A DNA stretch of 64,000 nt from positions 62,001 through 126,000 of the forward strand of contig NW_025765122.1 of assembly GCF_003918875.1 (NCBI RefSeq), in the 5' to 3' direction. The DNA comes from Haliotis rubra. Its lineage: Eukaryota. Of this stretch, positions 1-64,000 are shown in pieces. A program made the position numbers and the translations under genes. The notes under the pieces were generated by a model, which saw only the letters and a program-made list of their open reading frames with translations, was not told the DNA's origin and did not search any database. The number at the start of each line of letters is the position of its first letter. Positions within the stretch are counted from its first letter, which is position 1.

Positions 1-56
1 CATACCATGCGTATTGCTGGATGCTAAGCAGCCAGAAGCCATTCATGTTTGAAGTG

Positions 57-400
57 ACCGCCTCGTGGTGTAGTGGAAAGTAGAGCGTCATTCAGGAGAG
101 CTTTTGAAGCAAGCTCCAGAGGGTTCGATCCCCTGACCGCGCTCACAATATACCAAAGACGCTAAAATATGTACTGTTGGTCCCCGCCCAGATGACGGGG
201 ATTTTGGTGAGCACAAGTCTTTTGTCAGTATAATGTGCTCCTGAGGTAGCCCATGCAAAGCCATTCTGCAAGCGATATCCTCGGGGCTTAGCATCTATAA
301 AAACCAGCCGCACATACAGCAGCGCCGACATACCGTGCCGTCGCGGCGAGCGAAAATAGATTTCGGCGCATGCAAACCCGTTCTCGCCCTCACCCTGGCC
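57..400 (+). mobile_element. Garbled copy of the Nin-domain tRNA-SINE (same family as 29383-29740)
   Basis: Collinear anchors ACCGCCTC-GTGGTGTAGTGG, GGTTCGATCCCC, ATACCAAAGACG, GTCAGTATAATGTG and CAGCCGCACATAC match the clean copy at 29383, with many indels between them. Confidence 0.6.
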
Positions 401-457
401 CGCCGAAGTGGTGATGCAGCTCACGGCCTGCGTTATCTGAACTCTGCCGCAGGTGCT

Positions 458-598
458 TCTCTCTCGCCCTTCCCTCCTCTCTGCCTCCCTCCCCTCTCTC
501 CCCCTCCCCACCCTCTCTCTCTCGCTCTTCCTTTTTCTTTTCTCTCTCTCCCCTCCCTCCCCTCTCTCGCTCTCCCCTGCCTCCCCTCTCTCTCTCTC

Positions 599-640
<42 letters not shown>

Positions 641-655
641 CTCCCTCCCACCTCC
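458..655. repeat. Imperfect (CT)n polypyrimidine microsatellite
   Basis: Run composed almost entirely of C and T. The overlapping R/E- and S/L-rich ORFs are artefacts of it. Confidence 0.9.
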
Positions 656-3600
656 TTAGGTGGCGGTGATCAACCTTCAGTTGTTGCATCTGTAGCCCGT
701 GGTTCTTTATAGCCGAAATGTTGTCTCGTGATCGTGCTATTGCTTGGTTCTTTGAATTAATGATACCGCTTTTACGCATTTTACGCGATGGGGAAACATA
801 CCTGAGGACCTCCGCGGTGTTGGTCCGTAAAGAAGTGATCTTCAAAGTCTACTCTTACGGTTTACGGGCAGGCGGGATTCTTGGTCGAGTGGAGACAATT
901 AATTCTTTTGTCCCGGGGTTTTGCTTCACATCAGCCGCAGAGATTGATATCGAAGGGAAGAACGCCACTCATGGTATGGCATTGAAGAGACATAGCAGAA
1001 TAGTTGAGTTTCTGCCGAGAAAAGGATTGGTCGTGTCTCGACGCTGATACTAACGGTGACGACGTCCCGTGTTCTGCGGTATACGGGAGTCTTGCGGAAG
1101 CACCTTCCTCAATACAGTATTGATATGGGAATTGGGGAATTTTGGAATAAATCTCCGTGATGATTATCCGCATGCATACGGTGAAAAGTCTTGATGTTCT
1201 TGTGTTTATGGGAAATAATATGTCGGCTTCAGTTGATGATGATGGCGACAGTATCCCGTGAAATTAAGCTTTGAGGGTAGAAGGCGCGGTGAGGTATACC
1301 TCGGCCAAATGATGAAAATTGATATTGCGAGGTAAGTTCCCGGAAACCCCCAATGGATGACCGTATTGCGGATGCGGTAGTAAAGTGGTTTGATGTTCCC
1401 AGGGTGCAAAATAATGTCAGCGCGATGATGATTCGCGACAATATCCTGCACTGGGTTTGGTAGAGGGGGACATTTTAGTGGCAAGGCATCTACCCCCACA
1501 AACACAGTACTGATATTAACAGCAGACAAAAGATGGTGAAATACCCTCGATGATAACTGTATATTATGGATTAAAGGATAGACCTGTTTTGCGCATGTCG
1601 TAGGTTTAGGAGCCTTCATGTGTGTGCTGATGATCACGGTATAAACATACTCATCGTGCGTCAGTTGGAAGGATATGCGCGATGATCTGCCATGCTCATG
1701 ATCGCCAGGGCATCGGGATATTAATAAAAATATGCATGAAGACGCCCATTGATATGTGAAAAGCATATTATGCATTTTAGTGGCTACTGGATGCAAAATT
1801 GTTAGTGAAGTGCGGCCGCCGAAATCATCTGGCGATGATCAGGCTCGCCACCGACCTTTCCGATCTGCCCGTTTTGAAAGGTCGGATGATGGCGGAGCGC
1901 CATCTCTCAGTAATGATGGGTACCAGCATTAACGTTTAGAGTATGCGTTTGGAAAACAAAGCAGCCATGATAGCAAAATCGCTTTGAAAAGCGTTAACGC
2001 TCTTTTGTCGCGTTCAACCTGGAAAATAAGTGGTTAAGCTGCTGTGAACTGTAAGAAGTGACCCATTTCCCTTTCAAACTATTGGTTGCCACATCTTTAC
2101 CGGTGCTCGTATAGATGGCGACAGTCTCTGCGTTTAAAGGTATCGGCTTATGTCATCATGCTCATGATACCTGACGATCACTTTAATTTGTCAGAGACTA
2201 GGAAAGCTCCGCCTACTAATCATCGCCCTCAAGCAACTTTAGAGTGAATAGCGAAAGGTTCGGCACAGCCCCATCACGCAGTGCCAAAACCCGGGTAATG
2301 CATATTATCAAAAAGCACGACAATTCGTGACATCCCGCGTATCCTTATTTGGGGCTGAATTATCTCCTCCCCGGCCTCGTAGGAAAATGGCGGAGGAGAT
2401 GAGCATATTCCCCACGTTTTCGGCGATGGAACGTTTACAGGCCTGTATGGTAAAGAATTATGAATTGGCCTGAAAGCATGATACTTTCGCGTTTGGGATG
2501 AATCAGGGTTTCACAAACAAAGCTTTTCATCTGCCCTCGCGCGGGGAAACCGGTGGAAGCGTGGGGATGGTTACAGATGGGGTCGTTTTGTCTGTATTTC
2601 CTGCAGAAATGCTGCAAACCCCTTTCAGGATTCCAGTTCTCAGCCCGGTTTCAGCCGGCGATTAAAAAGAACGTCGAAGCGTCGCCACAACTGGAAGCAG
2701 CGACGCCATGGGTCCTGATCGACTCAGCTGGTTTTGCCGTTGCTTAGGAAATATTCCAGCAATATCGCCAGTGGGGACACCAGAATGGGCTTCAAATATT
2801 GCGGCTCCTGGTAGGGGATCGAACCCGGGCTCCTGGGCGTGATTGATTGTAAATTTTGTAACCGAGCTGAAGATCCTACCTGCTCCTGAATGCTGAGCAT
2901 GTAAAACCATCCCAAACCTGTCGGAAAGTTTCCTGTTTATGTAAAATAAAGGCTGTCCCTGTGCCACTGTTCGAAACTGTGGATGGGCTACTCAAGTCTG
3001 TGCGTGGTATTGTGGATATGTCAAGATACCTGCCTTCGCCCCGTACCTTCGGTGTTATGGACTAGTGGTTGTCGATGGGCAGTTTGTCCGGCCACAGGAG
3101 GATGTTCCTGCGGCTCTTTAGGTACAAATCCGTTCTCGAGCTACTGATTTCAGTGGCCATTGCATCTTTGACAGATTGTTCGTATTGACGGCTGCTATTC
3201 TGCTGTGAAGGATGGCGCACAACAGGACCCCAAGTCTCTTGTCGGCAACCCTTTAGATCTTTACCATGTCGGAGCGTGTCTGGTACTGTAGGCCTCATCG
3301 CTGTAGCGATGAAATGCTGCCCTCTTTTCTGGAGGTGGGAAAATGGAATTTGCTGGTTTAAACGCCATAGATGAAAATGCACCGCGAGAGCGAAAGATTT
3401 CGGCGTCCCAGTTTGTAAATGGCTCCGGTTCAGCGGTATTCCTCATTCATGCGTATTTTAGAACTTTCCCTTTGCCTTTGCTTTGCGTATGCACCCCGCC
3501 TTGTGAATTTATGCCAGTTGTGGAATGCTTCGATGGCCGATATGAGCAGACAAGCGATTCATTGTGCTGCCACAGGTCTGCCTGGCTAAGGCTTCATCGT

Positions 3601-6600
3601 GCTTTATTAGGGATAGTTTATGACATGCTGTAAGATAACATTTATAATGCGCTGGAAGTGCTATGATACAGAAAAATACTCAATTATCTCTTATGATCAT
3701 TATGAGTTTTCATAATGTTAAAAAAATTGGCATTCTGAACGCACCGTCAACATTTCTTTGAATACATTCCTTAACCAACCTGAAACGCCTATTACCTTTT
3801 ATGATGGAATTACCCTGGCTGTTGATACTTTTGGTCGGGTCCTAAAATTCCATACACAAACAGATATCTCATTTATCACATCCCTTATCGTATTCTCCCA
3901 GTTTCACGCTTAAATTGCGTCTACCATGAGAATTCAAATCCTCTATAGAGGAGTGGCAGATCTGAGATGTGGGGCGAACATCAGAATTTGAATACCCTTC
4001 CGTCATTTAAAAATGCTCTAAATTTGGAGGAATAAAAACAGGTTAGAATTTTGAATTGGAGGGCGTATCAAATTATTGTTTTAAGATTATCTGAAAGTCT
4101 CTGCTTAAAACGGCGACAGCGAAATATCCAATGCAATGCCACGGATCCCGACACCGTGATCCCGTATAGTCAAAACCATATTCTAAATAAAATATTTTGA
4201 TACAGCCCGCGAAAGCCGCCAACATCTCGGAGTGACATAGCAAATGTTTTGGTAAAACAATAGTGGTACAATAGGTGATAACGTAGTATTTAATTTCACG
4301 GTCGGCAATTTGGGGATAAAGTCTCAGTCACAATCAAGCGCCACAATTATTACAGTGTAGACTTTTGTTCGTCCTCGGCGGAAATATTTTACCGATGAGA
4401 GCTTCGGTTCATCGATCTCCACGATGCTACAACATGGTACCCCAAATCTCAGGACCCATAACATGCATACAGAAAATATGTCAAAAATCTTAAACGTCTT
4501 TGCTTACCTGATTTCCATCTTTTTTGAAAACAATTTCCAGAAATGATGCCGCTTTGTTAGCTTGTTTCGATGTTTTGTATGTGGCGTATGCCCTTTCGGA
4601 TTGTAATCGGGAAGGGAAAATAAAGATATTCCCAATCTATCTGGTTTCTTCTGGGCATACCTGAAACCAGATGACCGTATGGATGCAATCAATCGCCGGG
4701 ATTATTGGTTAGGCTGTCAATATAAATGACCTGCACGGCGATCGTCATCCATAATGCGGTCAGCACGATGGTTTAGCCGAGTTTGTTTAACGCCGCACTC
4801 AGTGAATGAATTCCGCTTATAAGGTAGTGGTTCAGAACAATTTTTCCGGAACCGTATACCTGCGACTAAATGCAGTTTAGTTAATGGATCTCTTACGCAC
4901 GGGGATATTTAATATGCAAGCAATCAAGTCAGCGCCGGAGTCGACCAATTCTGATCCCGTTAGTCGCCCTCTATGACAACAAGCATAGGCCGCCGAACGA
5001 ATATTCTAACCTGACCTTCACTTCTGGTCCTACCCAATGCATATGCTTAGCGAATGATTGCTTTTGCGATGGATTTTGGAACATGTCCGCGCCGCGTACG
5101 GTCTCTTGTAAAGATAATGATAAATGCTGCCCAAACATATTCTCCACGTCCCATATCAAATAGGCGCTTAAACTCCGTACGATATTCGAAGTCTCATAAC
5201 ACGGCTCTGCGTATAGTGAGCGTTAGTATTAGGGATCGCTAGTAGCTGATCCCATCGCGACGACCGGTAGCGATTTGATTTATGCCGATAGAGAAGCCCG
5301 GCCGTTAAGAAAGTGACCTCATGGGCTGGTGATTTGAGCTCGGTACCAAACCGAATACCGAAATCTTTGGAAAGCTGGTTTTATGGAGGAAGCCGTGGTT
5401 GAGCGAAGAGCGCAGCTCACGGTGGCGGAAAGTATTTCTTGCTCAAACAGTAAAATGTACGGTTCCACGGTATGGCGACGTTCATTACCGGTCACCAGCT
5501 TATTAAAATACGGCGGTTGATCACAGGTGGTGTAGATCATGTGTTCCATGACGGTATGGCGCACGACAGCCCCGTCTATGCTCAACGATATTCTGCCGTC
5601 ATCGTCCTGCCTGTTTCCTAAGGAAAGTCGATCCCGGAAAATAGCGACCTGGCCTGATATTTCCGGCAGTAAAATGCTGGCGAAATGACACTTTGTCGTA
5701 TAAGCTGAATTAACGCGTTGTAACTGTTCGCGGTATGGGTCGATATTATATTTTAAATGATGATTTTACCGGGCCATTGGTCGGAGATGTTCTTCGCGAA
5801 TAGGAAAAGCTGAGAACTCGACCACTCGACCAACTTAGGCTAAGTTATGTAGCTGCTCTGTCAAGATTTTAGGTTCAGTCAATACATACAAACTTAGATA
5901 TTCACAAAAACAATAACTGTTTGGTAGTTCCTCATATCAACAAATCAACTGTACGAGTTGTTGATAAGGTATTGTACGGGTAGTTGGTTTCGTCTAATTT
6001 ATCAACTAGAGGTAGGACCTTGCAGCTGTGTATTGAATGGTATATTCGGTCCAATGTGTCTTTTCTCCCCATCTTTAATCTGCTGAAGTATTTAAAATAT
6101 ATATGTTTTTGTAAAATGAATATTTTATCAGATCTTCTTTACTACACCTTCACTGTATATAGAACATTGGCGCGTACATTTTACCTCACAGAATAATGAA
6201 CGCTGGGGAATTTCAGCAATTCGACGAATCGTGCATCCTCATTTCGCCACAAGCAGCCTGGATTAAGAAGCACACAACCCACCAAAATACCTTCAGCAGA
6301 ATCTAATATGCGAATCAATGCGCGAAGCCTTTGAGTGAGTGGAGTGAAGTTATTTAACGTCACATCGGCAATATTGCAGCCATATCGTGACGAGAACATA
6401 TGAGAAGCTCTTTGAAAGGATCCATTTGGGATTCAGTGGCGCATCACGAGTAACGCATGAAAAGAAATTATATTTCCTTCTGGTTGAAGGATGAATAAGA
6501 AGGAAATTGCTTTTCCAGGGTATGTAACCTGGACAGGGTAGGTGGATGTTGATAGGTGGCGCTGCTATAAGGGTATATAAAGGTAGTGTAAGCCGTGTAC

Positions 6601-6657
6601 GTCATTCTCGCATCACGTGCAGCTACGGTCTGTTGATTTATTTTCAAACCTTGCGCA

Positions 6658-7380
6658 ATGGAGGCTAAGATTGACGCCATTTTGAAGAACTTGAGACAAG
6701 CTTCAGCGAGAGCTTCATGATGCTCTGGATACTCAAGATTTCGGCCCTCTCAGAGAAGAGTTCAGTCAAACCACAACTGACGTTAAGCAGCTTAAGGCGG
6801 ACAAGGACTTATATTTGGTCGAAGGAGGGTAATAAGATTCAGTACAATTTTAATCAAGAGACTATTCAGTGCTTAAATCATGTAATTTCATCTATTCACA
6901 ACAACGATGCTTGAACAGGCAGAGTCCATGATCGTAATTTCGGAATGTGAATCGACTCCAAAACTGAGGAACGAGTCACATCAGGATCGCGACCCTCTGA
7001 AGGCGGTTGGGAGACGGTGAGACAATATGTTTCTAATGAACTCGCTGACAACCTGACGATGATCGGGCTTTTCCAAAGCAACAGCAGAGCTGCCAGGAAA
7101 TTGCGACAAAAGCGGGAAGATACGCGCCGTATGCAAGTAGAGCTGCCTGTAGGAGTTCTCCTACAGTTAGTCGTCCTGCAGCAAGCGGCCAGCGTTTCTA
7201 ACGGCCCTCAGCATTATCCAAAGTCTCGTTAACCAGCCCTTTCGTACCAGAGGTCAGCGTTCAGGGAGCATGCTTCGCCTGTGGCGAGTTTACCCACTTC
7301 CGAAGAGACTGCTTCCCTATACCCAGTGGCGGAAGTCAGGAACGTCAATCGAGTTAGTGCAGGCCAGTCGGGCCAGTGAG
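6658..7380 (+). pseudogene. gag-like ORF of the PAT element (frameshifted)
   Basis: Starts MEAKIDAILKNL just after repeat A1. CCHC knuckle GACFACGEFTHFRRDC at ~7265-7312. Confidence 0.7.
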
Positions 7381-7399
7381 CAGAGGCAGGATTTGTCAT

Positions 7400-9460
7400 C
7401 AGTTGCATATACTCTTTCAAGAATGTTTAAATGCTGTCGAGAATATTTATACTTGAAAGCCTTTACTCGAAAACTATTCTTGAATATGAAATAGGAATGT
7501 CGGAGGATTTTGGTCAAGGGTCGGCCTTTAAACGCTGTTTACCATTTTTGATATCTATGGGTGCATCTACAATTTGTAATCGATATTATTGAAAATGGAT
7601 ATAAAATCTCTTTTAACCAGACCTCCTGATATGCTTTTCCAGAAACAAACCAGTCGGCAATACAACATGCAAGCTTTTGTGACAAAGCCATTGATGAGCT
7701 GGAAGAAGAAAAATTGATTTGTAATGTGATAAAGCCCCCAAGTGTTGTCGTCAACCCGCTCTCTCTGTATCAAAGTGCAGTCCTCAGGCAAAAAAAAACG
7801 GTTGATTCTTGATTTGTCGAAAGTGAATAACCTATGTTCTCAAAATCTAGTGTGAAATATATGAGGACTGGAAACGGCTTTAGTTTATATATACGTCAGA
7901 ATGACTCATTTGCTACAACTTGATATACATCTCGGCATATCACCATGCTGACATTTTTCCATCCTCATACAGGTTTTCTTTGGTTTTGCTTGTTGTGATA
8001 GTACCGGAATGATACATTTCTACAAATTTTTGGTTTTGCCATTCTGGTTTGACTTCGGCACCGTATGTATTTACTAAGATTACTAGACAGCTTGTAAGGA
8101 AATGGCGGTTAGCAGAAGGTTACAGGATTGTTACTTTTGGACGATGGTATTTTATCAGGAGATTCGAATCTGCATACACTTGCCATAGGTTCTGGGCTGT
8201 CAAAGATGACATTCTTGTTTCTGGTTTTGTACCAAAAGTAGAGAAGTCCTTTGTGGTCTCACAATTTTGAGTGGTTAGGGTTTTAGCATTGACACTACAA
8301 CAATGTCATTGAGTGTGCCTAACAGGAAAATTGACAAGCTTCAGTAATGATACGTCATGTACAGAGTCTTAGCTGGAATCCGGTGCCAGTGAAGAGTGTA
8401 GCCTCTGTTGTAGGCTAAGCAGATCATTTCTATGAAATTGGTGGGTTGGTGGCCCTTGTTCAATTCAATGACTAGGATCTTGAGTATGGATATTATTACT
8501 GCTAGGTCTTGAGCAGTAAAATAAGACTTACTGACAGTAGTAAAGCACCAGTTACAGTTTTGGCTAGATAATGACTGGGCGTTACGTGTCAAGACGTTTG
8601 ATCCAATCAGCAGGTATGAGGAAGCTGTTGTATTCAGATGCGAGTGACACTCGGGTATGGTGGTTATTGTGCGGATGTGGAACAAGGTGGTGTCACATGG
8701 TCAGTGGTCTGATGAAGAGCGTGGTAATAGTTCCAATTTGGCGGAGCTTCAAGCTAAGTGAATATGGTTTTGAAGAGCTTAGCACCAGGTTTGAGACATG
8801 AAAGGGTCAGTGGTTTACTGATAATCAAAATGTAGTTAACATCGTTGAAAAGGTAGCATGAAAACACACCTGCAACCATTGGTGTTGCTACAAGTATTCA
8901 ATATTTGTTTTGGAGTACAATATAGATTTGCGGTAAATCCAGTGGATCCCTCGCAATGAAAAAATGAAGAAGCTGATTTTCAGTCGATTAGTGGACCATG
9001 ACGATTGGGGATTAGTAAAGGTGTGTTTCAGAGTGTTGATAAGAAATGGGGACCACATCAGGTTGATCGATGCTTCATACTACAAATGCTAAGCTGACAA
9101 CGTATAACCTCCCGCCATAGCAAACCCAGGGTGTTCGGCCTGTAGATTGTCTCCACCGTGAGCTGGAGAGAGGAGTCATGAACTGGGTTGTCCCCCCGTG
9201 TGTTTGATACAACCCAGAGTTATTGACACAATACGTCTGAATGTCACGCTGTAGGCACGCTTGTTGTTCCAGAGTGGAAGTCGTCTGCTTTTGGCCAATA
9301 TTGTGCTCACAGTCCGGTACATATATCACAAGTGAAAGATTGCATATATCTGCCAAGATCAAAAAGAAGCATATGTTGCTAGTAGAATAAGAGGAGGTCT
9401 GTTTGGTGAACATGATTTGCATTTCTTCAACATGCTAGCATTGTTGCTTGATTTTCGTTA
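7400..9460 (+). pseudogene. Reverse transcriptase-RNase H-methyltransferase-like ORF of the PAT element (many indels)
   Basis: Read across frameshifts: VLPFGLTSAPYVFTK (~8032-8080), xLDDG (~8140), LYSDASDTG (~8628), FTDNQNV (~8815), QWIPR (~8940), WGPHQVDR (~9047), NWVVPP (~9180), GTLVVPEWKS (~9254). Confidence 0.85.
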
Positions 9461-9481
9461 ATGTTGATGTACCTGTTACAG

Positions 9482-10495
9482 GTGTGTTTCACGACGTTTA
9501 TCAAGATGAGATTGGTTGTCTCCTTCCCATGTTCGATCTCGCATATGAACTGCCTGATTTAATATCTCATGCAAGAGCTGAGTCCACAACAAAGAAGCTA
9601 TAGTATAGGCTATGCAGCATGGAAAAGGTGGGCGAAGAGTAATAATACGTCTGATGCGCTCCCCTATATCTCCTTTGCATTGTGCAATTTATTTATTGTC
9701 TATTGTGCAAGAAAGTGATTCAGCATCGCCTGGTTTTAAATGCTTATTATGTGGGTTGAGACATGCTCATTGCAGTGTTACTTCGTTAGTCCTACAGAGA
9801 ATGGCTTAGCTAAAACGCTGTAGAAGCTGCAAAGAGAAAAATTGCCTCGAAAAGTAGATAAGAAAGAACCAGTTACAGTGTCTGTTTAGAGCAGTTGTAT
9901 TGATGTAAAGGGTCATAGTGATTCCTCTAATGGATTTGAGAATATTAGCTATTTGTTTGTTTGGGTATGCGGGATTTCTTAGATCTGCTGAGTTATTGAA
10001 TATCACTCGAGCTGATATTGTATTTTGCCAGTCTCACATGATGCTGCTTTTATTGAGAAATCTAAAACAGATATCTACAGGATGGTGCCTGGCTGGTTAT
10101 TGGTCGGACAGGTACAAAGTTGTGTCCTGTAAGTTGTCTAGGAAAGGTATTTGGTTCAAGCCAATATTGATCCATATTCTGACTGTTTTGTCTTCAGAAA
10201 TTTATCTAAATGTGCCAGTGGCTATAGACTAGGGAAGGTTAATACGCCTATGTCATATAGTAGGCTGAGGGAAATATTTTAGAAGCTTTCAGTCCTTTTG
10301 TTGATAACATTAAGAAATATGGACTGCACAGCCTGCGTAGTGGTGGAGCTACCGCAGCAGCTAACAACAATGGAATTCCAGATCGGATGTTTAAGAGACA
10401 TGGACGCTGGCGAAGTGAGAAAGCTTTAAAGATGGATACATCAAGGATAGTTTAGAAAAACAGGCTAAAAGGTTCCCTCTCTCCTCGGCTCTGAC
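9482..10495 (+). pseudogene. Tyrosine recombinase ORF of the PAT element (frameshifted)
   Basis: FGYAGFLRSAELL (catalytic R), GLHSLRSGGATAAAN (~10321; HxxR), FKRHGRWRSE and KDGYI (catalytic Y, ~10430). Confidence 0.88.
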
Positions 10496-10875
10496 TCTCT
10501 TTGTTTTCTCGGCCGTGAAGCGTACAGCGAGCCCTGTGTTGATACAATGTGTTGTGTCTGTTTGTTAGAGTGGAATGTTGGGGCTGGAGAAATTATATTT
10601 CCCTTCGGCTGAAGCTGATTTGAATAAGAAGGAAATTGCTTTCTCCAGGGAATACATGTAACTCTGGACAGGGTAGGTGTGGATGTTGATAGGTGGCGCT
10701 GCTATAAGGGTATATAAAGGTAGTGTAAGCCGTGTACGTCATTCTCGCATCACGTGCAGCTACGGTCTGTTGATTTATTTATTGTTTTAACTTACAACTT
10801 TTATAAATCTGTAACATTTATATATATATGTATGAATGATATAATTTCCTGTGTTTCAGGGGTATGTTTCCTGCT

Positions 10876-11306
10876 GGCTGAAGAGCCGCGAGAATACTTG
10901 GTTCTCTACATTGTAAATAAGTGTGAATAGAATCTTGACAAGAATTATACAGACGGTGGTTTGTATTGGTGCTGAAGAGCCGTTATAATACTGCATGCAT
11001 GCAATTTATGTGTTTGTGCTCGCTAAGAGCTGAAGAGCTGTTATGATATCTTAAGATTGAATGAAATAAATGTGGAATTTTGGTTGAGGAGCCATTATAA
11101 TACCGTGTTGATAATGAATGGATGTTATGTCCTAGCTGGAGATAAGAGCCGTTCTATCATGTGTTTTCAGCGCTGAAAAGCCGCTGTGATAACTGCGTGT
11201 TCAGATTGAATTAACTCGGTTGTATTCCGGGCTGAAGAGCCGTTATAATACTCATGTTGGGATTGAACGACTTGTGTAATATGGGCTGAAGAGCCGTTAT
11301 AATACT
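10876..11306 (+). repeat. Array of ~8 conserved 22-nt motifs (GCTGAAGAGCCGTTATAATACT) with diverged spacers, inside the PAT element
   Basis: Motif starts at ~10877, 10971, 11029, 11083, ~11141, 11172, 11231 and 11285. Most periods are 54-59 nt. Confidence 0.8.
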
Positions 11307-11679
11307 GTTATAATAACGATGGATTGAGGTTGAGATTGTATTTAATGTACATATTTGTGCTTTTACACAGTTACTGTAAACCCTCCAGTCATGTGCTGCT
11401 GCATCGTTGAGGGGAACACGGTTCCAGAGTTTTTCTTTAAAAAGTTTATCTCTGGTTTTTACGTGTCGGGCTTCGGCATGGTGTAATCTGTGACTTTGTC
11501 ATGCGTGGTATATGCGTGGTGTAAATAAGTATCTTACAGGTAAACTACAATGGGATGATGATGATGACTATGATGATGGTGGTTAATGTAATAAATCTCG
11601 GCCGTGGCATACACAGCGAGCCCTGTGTTGATACAATGTGTTGTGTCGTTTGTTAGAGTGGAATGTTGGGGCTGGAGAA

Positions 11680-11994
11680 GTTAACCAGCTGTGGAACTAC
11701 AAAAGCCACATACATAGGCATCACGATTTGAAACGTGAGCAATGCACTTGGTGCAATGCCAAATATGGAAATAGAAAGGATCTCCATCTTCACCAAAAAT
11801 TATGTGAGAGTAAAGCTGGTAACAAGGGAGAAAGTCATGTTGAATGTCCTACTTGCAAAGTCACAGTTTCCAAATTATATCTGAAAGAGTATATCGAAAG
11901 TCAACACAAGATGATGAAGTTTCATTGTTCCCAATGTTATAAAACTTACAAATGGCGCTCATCTCTGAAATGGCACACTGATCACGCACATTGA
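11680..11994 (+). pseudogene. C2H2 zinc-finger gene, 3' part (5' part probably ~6200-6462, interrupted by the PAT element)
   Basis: Tandem fingers CTWC..HQKLC, CPTC..YIESQH and CSQCYKTYKWRSSLKWHTDHAH*. The N-terminus of the listed ORF (11638-11679) is repeat B2, not ZnF. Confidence 0.7.
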
Positions 11995-14211
11995 TAACCT
12001 TTTCAAATGTCCATAATGGTCAAGCCGAATAATACTTATTTTGTAAACAGTTTTTCATTTTTGTGCCGAAAAGACGGGTCATAACTACCTGTAATATTTT
12101 GTTTTATTTTATAAATGTCTTTATGTATTGGTCCCCATGGTTCCTGGTATGGTGATCTACCTTCAGTTGTTGGCGATCTAAAGCTCATTTTCATACTGTA
12201 TTGTCCTAATTTAAAATCCAATTTTAGAGATATATGCTAGTTTTATTTCTTGATACTGTGATATTCTAGTCAGTTTTACTGTCCTTCGATAACAGGTTTT
12301 TATAATTTATATGTATTTATTGTGAATTCTAAACTTGTTTTAGTCACGATATTGCCGTTGTGACTTTAAATTTTAACTCACTCACTCACTTTATGTATTG
12401 TTATTTGACAAAAATGCTGTGCAGATCACACTTTTAAGTTATTGAATACATTGTGTTTTTACACATGTTGGTTTTCTGTGGATGTGTAAGTGATCATATC
12501 GCTATGATTGCCCTGAGGATGCGCTTGTGTGTTCTTTCATATCGTGTATTTGCGTATGATCTGATTGAATTATTCAGAAGAGTAACTGTTAATGTCACAG
12601 ATTATTAATCAAACAAAACATAGCAAAATGACAAAAGTTATATTATCTTATAAGCTGTCACACGCGTAAGTTCAACCCTCCGATTTGTATCAATCACTCG
12701 AGTTCAATTCCCAGGCGCTTGTGGAGAAGGATCTTTGACTGATCACATTTGTGATGTTGTCGCACAGGTTGGCATCCACTTGCAGACGTCATTGGACCTT
12801 GTATGGTTGCACTTTTACGTCTTGGTTTTCTTTTACAGCGTTCGGGTATGTCAAACGGAGGATCTTTGAAATAATTTTAATGGATAATTAGATTTTTCAA
12901 AGACATAATCGATTATTGCATGATTAAATATCTTCTTCATGAGAATCTTTGCTACCTCCAAAGTATTCATTTAACTTGCAACGATTTCTCATAGTTTTAG
13001 GGCCTGTTTTACTTTACTTGATTTAATCTAAAGTATATTCTTTGAAATGGAGCACACAATAAAAGTCATCAAATCAACTGTGAAATAATGAACCTGGGAT
13101 CAATGTGATAGGGTTTGGCTGACTGCCTGACTGAGTTTAGTTTTTCGCCGCTTTTAGCAACATTCCAGCAATATCACGCCGGAAAACTCCAGAAAAGGGC
13201 TTCACACATTGTGCCCATGTGGGGAATCGAACCCGGGTCTTCGGCGTGACGAGCCAACGCTTTAACAACTAGGCTACCCCACCGCCCCGTGATAGGGTTT
13301 GACTTGATTGGAGTATTGGTGACTATCGTTACAATAAAAGCTGTCTGTTAGCATCTGTTCCAAATTGAAAAAATACAGCTATTGACGCCTATTCGTGTAT
13401 GCATGTTTTATTCTTACAAAAGCAAATCGAGGCTGGTCGTTATGCTTTACACACACTGCGCTTTCAGATAGATTGATATCTGCATTCAGCGTTCAGGAAA
13501 AGACATGGACGTTTTCATTATTTCAAAATTACATTTGCATAATAATCGTATCGCAAAATCATTTATAAACATACTTGACAAAACTATCAGCCACAGGAAG
13601 CGGATGAAATACATCGATTGGCGCTGTTGTAGCATCCGTCAAGTTGAGATTATGTACTGGATAGCATCTGGCCTGGGACGTATGCATGTAGAAGCACCTA
13701 TCTGCATCCATCCTAGTTTCAAGTATTTCCAATGCAGCATTCATTGCGACAGGAATATCGTCAGGACACATCACCCCTGTACCTTTTGGGTCAATCTCTT
13801 GAAAGGACCCGAACAGATTTTCACACTCTATACTGCCTAGATTTCTTACACAATAGCATCCACTTGGATTCATTGGAAACAGTTGTACCCTCCAATCTAT
13901 ATTGTTCATAAATTCTTCAAACATTATGTGGGGAATTATGAACATTCCAGGTGGTGAGAAAGTGTTAAATAAAACATCTTCAAGAAGCCAATTTATCAAT
14001 TGCCAACTGGTTTTCACACCGTTCTACAGCTGAGATACCTGGGTCATCTTCACTTCTATACCACATGCGGATACACTTGAAGAAGTTAGCCTCATTCATA
14101 TCACCGTTTTTTCTCATTTCAATCTCAACCTTCTCACAAAAACCTTCTGTCTATCAATCAAGTCTCAACAACTGGCAGACTCAATCCCGTTCCATGAGTC
14201 CTGCCTCGGGC

Positions 14212-16416
14212 TCTAACCGCCTTAATCCACGGTTACAGAACGCGTCCGAGTCTTCTAACCTACTTAGAGCATGCACACAAATATTGCTTTTAATAAAATA
14301 AAAGAATAATATTTATTTGGTACGCGTCTGTAATTTAATGAATGGACTATAGTTTTTTTAAGAGCAAGCAAGGTTGTGGTACGGTCGACTTATGTCATGA
14401 ACCGCACGTGCTAATGTGTTTTATATTCTGTATTCTACAGTCGCTATCGTCGTTAAATCAACGCTAATATGTCTTTACCAGTTATCGAAGTTCGTCTTGA
14501 GGAAGCGGCCCGATGCTCTTTGATTAATCAGCTTCAGGGGTACATAGGATTTCATTCCGGGCTCTCATCAAGGATGGTTAATGAACCGAGGACGTAAAGC
14601 ACGTGCTTTTCGGAAATCTCACCTTTACAAACACATGGTCTCCGCGCACATGTCTCTTCATTACGCAGCAGGTATGAGTGGGACCGACAGCGACGATACG
14701 TTGATTCCAGCTTCACAGTGTGAGTTTTTGACAATAAGTGAAATCTCTGAAGATGATGAAATTCTATGCACAGCACTGGAAACTGCGGAGGCAAGGGATT
14801 TTCTTCAGCAACATTACAGCGATGTAAGTGACGTGGAGGAAGAAGTCCACGTGAGTGAGAATGTGTTTGGCGGCGGTAGTGGGAAGCATAGTGATCATGA
14901 AAGATTTTCTGTACCGTTGTTGGATTCTGAAATTGCAGGATTATGCGAGACAAGTGTGCCTCAAAATACCAAACAGAATTTACTTTGGGTCTGTGGTCTT
15001 TTTGAAACTTGGAGATATTCACGTAATCAGAGAATTTTACGAGGGGAAACATCCGGACAGCGTTTAAGTTTAATAGCTCACAAACTCGAAGATCTGAACG
15101 ACGATGAACTTAATTACTCTCTGTGTCGTTTGTATGCGAGGTGCGCAAAAGCGATGGATCTGAATATAATCCGAAAACTCTCCGGCAGTTTGTGCTGTTA
15201 TTGAACATGCATTTGACGAAGTGTGGTCGGGATTTGAAATTCCTGTCGGATAACGTTTTTCTCGAACTGCGAAATATATTGGACAGTGTAATGAAAGAAG
15301 GATGGAAACGTGGTATTGGAATTCGTACCAAAAAGGCCAAGGTTATTTCCTATGAACAAGAGACAACTATGTGGGATATGGGCATCTTGGGAGTTTCGTC
15401 ACCACAGGTTCTTTGGGATACAATGCTGTACCCCATTGGATTAAATTTTGCCCTCAGAAGCGGCGATGAGTACAGGAATCTTACAGTTGACCAATTCGAA
15501 ATTGACAAGGATGACACTGGAGAATTTCTTCTTTATTCTGAGAAGACTAGTAAGTGTTACCAGCGTGGACTTAAGGATATTGGTGTTCCTCCAAAGTGTG
15601 TTCGTGCATATGCCAGTGACAAGTGTGTAGTTGCGATATTCAGAAAGTACTGTAGTCTGCGTCAGACCAACTCCCGTGTCATGTATTTGCGACCACTGGT
15701 GAAGCCCAGAGATGATCAGTGGTACAGTCAGCAGGCTGTTGGAAAACACACTTTGCAGCAGACAGTTGGCAAGATGTGGAAACAAGCAGGCTTTGAAGGT
15801 AGGTTTTACCTTTTTAACTTTTCATTAAACTTGTGAATGTGGTGGTTTTTGGTTTCACAGTATGGCGTGACCATATATCTGATTGAGGCTGCCCTTGTAC
15901 TGTAAGCGTAAATTGACAAGGCTTCTGTATGACTGTTCAAAGGGGCGGTATTGAAAAGCGTTGAACATATAGCCATATTCCTTACTTTGTTAAACTAGCA
16001 ATAATGTTAATTGTCTTATTGCAGGTTTTTACAGCAATCACTCACTCAGAGCCACATGCGCCACTCGACTCTTTCAGTCAGGCATTGATGAACAACTAAT
16101 CGCCAGAACAACGGGACATCGGAGTACCGCTGTGAGAGAGTACAAGCGAGTTAGTACAGCTCGGGAGAAAGAACTGAGCAACGTGATCCAAGGTGGCGGT
16201 GAACTCCCTAAAAGACGACGAACTGCTGACTCAAGTGTCGACGTAGCTACCACAGCCACGCCCGTAGTCTCGCAAAGTGTGACGGACGATTGCGTCGCGA
16301 TGCCAGTGTCTGTTGTCATTAAAAAGTAATAAAAAGTTATTATAGTCGAAATTGTTCTTTTCATTTGAGAAGTAGTTCCGTCCGGGTTGTAACCGCCACA
16401 TCGGATGGTTATAGAA
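14212..16416 (+). mobile_element. Crypton DNA transposon (tyrosine recombinase)
   Basis: DUF3504-type YR gene flanked by two related TAACC-N12-GGTTA palindromes at 14214-14235 and 16390-16411. Exact termini are uncertain. Confidence 0.75.
14674..16329 (+). CDS. Crypton tyrosine recombinase (DUF3504, ZMYM/QRICH1/KCTD1-related); exon 1 ~14674-15798, intron 15799-16024, exon 2 16025-16329; one frameshift near 15130
   Basis: VPQNTKQNLLW, FVCEVRKSDGSEY, NFALRSGDE. A phase-1 GT-AG intron joins AGFEG to FYSNHSLRATCATRLFQSGIDEQLIARTTGHRSTAVREYKR, giving the full R-HxxR-H-Y set. Start codon uncertain (14581 or 14674). Confidence 0.85.
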
Positions 16417-19400
16417 GACACAGGAAGCATGCTCTCACTTCAGTTGTTGGCGATCCTCAGCCATTTTTATATTGTATTGTCCTAACTGAAATCCTATTTA
16501 AGAGATATATGCTAGTTATTATTTCTTGATATTGTTATATTCTAGTCGGTTTTACTGTCCTTCGATGACAGGTTTTTTATAATTTACCATAAATTACTAT
16601 GTATAACAATTGAATGTTCTCGTCTCGATATGGCTGAAATATTGCCGATGTGACGATAAATTATAACTCACTCACTCACTGTTACATTCAGATTCCTTGC
16701 ACTGCCATCGGGACTAATAACAGCTATTGGCTTACATCCGTGGTGTATAGTGAGTGAGTGAGGTTAGTTTTATGCCGCATTCAGCAATATTCCAGCTATA
16801 TGACGGCGGTCTGTAAATAATCGAGTCTGGACCAAACAATCCAGTGATCAACAGCATGAGCTGGGAATTGGGAATGTGTCAACCCAGTCAGCGAGCCTGA
16901 CCACCCGATCCCGCGTAATTCAAACCACTGACTGGACTGCTGTATGACAAGTGGAGGTTCCGAAGAAGTTGCATTTGTGGAACTGTCACCTACTCGACAG
17001 GCGTAGTTTGGTTGTCCTGAGAGATCAAGGGTGTTTTCGTAACAGAACAAATGTAGCTTATTTTTCAATGAAGAAACTACGGCTCATAGTTTATATAATA
17101 GTAACAGGGTACCATCACTTCATGTATTTGTTATGAAGACTATTGGATAGAACTAATGACGTACACATATTTGGATTGTCTCCAGTCCACAACTTCAAGC
17201 TGCTTGAAATTATTGAGTACACTAACCTCTACTACCTATATTTCTCGCACATCTCAGGAAGCAAAAGCACTGTAAGTCCCCATGGTCCCAAGTATGGTGA
17301 TCTACCTTTATCAGTTGTTGGCAATTTATAGCCTGTTTTTATATTGTCTTGTCATTTATAGTTAAAATATTTTAGATTTATTTACTAGTTTTAACTGTAT
17401 TCCTGTGATAATCTAGTTGTTTTACTGTCCTCTGCAGACAGGTAAGTATATTATATAAGTTTGTTTTAATTCATTTATAAATTTACAACTTTCTTTGTCA
17501 CGATATGGTTGAAATACTGCCGATGTGGCTTTACATTTTAACTCACTCACTCACTCCCGCAGATCTTTCAGTCTTAATGATATAATTCTGATCAAGTTCT
17601 GGAGCTGTTTCACCCATGCTGTCTTTGTATTACTGGGCACATTGTATGTTGTCTGGATCGTGTGAATAATCTCATGGTTTTCCACATCAGCTATCAGTTG
17701 CCTTATCAGGGTTAGCTCTGCCGAAAGTCTTTTCTTTGGCTCTACTTTGCCTTTCCTCCAATGATGGCCTACGTTCGTATCCAAATAAATTTATGTCGCC
17801 AGTTCCAGCGTTGATTTTTTTCCCATCTACGCAAGGTTTTAAAGCAATGCCACTGAAAGATTCTGAAATCTTACCAAGAACCTCGTAGAAGATACCTGGA
17901 CCATCTGTGCGCTTAAATGTGTTTTCAACCTTATTCAAACTGTGCACAGCAAAGTTAACCTTCGAATCCTCTGGCTTTAAGTCACCTTTATCTGATTCTT
18001 CCAAGTGACCTGCATTCTTAATCCCACTCATCAAGTGGCGAAATTTTCGGTGAAATAACATTTGACTGATTCTCCAGAATTGTTTAATCTCATCTCTGTA
18101 TCTCATATGAGTTGTTGCTTCAAATCAGTCTTCAAACAATAGGAAAGCAATGTTATCCAAAGGGAGTTTTCCATTGTGTAACAAACGGTTGAACTTCATC
18201 CGTGATTCTTTCAGTGCTGAAATGACACCTGGAAGAGGTTCAGTGACCTCGGACTTGGCTGCTGCACGCAACGTCGTGGTTAGTGTTATTTTCATCAAAT
18301 TTCTATTGCTTTTTTGACGGGGGCCCTATATCTTCAACCCTCAATGTCAATGTCAACGGGTCTGGTGTACACGACATGCCACTTTTTTGGATTTTCATGG
18401 GAATTATATTTGTGTATTTTTTTTACTGTCAATATCACATGTCCTTTGGCGAATCTTGATGACATTATTTGGATGGTGCTTTCACAAATGTTTGATAATG
18501 TTACAAATGTCTAATTTCTCTGCGCAGAAATAACAATGGAAACGTGTATCCATGACTGAGAGCAAAAGAATCCTCATATCATCACAGTATATCCTTTCGT
18601 TGTAATATATGTAATAGTGACCTACAATAGAGGAAAAAGGAACGCATCAAAATTCGATAGCTGCAACTACAAAGACAGTTTTCTGTGAGAAGAAACCAAC
18701 AATCCGTACAGTGATGAAGCAACTACCATCGATGGGTACAGTTATTGTTTCTGTGAATAACGTAGTGTGTATGCATTGACAGAAGCTAAAATCTTGACAA
18801 AGCGGCTACATAACCTCGTTTTGGCTGTAAACCTTAATTCCTTGGGTCGATTGGCTTCTCAACGAATCATATGCCCTAGGACATTAGTTGCTGATTCCAG
18901 GTATGCAAACTACGCAATTATCGTTATTTGTTAGGGGTGGTCAGCTTTTGGTCTGTCTGGTGTTTTCTCTAACGTTGCTTCTGGTCAGTTAATGTAACCT
19001 GGACCCATCCAAACATTAACGATGTAGGATTACAATATGTAAGGACCCACTCCTTCTGTTTGCCTTTCATTCCTGGCATTTGTGGGGTGTTTGTTCTGTC
19101 AGTGTGAGTGTCTCACATGCCGACCATACCTTCATATACCCTGACGGCACGAATTTTTTCAGCTACCCAAGTGTCATATCTGTTTCACATTTTATACAAA
19201 AGAAACAAAAACATGTTGTGGACGTGTTTCATTTTCTGCATGGAGCATCGTTTAACTGGACGAAGTGTTTAGCCTCGATTTATGTGATCATGTGTTTTTA
19301 ATGTTTTGCCATTTCCTTTACGTGGACTGATCCACAATCTGCTTCAGAAACGAAACTTACGTACTCAAGCAATTTATCAAAACCACATTTGTCTACATGC

Positions 19401-20895
19401 CGAAAACTAGTAGGCAAGAATGTAGATTGGATCGGACATTTTCCTTCAAGACGTCACATACTTGAATACTTGCTTGGGAAGTAGATAAGATGTCTCGTTT
19501 GTCCAACTAATTCATATAAGAAAACAACAAAAGCAGGAACGTTTTGTCTGTACTGGTATTTTCCAAAGAATATTAGATTTTCTCCTTTCAATCACCATCA
19601 CTGATCTTCTGATTAACGATGACTTATTCTCTACATAGGAATAGTTCACATAGTTTGAAACACACTACGTTCACATAAACCTTTGATTTCCGGATACATT
19701 GCTACACGTACACAAATATTTTTAACAGTTGAATTTCAAAGTGTGCACGTGGAAAACATGAATGTAGGCAGAACTGGTAATTGTCTGGGAGTCAGACGTT
19801 AGTGAGCAGGTAGCTTAGGCTAACAGTGTACGGGCACATCCTTTGGTGCACATAGATGTGTGGACTGGGGTGTTTAGCGGATCAGATTCGGAGGGTGAGG
19901 GTAGCTCAAAGTTTTAAGAATGTGCAGGTAGCTCCGGACTTTAAGGGGTTTAAAGTTAAGTTGTCCAAGGTGCAGGTAGCTCCTTGGTCTAAGATGAGGA
20001 TAGCTCAATGATTATAAGCACATGTAGAAAGGAGTTCTAAGGTGCGAGTAGTTCAGTTGCAAGAGGTGTGGCAATCCATGTATATTGGGAGGGAAACGGC
20101 TCAGTGTTCGGACACACAGGTGGCTAAGTTTTCTAGGCTGAGGGCGCCTTGTAAACTCACTACGGGAAGGTGCAGAGAAGACTGCTCAGTGGTCTAAGGT
20201 ATCGGTAACTGGGTGGTTTCAGGTGCGTGGATTCCAAAGGGAAGTTGACCTGGTGAGAGCGTAAATTGGCCCTGTATATTGCTGCCTTCATAATGGAAGG
20301 GAACATCGGGATGATGTCAAGCTGAAGGAATGTTAGTGGAAGACACATTGTTAGATTTCAAGAGGTGATGCAGCATTCGGTATACCCAAATCAATATCGG
20401 TTATCAGTTGTTCGTTCTTGATGAATGTAACTACAAAGATACAATCAAGTGCTAGAACATAGCACAACACTGACACTAAATCAAGTCAAAAGTTAAAAAA
20501 AAATTAATTCTTTTTTGGAGGTAAATAAGACAATAATCCATACCCTTCTTTTTGCCCCTTATTATGGAGGCAACCAATCACGTGAATTGTCACGTGGTGT
20601 CCTTTAGCTGTTGAAATTTAGGAACAATCTCTGACTGGCGCATTCCACATATTGATGCCAGCACTGAGCACCTTGTGGTAATCTCTGAACATTAGGATTC
20701 CGTTGAGGTATCGACTTTCTGGTAGTGAGTTAAGGATATAGCTGCCTGTACTTTTCTGCGGTCTACATTGTAATCTCCAGACACTGGTATCCACAGCTTT
20801 GTGTCCACTGTCTACCTGAGCGTGACCGTTCAACCTGGTGATTGTTGGTCAGCAACATCCTTTGTGGCAGGGAATCTTGCTGTGAGCTCTGAAAG

Positions 20896-21174
20896 ATGAT
20901 ACCAAGCTGTTTAAGGGACTGTGAGAAACTGCTGGAATTAACAGTAATTCTGATAGGTATATTTTCAACATCAAGTTTGAAGCAGTGTGGACCTGAGACG
21001 ACTCTCATTTTCAGGAATGTTGGCATTAAGCTCTGTCAGCTAAAATGTACTGAAAATGGTCAATGTTTGAGTTTTGAATATGATATTGAAACTTTAACCT
21101 GTCGTTTGTTGAGAGATGTATCACAGAAGATTGAGAAGGAAGGGCATGTAAGCCTTTTAAGGAATTATTCAGAT
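20896..21174 (+). CDS. Exon 1 of PAN/apple-ankyrin gene: hydrophobic leader plus PAN/apple-like domain
   Basis: LLELTVILIGIFS leader, then CQLKCTENGQCLSFEYDIETLTCRL (PAN Cys pattern). Phase-0 donor GAT|GTAAGT at 21174/5. Confidence 0.65.
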
Positions 21175-21879
21175 GTAAGTAAAAACAATTTTTCAATAAT
21201 CTTTAAAACTATCAACACGATACAATGTGCATTATTTGATTTCGTCTATACGTATTTGTGGATAAATCATTCTAAGATAATGATCATACCCGATGTTTGT
21301 CAAAATGTTAGAGTTTTCGTCTGTACCTATCAAAACACTACTTTTAGTTACCACAGACAAACAGTGTTCAGTAAACAAGAACCTAAGCAATAGTGTTGAT
21401 CAAAAGAAAAGCAATGTCGGGCAACTCCATTTAATGAACATGGAGATACTTTCCTGAATATTCACACAAACACATATTCACAACATTATCTGCCCCTGTT
21501 TAATAATTGTAGATTGCTATATCACGCTCACCTTTCTGTGATATTGTTCATTACGTTTATCAGCATTTCCAGAGTACGTCTAGGGGGAAAACGCACAAAC
21601 TGCAACAAAACGTCTAATTTCCGACGCTATCAAGTTGCGAGCGAAAGTTCAAATCTCCAGAAATCCCGTCATGATCAAATAATGTTGGGAAATGCCTCGC
21701 CTTCAGCTCCATCATTATTTGTGATCAATCGATAAGTTAGGACATGACACCTGAGAGGGTACGTAAGTCCCCAAACATTCAAAGTAAATTTAAACTTCCA
21801 CTTTTTTAATCGTAGAATATGTGTATTATTAATGTATGGCTAGATTATTTAAATTGCTAACAGCTGGAGGGATGATGTA

Positions 21880-22416
21880 CAGTCCGTTTGAGTTAGAAAC
21901 GGACCGATGAATTGCAAATTTTATCAGTGTACAAAATTGCCACATAAATATAAATAGTACACATGTTGATCATTTACTAATACCAAACAGCTTTCTTATA
22001 TTTGAAAATTTTCCGGACTCTTTAAGAAACTATCATTAAAATTTTGACACAGTTCACTATTTGTTACGAAGGAGGAGTGCAGAGAAAGGGACAGCCGGGT
22101 GTGCGAGAAAGGATGGAGACGGCACAGCACAGGCTAATGTATCAATAACGTGGTGGGCACTGGTGAACGTGCTTCTCTAACACCTGGCTGTCCCTTTCTC
22201 TGCACTCCTCCTTCGTAACAAATAGTGAACTGTGTCAAAATTTTAATGATAGTTTCTTAAAGAACTTTTTGGGTGGAGTCCGGAAAATTTTCAAATATAA
22301 GGAAGCTGTTGGGTATTAGCAAATGATAAACATGTGTACTATTTAAATTGATGTGGCAATTTTGTACAATGATAAAATTTGCAATTCATCGGTCCGTTTC
22401 TGACTCAAACGGACTG
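21880..22416. mobile_element. Tc1/mariner-type foldback MITE
   Basis: TA|CAGTCCGTTTGAG...CTCAAACGGACTG|TA. About 230-bp inverted arms around a ~60-bp centre. Splits a copy of the CACT-tailed retroposon. Confidence 0.9.
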
Positions 22417-22824
22417 TAAATCAAAATTGGGCCCATGCAGGAAGCAAATGTATTGTAGGTCTCCATGGTCCTTAGTATGCCAACAACTGAAGGTAGATCA
22501 CCAATCTATGGCCTGTTTATATATTGTGTTGTCATGTATAGTAAAATGATTTAGATATAATCACTAGTTTTAAATTTTGTCTGTGATAATCCAGTTGTTT
22601 TACTGTTCTTCGTTGACAGGTTTTATAATGTACCTTTAATTTGTATTAACCTATAACTTGATTTAGTCACGATATGGCTGAAACATTGCCAAAGTGACTT
22701 TAAATTTTAACTCACTCACTCACTCACTCGTTAAGACATGAATAAGAATAACTCCATATACAGTGGTTCCTGTGATTCAATTGAAAAAGAATTCTGATAT
22801 TGTACATGTTTATCCACTATGAAG

Positions 22825-22912
22825 GTCCCAAACGGTTCCTGTGCATCCAAGATCTGCAGTCTTGGGGAACGATGTTTGAAGACTCGATCTGGAAAAGCTG
22901 TCTGTGTACAAG
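22825..22912 (+). CDS. Exon 2 of PAN/apple-ankyrin gene: small 4-Cys (EGF-like) module
   Basis: AAG|VPNGSCASKICSLGERCLKTRSGKAVCVQ-G|GTAATG. Phase 0 in and phase 1 out, compatible with both neighbours. Confidence 0.65.
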
Positions 22913-22970
22913 GTAATGACCTGTCGTCTTTTCTACATTTCCTAACATCTCTAGGTCTTATAACACCTGA

Positions 22971-23017
22971 TACACGCACACGCACGCACACGCACGCGCA
23001 CGCACACACACTCACAC
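22971..23017. repeat. (CA)/(CG) microsatellite
   Basis: ACACGCACACGCACGCACAC... Confidence 0.8.
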
Positions 23018-23520
23018 GGGGCGTGGTGGACGAGCCGTCTAAGGCGCCGGGCTAGTGATCCGGCTAGCTTAAGGTGCCCGGATCGAGCCCACATGTGACC
23101 GGATGTGAAAACCTTGGAGTCAGACTTTTTGAGTGCAGACTCTTTCAGTGTTGTCACAACCCCTAGTGTACATTACAAAACCCTGTGCACTTAATAGAAC
23201 CCACGAGTCCGTGGAAAATGACCAGATGGTGGCCACATGAATACGTGCAAACACCTAGTTGCGGGTACAGCAATGTGTAGTCAACTTGGACAAAGTACTG
23301 TGACAATGTGTCCCAGTCTTCCCAGCTGTGAATGGGTACCTCGTAAGAATGGGAAAGCCACATTTAATTAACGTGGTGCGTCTAGTGGCTGCAAGAGTTG
23401 TATTATCCCCATGGAGTTGAGACTGAAAATACGATTCGCCGTTGAGATTGACATCCAATGGTTGAGGGAAAACAAAGCGCCTTTGACTAGCTGAGCTGGA
23501 TATATAGTATGTATGTATAA
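23018..23520 (+). mobile_element. tRNA-derived composite SINE (Meta- and Deu-like central motifs, L2-like tail)
   Basis: Box A TGGACGAGCCG and box B GGATCGAGCCC. Central motifs GCACTTAATAGAACCCAC and CCCAGCTGTGAATGGGTACC. Tail AAAGCGCCTTTGA. Confidence 0.5.
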
Positions 23521-23917
23521 CTTATTTCAGTCGCGATATGTATATGTTTGTTGTATGTACCTCGTTGTGGTCGAATGGTCGAGAAGGGACGTGGCTGATG
23601 GAACGTCGTAGTGATTGGTTTTCGATTATATTATCCTTAGCCATTCGAAAAAATTGATACACAAGCCGATATTAGTTTTCGATCCTAATTCCACCAAAGG
23701 AGAACGATAGAACAATTTCTCATTTTAAGAGTTCGTAAAGTCCCTATGCCATCGTCATTAGCGTTGACAGCGTTTGAAACATCGTACGTCGTTCGCACGA
23801 AATCAAATAGTCAGTCGAAGTAAGAAGCGAAGTAACCGAGTAGCTACGACTTTACCATACGAGGCGATAGTAACAAGTCCTTATGAGCGTGTTCCAGTAC
23901 AGTTCTTAATTCGTTTT

Positions 23918-24384
23918 TAGCGCAAAAATATTGTCCTCCTGAGAGGGTACGTAAGCCCCAAAACTTTCAAAGTAAAATATCAATTATCACATTTTAAAGG
24001 TAGTATTTTTGTTATTTTAACTGTTGGCTAAATTTTCCTACAATCGCCAGCGGCTGAAGGGATGGTGTAAATACAGCTAGGATCCATGCAGGTAGCAAAG
24101 GTAATGTAAGTCCCCATGGTTCCTATTTTGGTGATCTACCTTCAGTTTTTGGCGATCTATAGCCCAGTTTTACATTGTATTGTCCAAAAATAGTTTTGTA
24201 CTTTTAAAGATATATGCTAGCTAGTTTTAACTCAATCTGTGATAATCTAGTGGTTTTACTGTCCTTTGCTGACAGGGTTGTATATATTATATGTATGCAT
24301 TATAAATTTAGAACTAGTTTTAGTCACGATATGGCTGAAATATTGCCGATGTGACTTTAAATCTTAACTCACTCACTCACTCAC
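23918..24384 (+). mobile_element. Longest copy of a 5'-truncated (CACT)n-tailed retroposon; other copies ~12130-12390, 16437-16680, 17255-17555, 21750-22730, 25840-26100, 30565-30790, 34960-35310, 35574-35623, 37106-37433, 43222-43695
   Basis: Shared body (GGGATGGTGTAAATCCAGCTAGGGTCCATG...GTCACGATATGGCTGAAATATTGCCGATGTGAC) with variable 5' ends. TSDs of 12-13 bp, e.g. CTTAATTCGTTT here and TATGGTTGCAACC at 37093/37434. Confidence 0.85.
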
Positions 24385-26555
24385 TTAATTCGTTTAGGCA
24401 TTGCCGGTACGAGTATACAGCATTAGGGCCTGATAGTAACAAGTCCTTATAAGCGTGTTCCAGTACAGTTCTTAATTCGTTCACGCATTGCCGGTACGAG
24501 TATACAGTATTAGGGCCCCGATAGTAACAGTCTGCAGACCCGATCTAGCTTAATCCAACTAAGGAATTCCACTCACGGCTTATACGGACCATAACGCGTG
24601 ACCGTACAAAAAAAAATTCACTGACAACCGCCCGGCCGTTTGAAAACCACCCCTCGTGCATAAACACGGGGTCGATATTCATTCGTGATAACAGTGACTA
24701 TTACACCATGATTGTACGTGGGTAAGGGGTATCGCGGCAAATTGGCGAAAGAAATGTAACATAAAAATTAGTTTTTTTACAGAAATTAACTCATTAAGCT
24801 CGAGAGCCACTTCACTGATCAACACCTGGATCCCCTCGCTGACTGCCCAGTTCGCTGTGGCGAGTCTAATTGGTGCTATTCACACCTGATTTCCCTGGCA
24901 GGTTTCGGGGATGATAGGAAACTGTCTAGTTAATTTGGATTTGAAAATTATTCAAACATTTTACCACAAAACAGCTGGATTAAATTACTTCTTTTTCGTA
25001 CATCTAATCACCGTCTACCAGTTGAGGTCGACCTTTGGAATGGTGTACCTTTACACGAGCGTGTATGTACTCTCAGTAATACCTGTCGGTGAAGAAATAT
25101 CAAGCAAATTTAGAATGTCCCTATTTTGTTGATTCTAGAAACCAATTCATTAAATCTTACGTTTACAAAAGATCAAACTCTGTTAAGTTGTGGCAGTTGT
25201 TTCAAAATGAAAAAGTGGGTCAACTACGAAAACTTTGTATTTTTTTGTAACACTGTCAAGTCCAGATACAAGTCACAGGGAAGGTGAATTATAAAGTCAC
25301 TTTTTTTCTGTAACATTTATGTGAAAATTTAGATGTAAGTCCTCTGTGTAAAAGAAAGTACTATGTACTACTGTTTATTAGGCGTTATACTATGTTATAT
25401 GTCTTATATTCAGACGACCAGCCCTGTCACCAAAATGTATATAATCATTGTGATCTTCATATGCCGTTGTCTTACGGCCTGAAAAGCAATAAAATTCTGT
25501 TCAGTCATACAAACAAGTCCGGACTGTTTAATTGTGTCATAAAGATCTATGTGGAAAGACAGCAGGTGTGAATACATAACATTTAATGTCATTTTAAAGC
25601 CCTTTGGCGGGTTGTACATTTATATTTTATCAACGTATGTACAAGATGAGACATACATAAACAAATTCTCTCTATCATTGTGTGAGGTTTAATTTTACTA
25701 AAAAAAATCTATTCACATTACGGAATTATATATTATTGACAATGACAGATTGTAAAGAAGAAATTACTTACACGCTTTATAATCGTCTACGAAAGTAACT
25801 GTATTGCTAATACATTGCTTGTGTATACTGACTATTTTATAGTATTGTGATCTACCTTCAGTTTTTGGTGATCTATAGCCTATTTTTATATTATGCTGTC
25901 CCCTAAAGTTAAAATGTTTTAGATTTAATTACTAGTTTTACATGTATATCTGTGATATTCTAGTTGTTTTACTGTCCTTCGTCGGCAGGTTTTTATAATA
26001 TCTATATATATATTCTATTTAAATGTCAAATGTTCTCGTCACGATATAGCTGAAATATTGCCGATGTGACGTTAAATATTAACTCACTCACTCACTCACT
26101 GACTATTTTAAGGAAAGTACTAATACGCGAGTCTGTGAGAAACATAGAGCAGATACAACAACTTGGATAGAGATTGATTGCTGGCTATATCGTTGACCAA
26201 TCGGCTGTATCAACTCTAGCTATCATGTAACAGTTTGTGTATTGTAAACATACATAATCGCAACGATGTATGAAACTCGAAAGAAATGCTCATCTTTTTC
26301 TCAGTGCTACTAAATTGGTTGAAATAATAGGTATATTGTGATACAAAAGTAAAGACGGACATGTGCGTCACTCGCTGAATAAGAGGTGCTATCTATTGAC
26401 ACACATATGTGGCACTCTCTGTGATAAACTGCTAATTCCCTGACACATATATGCGTCATTCGCTGTGAGGAGCTGATTAATGTGTCTCACATACGCGGCT
26501 CCTGGCCTTAATGAGTTTTAAGGGTGGACAGGGTGTAATTGTGCGTTCACTGTAT

Positions 26556-26930
26556 AACTAGTCTAGACTGCGGACTTTGTGTACCCCTCTGTTAAGTGTT
26601 AATTGGCACGGCTTCCACTGCCGAAAGCTATGAAATACACAATGCCATTTTAAAAAATGTAACATATGTTATGTTTGGGATTTGCAATCTAGACTACCAG
26701 TTGTCCGACTTCCATTTTTGTGGAAGCCGCGGTGGCTGAGCGGTCTAGGCGTCTGACATTGTGTGCTGGCGATTAGGTGCCTGCCTCTGAGGGTGCGGGT
26801 TCGAATTCCGGCTGGGCCTCAACCCCAAAAGTACTAGAATCTGTACTTTACTAAGAAAGTGTAATCCCAAACGTAACATATGTAACATATGTTACATTTG
26901 ACCACTTTCTAAAATGGCATTGTGTATTTC
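26556..26930. mobile_element. tRNA-containing repeat with an inverted partial copy of itself; relatives at 37549-37842, 44548-44760, ~45205-45345
   Basis: Box A GTGGCTGAGCGG and box B GGTTCGAATTCC. 26632-26680 is the reverse complement of the 3' part 26863-26930. Confidence 0.65.
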
Positions 26931-27107
26931 CCGGAATATGCCTGGAAATATCCACACCAGTCCACACCACCAAAATACTAAACTGTACACCACTGCCCTG
27001 AGCTGAATCTTAACCGAAACAATGCAATGCAAGTACATTACCGTTTTACTTACTTGTTTTGGAATGAATAATACTGACAATGGTTTTAATATGATACACA
27101 TCTGCAG

Positions 27108-28566
27108 GTGGGAAGCAGAACCCAACGAAACCACCACAACATGAAGCTGACAAGCAGGAAAGTTCAGTTGAGAATCTACTCCATGATGCCTGTAAGCACG
27201 GGGACCTGGGTAAAGTGAGATGCATCTTGTTCCGGGCTGTGGTCGACGTCGACTGCAGAGATGAGAGAGGGACGACACCACTAATGCTGGCTGCACGAAT
27301 GGGGCACAGAAGAATATTTTCCTTTCTTATAAGAAAAGGAGCTAATGTATCACACGTTGATGAATTAGGCAGAAACGTCCTGCACTTGGCCTCCAGAGGA
27401 CATGTGGCTATGGTGAAGGAAGTATACGTAGTCACGCGATATTGTGTTGATGTCAACAGTAGAACATTGGCAGGGGAAACAGCCTTGATGATAGCTGTCT
27501 ATTACGGAAACAGAGATGTGGCCGAGTTCCTCGTCAGTAAGGGTGGTAATGTATCATTAGTAGACAAATTGGACAAAACCATTCTACACTGGGCTTGTAA
27601 AGGTAGACATGTGGAAATGGTGAAGTATGTAATCTCAAACTACAGTATTGATGTTAACAGTTGGTAGTAGAGGCAAGGCGAGCCCCCTGAAAGAGGTTGC
27701 ATTGAAAGGACACAAAGACGTTTTTGATGTTCTCGTGAGTATGGGGGCTAATGTGTCACAAGTAGATGAAGATGGCGACAACATCCTGCACGCGGCCTGC
27801 AGAGGGGGACATGTGGGTATGGTGGAGTATCTTGTCTCAAAATGCAGTATTGATATTAACAGCAGGGGACAATACGGAGCGAGCCCTCTAATGAAGGCTG
27901 GATATGCAGGACACAAAAACATTTTTTGATGTTCTCATTTGTATGGGAGCTGATGTGGCACAAGTGGATGACTCTGGCGATAACATCGTGCACTGGGTCT
28001 GTAGAAGGAGACATGGGAGTATGGTGAATTATCTATTCTCAAACTACAGCTTTGATATTAACAGCAGAGGCAGCACGGGGAAAACTCCCCTAATGTACGC
28101 TTCATTATTAGGTAACAGAGACGTTTTTGATGTTGTCGTGAGTTTGGGAGCGAATGTGTCTCAAGTGGATGATCACGGCGAAAACATTCTTCATCATGCC
28201 TCACATCGAGGACAAACGAAAATGGTTCAGCATATCATATCTCAAGACTTTGTGAACATTAACTGTAGAGGAAAATATGGAAGGACACCATTGATGTGGG
28301 CAGCGTGGTGTGGACATAGAAAAGTGTTTGGTCTGCTTGTGAGTGAAGGTGGTCTAACCGAGATGGTGGATGCTGAGGGTCACACAATCCTTCATCTGGC
28401 CTCTTTAGGTGGACGTGTGGATATGGTGAAGTACATTCTCTCACAGAACCTGGCCGACATTAACGCCATCGACAAGAATGGGAAAACAGCAGCCATGATA
28501 GCAAAGCGAAAGGCCCACTTTGAAGTGTATAACCTTCTGGTTTCACGAAGCCGTCCACCAATATAA
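27108..28566 (+). pseudogene. Terminal exon with ~13 ankyrin repeats; frameshifts near 27662 and 27925 (pseudogene or consensus errors)
   Basis: Acceptor CTGCAG|GT (phase 1). Repeated TPLMxAA..GH and NILHxAC..GH motifs across ORFs 27215-27667, 27648-27929 and 27904-28566. AATAAA at 28700. Confidence 0.85.
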
Positions 28567-29104
28567 ATGCAATCGTAAATTTGGAACAGTGAACAGTGAC
28601 TCGTGTTCTGCCAAAACCCTTTCTGGTGAACAATACTGATCATCACTGGCTCATGTATTTCTATAACTAACCATATTGTAAAAACGCATTGGTGTAATCA
28701 ATAAAATGCTATGAAATTTGTTCCCATCTAATGTGTCTCTTCTTTGTATGTAACATCTAGGCTGTCACAGGCTGAGGCCAGGTACAGCCCATTCAAACAA
28801 AGCTGAAGTCTATTTGCTTACTCCCAATTCCCCCATGCAAAAGGGACCTGATGACATTTCTGTGAATGGCAGGTTTCCACCGTCAACTTTGTCCTAATGT
28901 TAGACTTGTGGCAAAAAGTTCGGACTTAAACAAGACTGGTTTGTGATTACCTGAAGATCGGGGAGTGAATCTGAAAAATGTAGAATCCCTTATATTTAGA
29001 CTGTTTACTTATGTATTCTAGTGCAGTTAAAATTGCGTTTTATTCAATTCGTCTCTGAATGGAAGAGCTGTGTACGTGGTAATCCAGTGAGAGTGGCGCT
29101 GGCA

Positions 29105-29322
29105 CCCGTGAAGATCTGGGTTAGAATTTGTCTTTAGCATCCCATGCATGACGTAAGAGGCGACTAACGGGGATCGGTCAGGTCTGTCTCGATGACACGT
29201 CATTGTGTCGATGCTAATGATGTTGATCACGGGATAATCTTCTCCAGGTTCGTTTAATAACAGACCACCGCCATATAGTTAGAAGATGCTGAATGCGGCG
29301 TTAAACAACAAACAAGCAAAAC
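29105..29322 (+). mobile_element. ~300-bp SINE family; other copies 16750-16912(-), 38605-38750(-), 46765-47615(-, split), 54660-54825(+), 63066-63130(-)
   Basis: CCCGTGAAGATC-GGGTTAGAAT..GTAAGAGGCGACTAACGGGATCGG..CCGCCATATAG..GCGGCGTTAAAC shared among copies. Confidence 0.75.
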
Positions 29323-29382
29323 TCTAAATCGGCTCAAAGAACATCATTTTGGAAACACTGAGATTTTGTCCCAGTGCACAAA

Positions 29383-29740
29383 CCGCCTCCGTGGTGTAGT
29401 GGTTAGAGCGTCCGCCCGGAGAGCGGAAGGTCGCGGGTTTGATCCCCGACCGCGTCATACCAAAAGACGTTAAAATATGGTACTTGTTGGTCCCTGCCTG
29501 GCGCTCGGTGTTAATGGGTACATCAAGGACTGGTCGGCTTGGTGTCAGTATAATGTGTCTGAGTGGGGTATTCATGCTTCACTGCGGCATGGTATCGCAG
29601 TGGGAGAGCACTATAAAACCAGCTTCAGTCTGGGCTAGTACAAGCAGCCGCACATACACATACACACGCATGCACGTCGTCATATGAGCGAACTATTCTC
29701 AAGCACGACGTTAAACCCAATTTCACCTCACCTCACCTCT
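29383..29740 (+). mobile_element. Full-length Nin-domain tRNA-SINE; other copies 33138-33310(-), 33698-34044(-), 40039-40335(-)
   Basis: tRNA head (GGTGTAGTGGTT; GGTTTGATCCCC), GGTGTCAGTATAATGTG core, (CACCT)n tail, TSD CAGTGCACAAA. Confidence 0.85.
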
Positions 29741-31799
29741 CAGTGCACAAAACTTTAAATTCATGCAGAGGCATTGCAAATTGCCGTGCAAAGTGCTTCT
29801 CAGACATATCAGAGGAGGCGATTGCAACAGGGCTGAAGACTTTGAGTGTAACATCTGTGAAAAGGTTAACTGGGAGAGAGTGAGTTTGTTTGTTCGCCGC
29901 TATGAGCAATATTGCAGCATCATAACGGAGGGGAACACCGAAAATGGGCTTCACACATTGTACCCATGTGGGGAATGGCACCCGGATCTTCTGCGTGACT
30001 TTAACCATTATGTTACCCCACCGCCCCGGTTCACTAGGAAAGAAGGTGATAGAAATATAGAAATACAACACTTACCTGTTCACGTTTGCATTCTCAAAGA
30101 TCCCTTCTTCAATCAAAACAAGGTGTTTCAACATTGGGGTTGTGTATATACCAAGACATTTGTGATGTTTGTAACAACAAATAAGGACACGCACGGATTC
30201 TCAGGTTGACCGCATTTGGAGAAAAATGGGCATAATCTGTCATGATAAACATGCGCAAAACACTGAATTGCAAATGGAAATAAACGGAATTGTGCCACGA
30301 AGTGATATACATGAAATAAACCAGATTTTTTAGAATGTAATATATATAATCTCAACAATAAAATACCTTTCATTTCTGCCGCTAATATCGAACTTGAAAC
30401 ATATCTCCTTTCCGACTGCTTTCTTTTCCTCCTTGGCAGTTGGTGTGACCACAGTGGGATCTTACATTAACTAAATTTTAAAAATCTGAAACTAACCAAA
30501 TTATTTTCCATCAATAATATTATGAATTAAGAAACATTTATGGCAGTCATAAATCTATCTTTAGAATACGTGTTATTTTAATGTTCCCCTAAATTTATCA
30601 ATAATCGCCAACGTCTGAAGGGATTATGTAAATCCAGCTAGGGCCCATGCAGGTAGCAAAAGTACTGTAAGTCCCCATGGTCCCTAGTATAGTGATATAC
30701 CTTCAGTTGCTGGCGATACTCAGCCCATTATTATATTGTCCTGTCCTGATGAAAACACAATTTTAGAAATAGATGCTAGTTTTAATTTACTCATTCAGCC
30801 TGAAGACAAATCTCCCTTCAAAATGTATATTCTGCTGTTCTCTAAAGAGGAAGTGTCTGGCCAGCACCATACTGGACCAGGCGGATTTCGTTCAGTTTCT
30901 GCTCTGTCCTAAAAAAGGCAACATCTCAAACGTTTGAAACTGGACACGATCTTCTGAAGGTGTTCATGCCACCCTTCTAGACGGTTTTACGTGGGCCGGC
31001 TTGGACATTTGAACATTCACATTGGAGCTCCTGAGATCATTTCTGAAAGTTAGTCTCTTTCAATACTTTTGTAGAATGTACATATTCATTTGTTGTGTAC
31101 AGATATTGTGTTTAGGCTTTGATAATTTGGCTGCTTTGTCATATTGTAAATATTGAGTACTTTATGATAACTAATTGTGTTGCAGAATGTAATGCATTAT
31201 ATGTCTAATTATTTACAAACAGTATTCAATAATTCAGTAAGTTAAACATCAGTGTTAAACTTAATCTTTAAGTAATATACAGCTGATATATGAATGGGTA
31301 AATGTATGAATGCATGAATGTATAATGTATAAAAGTATGAATGCATAATGTGTGAATGTAAGAATGCCGCAGGGATTTACCATTATATATATTTCAAATG
31401 TTTCTCATTAATCAACAATAACTAAACGTATTTGTTTGTAGTGTTATTGCTGTCGTGCATTGTCATCAATGAAGTGTTGAGGCAATGTATATGAAATAGA
31501 TTAGCAATAATGATATTTTGTAAATGGTCATATTTAAAGATGATATTAATGATTGATATTATCTATCAGCATATATTTATGTTTTATCTAAAGAATGTTT
31601 TAATTGGTTCAGGGTTTTTACATGAACTATCAGAAATAAAGGGCCATAATGCGAACATCACCGTGTCTGTTCTAATGATGAAACAGTGCCGGTTACATAA
31701 TGAAGCTATTGTTTTTCCCGTGTGACATCACTTGATTAATGGTGCATACAGCTTACAAAACCACCAGACATTGGTGGAGGGCGTCAAACAATAAACGTG

Positions 31800-32545
31800 A
31801 TATGTACTAACAATGAATGAGCTCTTGACAACTCCTGGTATCAATTCCAAAATATCAGTCATTTAACAACGTTTGTGTAGATTAGATGAGGAAAAGTGGT
31901 TTTCAGAGCTTTGGGACGACAAAGGCAAGGTTAACGGTAATAAGTTACGCACTTACAGGTTGTTTAAAAAAGATTGTAGACCAGAACTGTATGTAAGATA
32001 TATTATGTCTAGACATAGGAGAAGTAATCTAAGTAAATTACGCTGTGGTATCTTACCTCTTAATATTGAAAATGGACGTTATAGCAAACCCCCCACACCC
32101 ATAAATCAAAGATTATGCCCCTTTTGTGACTCTGTAGAGTCTGAAGCCCATTTTCTTTTAAATTGTGCTTTTTACCATGATCTTAAAAGTAACTTTATAG
32201 ATCAATTTAGTTTTAGCCCAGATGATAGTGATCATCTGAAATTTATTATGATAATGAATACTACTGAAATCAAGGTTCGTAAACGTTTAGCTGATGCTAT
32301 TAACGATATGTTCCGTAGAAGGCAGTTACATTCTTAATATATTTTACCAATGTACTGTTTTATGTATGTCATGAATACAATCGTCCAGATTGTATATTGT
32401 ACATTTTTTTAGTTAAATTATTTTAGTAGTGTTTCGTAAGCCAATGTTATGGCTGGGTGATATGTGTTGTCTAGACATATGACATATTGTTTACCTGTAA
32501 CATATCACGTGTGACACTTTAATAAAATATTTCTGTCTGTCTGTC
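31800..32545 (+). mobile_element. 3' end of a non-LTR retrotransposon (L2/Crack/Daphne-like), ORF2 C-terminus 31873-32337
   Basis: KLRTYRLFK..LRCGILPLNIENGRY..RLCPFC..ESEAHFLLNC (CCHC). AATAAA and a (CTGT)n tail follow. Confidence 0.8.
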
Positions 32546-34470
32546 AACTCCGTCAATTGTTTGTAGAGTTCATCAAGTGTTTGTAGAGGCCGTTGTATCA
32601 CGTGACACCTACCAACTCGAATATGACGCGCACAGTGAGATTCCACATTGTATTGTGACACAGAGTATTATGACTGGCAGATGGATACGAAATGGATGCA
32701 CGTGTGGTAAGTACGGTGCTTAAGTGACCTATTGGTTAGAATATACACGTGGATTTTCTAACAACGCTTGCAACAGAGAAACTTCACGCAAAAGAATTTA
32801 GTAACTTTCTAAAAAACCTACGTGTGAAAGTTGAAGCTTGTTTGATGGTAACTGTGATATTTTGTTTTTGGTTTTGTTACAAAGAAACAGAAATCAATAA
32901 TTAATATTGACATGCATCCGATATATTCAAAAATAATATGTACTACTCACAAGGTGTGAAGGGTCAAAGGTAGATTTCAGCATTTAATTTAATTATGCAA
33001 ATTAATTAATTAGCAAACGTATAAAACAGAATTTCCAAGCATGAATATGGTCAGAATTGGTTTATTCGGTCCTAAGGCTTAGCACTGTGTGCAAATCATA
33101 TGCTCTATGCAAACTTAATGATTGTAAGCATCCTTCAGTACTAGCCCAGACTGAAGCTGGTTTTATAGTGCTAGCCCACTGAGATACCATGCCGCACTGA
33201 AGCATGAATACCCCACTCAGACACATTATACTGACTCCGAGCCGACCAGTCCTTGTTGTACCTATTAATGCCGAGAGCCTGGCAGGGACCAACAAGTACC
33301 ATATTTTTGTCTATAGCATTGTGCAATCAACAGACATCATAACATGTCATGTGTACAAGTATCACACCTGCCTGTCTTTGTAATTACATAATGTGACAGA
33401 GACAGAATTCAGGTCTACGTTTATGGTGTATAGCCTGATAGGTGTTAAGTTCAAATTGCATGTGGTCAGTGATCGAAGTTGTGTGTTGCATATTGTCATT
33501 AGCAGACAGGAAGGCAGACAAATAGGTGTCAATGAAACAGACATTGAGTTTTGTCTGTGGCAGAGGCATATCTATATCACAGTTAGCAATTCTGACAATG
33601 CTAAATAATTTATTTGACACTGACCTAATTTCTAGAAATTGAAAGCAATGTGTACGCTGGTGAGATTCCACACACAGCATTTCCACACATACGCGTTGGT
33701 GAGGTGAGGTGAGGTGAAATGGGGTTTAACGTCGTATCTAAGAATATTTCGGTCATATGACGACGTACACGCGTGTGTATGTGTGGCTGCTTGTACTAGC
33801 CCAGACTTAAGCTGGTTTTATAGTGCTAGCTCACTGAGATACCATGCCGCAGTTAAGCATGAATACCCCACTACTACCTCCTAGCGGACCAATCCTTGTT
33901 TTACCCATTAATACCGATCGCCAGGCAGGGAACAACAAGTACCATATTTTAAGGTCTTTTGGTATGATGCGGTCGGGGATCGAACCCGCGACCTTCCGCT
34001 CTCCGGGCGGACGCTCTAACCACTACACCAAGGGAGGCGGTTTCTAAATTCAGAAAGATCTGGAAAGTATTGTGCCTTTAGATCCAGCAAGGGGCTGTGG
34101 CCTGCTGTATTTAGACCTGTACAAAAATTAGACAGAAAGAGTACTGCACGGTGCTGGTCTACTATCTGAGAGTGAGTGAGTTTTAGTTTTACGCCGATAT
34201 TGGCAATATTCCAGCAATATCACGGCGGGGAACACCAGACATGGGCTTCACACACTAACTCAGAGAGTATTGTAGACCATCTAGACATGTTCGTGTAAAT
34301 GTAATTGGAGCCGTCCATCTAACTTGACATCTCAAGTCGCGGGAAGACAAGCATATTGAATAATGATCATTATACCCCGCGGTCTGGGCCAGTTTTGTAT
34401 GATGGATTACTCTTGCTTGGATGTACATATTAAATATCAACATCACGGTTAGAATTGCCATAATCATTGC

Positions 34471-34858
34471 CAGGGCTGTGCAATATAACCGGTTTACCGG
34501 TATTTACCGGTTCAGACATGAAAACGATACGTATTGCGATACGCTGATCGAAAACCGGTATTTTTACTTCCATTCGGAAAACGTCGTAACACTCGGAAAT
34601 CTTCGGATATTTCCTTGTTACATTTGTGCCAAATATTATTCACATTTTAATTTTATCATGATTAAAAGTTGTTATTAAAGCTTAATCAAGCATAGTAAGT
34701 TTGTTGTGTTTTTGCTCTATAAATCAAGCAGTAACGCGATTATAAGTAGTGTTTTGTTTAAAAATATGTCATGCAATATATTGCAATACATATCGCAATA
34801 CATGCTTTCGCATCGCAATATATCGCAATATGAATATTTCCTGCAATACCCACCCCTA
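34471..34858. mobile_element. hAT-type MITE
   Basis: CAGGG...CCCTA termini, 8-bp TSD ATCATTGC/ATCATAGC, subterminal ACCGGT and ATCGCAATA repeats. Confidence 0.7.
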
Positions 34859-35772
34859 ATCATAGCCATTGTTTTATAATACCTTTGAATTTTTATAGCA
34901 GTCTAGATCCTACTGTCATAGTGGTACTTTTGTAGTGATTTATATTCATTTGTGAACCGTATAAATCCAGCTAGGGTCCATGCAGGTAACAAGGGACTGT
35001 TAGTCCCCATGGTCCCTAGTATGGTGATCTACCTTCGGTTGCTGGAGATCTATAGCCTGTTTTTTTATATTGTACTGTCCAAATTTGAATTCAGTTTTAG
35101 AGATAGATACTAGTTTTATTTTTTATGTCTGTGATATTCTAGTTGGTTTTACTGCCCTTCGTTCACAGGCTTTTAATATTTACTATCAATAATTATAAAC
35201 CTATAATTTGACATGTATTTACATGTATTTATGATGAAGTTACAAACTTGTTTTAGTCACGATATTGCTGAAATATTGCCGATGTGACTCACTAACACGC
35301 TCACTCATTGGTGAACCTAGTCAATTGTAGAATATCGTATTTAAATACATCACATATCTCTTTGGTTTGCTGGTTTCACAACTGTTTTTCTATGGGCTGA
35401 TTCCCGTTTTGTTCAGCAACAATGTAGGGAACAAACACTCAAGGGAAATATATTTTATGGACGAAAATGTGTATATGTCTAGCCGTCCATTCACCTCATG
35501 AAGGAGCAAGCTTAAGCACATGCTCTGAAATGTCTTTTTGCACAAAGATGTTCACATCTATACATTTTCTCCCACGATATGGCTGAAATATTGCCGATGT
35601 GGCGTAAAATTGTAACTCACTCACATTTTCTCCCGCTGACACCCGGTGGTATGTAGTGAGTGAGCATGGCGAGTATGATTATTATTTGTGTCCTATTTCA
35701 TGGTGTTTCAGATATATAGATTCAACATACCAGACCAGTCAGCCACAGAACAAATAATCCGTAATCGTGAAT

Positions 35773-35937
35773 ATGAAAACCAACAAAAGCCGCACAATGA
35801 TAGACATGGTATTGCCTCTGTATACGTCAGACTCAACGGATGGCAACGTGGAACGAGGTGTCCAGAACACGCATGTGCAACTGACTTCAGATTATGCTGA
35901 GGAGCATCCTCAGATTGAGTCTCGTTCATCTGTTACA

Positions 35938-35973
<36 letters not shown>

Positions 35974-37119
35974 TGTAACTTTATAGGTATTCGGAACAAC
36001 CACAACGAAGTGAAACTCACTAAGGCATGTGATGACTTAGCATCAAGTGCAGGAGAGAGGTGTTGTGTTTCTCCTCCAAGAATACAAGAAGGAATAGAAC
36101 AAGTCTCCGTTTTGGGGCCTCCGAATCAAGGTGTAAGGCGGAGCTCATTGTTTAGAAACATTACCGACTGTAAGGTCGAGGCGGTAAAACACTGTCTCCA
36201 AACAAGCACAGAAGCAGGTCAATATCTAGAGCCATGGTTATTTGTAGCCGCTAAAGCAGGCAACGTACAAGTATTCAGATTGTTGATGAACTGTGGTTTT
36301 AATCCAAGCAAGAGACTAAGATTTGGACAAGCACCTATGCATTATGCAGCATACTATGGCAATGTGAATATCGTCCAGTTCCTGATACGCAGTGGTCAGT
36401 CTGTGGACCTAAAAGACGCAATGTCCAACACTCCAATCCATTATGCTGTCGATACACGTCGGGACAATAGGAACATGATTGAGTTTCTTGTCCATTGTCA
36501 CATGAATGAAAAGATGGTTTCAGATTTCCTTAATATCAAAAGCGAATCTGGGGCATCACCACTACTAATAGCCATTTGGAGAAGGAATTTTGAGCATGTT
36601 AAATGTCTGTGTGAATTGGGTGCCGTACCAAGGTTTGATGACTGTCACATGGCAGTGCTTAAACACGATGTGGAGATTCTTGTGTACCTTTTGCAGAGAA
36701 ATGCGCCTTTGACAGAAGATGGAGGTGCTTGCATAGCATCTGGCTCCCATTCTGAGATTGGGAACAGTAACGAAGAAGACAGTTTATTACATTTGGCATG
36801 TGAAATAGAAAATCCGAACGTGAGGTATCAGATAGTACGCACTCTTTTAGCAAATGGGTATGAAATCAGAAGAAACTTCCGATGGATATGTGACTCCGAC
36901 ATTTCAGTGTGTCAGAAGCACAAAGGGAAGACATTGTACAATTACCTGAGAACATGCATATCAAGTGTCCACGCGCTGACATATCTAGCCTCTGTCAAGA
37001 TCCGACAACACATGGGCCAGTCTTTACCATCAGTTGTGGACAGGCTTCCTGTTCCTGAACCAGTGAAAGACCTCATCAAGCTGACTGACACTTATGGTTG
37101 CAACCAAGGGATGGTGTAA
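35773..37119 (+). CDS. Ankyrin repeat and SOCS box-containing protein (single coding exon)
   Basis: Open ~448-aa frame. Poly-Asp from (GAT)n at 35938-35970. Ankyrin repeats APMHYAAYYGN, TPIHYAV, SPLLIAI and SLLHLAC. C-terminal SOCS box LTYLASVKIRQHM..VDRLPVPEPVKDLI. Acceptor at 35711 suggests an upstream non-coding exon. Confidence 0.85.
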
Positions 37120-39414
37120 ATCCAACTTGGGTCCATGCAGGTATCAAAGGTACTGTAAGTCCCCATGGTCCCTAGTATGGTGATATAACTTCAGTTGTTG
37201 GCGATCTATAGCCTATTTTTATATTGTGTTGTCCCCTATAGTTAGAATGTTTTAGATTTACTTACCAGTTTTACATGTATATCTGCGATATTCTAGTTGT
37301 TTTACTGTCCTTCGTCGATAGGTTTTTACGTTATACATTTATTGATTTGCATATTGATATCAACTGTTCTCGTCACGATATGGCTGCAATATTGCCGATG
37401 TGACGTTAAATTTGAACTCACTCACTCACTCACTATGGTTGCAACCTACATGACTCGACCTTAGTGCTTCCTGACTGAACTGAACCGAAGTGGTTCTTAT
37501 TGGATTTTAGTTTAAACATATGTTATATTTGGAATTACGATTTCTTATTAAAGTACAGATTCTAGTACTTTTTAAAGAAAGAGGTTTAAATGGGTTTGTA
37601 AGAAAGTGTAATCCCAACTATAGCACATGTTACATTCACCACTTTCTAACTGGCATGATGTATTCAGAGGGGTACACAAAGTCTGTGGTCTGGACTACCA
37701 GTTGTCCGACTTCCATTTTTTGTGGAAGCCGCGGTGGCTGAGCGGGTTAGGTGTCTGACTTTGTGTACTGACTCTCAGGGTGTGGGTTCTAATGCCGGAT
37801 GGAACTCGACCCGACAAAAACTACTAGAATCTGTACTTTACTATGGTGACATTTATCGTATCTTATGCTAACAGGAGTGAGTGAGTGTGTGAGTGTGTGA
37901 GTTAGTGAGTATGGTTTTTCGCCCCTTTTAGCAATATTTCAGCAATATTTCAAAGCGGGGAACGCCAGGGATGGGCTTCACACAATGTACCCATGTCGGG
38001 AATCGAACCTGTGTCTTCGGCTCGACGAGTGAACGCTTTGACCACAAGGCAACCCGACCGCCTCTTACAAACAGGAACTTCCTAACTAGTGCGCACCAAA
38101 CCATTTCATACCTGCTAGTTAATAGCCCAGAGACATACTATACAACTGGAATAAGCCAGTGTGGTCGTAGTGGATTCTGCTCAGACAGTAGCTAAATACT
38201 CTCTCAGAGCTACCAGTATCACCCCCAGTGTTTTCGGGTTGAAGACTGTTAAAATCACTTCGGAGCGAAAAAGCCCAAAGACAATCTCAAGATGATGTGC
38301 AGCCATCATGAAGCTGCTCATGAAGAAGGACGGTGGGGTAGCCAAGTGGTTAGACCCTTCGTTAGTCACGCCAACACTTGTAAAATGTGTAACGCCCATG
38401 TCTGAGGCATATTGCTAATATATTTTGTTTGTTCCGCGATACTTTAACACATAATATAGGCAAACTGTGGCATCGATCGCGTCCCCTTTCATTCAAACGT
38501 TTGTAAAGACTAGAAAAAGAAAACATTAGGATGCGGTCTTTTGTTCCAAAGCCAGTCTGGACACATTTGGTCATCCAATATCCACTTTTTATTCTGTATA
38601 GTTCCATTCGTGTTTAACGCCACATTCAGGGTTATTCCGATTTTATGATGTGGGCCCAAAAACAACGGAGCCTGGACCAGATAGTCCAGTGATTGGGATC
38701 ATGTACTCATATTGCATTATTCCACGCTGTCAACCACGTCACTAAATCTGACAGAATGAAAATTATTGTATTGGTTTTGCTGGAATAAGAAATATCTCTA
38801 CATCATAATTAATAAACAAAAAGATTAAAAAAACGAACTTGCTGACATTACATTTTTAAGAATATGAAATGAATCCTGATAATTATTAGGTATGCAAATA
38901 ATATCAATTGATAGTTTTTAGAAAACTGTTTTTGCGTTTGGGAAATTGAGATGTGTACATTGCGTAACGATTTAAGTGTGAAAATATGCTAAAAATTATT
39001 TATGGCGTGAAAGTTTAGTATACCGAAACACTAAACACAACATGTCAAACATATGTCGCACGATACATCGGTAATCATTCAGAGCATTGTTAAATGAACC
39101 AGTCACAACATAGGGGGCATGTCCACACTTATTATTGACTTAAGAGAGTCACGGCTGAAAGTGCACTTGAGGGAAAATGCCACCAGAATAAAAGCAGGTC
39201 TTTGGCCCACACCACAAGCACCGCCAGAATAAGAGCCTGTGTAGTAAACTTAGGGTCAATATTATTCGTTAAACTGCTATACTGAGTCGGTATGTGCGAA
39301 TGTCAGCTTTCGCGATTCGGTAATCTGTATTCTGAATGGTCAATTCAAAAGGTTAGCTGTCGCGACCTTCTACAAGGGTTTGTTAGACTGGGTCATTGGT
39401 CCACAAAACTTGCA

Positions 39415-39632
39415 CTTCCAGATTGAGAGTAGTTCTTTGGCCCACACCACATGCACTACCAAATTAAGAGCGGTTCTTTAGCCCACGCTTCATGCACTAC
39501 CAGATTAAGAGCGGTTCTTTAGCCCACACTCCATGCACTACCAGATTAAGAGCAGTTCTTTAGCCCACACCCATGCACTACCAGATTAAGAGCAGTTCTT
39601 TGGCCCACACCACATGCACTACTAGATTAAGA
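39415..39632. repeat. ~40-bp minisatellite, ~5 copies (degenerate units at 39180-39236)
   Basis: Unit GCAGTTCTTTAGCCCACACTCCATGCACTACCAGATTAAGA. Confidence 0.9.
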
Positions 39633-41259
39633 AGAGAAGTGGCAGAAAGTCACATTTTATACAAATTTTCAACATATGGCACAGATATCCAAATAGAGTA
39701 GAACAACATAAGTTTACAGTGATGCATTAAATGGAACAGCTAAATACATTATTCTACCGTTACTCTACAGGTTACATTAAAAAATAACATGACACTATGT
39801 ATATTATACAGGGAACTTGAACACACCTGTCACTCACAATCATACTTACGGGATGGTGCCTTGCCTTGGCTTTTCAATTAGTAATCTCGTGCAGCGCAAT
39901 GCCAGATAATTCACAATAGGGTACATGTAATATTTTGATTCTACAGTCGCGTGTCCTATACTAATGATCATAGTGAGTATCAGCTTACCATACAGAAAAG
40001 AGATAAATTAATGTACATAGTACTACATACCTGTAAAAGGTGAGGTGAGGTGAAATTGGGTTTTACGTCGTGCTTGAGAATATTTCGCTCATATGATGAC
40101 GTGCATGCGTGTGTATGTGTGTATGTGCGGCTGCTTGTACTAGCCCAGACTGAAGCTGGTTTTATAGTGCTAGCCCACTGAGATACCATGCCGCAGTGAA
40201 GCATGAATACCCCACTCAGACACATTATACTGACTCCGAGCCGACCAGTCCTTGTTGTACCCATTAATGCCGAGCGCCAGGCAGAGACCAACAAGTACCA
40301 TATTTTAACGTCTTTTGGTATGACGCGGTCGGGGAAACCTGTGAAAGAGACATCAGTGTTTGGTGATGTGCGGACGAGCGGAGACAACAGTTATTGTTTC
40401 TCCTCTCTGTATGTTGTGATAGAAACTGACATCTGAACGTTTCCACGTCACATCTCAGGTATGTGCACGAGATACTACTGGTAAGACAACCAGGCGGAGG
40501 GTGAGAGCAGAGGGAGGGAGAGAGTTGAGTGACAGCAGAAGCGTACGTAAAAGGAACTAGACGAAACTGAAATAAGTCTTAGTTAAGTCGTACTAACGCA
40601 TCCGGCGACACAACAAGTAATTATAAACCCAATAACTTGTCCTTAGTTGTGGCAGTGTCCAAATGAAATTCAGAACGGTTACCGTGAATTTATACATGAA
40701 ACATCCGTGTCAAGGCACGCAAAAAATATTTTTGCATGTGACCTGGACTCATATTTTAGGTATGATTGTGGCAACTGTGACCTAATTCCTATGCATTCTG
40801 CGTCAAAGTTTTGCAGCTACATACATGTGATGTTAAATACAATATCAGTTTGTGTCATTATTTATTATCAAATGAATAAGATAATGTTTTAAAATGTCAG
40901 TAGACATCCATATCCATATCTGATAATGGAGCATGATACAGTTTCTGGAAAGAGTTATGAAGGCGTTTCTGATCCACATATCATATGGAAAAGGTGTTTA
41001 TTAGAAGCACGAATTTCTGATCCGAAAGCCCTCATTATGGGTGTGTGTGAAGCCCTCATTATGGGTGTGTTGTGTGTGTTAAAATGATTTGGGGTGTTCT
41101 TTACTGCCATCTTTTTACGTAACTCATATTCTGACCCTTCTCCCATTCCGCAAATGTAGTTTCTGTGTGACAATATTTCATGCCCCTACCCAAAACAGAA
41201 GACCAATCCATAAATAGGGTGCATGGTTTAATTTGTTTAATGTGCTCCGTCCCCTTTAA

Positions 41260-41430
41260 AGGGCGGTGGGGTAGCCTAGTGGTTAAAGCGTTGGCTCGTC
41301 ACGCCGAAGACTCGGGTTCGAATCCCCACATGGGTACAATGTGTGAAGCCCATTTCTGGTGTCCCCCACCGTGATGTTGCTGGAATATTGCTAATAGCGG
41401 CGTAAAACCAAAACTCAGTCAGTCAGTCAG
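41260..41430 (+). mobile_element. ~170-bp tRNA-SINE; other copies 13119-13288(-), 29877-30027(-), 34168-34255(-), 37876-38062(-), 48046-48216(+), 48872-49026(+), 54063-54201(+), 58920-59105(+), 61335-61487(-)
   Basis: GGGGTAGCCTAGTGGTTAAAGCG..GGGTTCGAATCCCC head and (CAGT/CACT)n tail. TSDs TCCGTCCCCTT, TCTATGTTCTT and GTGATAGGGTTT. Confidence 0.9.
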
Positions 41431-42723
41431 TCCGTCCCCTTTCCTACCTGTCTCGTTGTGAAAAGAATAGAGGGACAACCGTCTCTCTGTCAATCTTTCA
41501 AGCGGTAACCCCTCATACACGCAGACACATACAGGCACGCATACACACACCTATAAAATGAATATAACAGGCCTTGAATGCAGTACTTATCGTTAAATTA
41601 TGCCGTTGTAATCCATTGTTTTCTCAACAGTGATGGAACAATTGTGAAATTTGTCTGTAACTTATTAAAGGCCCCTTTATCTGAAATAGCCATATAGTCG
41701 CTGTATTTGAAATGTCGCTGTAGATTGAGCAATGTGACCAGCTCGTCAATGACAAACACGCTGGTAGTGGTGAGTACACTTTTTCATTAAAGTCACCAGA
41801 TCAATATATCACCCTGCAACAGTTTACAAACAAATAATTGGACAGCGAAATAATCAATCCGTATGAGAATTGTTCAATATAATAGCAAATAGGTGTCAGA
41901 TAATCATCTTGTACAGGTTGCATTCATTAAAATATCTACATATTCATATTCTACAAATACATACACTACAGTCAAAAGATTCATACAGTGAAGTGATGCA
42001 ATGGAAAACGATAAACCTTTCCCATTTATGGAATGGAGTTTAATTATCTCTTCCCTTCACAAAATTGCAAAGGCATACTCTAAAAATGCACAATGACAAA
42101 TGTTATGCTATAAATGAATAGTTTATTAATTATATATTTATAGTTTTGTTCAAACATCAAGAACAGCCGTAACGAAAAACCATTAGTAGGGAGAATCTTG
42201 AGATTTGAACCCACGATCATTGGAGCCTATTTGACTTTTGGAGCGCACTACTGCACGAGTAAAAATATCCTGAGCTTTAAATGAAAGTGCCTCCCTGTAT
42301 CCCTTGGACAGATAGTGGACAATGGCCGGAACACTGAATGAACAGCAAAATTGCTAAAAGCGGGGTAAACTAAACCCACTCACTCCCTGCAGAATGCGCG
42401 ATTGTTTTTTAACAATACCATATATAATAACGATCGGCTTCTTCTTGTGATTGAAAAATACATCAACATTTTTTCATGTAGCAGGCAAATTGCAAAGTTC
42501 ATGTGGATAAAAACAGTTTCATTTGTTATACACAATCGAACGAAAGACAATTTGAAAAATCGTGAAGTGGCGACAGGTTCGGCTGTTTGTCCCCTGCGCT
42601 TACCCAGCCTCGTTTTGAGCATTGATATGACGTCACCAGGATTTCCCTTCGCAGCAAGGGGATTCCCCGATGTCCTTGGACTTTGCTTGGGTTCAGAGTT
42701 CAGACTAAACGCAGGCAGCAATC

Positions 42724-42870
42724 ATGGATCGTCTGAACGTAGTGTTTGGCCATTTGAGCTCGTCGGTGACGACACACGATGTGGCAGCATCAGCAAACTC
42801 TGCGGACGACATCGTTGTTGTACAAGCGTTGAGGACTCCGATAGGAAAAGCAAAAAGGGGGTCATTTAAG
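42724..42870 (+). CDS. ACAA1: ACAA1 exon 1 (PTS2 signal)
   Basis: [33 protein letters not shown]|GTTTGT. Confidence 0.93.
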
Positions 42871-45800
42871 GTTTGTTTTTTGCACCTGTATCATCAGTTA
42901 CTAAAAAAATGCAAAGTCATTAACAGAGACCATATACCATAGACCGATATATGATCTCAGTCATTAATGAGATTGTTGTCAGTGATTTGCAAAATGGACA
43001 TTGTCTTTTGTACTGTAAACATGTTGTATGTATATGTTCTGAACCATTGCTTACTAAAGGCGGAAGTTATTTTGTAAAAATGTTCAAAATGAAACGTGTC
43101 AAGTCGGAGATGGTATCTTAGACCACATCAGTATATATGTATATATTTATTTCTATCATGGTCGTAATTATAGAATGTGTTCTTTTAACTTGGCTACATG
43201 TGTCACTTATCGTCAATACCAAAAGGGATGATGTAAATCCTGCTGGGGCCCATGCAGGTAGCAAAGGTACTGAAAATCCCAATGGCAATGGTCCAGCAGA
43301 GACCATATACTAGTCTATTATATATGGTCTCTGGATCCAGTAAGCGGCCTTTAGGCCCAAAAAAATAAATGTTGTGGTTCCGATTTCCTACATTTCAGAA
43401 CTAGGGTAGGTAGGTAGTTTTTTTTGTTTTTATTGCAAAATATTTTTACATTACTCATGTGTCAGAAAATAAATTTAATTTATTATATGGTGAGTAAAAT
43501 TGTTAGGCTGAGCAGGAATATTTAGGGTCGGTCGGGAAATCGGAACCACAAGGGGTTTTTTAGGCCTTAGTAGTTGGGGACGAACAGCCTGTTTTTATCG
43601 CTGTCTCATTAAAACATGATCTTTTATGATTATGTATAACTATAACAACATGTGATAATCATAATGTAGTTATTTTACTGTCCATTGATGACAGTATGTT
43701 ATGTCATAATGTATTAATGTGTATATTATTATTGTCCATGTTTAATTACCTAGCCATCATATATATGTGTTTTACCTATATCTGTGATAAAACCATGAGT
43801 GTAAATGAAATTTTGAGTGTTATGTGGAGGATCATATATGGAGGATATCACCAGATATCAGCCCCACCGAAGTCTCCGATCTGAAAAGCCTGGTCTTCTT
43901 GTTGTCCCACGCTTTAAGTCCAGTACCAGGTTTGGGGATCGATCATTTCAGGTGGCAGGACCCACTCTCTGGAATCATCTTCCACTGGAGCTAAAGACAA
44001 TAAACAACCTGAAGATTTTCAAATCCAAACTGAAGACATACCTTTTTAAGAAAACATACAGTGTCTAACTTTTCTTTCTTGAGCTGTTCGGAGAGCGAGT
44101 GCTACTGAGCAGTACCCCAGATAGCATTCAGATGTTGGCCCAACGTTGGGCCAACGTCCGAATGCTATCTGGGTACTTTTGGACTGGAATTGGCGCTATA
44201 TAAATGTTTTCATGATGATGATCATCATCATATTACATTTTGTCATTACCATCACAGTATGTCACTTGTAATTGATTAACTGATCAAGTTCTGGCATTAA
44301 TGATGTGTATGATATCCATGACTGAACCTGTAATTTCAGGACACCTATGCAGATGAGCTGCTATCACACGTGTTCAAGGCTGTGATAAAGGATGTCGGGG
44401 GTGAATCCTGCAGACATTGGCGACATATGTGTTGGTATGTGGAGACAGAGGAAGTGAACTAGTTTGTTCCATCTCACATTATATCAGTTTCTGTCACTGA
44501 AACAGACCAAGGGTGCTGCAGGAGACATGCTGTCCTTTAATAAGGCTTTTTAGACTGTGGTTAAGTGTAAATATGATATATCTGGGATTACAGACTTTGC
44601 TGACTTTGTGTGCTGGCGATTTGGTGCCTGTCTGTGAGTCTTGGTTCGAATTCCGGTTGGGACTGAACCCCAACAAGTATAGAATTTGAACTTAACTGAG
44701 AAAGCGCAACCCCAAATAGAACATATTGCATCAAACCACTTTGTAAAAGGCATTGTGTGTTCTTATAACTTTTGGCCATGCCAGTAAACACTTATAATAA
44801 TAATAATAATAAAATGGATATTTTTAGCGTGCCATTTTCCACCCACTGATACATGCTCAAGGCGCTACATAAAAGCATACATACAATGCATACAGAGGAT
44901 AAAATAGCAAAATAAGAATACATTGAAATTGATGACAGAAAGATTGATTTTAGGGATAGGCTTTGAAAAAAAAGAAAGTCTTCAACTTAATTTTGAAAGT
45001 TTCCAATTTGGGGGACTGCTTTATGTGGAGAGGGAGAGAATTCCACAGAGTAGGACCAGCGTACTGGAAAGACCTCTTGCCAAAGGAAGAAAGGAAAACT
45101 TTGGGAATGGAGAGAAGACATTGTCTTGAGATCTGAGAGTTATAAGAGTTAGATGTACACAAAGTGATATCAAGACCTCAAGCTGTCAGACATTCTCTTT
45201 TTATAAAGTCTGCAGAGGTTGAGTGGGTTAGATTGCTCACCTTGTGAGATTCAGATTTTGTGCCTCACTCTGAAAGTGTAGGTTCCATTTCTGATGGGAC
45301 TTACACCCGATACATTACAAGGATGGTACTTTTCTAAGAAAATGGAAGGCCTAACAAAAAAATGTTGTGGTTCCGATTACCTGATTGACCCTTGAATTCT
45401 GGTGCCAACCCTATTTTATTTAAGCGGTATGAATAAATGGTGGCCATTAGCTTCACTAAATAAACAATTACACATTGATAAATGTGTTATTAGTTTGTAC
45501 TTTACTTCTAAAAAAAATTTTTAAAAAAAAATCCTACCTACCTACCCTAAATTATAAAGAGCTGTAATCGGAACCACAACATTTTTTTTATTTGGCCTAA
45601 TCCCAAATATGTTACATGTCCATCAGAAGCTGATATTCTATTTCCATAATGACAATGTCCAAGTGACTTAGTTTCAAGGAAACTTACTTGATGTACAGAT
45701 ATTCCAGCGTCTGTTTTACTTTGTCTCACTGTCTAAGCATCTGTGCTGCTGCTTATAAGTTTCTATGAATGACTGCTGTGTTTTGGATAGTTCTCTGTTT

Positions 45801-48800
45801 GCATCAGTGATATCCTGTTTCCATTCATCAGGCACAGTGCTGGAGCCAGGGTGTAACACAGCCAGATTCGCACAGTTTTACAGGTGAGTTTCACAGGGAG
45901 ACATATGGGAGCAGGTTTTACAGGTGAGTTTCACAGGGGAGCAGGTTTTACAGGTGAGTTTCACAGGGGAGCAGGTTTTACAGGTGAGTTTCACAGGGAG
46001 ACATATGGGAGCAAATTTTACAGTTGAGTTTCACAGGGAGCAAGTTTTACAGGTGAGTTTCACAGGGAGCAAGTTTTACAGGTGAGTTTCACAGGGAGCA
46101 AGTTTTACAGTTGAGTTTCACAGGAAGCAAGTTTTACAGTTGAGTTTCACAGGGAGCAAGTTTTACAGGTGAGTTTCACAGGGAGACATATGGGAGCAAA
46201 TTTTACAGTTGAGTTTCACAGGGAGCAAGTTTTACAGGTGAGTTTCACAGGGAGCAAGTTTTACAGGTGAGTTTCACAGGGAGCAAGTTTTACAGTTGAG
46301 TTTCACAGGGAGCAAGTTTTACAGGTGAGTTTCACAGGGAGCAAGTTTTACAGTTGAGTTTCACAGGGAGCAAGTTTTACAGTTGAGTTTCACAGGGAGA
46401 CATATGGGAGCAAGTTTTACAGGTGGGTTTCACAGAGAGCAGGTTTACAGGTGAGTTTCACAGGGAGACACAGGAGTGCAAGTCTTAGAGGTAAGTTAAT
46501 ATTTGTTAGTGTGTTTAACCTTTAGCCTGCTGAATTAATTTCAGCATAAGGCGTTGTAAAGAGGGTGGGTGATCTCAAACAATTGGTGTGTCATTAAATA
46601 AGGGACAACTGAAAAAATATTTGGCACATTAATACTAGAAAGTCAATGATTCTTCACTTGCAGTGGTATTCCTGAGACTGTGCCATGTACATCTACCAAC
46701 AGACAGTGTTCATCCGGACTGCAGGCGTTCATGAATGTGGCAGGTGATAAACCTTCACTCATACAGTTTGTTTGTTGTGTGTGTTTGTATAGCAATATCT
46801 CAGCTATATAATAATAATCAAGTCCAGACAATGCAGTGATTGATATCATAAGCATCAAGCTACACAACTGAGATATGATGACATACATCAACCTAGTCAA
46901 CGAGTCCTGACCACCCGATCCCGTTAGTCACCTCTTACGACCTCAGTCTCCAGAGTCACTTGTTCATATTAATAAATAAATACCAGCCCCTACTTACACC
47001 ATCACCAGCCCCTACTCACACCAGCCCTTTCTCACACCAGTTATCTCCCATTAGTTAGACAGCCAGTTGTTAGACAGTGGAAAGGGTATTAATTAAGACA
47101 ACACCCACCTCCATAATGGTACAGCTCTAATTAAATTGATGAGTAGAGTGTGCCCGTAGTTAATCTGTTCATGTTGTACTACCCCGTTGCCGAAATACCT
47201 TAGTTGTGTGTGCGTCGCTAAATAAAGCAAATAACTAACTACTAACCTTGATATATCAGCATGGCTGGGTTACGCAAAGTCGAAAATATCATATTGCAGA
47301 TAGGCACTCAACAAATACTTAATAAAATTTGTATTATGCAGTAATGTAAATGAAATGCACCTACAAATTCCTTTAAATGACTCCAAGACCATTGCCCGAG
47401 TCACACACTCATATTGAGTGAATTGTCAACATAATTTTTTGGGGGTATAGTCTGGGCTGGAGGGGTATACTTTGGCCTGGTCCAGAATACACCCCCGGGG
47501 TATAAACTGGGCTAGCCTATAGTTTACCCCGGGGTATAATCTGGTGGGGGGTTATTCTGGGCTGCTACACCGGCATGGGTTGGTGAAGACCAGTTCTAAC
47601 CGGGATCTTCACAGGGCACTCATTCAGTTTCCATAAACCAACATTCCTCCCTTTTCAGTCAATTGCAGACTATAGTAGTGCAATCTCAAAAACAGCCTAT
47701 ACTCTACAGCAGTCATGAAACTATTTATTGACTATCTATGAAATGTGAAGGTTTTACTGTTAAAGAGTGTCTGAACTTTTAGGTTTGTATTCTGTTCAGT
47801 GTTCAGCAATCAGTAACATGTTTGTCTGTTACAGGGAGTATCCGGACTGGACAGTGTGACGTCGGACTGGCTGCAGGGTGAGTGGTTGTCCTTCAGAAGT
47901 GTGACTCGCAAAATGAGCGACTGCTTTAACTGGGTGATATAATTCATTCTTTCACTTACAAAGTCCACATGTATAACATGCTTTGTGATGTATACATCTT
48001 GCTGCCATGTTAGAATGCTCCGATCTGATTGATCTCTATGTTCTTGGGGGCGGTGGGGTAGCCTAGTGGTTAAAGCGTTGGCTCGTCACGGCGAAGACCC
48101 GGGTTCGAATCCCCACATGGGCACAATGTGTGAAGCCCATTTCTGGTGTCCCCTGCCGTGATGTTGCTGGAATATTGCTAGAAGCGGCGTAAAACCAAAC
48201 TCAGTCAGTCAGTCAGTCTATGTTCTTGATGACATGCCATATATCCTGCCTTGGAGTGAAGTATATTTCTGAGCTGGAGAATAAATTCCTTATACCCTAC
48301 CATCATGAAAATAGGCTTCATTTGGATTTCTGATTGGGAGAATATATCCTTATACCCTGCAATGAAGAAAAGAGCCACACATCGTTCCAAGCCAATGAAC
48401 TTCACGTGATACAGCACAAATTAACCTCAGCTAAATCGTACAGCAGTTTTCTATCAATATTTAGTTTATATTTATTTTTTGACAATGACAGACTGAGACA
48501 TGTCAGCAAGATGTAGTTGTTGTCGCAGTATCACAAATGTAGCAGAGCGCTGAGTCATCCCACATCTATACCATGTCAGTTTGCTGACGGAGTTAACCTC
48601 TTCGGTCATGTTGACCACAGGCCCTCGTGTCTTTGCGAGGATTAAAGATTTTATAAAATATATACAAAAATTTGAGATGACAACCGACTCGAAATGCTTC
48701 ACAGTATAATACATTATGATGTATTGTACTGTGGAGCATTTCAAGTCGGGGGTCATCTCAAAAACAATATTTTTTAATCATTAATCCTCGCAAAGACACG

Positions 48801-51800
48801 AGGGCCTGTGATGTGGACAAGGTGCCCAACTTAGGAACACAATGTCTCTGGTTCGAATTTAAAACCTAACAGGTGGTTGGGTAGCCTAGTGGTTAAAGCG
48901 TTTGCTCGTCATGCCGTTCGATTCCCCACATGGGTGCAATGTGTGAAGCCCATTTCTGGTGTTCCCCTCCGTGATATTGCTGGAATATTGCTAAAAGTGA
49001 CGTAAAACCATACTCACTCACTCACTAAAGCCTAACAGGGAACACATGCTGCTGATGCTGCTAGAACTGACCTCGCCTAATGAAGCATCATGGCAACTTT
49101 ATGATGTTCAATAGAGGGTCATGCAAAGTAGAAATTGGGCTTTGAGGGGTGTCGCAATAAGATTTCAGAGACACATGTGAAATTGAATATTGAAATTGTA
49201 ACAGCAAACAAATTATATCCCTTGATTCCTGGACATGTATTTTCAGTGTTGAGTCTATGACCAAGAATGAAATGCTGCGGAAGGGGATGGATATCAACCC
49301 CCACGTGTTTGAAGACGAGAAAGCAGCACAGTGCCTCATCCCGATGGGGTAAGTGTGATACGTCGCTTCTGAAGACCATGTTTGATGTAAGAGATGGATT
49401 GTTGAAACATGTGATTTGATGTAAAGTGTTTAGAAATGGTCAGCGGTTTCTTTTAGCTGTAAATTTATGATAATGCATAATGAACATCATTATTATTTTT
49501 ACAAAAATAACAATATTTCAAGAAAAAAATTCATGTGAATAGATTTATTTTTATCAATGTTAGATCGGTCAGAAGAAAGTTATTTTGACTTCTACTGGTG
49601 TTGAAATCAGGGTTGTTGGGAGAGAGACGTATTTTGAGTATGGATTGGCATATTAATATGTGGTGTCTCTATATATGGGTAATGGCAGATCCATCTCAGA
49701 GTCGGGTGCAAGGGTTGGGCACACCCTCATATTTACGCATAACATCTTTTTTCAAAATTATGGAACTGAGTTTTATAGCTCTCTTGCAAAACCATGACAA
49801 CTTATATTTTTGTTTTTGTGTTAGGTCTTGTACCAATCAGTTAGGTCTTGTACCAATCAGTTAGGTCTTGTACCAATCAGTTAGGTCTTGTACCAATCAG
49901 TTAGGTCTTGTACCAATCAGTTAGGTCTTCAACCAATCAGTGATTCTGCTTGTGATGCAACATGAATCAAGTTCCTCTGATTTCTGTGACTGTTTCAGTA
50001 TCACATCGGAGAATGTTGCTGAAAGGTTTGGGGTATCAAGGGAAAAACAAGACAGGTTCTCGTTGCGATCACACCAAAAGTAAGTATTAATGAAAAACAA
50101 TATCATTCACTGTCTTATAATCCTTTGCTGCCTTGTAACTTTGACACATTCCTCAGATATAGTCTAGTGGGTAAAATATTAGCTCGTCTCACTGAAGGCC
50201 TGGGTTGAATTCATTCATGGTCACTATTGGTCAATTTCTTAAGATATATGACCCATTTAGATGATGTAATCTTGACTCCCAAACAACCAGTCCTTGTTTT
50301 GTTTTGTAGTGTCAATCTTCACTAGGACCATCTTAGAATGAAATGGCTCACTTGCACTGAATTTTCAGTACTCTTACCATTGCAATTATTAAAAAAACAT
50401 CAGTCAGTTTAATTTTCCTTTAACTAGATGTATGATATTGTTCCTTAAGTATATCAGGTCAATCTACATCTATACATAAATTTAAGCATTAGCATGGTGT
50501 TCTAAGGTTCCATCTTCATAAAATAAGTTACACAATATGTGAAGACAGATTATTTTGTTTTTTATTTGTATTTTTTGCCTGCAGAAAAATGTGTTGAGAA
50601 AATATTGTTGGCATGTGAATGTCGCAACACACACAAGAAATAAGTAAGGTTTGGCTTGGGGTGGGAGTTACTGTTTGTGGCACAACTGATTACTCATAGT
50701 TGACAGTGGTAGCCTTTATTGAAAATATATAGATTTGTGGTTATTTACATGTGATATACTGGTAGGTGAAAACATCTTCACCTTCTCATGCCTGACCCTC
50801 AAGGTGTTGCCATGGTTACAGGTTGTTGTTTGTTACAGTGCCCACAAGGCGACAGTGTCGGGATTGTTTGATGCGGAGCTGGTTCCTGTGACAACCAAGA
50901 TTCTGGATAAAGATGGGAATGAGAGGACCATCACGGTAGGTGTCCAGGAAAAATCTTGGCACCAGACCGGCCCTGATCCACAAGTTCATGCATTGATTTA
51001 TACACACCATCATAGTGTCAGATATACGACCTCGTGCAATTGTCTGTAAAACTTCCCTTTAACTTCCCCATATGGGGAGTAACTCCTTTCCCGGTTCATT
51101 CTGATATAGTTATAACTAATAGAACTGTAGTGTCTTGTATTTTAACAGGACCAATAAAAGGGAAGAGGTTTATTTTTACATTTGTGCAAGGAATAAAAGA
51201 AATTTGAATGCTAAAAAATCCCATTTAGATAAACTCCAAATTTTCCAGCCAAATTTGGAGTGTGTCAGCGAGTTCAAATATGTTATATTTTTACAAATGA
51301 AGTAAATATTTTGTTCAAAGAAAGGTATGTTAATAGAATTTAGATCAATATTAATATTGTGAAATGCAGGTAGTTTAGAGTTTTGTATGCAGAAAGTAGA
51401 TTGTATTTGTGTTAAGATAATGCACATCTCTGGTATAGGTGACCAAGGACGATGGTATCAGACCAAGCACCACATTGGAGGGACTGGGGAGACTTCGCCC
51501 TGCTTTCAAGGAAGGGGGATCTACCACTGCTGGTATGTTTAGTGAGGGGGATCTACCACTGCTGGTATGTTTAGTGAGGGGGATCTACCACTGCTGGTAT
51601 GTTTAGTGAGGGGATCTACCACTGCTGGTATGTTTAGTGAGGGGATCTACCACTGCTGGTATGTTTAGTGAGGGGATCTACCACTGCTGGTATGTTTAGT
51701 GAGGGGATCTACCACTGCTGGTATGTTTAGTGAGGGGATCTACCACTGCTGGTATGTTTAGTGAGGGGATCTACCACTGCTGGTATGGTATGTTTAGTGA

Positions 51801-54800
51801 TGTTTAGTGGGGATCTACCACTGCTGGTATGTTTAGTGAGGGGATCTACCACTGCTGGTATGTTTAGTGAGGGGGATCTACCTGCTGGTATGTTTAGTGG
51901 TATGTTTAGTGAGGGGATCTACCACTGCTGGTATGTTTAGTGAGGGGATCTACCACTGCTGGTATGTTTAGTGAGGGGATCTACCACTGCTGGTATGTTT
52001 AGTGAGGGGATCTACCACTGCTGCTGGTATGTTTAGTGAGTGGGGGATCTACCACTGCTGAGGGTACCACTGCTGTTTAGTGAGGGGATCTACCACTGCT
52101 GGTATGTTTAGTGAGGGGATCTACCACTGCTGGTACCATGTTTAGTGAGGGGATCTACCACTGCACAGTGAGGGGATCTACCACTGCTGGTATGTTTAGT
52201 GAGGGGATCTACCCACTGCTGGTACTGTATGTTTAGTGAGAGGGATCTACCACTGCTGGTATGTTTAGTGAGGGGGATCTACCACTGCTGGTATGTTTAG
52301 TGAGGGGATCTACCACTGCTGGTATGTTTAGTGAGGGGATCTACCACTGCTGGTATGTTTAGTGAGGGGGTCTACCACTGCTGGTATGTTCAGTGAGGGT
52401 AATCTACCACTGCTGATATGTTTAGTGATGTTTAGTGAGGGATCTACCACTGCTGGTATGTTTAGTGAGGGGATCTACCACTGCTGGTATGTTTAGTGAG
52501 GGGGATCTACCACTGCTGGTTAGTGAGGGGGATCTACCACTGCTGGTATGTTTAGTGAGGGGATCTACCACTGCTGGTATGTTTAGTGAGTGAGGGGATC
52601 TACCACTGCTGGTATGTTTAGTGAGGGATCTACCACTGCTGGTATGTTTAGTGAGGGGATCTACCACTGTGAGGGGTATCTACCACTGCTGGTATGTTTA
52701 GTGAGGGGATCTACCACTGCTGGTATGTTTGAGGGGATCTACCACTGCTGGTTAGTGAGGGGGGATCTACCACTGCTGGTATGTTTAGTGAGGGGATCTA
52801 CCACTGCTGGTATGTTTAGTGAGGGGATCTACCACTGCTGGTATGTTTAGTGAGGGGTATCTACCACTGCTGTTTAGTGAGGGGGATCTACCACTGGTAT
52901 GTTTAGTGAGGGGATCTACCACTGCTGGTATGTTTAGTGAGGGGGATCTACCACTGCTGGTATGTTTAGTGAGAGGGATCTACCACTGCTGGTATGTTTA
53001 GTGATCTTCCACTGCTGGGGGTATGTTCTACCACTGCTGGTATGTTTAGTGAGGGATCTACCACTGCTGGTATGTTTAGTGAGGGGATCTACCACTGCTG
53101 GTATGTTTAGTGAGGGATCTACCACTGCTGGTATGTTTAGTGAGAGGGATCTACCACTGCTGGTATGTTTAGTGAGGGGGATCTACCACTGCTGGTATGT
53201 TTAGTGAGGGGGGTCTACCACTGCTGGTATGTTTAGTGAGGGGATCTACCACTGCTGGTATGTTTAGTGAGGGGATCTACCACTGCTGGTATGTTTAGAA
53301 ACGAGGTGAGTGATGGTGGTGGTTGTTTTCTGTGACAGGTAACTCGAGCCAGGTGAGTGATGGTGCTGCAGCAGTGCTGTTGGCGAGACGGTCAGAAGCA
53401 GAGCGGAGGCGCTGGCCAATCCTGGGCGTCCTCAAGTCTTATGCTGTGGAAGGTTGCCCTCCTGATATCATGGGTATTGGTCCATCCGTGGCCATCCCTG
53501 TGGCTCTCAGGAAAGCAGGTACAGCAGTTATCCTCATTTTTCTCTTCCATTTCACACAATTTAAACGGAAATTCCAAATTGTAGCTTGGTGGTCAAAACA
53601 GAAATGAAATAGAAACATATATTTCAGTGAACCATAATTATTGGGCAGATGCAATGGTACAAAACAAGTAAGTGATTGTAATATTATTATTAATGTTATG
53701 GATAAAAAAGGATTACATAGTTTTTGTTTCTCAAATATATCAAACACAGTTGAGTGACATAATTATCATAATTTAATCTTAATCCCTTCAATAATATAGG
53801 ATTTTTTCAATATATGTGACTTTTTGTGGTGTTTGTATGTGGAAATTTCAAATAATGATTTTGGGGGTCCCAGGTATTAACTATGTGAGATTTTGAGTAA
53901 CCAATATACCAACAGCAAATAAAATACTAACTTGCTTTGATGCCTGATGTTGGTTTGAAAGGACTTTCTTGTGAAAGTCAAAAAGTTAATGACAGAGTAA
54001 AGAAATTCAGACACTGATTGTGTGTATTTCTTGTCAGAAATATCAGATATTCTAAATTTATGAGGTAGTGGTTAAAGCGTTCGTTCGTCACACCAAAGTC
54101 CCGGGTTCGATTCCCCACATGGGTACAACGTGTGTGAAGCCCATTTCTGGCATATTGCTGGAATATTGCTAAAAGTGGCATAAAACCAAACTAACTCACT
54201 CCAGAGACCATATAATAACCATCTATTATATGGTCTCTGCTCACTCTAAATTCATGTGTGTCGATTATGTCATGCCAACATCCGTATTATTTAGCATGTT
54301 ATGGGACTTATAGTGATATTAATGCGTTAAAGCACTTGGATCTAAATTACAGTAGGAGGTATCCAACTGGTCAGTCTTACTTCATCATTTTCAAAATATG
54401 GTAGTTTTATCTCCTGAATCACTACAGGTCTCAAGGTCAGTGACATCGACATCTTCGAGATCAATGAGGCGTTCGCAAGCCAGGCATTGTACTGTCAGGA
54501 GAAACTGGGGATTCCCCTTGAGAAGGTCAACCCCAAGGGGGGTGCGGTCGCCCTGGGGCACCCTCTCGGGTGTACTGGCGCCAGGCAGATAGGGACTTTG
54601 TTGCATGAGCTCAAGAGAAGAGGCAAACCGTAAGTACTAGCATCACTTGGTGATTCAGGGTTAGAACAGGTCCCCAGCTGGTCGTAGGAGGCTGATGTCA
54701 TGGTACCAAGATGGCGTGGATCATTGCTAACAATATTGATCACTGGATTGTCTGGTGCAGACTCCACAATTTACAACCGCTATCATGTAGGTGGAAGATT

Positions 54801-55548
54801 CCTTACAGTGTTGCCAAACAACAAAGTAATGTCCTATGTTCTGGAGACTTGTATGAATCATTGAAGTGGAAGTATATAACAAGGTTTAATCATGTATAGT
54901 TCATGGGCAGGTGAGGAATATAGTGTATCCTTACTCACAAATATACTCTTGCCATCACATTGGCCAGTTAACGATTTTGAAAAATCCCATACAAGTCAGC
55001 TGATCAGTTGGTACAGACAGCATGGTGCAGTAGGGCCTAACAGGAAGTCACTTGTCATGGGACACTTGATTCAGTTCACATATTGAGTAATCATTGATGG
55101 TTTGGAGCTTATGGTGTGCTGTGTATTCTACACCACTGATGTTTCCAGCCTTATATCATGGTGCGTAGTCTACGCTCTTCATGTTTGAATGAATCTTTTA
55201 TTTATTCCGTTGATGTTTCAGGGATTACAGTCTGGTGTATATTCTACACTGTTGATGTTTCAGGGATTACAGTCTGGTGTATATTCTACACTGTTGATGT
55301 TTCAGGGATTACGGTGTGGTGTATATTCTACACTGTTGATGTTTCAGGGCTTACGGTGTGGTGTATATTCTACATGCTGTTGATGTTTCAGGGCTTACGG
55401 TGTGGTGTATATTCTACACTGTTGATGTTTCAGGGCTTACGGTGTGGTGTATATTCTACACTGTTGATGTTTCAGGGCTTACGGTGTTGTCTCCATGTGT
55501 ATTGGCACTGGCATGGGAGCAGCGGCTGTTTTCCAGTACCAAGGATAA
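42724..55548 (+). CDS. ACAA1: Peroxisomal 3-ketoacyl-CoA thiolase, 12 coding exons, ~414 aa
   Basis: Exons: 42724-42870, 44340-44434, 45832-45883, 46664-46743, 47835-47877, 49247-49348, 49999-50079, 50839-50935, 51439-51532, 53339-53518, 54428-54629, 55476-55548. All are GT-AG with compatible phases once one extra G in exon 2 is removed. PTS2 [25 protein letters not shown] and CIGTGMG motifs. AATAAA at 56032. Confidence 0.95.
43354..43566. mobile_element. PIF/Harbinger-type MITE (second copy, inverted, 45348-45597)
   Basis: GGCC termini, inner TTGTGGTTCCGATT/AATCGGAACCACAA inverted repeats, TTA TSD. Confidence 0.7.
43835..44230 (+). mobile_element. L2-type LINE 3' fragment
   Basis: [38 protein letters not shown], then a GCGCTATATAAAT tail. 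Confidence 0.8.
44340..44434 (+). CDS. ACAA1: ACAA1 exon 2 (+1 G in homopolymer at 44397-44401)
   Basis: [31 protein letters not shown]. Confidence 0.88.
44793..45170 (-). mobile_element. L2-type LINE 3' fragment
   Basis: [28 protein letters not shown], then a (TTA)n tail. Confidence 0.8.
45832..45883 (+). CDS. ACAA1: ACAA1 exon 3
   Basis: [17 protein letters not shown]|GTGAGT. Confidence 0.85.
45874..46470 (+). repeat. ~28-bp minisatellite (about 20 copies) spanning the ACAA1 exon 3 donor
   Basis: Unit AGTTTTACAG|GTGAGTTTCACAGGGAGCA. The first unit begins inside exon 3. Confidence 0.95.
46664..46743 (+). CDS. ACAA1: ACAA1 exon 4 (catalytic Cys)
   Basis: [26 protein letters not shown]. 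Confidence 0.92.
47835..47877 (+). CDS. ACAA1: ACAA1 exon 5
   Basis: [15 protein letters not shown]. Confidence 0.88.
48616..48810. mobile_element. MITE with perfect 30-bp TIRs and 8-bp TSD (hAT/P type)
   Basis: CACAGGCCCTCGTGTCTTTGCGAGGATTAA and its reverse complement. TSD ATGTTGAC/ATGTGGAC. Confidence 0.85.
49247..49348 (+). CDS. ACAA1: ACAA1 exon 6
   Basis: [19 protein letters not shown]. Confidence 0.92.
49820..49940. repeat. 20-bp tandem repeat x6
   Basis: TTAGGTCTTGTACCAATCAG. Confidence 0.95.
49999..50079 (+). CDS. ACAA1: ACAA1 exon 7
   Basis: [26 protein letters not shown]. Confidence 0.92.
50839..50935 (+). CDS. ACAA1: ACAA1 exon 8
   Basis: [32 protein letters not shown]. Confidence 0.92.
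51439..51532 (+). CDS. ACAA1: ACAA1 exon 9
   Basis: [31 protein letters not shown]. Confidence 0.92.
51514..53298 (+). repeat. ~31-bp minisatellite (roughly 55-60 copies) spanning the ACAA1 exon 9 donor
   Basis: Unit GAGGGGATCTACCACTGCTG|GTATGTTTAGT. The first unit begins inside exon 9. Confidence 0.95.
53339..53518 (+). CDS. ACAA1: ACAA1 exon 10
   Basis: [35 protein letters not shown]. Confidence 0.94.
54428..54629 (+). CDS. ACAA1: ACAA1 exon 11
   Basis: [35 protein letters not shown]. Confidence 0.94.
55203..55487 (+). repeat. 42-bp minisatellite (~7 copies) spanning the ACAA1 exon 12 acceptor
   Basis: Unit TATTCTACACTGTTGATGTTTCAG|GGCTTACGGTGTGGTGTA. The last unit runs into exon 12. 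Confidence 0.95.
55476..55548 (+). CDS. ACAA1: ACAA1 exon 12 (last coding exon)
   Basis: [23 protein letters not shown]. Confidence 0.93.
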
Positions 55549-56344
55549 TCAAATTCCTGGTTGGAGCCACCAGCTGAAGAGGAAAACTCCCTTCAGCAGA
55601 ATAATTAAGAGTCATATATTCAGAGGGTGAAAACAACGGATGTCAATGCAAGGTAGTACTCTCACTCCTGCATCTGTGATTTGGAGATCTCTGCCTTTCA
55701 GAAATGGATTGGTTGATTTTGTGGCTGTATGCAAGTAGTATGTTACTTCAGATTACAAATGTCAGCAAATCTATTTTAACATCAAATGAACTCCACTTGA
55801 AGTGACTTGTCATTCTTATCAGATATTCAGATGTTAATATCCAGGAAGCTATGTTCTTGGTGCTGAGGCAATTTGAGAAAGTCTTCAAGGCTCTTGACAC
55901 AATTCTCCATGAGCCTCGAGAAACCTCTGTGGAATTTTTTATTTTGTTTGTCTTGATACATGAACTATTCCACGATATTGTACAGTCAATGATATGTTAA
56001 GTGAAGTATATATATATATATATCTTTGTTGAATAAATTTATATATTTACAAATTAGAAAATGTCCATTATTTTTTCTGTTAATCTGTGACAAAGAGTTC
56101 ACAAAGCCAAAGACTAAACCATTATCAGTAGAGTGCAATACATAAAGGGAAACAAAGTTTTTAAACTTCAATAAGTTTTCGTGTGTAGTTTAAGGCCACA
56201 CTCAGCATTATCCCAGTTATATGATGGCAGCCGAGTTACGAAATCTAGACCACGTCTAACTCAGAATTCTTGTTGGAGACCTTGTCTAACCAAGAATCCA
56301 AGAGAAAAGGCTTGAGAGAAGAGATAGGTCTTAAGTTGTGACCT

Positions 56345-56921
56345 AGCAAGAAGACAAAGTCATCAATATCCCCCGCAACGGCAAAATACTCTTTATGAAT
56401 ATGTCTACTAAGTAAGATTATGTCAATGTTTTGGAGTGTATACAGCAAAGTGGAAGGAGAGAATTGAAAGGTTTTAAGATCTCTCCAGAAAGGAGCACTA
56501 CCACCAAATTCAGTTGAAGCCTAACTTGTTGCCATGGAAAATGGAACAAGATTACATCCTCATTGTCACAGCTTAAGTCATGTTTCCATGGAAACCACAA
56601 AAAAATACAATTCATATCTGGATCTAAACCCCAAAAGGCACATCTAGGGTTCATGCTTGATATGTGTACCAAGTTTGATGAAGCTTGTGTGTATAATTTA
56701 GGAGATCTGCTCCAGACAAGATGACATCCTCATAGTCACAGCCTAATCATGTTCCATGGAAACCGCATAAAATAAAATTCCCATCTGGGTGTAACCCCCA
56801 AAAGGCACGTCTATGTGTACCAAGATATCACCATTAGTTTAGAAGATATGCTTCGGACAAAGTGTGACAGACTCACCTCGTTTCTGTATCCCGATAAACA
56901 ACGAAGTTGCGGGGGATAAAA
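56345..56921 (+). mobile_element. Helentron/HINE-like non-autonomous element
   Basis: Subterminal inverted repeats ATCCCCCGCAAC (~56367) and GTTGCGGGGGAT (~56906). Two internal ~170-bp tandem units (56553 and 56722). Confidence 0.5.
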
Positions 56922-57523
56922 AGAAGCATGTCTGGTATTGTCTCTCAGGTATTGTGGCAGGCTGTTCCATAGGATTGATGCGGTGTAAATAAAAGTCCTT
57001 TTGCCATTTTGTGGTGTTCTTACTTTTGGGACAGTTAGCAGGTGTACACCAGAATAGGTTGCTACAGACCAAGTCTAATCTGGAATCCCCCCCAGTGTAA
57101 ACCAGCAAAGGTTGCTTGAGAGCTTGTCACACCAAGAATCCCCACAATGTACATGAAAATAGGTTTCTAGGGACCAAGTCTAACCACCCCTGAAAGGTCC
57201 TGAAAGAATGTCCTATGATAAGGCTGACACTAGGTGAGCCAAGTTCTGTGATCTGTCCTCAGGCATCAGATGTCCATGATTTAGTGTTATGTTACAATTA
57301 TAACTCTCAGGACTGAGGCACAATTTCTTCAGACGTTTTGTTCTTTATGTACATATGGATGTGACAGTCTTGTCTTAGACAAAATAAAAACTTCTTGTTA
57401 ATTGCATGTAGCACTCAAGCTGAAGTGATGACAACCAAGTGATGAGAGGGATATGATACGTTGTGATTGGCAGCATTTTAACTGTAATATCAATGCACCT
57501 TTCACAACTTATATAGATATATA

Positions 57524-58777
57524 TAGTATGACCATAAATTATTGAGAATTTTAGGAATATGTTTAATCGGATTTCTAGTATAAATAACCTTAACCAGCTA
57601 TCAAGTGCTTGGTTTCATTCAAGAGAGATAACTCCGTTAATCCTTTTTCATTAGTTTGTGAAGAGTTATCCCCCTTTGTTTACTTGCCAGCAGACGACAT
57701 TTTCAGTGATCCTCAGTATGGATGATTTAGAGAAGAGGAAGTTGATTTTAGAGTGTTATAACAAGGACATCAGATCAGCTAAAGTGATTTCAAGTAGAAC
57801 AGGCATCCATTTGTCCACTGTTTATCGTTTTTGAAAAATATTGCAAATGGATATGGCATTGAGTACCAGGGAGGCGCAGGTAGGCCCAGAAAATTGACTG
57901 TCGGTGACAGGAGGCGGCCTGGTATTCTTGTTTCTAAAAACAAACGAAGGAGTTAAGAAAACTTAAGGCTGGATATGATTGATAGAGGAACTGAGCTGAA
58001 TGCAATGGGTTGGCAGAAAAGTCGAGGAATTCCATCACCGATCATGAAACCTGAACAAAAGGGGTGAAGGTTGAACTGGTGCTTACAGCTAAGAAATTTC
58101 AACTGGGACAATGTGATTTTCTCAGATGAAAGTTTTGTGTGGCTGTTTCCTAATACACTGAAATTCTGGACCAAACAAACTGAAAAACCTTTGTATCAGC
58201 GCCCAAAGGACAGTCCGAAATTGAACGTGTGGGGTGGCATATCTGTGTTAGGGGCAACGCCCCTCTTTGTATTTGAAGGGAATATGAACAGTGAGCGGTA
58301 CACAGATATTCTCGAGGGACATTTACTTCCATCTGCTCACATGTTCTATGGAAAATTTTTGATTTTCCAGCAGGACAACGACCCAAAACATCGTTCAAAG
58401 CATTCACAGCCCTGGTTTCGGATATGACATTATTAGATTGGCCAAGCTATAGCCCTGACCTAAATCCAACAGAAAATGTTTGGGGACTTATGAAGGAAAG
58501 TGTCAAAAAAAATAATCTGACAAATATTGCTGAAATGAAAGAAGTGGTGGTCCGACATTGGGACAGCATGGACCACGACTTTCTAACTTCTCAGTAGTAT
58601 GCCCCGCCGCATTGAAGCCTGCATTGCTGCCCATGGTGACTTGACAAAATACTAACTGTTCACCTGTCTTTGAATCTGGAGTTATGTTCTGCTAATATTC
58701 ACATTTAATACCTGAGTAATGAGTGAAAAAAAAAAAAATTACAATCTTAAAATTCTCAATAATTTCTGGTTGTACTG
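57524..58777 (+). mobile_element. Tc1-like DNA transposon with decayed transposase (57718-58655)
   Basis: ~33-bp TIRs and TA TSD. Motifs VIFSDES, VWGGIS, FQQDNDPKH and WPSYSPDLNPTENVW. Contains stops and frameshifts. Confidence 0.92.
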
Positions 58778-61700
58778 TATATCTACATACCTTTTGCAAA
58801 TCCTGCATAAGTGGTTGGCACGCTTAGGCACAGAATCCAACCAAGGCAGTACTTTGGCACATACAGTTTGAGTTCTACAGGTTCACTCAAACCATCTCTA
58901 CATCCTTCAGTTGGCTGGCGGGGGCGGTGGGGTAGTCAAGTGGTTAAAGCGTTGGCTCGTCACGCCTAAGACCCGGGTTCGAATCCCCACATGGGTACAG
59001 TGAGTGAAGCCCATTTCTGGTGTCCCCCACCGTGATATTGCTGGAATATTGCTAAAAGCGGCGTTAAACCAAACTCAGTCAGTCAGTCAGTCAGTCAGTC
59101 AGTCGGCAGTCGGCTTGGCATTGTTATAGAACTTGTCTCTTACGTCTGTGTTGGCCATTAGCTACCTATTAGCTCTTGTTCCGTGTTGGTTCGAACCCAT
59201 AAAAGGAGACTCTGAATCGCAATACTTCAAAATTACCGTAGTTTCTGTAAGATGTTGCCATCGCTGAAATCTGACACAAAGCCTGATAAATATTCGACAT
59301 TTTATTGAATATGCATTAACAAGTAGAAAATGATGAGATTGAATGATGACAGAGTGAAACATGAATATACAAGATGAACGTCCAAGATGGAGAGACAGAA
59401 TGAAATAGTGGCAACCATTGCAATATGGCCGCCATGAACCAAATGACAATACATACAACACAGTAGGTCCTCAAATCAGAGGAACTCACAGCTTCATCAA
59501 ACAGTAACTGCAAAGGTTTTGGTCAAGTAAACAATTGTCTATTTGTCTCGAGTTAGAATTGCACAAATGATACACATATTGAGTTTACAGTCACTGAAAT
59601 GAAGAAAACAGACTGACCTTCTTTTCATCTGCTGAGATAGACAGATGCCATTAGTTGATGTCCATTGTGCTTGATGCCAAATCAGAGATGCAGCTTTCTA
59701 CCAAATCTCTCTTGTGCAAAACCACGGTTCATCACCACAAAATGGAGAAAGGTACAAAACATTTAACATGTTTCCCAATTCAATCACAAATGTAGAAATA
59801 GAGCATAAACATACATTCTAACAGTCAAGAAAACTAGTTAACTTCAATACAAAGACAATTCTGATGCAGTTTATTCTTATCATGATGAGGATCTGCCATG
59901 ATCACTGACACCCGGAGGTTAAGAAAGTCTGACTGGCACTATGGAGACTGCACGGAGAGATGACCTCATGGTTACCCAAAACTAATGATGTGTCCAACAT
60001 AATGTCACATTGATGAAAACAAGTCAGTTTCAAGATTATTTCAGTTCCATTTCCTTGTCCAGATACTGAAGTTTCTCTATGCTATTCTAGCGATCATTTT
60101 TCCCAGAATATCGTGTCATGATTCACAGATGTATCACCAACTTAGTCCTCTCATGCTACTGTATTCATTCATGATTTGTTTCTGCATCCATTGCCTGTAA
60201 CTATCAAGTAAGTAACGTTTTCAAACACCTGAAAATTGCTTTCGTGGGTAGCTTTACTCTACCCCCTGCCATGAAAACAATGCTGCATCTTGGGGACCGG
60301 TCATTGTTACTGAATGCGAGTTAAACCCTCCCATGTCCTTCACACTGTCAACATGATCCTCCTCAAACTGACGGCTATGTTTTGGTGACCCCCCCAACAC
60401 TTCCCCCTGCCAAATGGTCCCTCTTGTAAAATACATGTATGACACAACTAAATCCCCTGTTATGCACACTCAGCAAAAACTGGAAAGAACATCTTGCTTG
60501 GTAAAGATGCATACACCTGTCTTGAAATATGTTATAGAAAGGATAAAGAAATTGAAATCCTAAATCAACTCTGCTTTCATTTCTTTTTATAGACAACTGT
60601 ACTGCATGTACAAAAACTAGGATCCAGAATTTGGATAATACAAAACAATTACTCAACCCACTTGTGTCGTCAATGTGATTCTACCATTCCGTGGTAAAAC
60701 ATACCACAATAGACAAAAATAAAGAACCAAATAAAATCGGTATCAGGAATAATTTGAATAATTTTTCTTGTAGTGAAGACATTAAAATATCCACAAATTA
60801 TTCAACAATTTCTGTTCTGTGAGTGAGTGAGTTTAGTTTTACGCCACACTCAGCAATATTCAAGCTATATGTTTAGTAGAGGTGATCAATATTATACATA
60901 GTCCTGAACTCGGTCTATCAGTAGACCTGACTTAGAGTCAAATAACATCATATACAACAGGTTTAGTACCTCACTTGTATGATACAAAAATACCATAACT
61001 GATATTTCAAACTCGTTTGATAACTTACAAAATATTCTATTATCAACTCAACATTTCTTTTAAAAAATACAACAGTTTATGTAATACTGAATTCAATGGA
61101 AGGTTCTCATAAACATCCCAGAAAAACCAATTTATTCATGCAAACATGACTTGAATGTGGTACAAACTGCTATTAGCTCTAGTAATGTGAAACAATCTGG
61201 TTCGCTTGAACTGCCTTAGAGGGATATGTAGCAGTAATTCTCTACCATGAACACAGATCTGAAAACTCTCATAAGCAACATTTTAATAATGTTAGCACTG
61301 GACTACATGTAGTGCAATCAGCTCAACACAATCGTGAGAGAGTGGGCAAGTTTAGTTTTACGTCGCTTTCAGCAATATTCCACCGACATCAGAAATGGGC
61401 TTCACACATTCACTATGTCGGGAATCGAACCTGGGTCTTCAGCATGACAAGCGAACGTTTAAACCATGGAGCTACCTCCACGGCCCCTCACCACAATAGA
61501 AAAACTGATGTAAACAATATGCTTAGTCTTTTGTAATTGTTTACCCTCAGACTGCTGAAAAATTTAAAGTGTTGTGAAGTCAAGCATAACAATTCACAAA
61601 AATAGTTTTCTTATTATTTTTAAAGTTTTATTTTTTTTTGTAAATTTTGGTTTCCTAAAACCTACCTGAATTTTACCCACTTGAATTATATCTACAAAAC

Positions 61701-63019
61701 ATACTCAATTATTTGTGCACTTATTTCTTTTTGGGACACCCTTAAAAAACATTTCATTTTCCAAAATATCCTAAAACATGTTTTTTAGCTACAAATCAGA
61801 TACAAAATACCCACATATTGTTTGTACATAAAGTTTATGATCATGCACCAATTTTCACTCATTAAACAAAAATTGAATACAACTTGATTTTTAATGCAAA
61901 AATGACAAAGCATATTCTATATTTTGTGTCCAGACATTTGGAAAAGAGATAACAACATAAATAATTATTTTAGAAACAATTATTTTTGCTCAGGAAATGC
62001 TATTTGTGTATGGTATTGTTTGAATGAACTTCTCAGAGTGAAATGTCGTGATGTGGTTGACACTAGTTGAATCCTCATTTCCTTCAGAATTTAAACGTAT
62101 ATTTTCAAAAATACACCAGATGGTCACCTAATGATTATGTACAGGATATTGGCGTATTTATTTAAGAGGAGAGAAGGGTCTATTCACAATGAGCGAGGAA
62201 TAAAGAAACAAGACAATAATTTCACTGAGTACATAAGAAATCATTCTGCACGAGTGATTCTACAAAGAGCCTTTCCATTCTGGTGATAAAATTCATGTTG
62301 CATAATAAAGAAGAGGAAAGAGATTGGTGAGGAATGTTACGACAATCTTGGCAAGTTACCATGTACCATCACATCCCTGACAACTGCTCGTGAACCTTAA
62401 ACTATTCAAAATAAGTTAAGAAACACCTGATTATTCCATATGTACCGCAAATGTCTCTTCAACTATACACCAGTTCTTCATTCCTACAGGGACTAGATTC
62501 AGACATTAACCCTGACTTTCCGGATTCCAGAGATATCAAAGGTGAGGCAACTTCAACTAAATAACAGCTGTAGGGAATGTTCAAGTCTCACCATAACACA
62601 ATGGGACACAATGAGACAATGTAAGAAGTGACCTGATAGACCAACAGATTAGTTGACAACAGATTCAAGACAAGATTAAAAATAACAAACTGAATAATAA
62701 GTCCTGTATGGACACAACTAGTAAGGTAATCTTGTAACACAACATGTCAGTGGACAACACTTTGCTGTAGGAACAAACGCTTGTGTTATATTATCGTGCT
62801 GGATGTTCTGTGTGTGTTAATGATTAACTAATAGTCTTTGAAGTTATTATCATAGATATGTTTATTCATAAAAACTGACTTCCATATCGTCTGTTAATGT
62901 AGTCATGCATATAATGTACAGTTTGTGCAAAATGCTTTCACAATTTACATATTTTTTTAAACACAAAGGTTTTGAAGTCAGTCTCAACCATTTAACTGTC
63001 TGTAGAGTCACTTGCACGC

Positions 63020-63246
63020 TGGGTGAAGACACAGCTGTAGGGTGAAGACACACCTGTAGGGTGAAGTGAGTGAGTGAGTTCAGTTTTTACGCCCCACTCA
63101 GCAATATTCCAGCTATATGGCGGCAGTCTGCAGGGTGAAGACACACCTGTAGGCTGAATACACACCTGTAGGCTGAATACACACCTGTTGGGTGAAGACA
63201 TCTGCAAGGTGAAGACACACCTGTAGGGTGAAGAAACACCTGCAGG
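63020..63246. repeat. ~19-20-bp minisatellite interrupted by a SINE tail
   Basis: Unit GGGTGAAGACACACCTGTA. SINE fragment at 63066-63130. Confidence 0.85.
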
Positions 63247-64000
63247 ATGAATGCATTTAGAACTGAATAACTGATAGCATCATCAAAGACAAAAGTAACT
63301 GAGATCATGTGAAGTGAATTTATTGAAAACTGAGCATAAACGTTTTCTGTGATAAAGAACCATTGGCTTCAGTGACTGCTTGGTCACACCGTTGTGTACA
63401 CAACACACCAGTTCTGACAGAAGGCAGTGTGAGGCTCTTTGGAAAATAGTCAGGTAAGATGGGAAGTCCTGCCTCACTTTTCAGGAACAATTTGTGTAAC
63501 TAATTTAAACTTCAACATCAAAAGAGATGCCTTATTAAAAAACATTTTCTTGCAAAGTAGAATTCACATCTTGAAAAAAAAACCCAGGATTTTCTATTTC
63601 GCCCTTGTAAAAATATACATGATATAATAACATGAACAGTTACTTTTGCCTCTGAGTATATGCTATCTAACTGTCTGTCCACTCAGCAAATCCTTGAAGG
63701 AATATTAAAGGAACAAAAAGCATACTTTGATATGAAATCTTCAAATGAATAAGATCACATTCATTTCCACATGATCAAATATTTTCATAAATAAAATAAA
63801 TAACCAGTTTTACTTGCAATGTCAGAGAAGATCTCTGTCTTACAAACATACACGACAACAGCAGCAGGTGCCCTTTCTAAACACACTCACTGCTTTACTG
63901 ACAGACAGCTGTCAGTCAACGGTAATTACCAGGCACATTCATATACGCTATGTCACATGCAAAAAATGATCTTGACCAAATATGTCAACATATGCCACCA

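What the first reader, a model, noticed from the sequence alone, without database searches (positions are those of the whole stretch)
10876..11306. Repeat-spacer array of conserved hairpin motifs carried inside a YR retrotransposon
Between repeats A2 and B2, in a non-coding part of the element, about 8 copies of a 22-nt motif GCTGAAGAGCCGTTATAATACT recur, mostly every 54-59 nt. Three copies are exact (10971, 11231, 11285). The 31-37-nt spacers are much more diverged than the motif. With a preceding G the motif can fold as GGCT-GAAG-AGCC, a tetraloop hairpin. The array lies directly downstream of A2, which contains a TATA box (GTATATAAAG, ~10710), so it could be a separate transcript. The geometry is CRISPR-like, but no cas gene is present and the spacers share traces (GATTGAA, TGTG), suggesting an old tandem amplification in which only the core is constrained. 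Possible roles (inference): Gag or YR binding array, packaging signal, or processed small-RNA precursor.
Basis: partly seen in the sequence, partly recalled or inferred. Interest (0 to 1): 0.8.

Follow-up and report, generated by a model that had tools for sequence, protein, structure and literature searches.

The report
Conserved stem-loop motif array in retrotransposon tail
A jumping gene of abalone carries, in its untranslated tail, a row of repeats that all keep one 23-letter signal while everything between the copies changes, which marks the signal as a probable docking site the element needs, though what binds it is not shown.

Summary
Window 10877-11306 carries 8 same-strand copies of the 22-nt motif: 3 exact, 4 with 3-6 mismatches, 1 weak. 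None is expected by chance.

The host is an abalone, Haliotis rubra. The array lies between A2 and B2 of a decayed tyrosine-recombinase (YR) retrotransposon with split direct repeats. An AATAAA sits just before B2, so the array falls in the predicted 3' UTR.

The same ordered units occur in all family copies seen. At least six sister families, whose YR genes are only 67-75% identical in DNA, and one H. cracherodii element keep the motif. It reads GGCT-Gnnn-AGCC-n-TTATAATAC and sits in arrays with unrelated spacers and periods of 50, 53, 71, 73 nt or more.

The motif is therefore constrained while the tandem units turn over. Units also expand like any minisatellite, to more than 20 in one dead copy.

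Evidence for the hairpin is thin: two compensatory events, recurrent G.U pairs, a free loop, and folding energies like those of shuffled sequence.

It is not CRISPR-like and matches no Rfam family. The recombinase model is Cre-like with no arm-binding domain. ORF1 has a CCHC zinc knuckle.

My best guess, unproven, is a multimerised RNA recognition or packaging site. A second conserved element, a ~110-nt structured block, follows at 11365-11478.

The parts
6463..6643 (+). A1, left terminal repeat. It starts with a long imperfect palindrome and carries a copy of the TATA-like GTATATAAAG.
   Evidence: 92% match to A2 over 194 nt, with a 100% identical core at 6542-6643. Inverted repeats at 6459-6515.
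6644..10506 (+). Decayed coding region. No frame stays open beyond 115 aa. An RT-like remnant lies at 8049-8270 and a YR-like remnant at 9918-10232.
   Evidence: Intact relatives encode a Gag-like ORF1, RT/RNase H and YR.
10507..10595 (+). B1, internal copy of the right terminal repeat, abutting A2.
   Evidence: 92% match to B2 over 91 nt.
10588..10780 (+). A2, internal copy of the left repeat, with GTATATAAAG at 10709-10718. The B1|A2 junction palindrome CTGGAGAAA / TTTCTCCAG lies at 10584-10648.
10877..10898 (+). Motif unit 1 (3 mismatches, CGAG in place of TTAT). It is positionally conserved as the first unit in the 53-nt and 73-nt families.
10971..10992 (+). Motif unit 2, exact.
11029..11050 (+). 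Motif unit 3 (4 mismatches). The closing pair is changed from G:C to A:U.
11083..11104 (+). Motif unit 4 (4 mismatches). Stem C>T gives a G.U pair, and the loop is GAGG.
11140..11161 (+). Motif unit 5, weak (9 mismatches). Only the AGCCGTT core is left.
11172..11193 (+). Motif unit 6 (6 mismatches), loop GAAA.
11231..11252 (+). Motif unit 7, exact. This is the 53-54-nt unit type that is expanded in other copies.
11285..11306 (+). Motif unit 8, exact.
11365..11478 (+). Second conserved non-coding element, a ~110-nt block. Predicted stems are CCCUC/GAGGG, CACG/CGUG and CCAGAG/CUCUGG around a variable internal loop.
   Evidence: 82-90% identity between families, including H. cracherodii. Consensus fold.
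11590..11595 (+). AATAAA poly(A) signal directly before B2. It is present 2-10 nt before B2 in all five families examined, and the 60 nt printed upstream of B1 hold none.
11596..11683 (+). B2, right terminal repeat. The element ends near 11678-11683.

Best explanation
The array is a tandem repeat in the 3' untranslated tail (the A2-B2 interval) of a split-direct-repeat YR retrotransposon of abalone. Each unit carries a 23-nt cis-element: a possible 4-5-bp stem (G)GCU/AGC(C), a loop Gnnn whose last three bases are free, then nUUAUAAUAC. Units are gained, lost and homogenised by slippage or unequal exchange, so spacers and period differ between families. Lineages that stay active keep several intact copies of the motif, which points to selection on the motif (shown by comparison). 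I infer that the motif works in the sense-strand RNA as a multimerised docking site. The most likely partner is the element's own Gag-like ORF1, which has a retrovirus-type CCHC zinc knuckle, and the likely role is marking the genomic RNA for particle assembly or reverse transcription. The neighbouring ~110-nt block would be a second cis-signal. I put the motif being a selected cis-element at about 0.75-0.8. I put the specific RNA/Gag-docking mechanism at about 0.3-0.35.
For: The motif is non-random and confined to arrays: 181 hits against 0 in the control, and 259 hits to GGCYnnnnRGCCnTTATAATAC against 0. All 20 further loci have arrays on one strand only. Where reading frames survive, the arrays lie about 0.4-0.5 kb after the YR stop on the ORF strand, between A2 and B2. 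Coordinates of six more loci give the same order, YR then array then block. The 53-, 71- and 73-nt families share the identical 22-mer but have unrelated spacers. Their YR ORFs are 67-75% identical in DNA, and the A2-B2 interval aligns only at the motif and the block. Further families differ only in the loop: GTCG, GGCA, GCAG, GCAA, GGGA, GGTA. An H. cracherodii element has a 73-nt array at the same place, with the stem pair changed on both sides from T:A to C:G. In pair counts 89% of cells are paired against 26-60% for slid partners, 2 of 4 pairs show double changes, and C>U wobble is the commonest stem change. AATAAA lies directly before B2 in five families, which places the array in the predicted 3' UTR. 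ORF1 has CX2CX4HX4C in five of seven ORF1 sequences read, from four families (L036, L041, L042, L046, L050); L031 has R in place of H and the decayed L045 lacks the first Cys. Established knowledge: retroviral NC knuckles bind unpaired G in stem-loop tetraloops such as GGAG and GGUG of HIV-1 psi.
Against: The stem is only 4-5 bp. Units fold no better than shuffled sequence (z near 0 in 11 of 12), and an extended stem is not consistent. There are only two independent compensatory events. By my own count of independent events in the rows (not a tool tally), about 10 transitions give a wobble pair and about 6 give a mismatch, which is not significant. High primary-sequence conservation of both stem and tail fits a sequence-specific site on DNA as well as on RNA. 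No binding, packaging or expression data exist. The only RNA-like evidence is contigs from runs whose RNA label is a guess. Within the family, motif columns vary only slightly less than spacers (17% against 26%, p=0.048). Several units of the window array are degenerate. Cross-species support is one locus, and more distant relatives lack the motif.
Confidence: 0.35

Rival explanations
1. It is an ordinary TE-borne minisatellite with no role for the element. The motif persists through molecular drive: only units that contain it are prone to duplication (for example polymerase or RT pausing or slippage at the GC clamp plus AT tail), so arrays always regrow from motif-bearing units.
For: Arrays behave like minisatellites. 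There are 2 copies of the 53-nt unit in the window, 6 in C1446 and more than 20 in the dead copy C2534, and 32 units in C2083. Young arrays are homogeneous over the whole unit (spacer identity 0.86). Tandem repeats at this position, with other sequences, occur in a distant relative (L051). Plant Tat/Ogre LTR elements have 3'-UTR tandem repeats that are thought to arise by aberrant strand transfer (PMC7004042).
Against: Drive does not explain 18 or more invariant positions across at least six families whose coding DNA differs by 25-33%. It also does not explain why only three loop bases and position 12 are free, or why diverged units are stably inherited in fixed order.
Confidence: 0.2
2. It is a DNA-level protein-binding array: either accessory (arm-type) sites for the element's recombinase beside the circle junction, or enhancer-like transcription-factor sites next to the A promoter. 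GGCT/AGCC would be a small palindromic half-site pair and TTATAATAC a second site.
For: There is strong primary-sequence conservation with a free 3-nt centre between inverted 4-mers. In a circular form the array would lie 0.4-0.8 kb upstream of the B2|A1 junction and the A promoter. Repeated recombinase or transposase sites near element ends are common (established knowledge: lambda attP arms, TnpI accessory repeats, Ac/En subterminal motifs).
Against: The predicted YR is Cre-like over about 300 of 344 residues (TM 0.69-0.75), with an all-helical N-terminus and no lambda-Int-type beta arm-binding domain. Cre-type enzymes need no accessory sites. Periods of 50, 53, 71 and 73 nt give no constant helical phase. 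C>T changes that keep G.U pairing are the commonest stem variant.
Confidence: 0.2
3. It is a separate short non-coding transcript started at the A2 TATA box (A2 part, array, block, B2 part, about 0.9 kb). This RNA would be processed into small RNAs or act as a built-in non-autonomous RNA or decoy.
For: A2 is a full copy of A including the TATA-like box. AATAAA lies just before B2. Probable RNA-seq contigs of related copies cover the array and stop about 30 nt after AATAAA.
Against: No start-site or small-RNA data exist. The contigs come from runs whose RNA label is a guess, and one continues into unrelated upstream sequence. The units have no miRNA-like long hairpin. Nothing matched in Rfam.
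Confidence: 0.1
4. It is a CRISPR-like repeat-spacer memory array.
Against: The genome is eukaryotic, inferred from a matching contig length and source name. The array lies inside a retrotransposon. Spacers are homologous to each other and are amplified together with the repeat. No cas genes are present.
Confidence: 0.01

Closest known systems
Hypervariable tandem repeats in the 3' UTR of plant Tat/Ogre LTR retrotransposons (Macas et al. 2009, as cited in PMC7004042)
   Same: Short tandem arrays lie between the last ORF and the terminal repeat. Monomer length and sequence differ between families, and arrays can expand into satellite-like runs.
   Different: Here one 23-nt core is kept unchanged across families while the rest of the monomer is replaced. 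The host element is a YR (DIRS-order) retrotransposon of a mollusc, not an LTR element.
Retroviral packaging stem-loops bound by CCHC nucleocapsid knuckles (HIV-1 psi SL2/SL3)
   Same: Short stem-loops with G-rich tetraloops, and an element-encoded Gag with a CX2CX4HX4C knuckle.
   Different: The location is the 3' UTR rather than the 5' leader. There are 3-10 direct copies. The conserved single-stranded tail TTATAATAC has no counterpart. Binding was not tested.
Arm-type or accessory recombinase sites (lambda attP, Tn4430 TnpI IRS) and subterminal transposase-binding repeats of DNA transposons
   Same: Direct repeats of a short conserved motif on one side of the recombination site of an element that integrates by a tyrosine recombinase.
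   Different: The recombinase model is Cre-like without an arm-binding domain. The sites lie 0.4-0.8 kb from the junction with variable spacing.
Ngaro/PAT-type split-direct-repeat YR retrotransposons (Goodwin & Poulter 2004; the structure A1-[ORFs]-B1A2B2 is quoted in PMC8547959)
   Same: A1-[ORFs]-B1A2...B2 layout, with Gag-like, RT/RNase H and YR ORFs.
   Different: A2 and B2 are separated by about 0.8-1.2 kb (about 0.8 kb in the window) holding the motif array and a conserved structured block. I found no description of such content in the papers searched.

Membership tests
DIRS-order YR retrotransposon, split-direct-repeat (Ngaro/PAT) type | Encodes reverse transcriptase/RNase H and a tyrosine recombinase | tested here: met
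   The intact relative L031 hits RVT_1 (2e-11), RVT_3 (4e-5) and Phage_integrase (1e-8). The window copy keeps only remnants.
DIRS-order YR retrotransposon, split-direct-repeat (Ngaro/PAT) type | Terminal structure A1-[ORFs]-B1A2-...-B2 | tested here: met
   Found in the window and in L050, L042, L046 and L041; in H. cracherodii L052 only the B1/B2 pair was found.
DIRS-order YR retrotransposon, split-direct-repeat (Ngaro/PAT) type | Methyltransferase-like domain after RNase H (present in PAT/DIRS1, absent in Ngaro) | tested here: inconclusive
   Only a weak Dam hit, E=0.0088 and below the cut-off, at residues 651-725 of ORF2.
CRISPR array | Near-identical repeats separated by unique, unrelated spacers | tested here: not met
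   Spacers are homologous and are amplified with the repeat.
CRISPR array | Prokaryotic or viral host with cas genes or a leader | tested here: not met
   The genome is a 1.38-Gb abalone genome, and the array lies inside a retrotransposon.
Known RNA families (hammerhead and other ribozymes, snoRNA, miRNA and others in Rfam 15) | Match to a covariance model | tested here: not met
   The best E-value is 1.2, far below the gathering score, and no hit lies on the motif.
Lambda-type arm-site system | Recombinase with a separate N-terminal arm-binding domain | tested here: not met
   The AF2 model (pLDDT 87) is all-helical up to residue 182 and superposes on Cre.
Lambda-type arm-site system | Repeated sites flanking the core recombination site | tested here: inconclusive
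   Direct repeats lie on one side only, 0.4-0.8 kb from the junction.
Retroviral-type NC-bound packaging stem-loops | Gag with a CCHC zinc knuckle | tested here: met
   CX2CX4HX4C in the ORF1 of L036, L041, L042, L046 and L050; L031 has R in place of H.
Retroviral-type NC-bound packaging stem-loops | Conserved stem-loop supported by covariation | tested here: inconclusive
   Two compensatory events, a free loop, and energies like those of shuffled sequence.
Retroviral-type NC-bound packaging stem-loops | Specific Gag-RNA binding and a packaging dependence | not testable with these tools
   Needs a binding or packaging experiment.
TE 3'-UTR hypervariable tandem repeats (Ogre/Tat type) | Tandem array between the last ORF and the terminal repeat, with a monomer that varies between families | tested here: met
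   Periods of 50, 53, 71, 73 nt and up to 165 nt or more, with unrelated spacers. Unlike the plant case, a core motif is invariant.

The most novel reading that the evidence does not exclude
The 23-nt motif would be the RNA address label of a whole clade of abalone YR retrotransposons. It would be a multimerised stem-loop read by the element's CCHC Gag (or RT) and, together with the adjacent ~110-nt block, would define which RNA is packaged and copied. The A2-array-block-B2 segment would then be a self-contained mini-unit that can be transcribed from A2 and ride on the machinery. This would be the first cis-signal defined for replication of split-direct-repeat YR retroelements, whose packaging and priming are, to my knowledge, still undefined.
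Probability: 0.25. Interest if true: 0.65.

Novelty: new variant of a known kind. Interest (0 to 1): 0.5.

Why it matters
YR (DIRS/Ngaro/PAT) retrotransposons are the least understood retroelement order. To my knowledge, their packaging signal, primer and recombination sites have not been defined. This clade offers two sharply delimited, comparatively validated non-coding candidates: the motif array and the 110-nt block. A palindromic junction is a third. All three can be tested directly in vitro. The array also shows how a functional core can ride inside a fast-turning minisatellite and seed satellite-like expansions in mollusc genomes.

Tried and rejected
- **Hammerhead or other known RNA family.** The CUGAAGA core looked hammerhead-like, but Rfam gave nothing, even at E<=10.
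- **Motif as a copy of the B|A circle junction (pseudo-recombination site).** Only the window family has GGGGCTGGAGAA at the end of B. The other motif-bearing families end in AGGAGAA. Rejected.
- **Extended hairpin pairing an upstream GUAU with AUAC of the tail.** It appears in some folds but is not consistent, and the energy is not above shuffles.
- **Primer-binding site complementary to a tRNA 3' end (TGG + motif).** The TGG is not conserved (TAG, TTG, CGG and CTG also occur), and the implied T-loop is not tRNA-like. Rejected by reasoning only, not by a search.
- **miR-8/200 seed resemblance (TAATACTG).** The last base is not conserved between families. Treated as chance.
- **Lambda-type arm binding.** The recombinase model is Cre-like.
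- **More distant relatives.** L051 and L054 (H. cracherodii), L055 (an ENA sample), L056 (Mytilus) and L053 (Patella) lack the motif. Contigs L057 and L058 end at the YR stop.
- **More DNA from the genome.** Later family sampling rests on pattern hits and coordinates only.
- **RNA evidence.** No run is on record as RNA. Contigs from runs guessed to be RNA hold related copies at 93-95% identity. This counts neither for nor against expression.

Full report
**Observation**

The motif GCTGAAGAGCCGTTATAATACT occurs on the + strand at these positions:

| Start | Mismatches |
|---|---|
| 10877 | 3 |
| 10971 | 0 |
| 11029 | 4 |
| 11083 | 4 |
| 11140 | 9 (weak) |
| 11172 | 6 |
| 11231 | 0 |
| 11285 | 0 |

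The spacings are 94, 58, 54, 57, 32, 59 and 54 nt. No shuffle of the window gave a single match at <=3 mismatches. TRF misses the array because the units are too diverged. In a unit alignment the motif columns line up and the spacers share only traces. Mean pairwise identity is 0.74-0.80 for the motif and 0.26-0.34 for the spacers.

**Context**

The window lies in a 1.38-Gb genome. A hit named Haliotis rubra sits on a contig whose length equals that of contig C1990, so the host is most likely the blacklip abalone.

The array sits in a YR retroelement with split direct repeats:
- A1 at 6463-6643
- B1 at 10507-10595
- A2 at 10588-10780
- B2 at 11596-11683

The window copy is dead. No frame between A1 and B1 stays open beyond 115 aa, and only RT-like and YR-like remnants are left.

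An intact relative (L031) encodes three ORFs:
- a 249-aa Gag-like ORF1
- an 800-aa ORF2 with RVT_1, an RNase H-like domain and a weak Dam-like hit
- a 344-aa Phage_integrase ORF3

The layout A1-[ORFs]-B1A2...B2 is the one described for Ngaro-type elements (PMC8547959). In all five families checked, AATAAA lies 2-10 nt before B2, and the 60 nt read upstream of B1 contain none. The array is therefore in the predicted 3' UTR of the full-length RNA.

**Family comparison**

Copies of the window's own family (88-98% identical) carry the same degenerate units in the same order. The array and its diverged units therefore predate the family's spread. Only the last 53-nt unit varies in number: 2 in the window, 6 in C1446 and more than 20 in the decayed copy C2534. 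That is ordinary minisatellite behaviour.

Genome-wide the motif has 181 hits at <=1 mismatch and 0 for the reversed control. They fall in arrays with different periods. In 20 further loci all copies are on one strand. Where frames survive, the arrays start about 0.4-0.5 kb after the YR stop on the ORF strand and lie between A2 and B2.

The key result is that the 53-nt, 71-nt and 73-nt families share the identical 22-mer while their spacers are unrelated. Their YR ORFs are only 67-75% identical in DNA. The A2-B2 interval aligns between families at just two places: the motif (23-25 nt, 100%) and a ~110-nt block (82-90%).

A degenerate pattern, GGCYnnnnRGCCnTTATAATAC, finds 259 sites and 0 in the control. 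It reveals further families that differ only in the loop: GTCG with a 50-nt period, GGCA, GCAG, GCAA, GGGA and GGTA. Coordinates give the same order, YR then array then block, for C169, C1680, C2402 and C418. For C36 and C2117 they give array then block; no adjoining YR hit was listed there.

In Haliotis cracherodii one element (L052) has a 73-nt array at the same place. Its motifs are GGCTGGCGAGCC or GGCCGGCGGGCC followed by TTTATAATACA.

More distant relatives lack the motif: two other H. cracherodii loci, one ENA sample, Mytilus and Patella. One of them (L051) has unrelated tandem arrays at the same position.

The array is not absent from relatives, and spacers do not align as well as motifs.

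**Is it a hairpin?**

The proposed stem pairs position -1 with 11, 1 with 10, 2 with 9 and 3 with 8. It is formed in 89% of cells over 108 distinct instances, against 26-60% when the partners are slid. Two pairs show changes on both sides, each a single event:
- G:C to A:U in unit 3 of the 53-nt family
- T:A to C:G in H. cracherodii

The three loop bases after the first G vary freely between families. C>T changes that keep a G.U pair are the commonest stem variant: 15 of 18 genome-wide variants at that position, from at least three events.

Several results weaken the case:
- Over all pairs I count roughly 10 wobble-making and 6 mismatch-making transition events in the rows, which is not significant.
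- Only three variants at position 3 exist in H. rubra, and none is compensated.
- Units fold no better than shuffled sequence in 11 of 12 cases.

The hairpin is therefore compatible with the data but not demonstrated. What is demonstrated is an 18-19-nt sequence signature kept across lineages whose coding DNA has diverged by a quarter to a third.

**What it is not**

- It matches no Rfam family, although the CUGAAGA core resembles a hammerhead core.
- It is not CRISPR-like. Spacers belong to the tandem unit, and in young arrays they are 86% identical to each other.
- It is not a copy of the circle junction.
- A lambda-type arm-site role is disfavoured. The AF2 model of the recombinase (pLDDT 87) is all-helical before the catalytic domain and superposes on Cre over about 300 residues.

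**Mechanism**

Shown:
- position in the predicted 3' UTR
- sense orientation
- multi-copy state
- turnover of units with retention of the core

Inferred: the motif is a cis-acting docking site. ORF1 of five elements from four families carries a CX2CX4HX4C zinc knuckle. Retroviral NC knuckles are known to grip unpaired G in tetraloops. The loops here always start with G and mostly end in a purine. I therefore favour a multimerised RNA site for the element's own Gag (or RT), at about 0.3-0.35.

The rivals are a DNA-level site for the recombinase or a transcription factor (about 0.2), a drive-maintained minisatellite without function (about 0.2), and a separate A2-started non-coding RNA (about 0.1).

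RNA evidence is inconclusive. Contigs from three small runs, whose RNA label is a guess, hold related copies of the array and stop about 30 nt after AATAAA. Within the family, motif columns vary somewhat less than spacer columns (17% against 26%, p=0.048). That fits a mix of neutral decay and lineage constraint.

**Comparison with what is known**

The nearest described phenomenon is the hypervariable tandem-repeat region in the 3' UTR of plant Tat/Ogre LTR retrotransposons. It also seeds satellites and is thought to arise by aberrant strand transfer (PMC7004042). The difference here is the invariant core and the element class. I found no description of such an array, or of the 110-nt block, in the papers on YR retroelements that I searched. 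That is absence in a limited library, not proof of novelty.

**Limits**

Later family sampling therefore rests on pattern hits and coordinates. Cross-species support is a single locus.

**Verdict**

This is a real, selectively maintained motif carried in a fast-turning tandem array of a mollusc YR retrotransposon. Its function is unproven. It is of moderate interest as a directly testable cis-signal in a poorly understood element class.

Noticed in passing
window 11365-11478: A ~110-nt non-coding block is better conserved between element families (82-90%, including H. cracherodii) than the YR gene is (67-75%). Predicted stems are CCCUC/GAGGG, CACG/CGUG and CCAGAG/CUCUGG around a variable loop, with one compensatory pair. 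It has 30 or more partial matches elsewhere in the genome. It is a likely second cis-signal, for example for RT recognition.
   Followed up: partly
window 10584-10648 and 6459-6515: The B-end/A-start junction and the left end of the element form a long imperfect palindrome (CTGGAGAAA / TTTCTCCAG, and ATTTCCTTCT / AGAAGGAAAT). The sequence ..AGGAGAA|AT.A.ATTTCC.. is conserved in five H. rubra elements and at the B1|A2 junction of H. cracherodii L052. This is a likely core site of the recombinase.
   Followed up: partly
L048 / L007 (G000:C2534:1350600-1352300): In a decayed copy of the same family the 53-nt unit is expanded to more than 20 copies with a higher-order pattern of ACTG...ATGCT and GCTG...ATACT variants. 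C2083 (L033) holds 32 units of the 71-nt type over 3.2 kb. These are TE-borne arrays growing towards satellite DNA.
   Followed up: partly
L051:7326-8680 (H. cracherodii): A more distant YR element has unrelated tandem arrays (33 nt x4 and 31 nt x29) at the same position after the YR gene. Tandem repeats at this place may therefore be a general trait of these mollusc elements.
   Followed up: no
window 11638-11994: A 118-aa open frame with C2H2 zinc-finger-like repeats starts inside B2 and runs into the flank. It is probably part of the host or outer-element sequence into which the retroelement inserted.
   Followed up: no
window 10600-10625: The A2 palindrome loop reads GGCTGAAGCTGATTTGAAT. 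It shares the 8-mer GGCTGAAG and GATTGAA-like words with array units. A1 and the other families have GGTTGAAGGATGAAT instead, so this is probably chance or a local mutation.
   Followed up: partly
L031:6517-7263:- residue 222: ORF1 of the otherwise intact 71-nt-family element L031 has R in place of the knuckle histidine (CX2CX4RX4C). Its close relative L036 has H.
   Followed up: no
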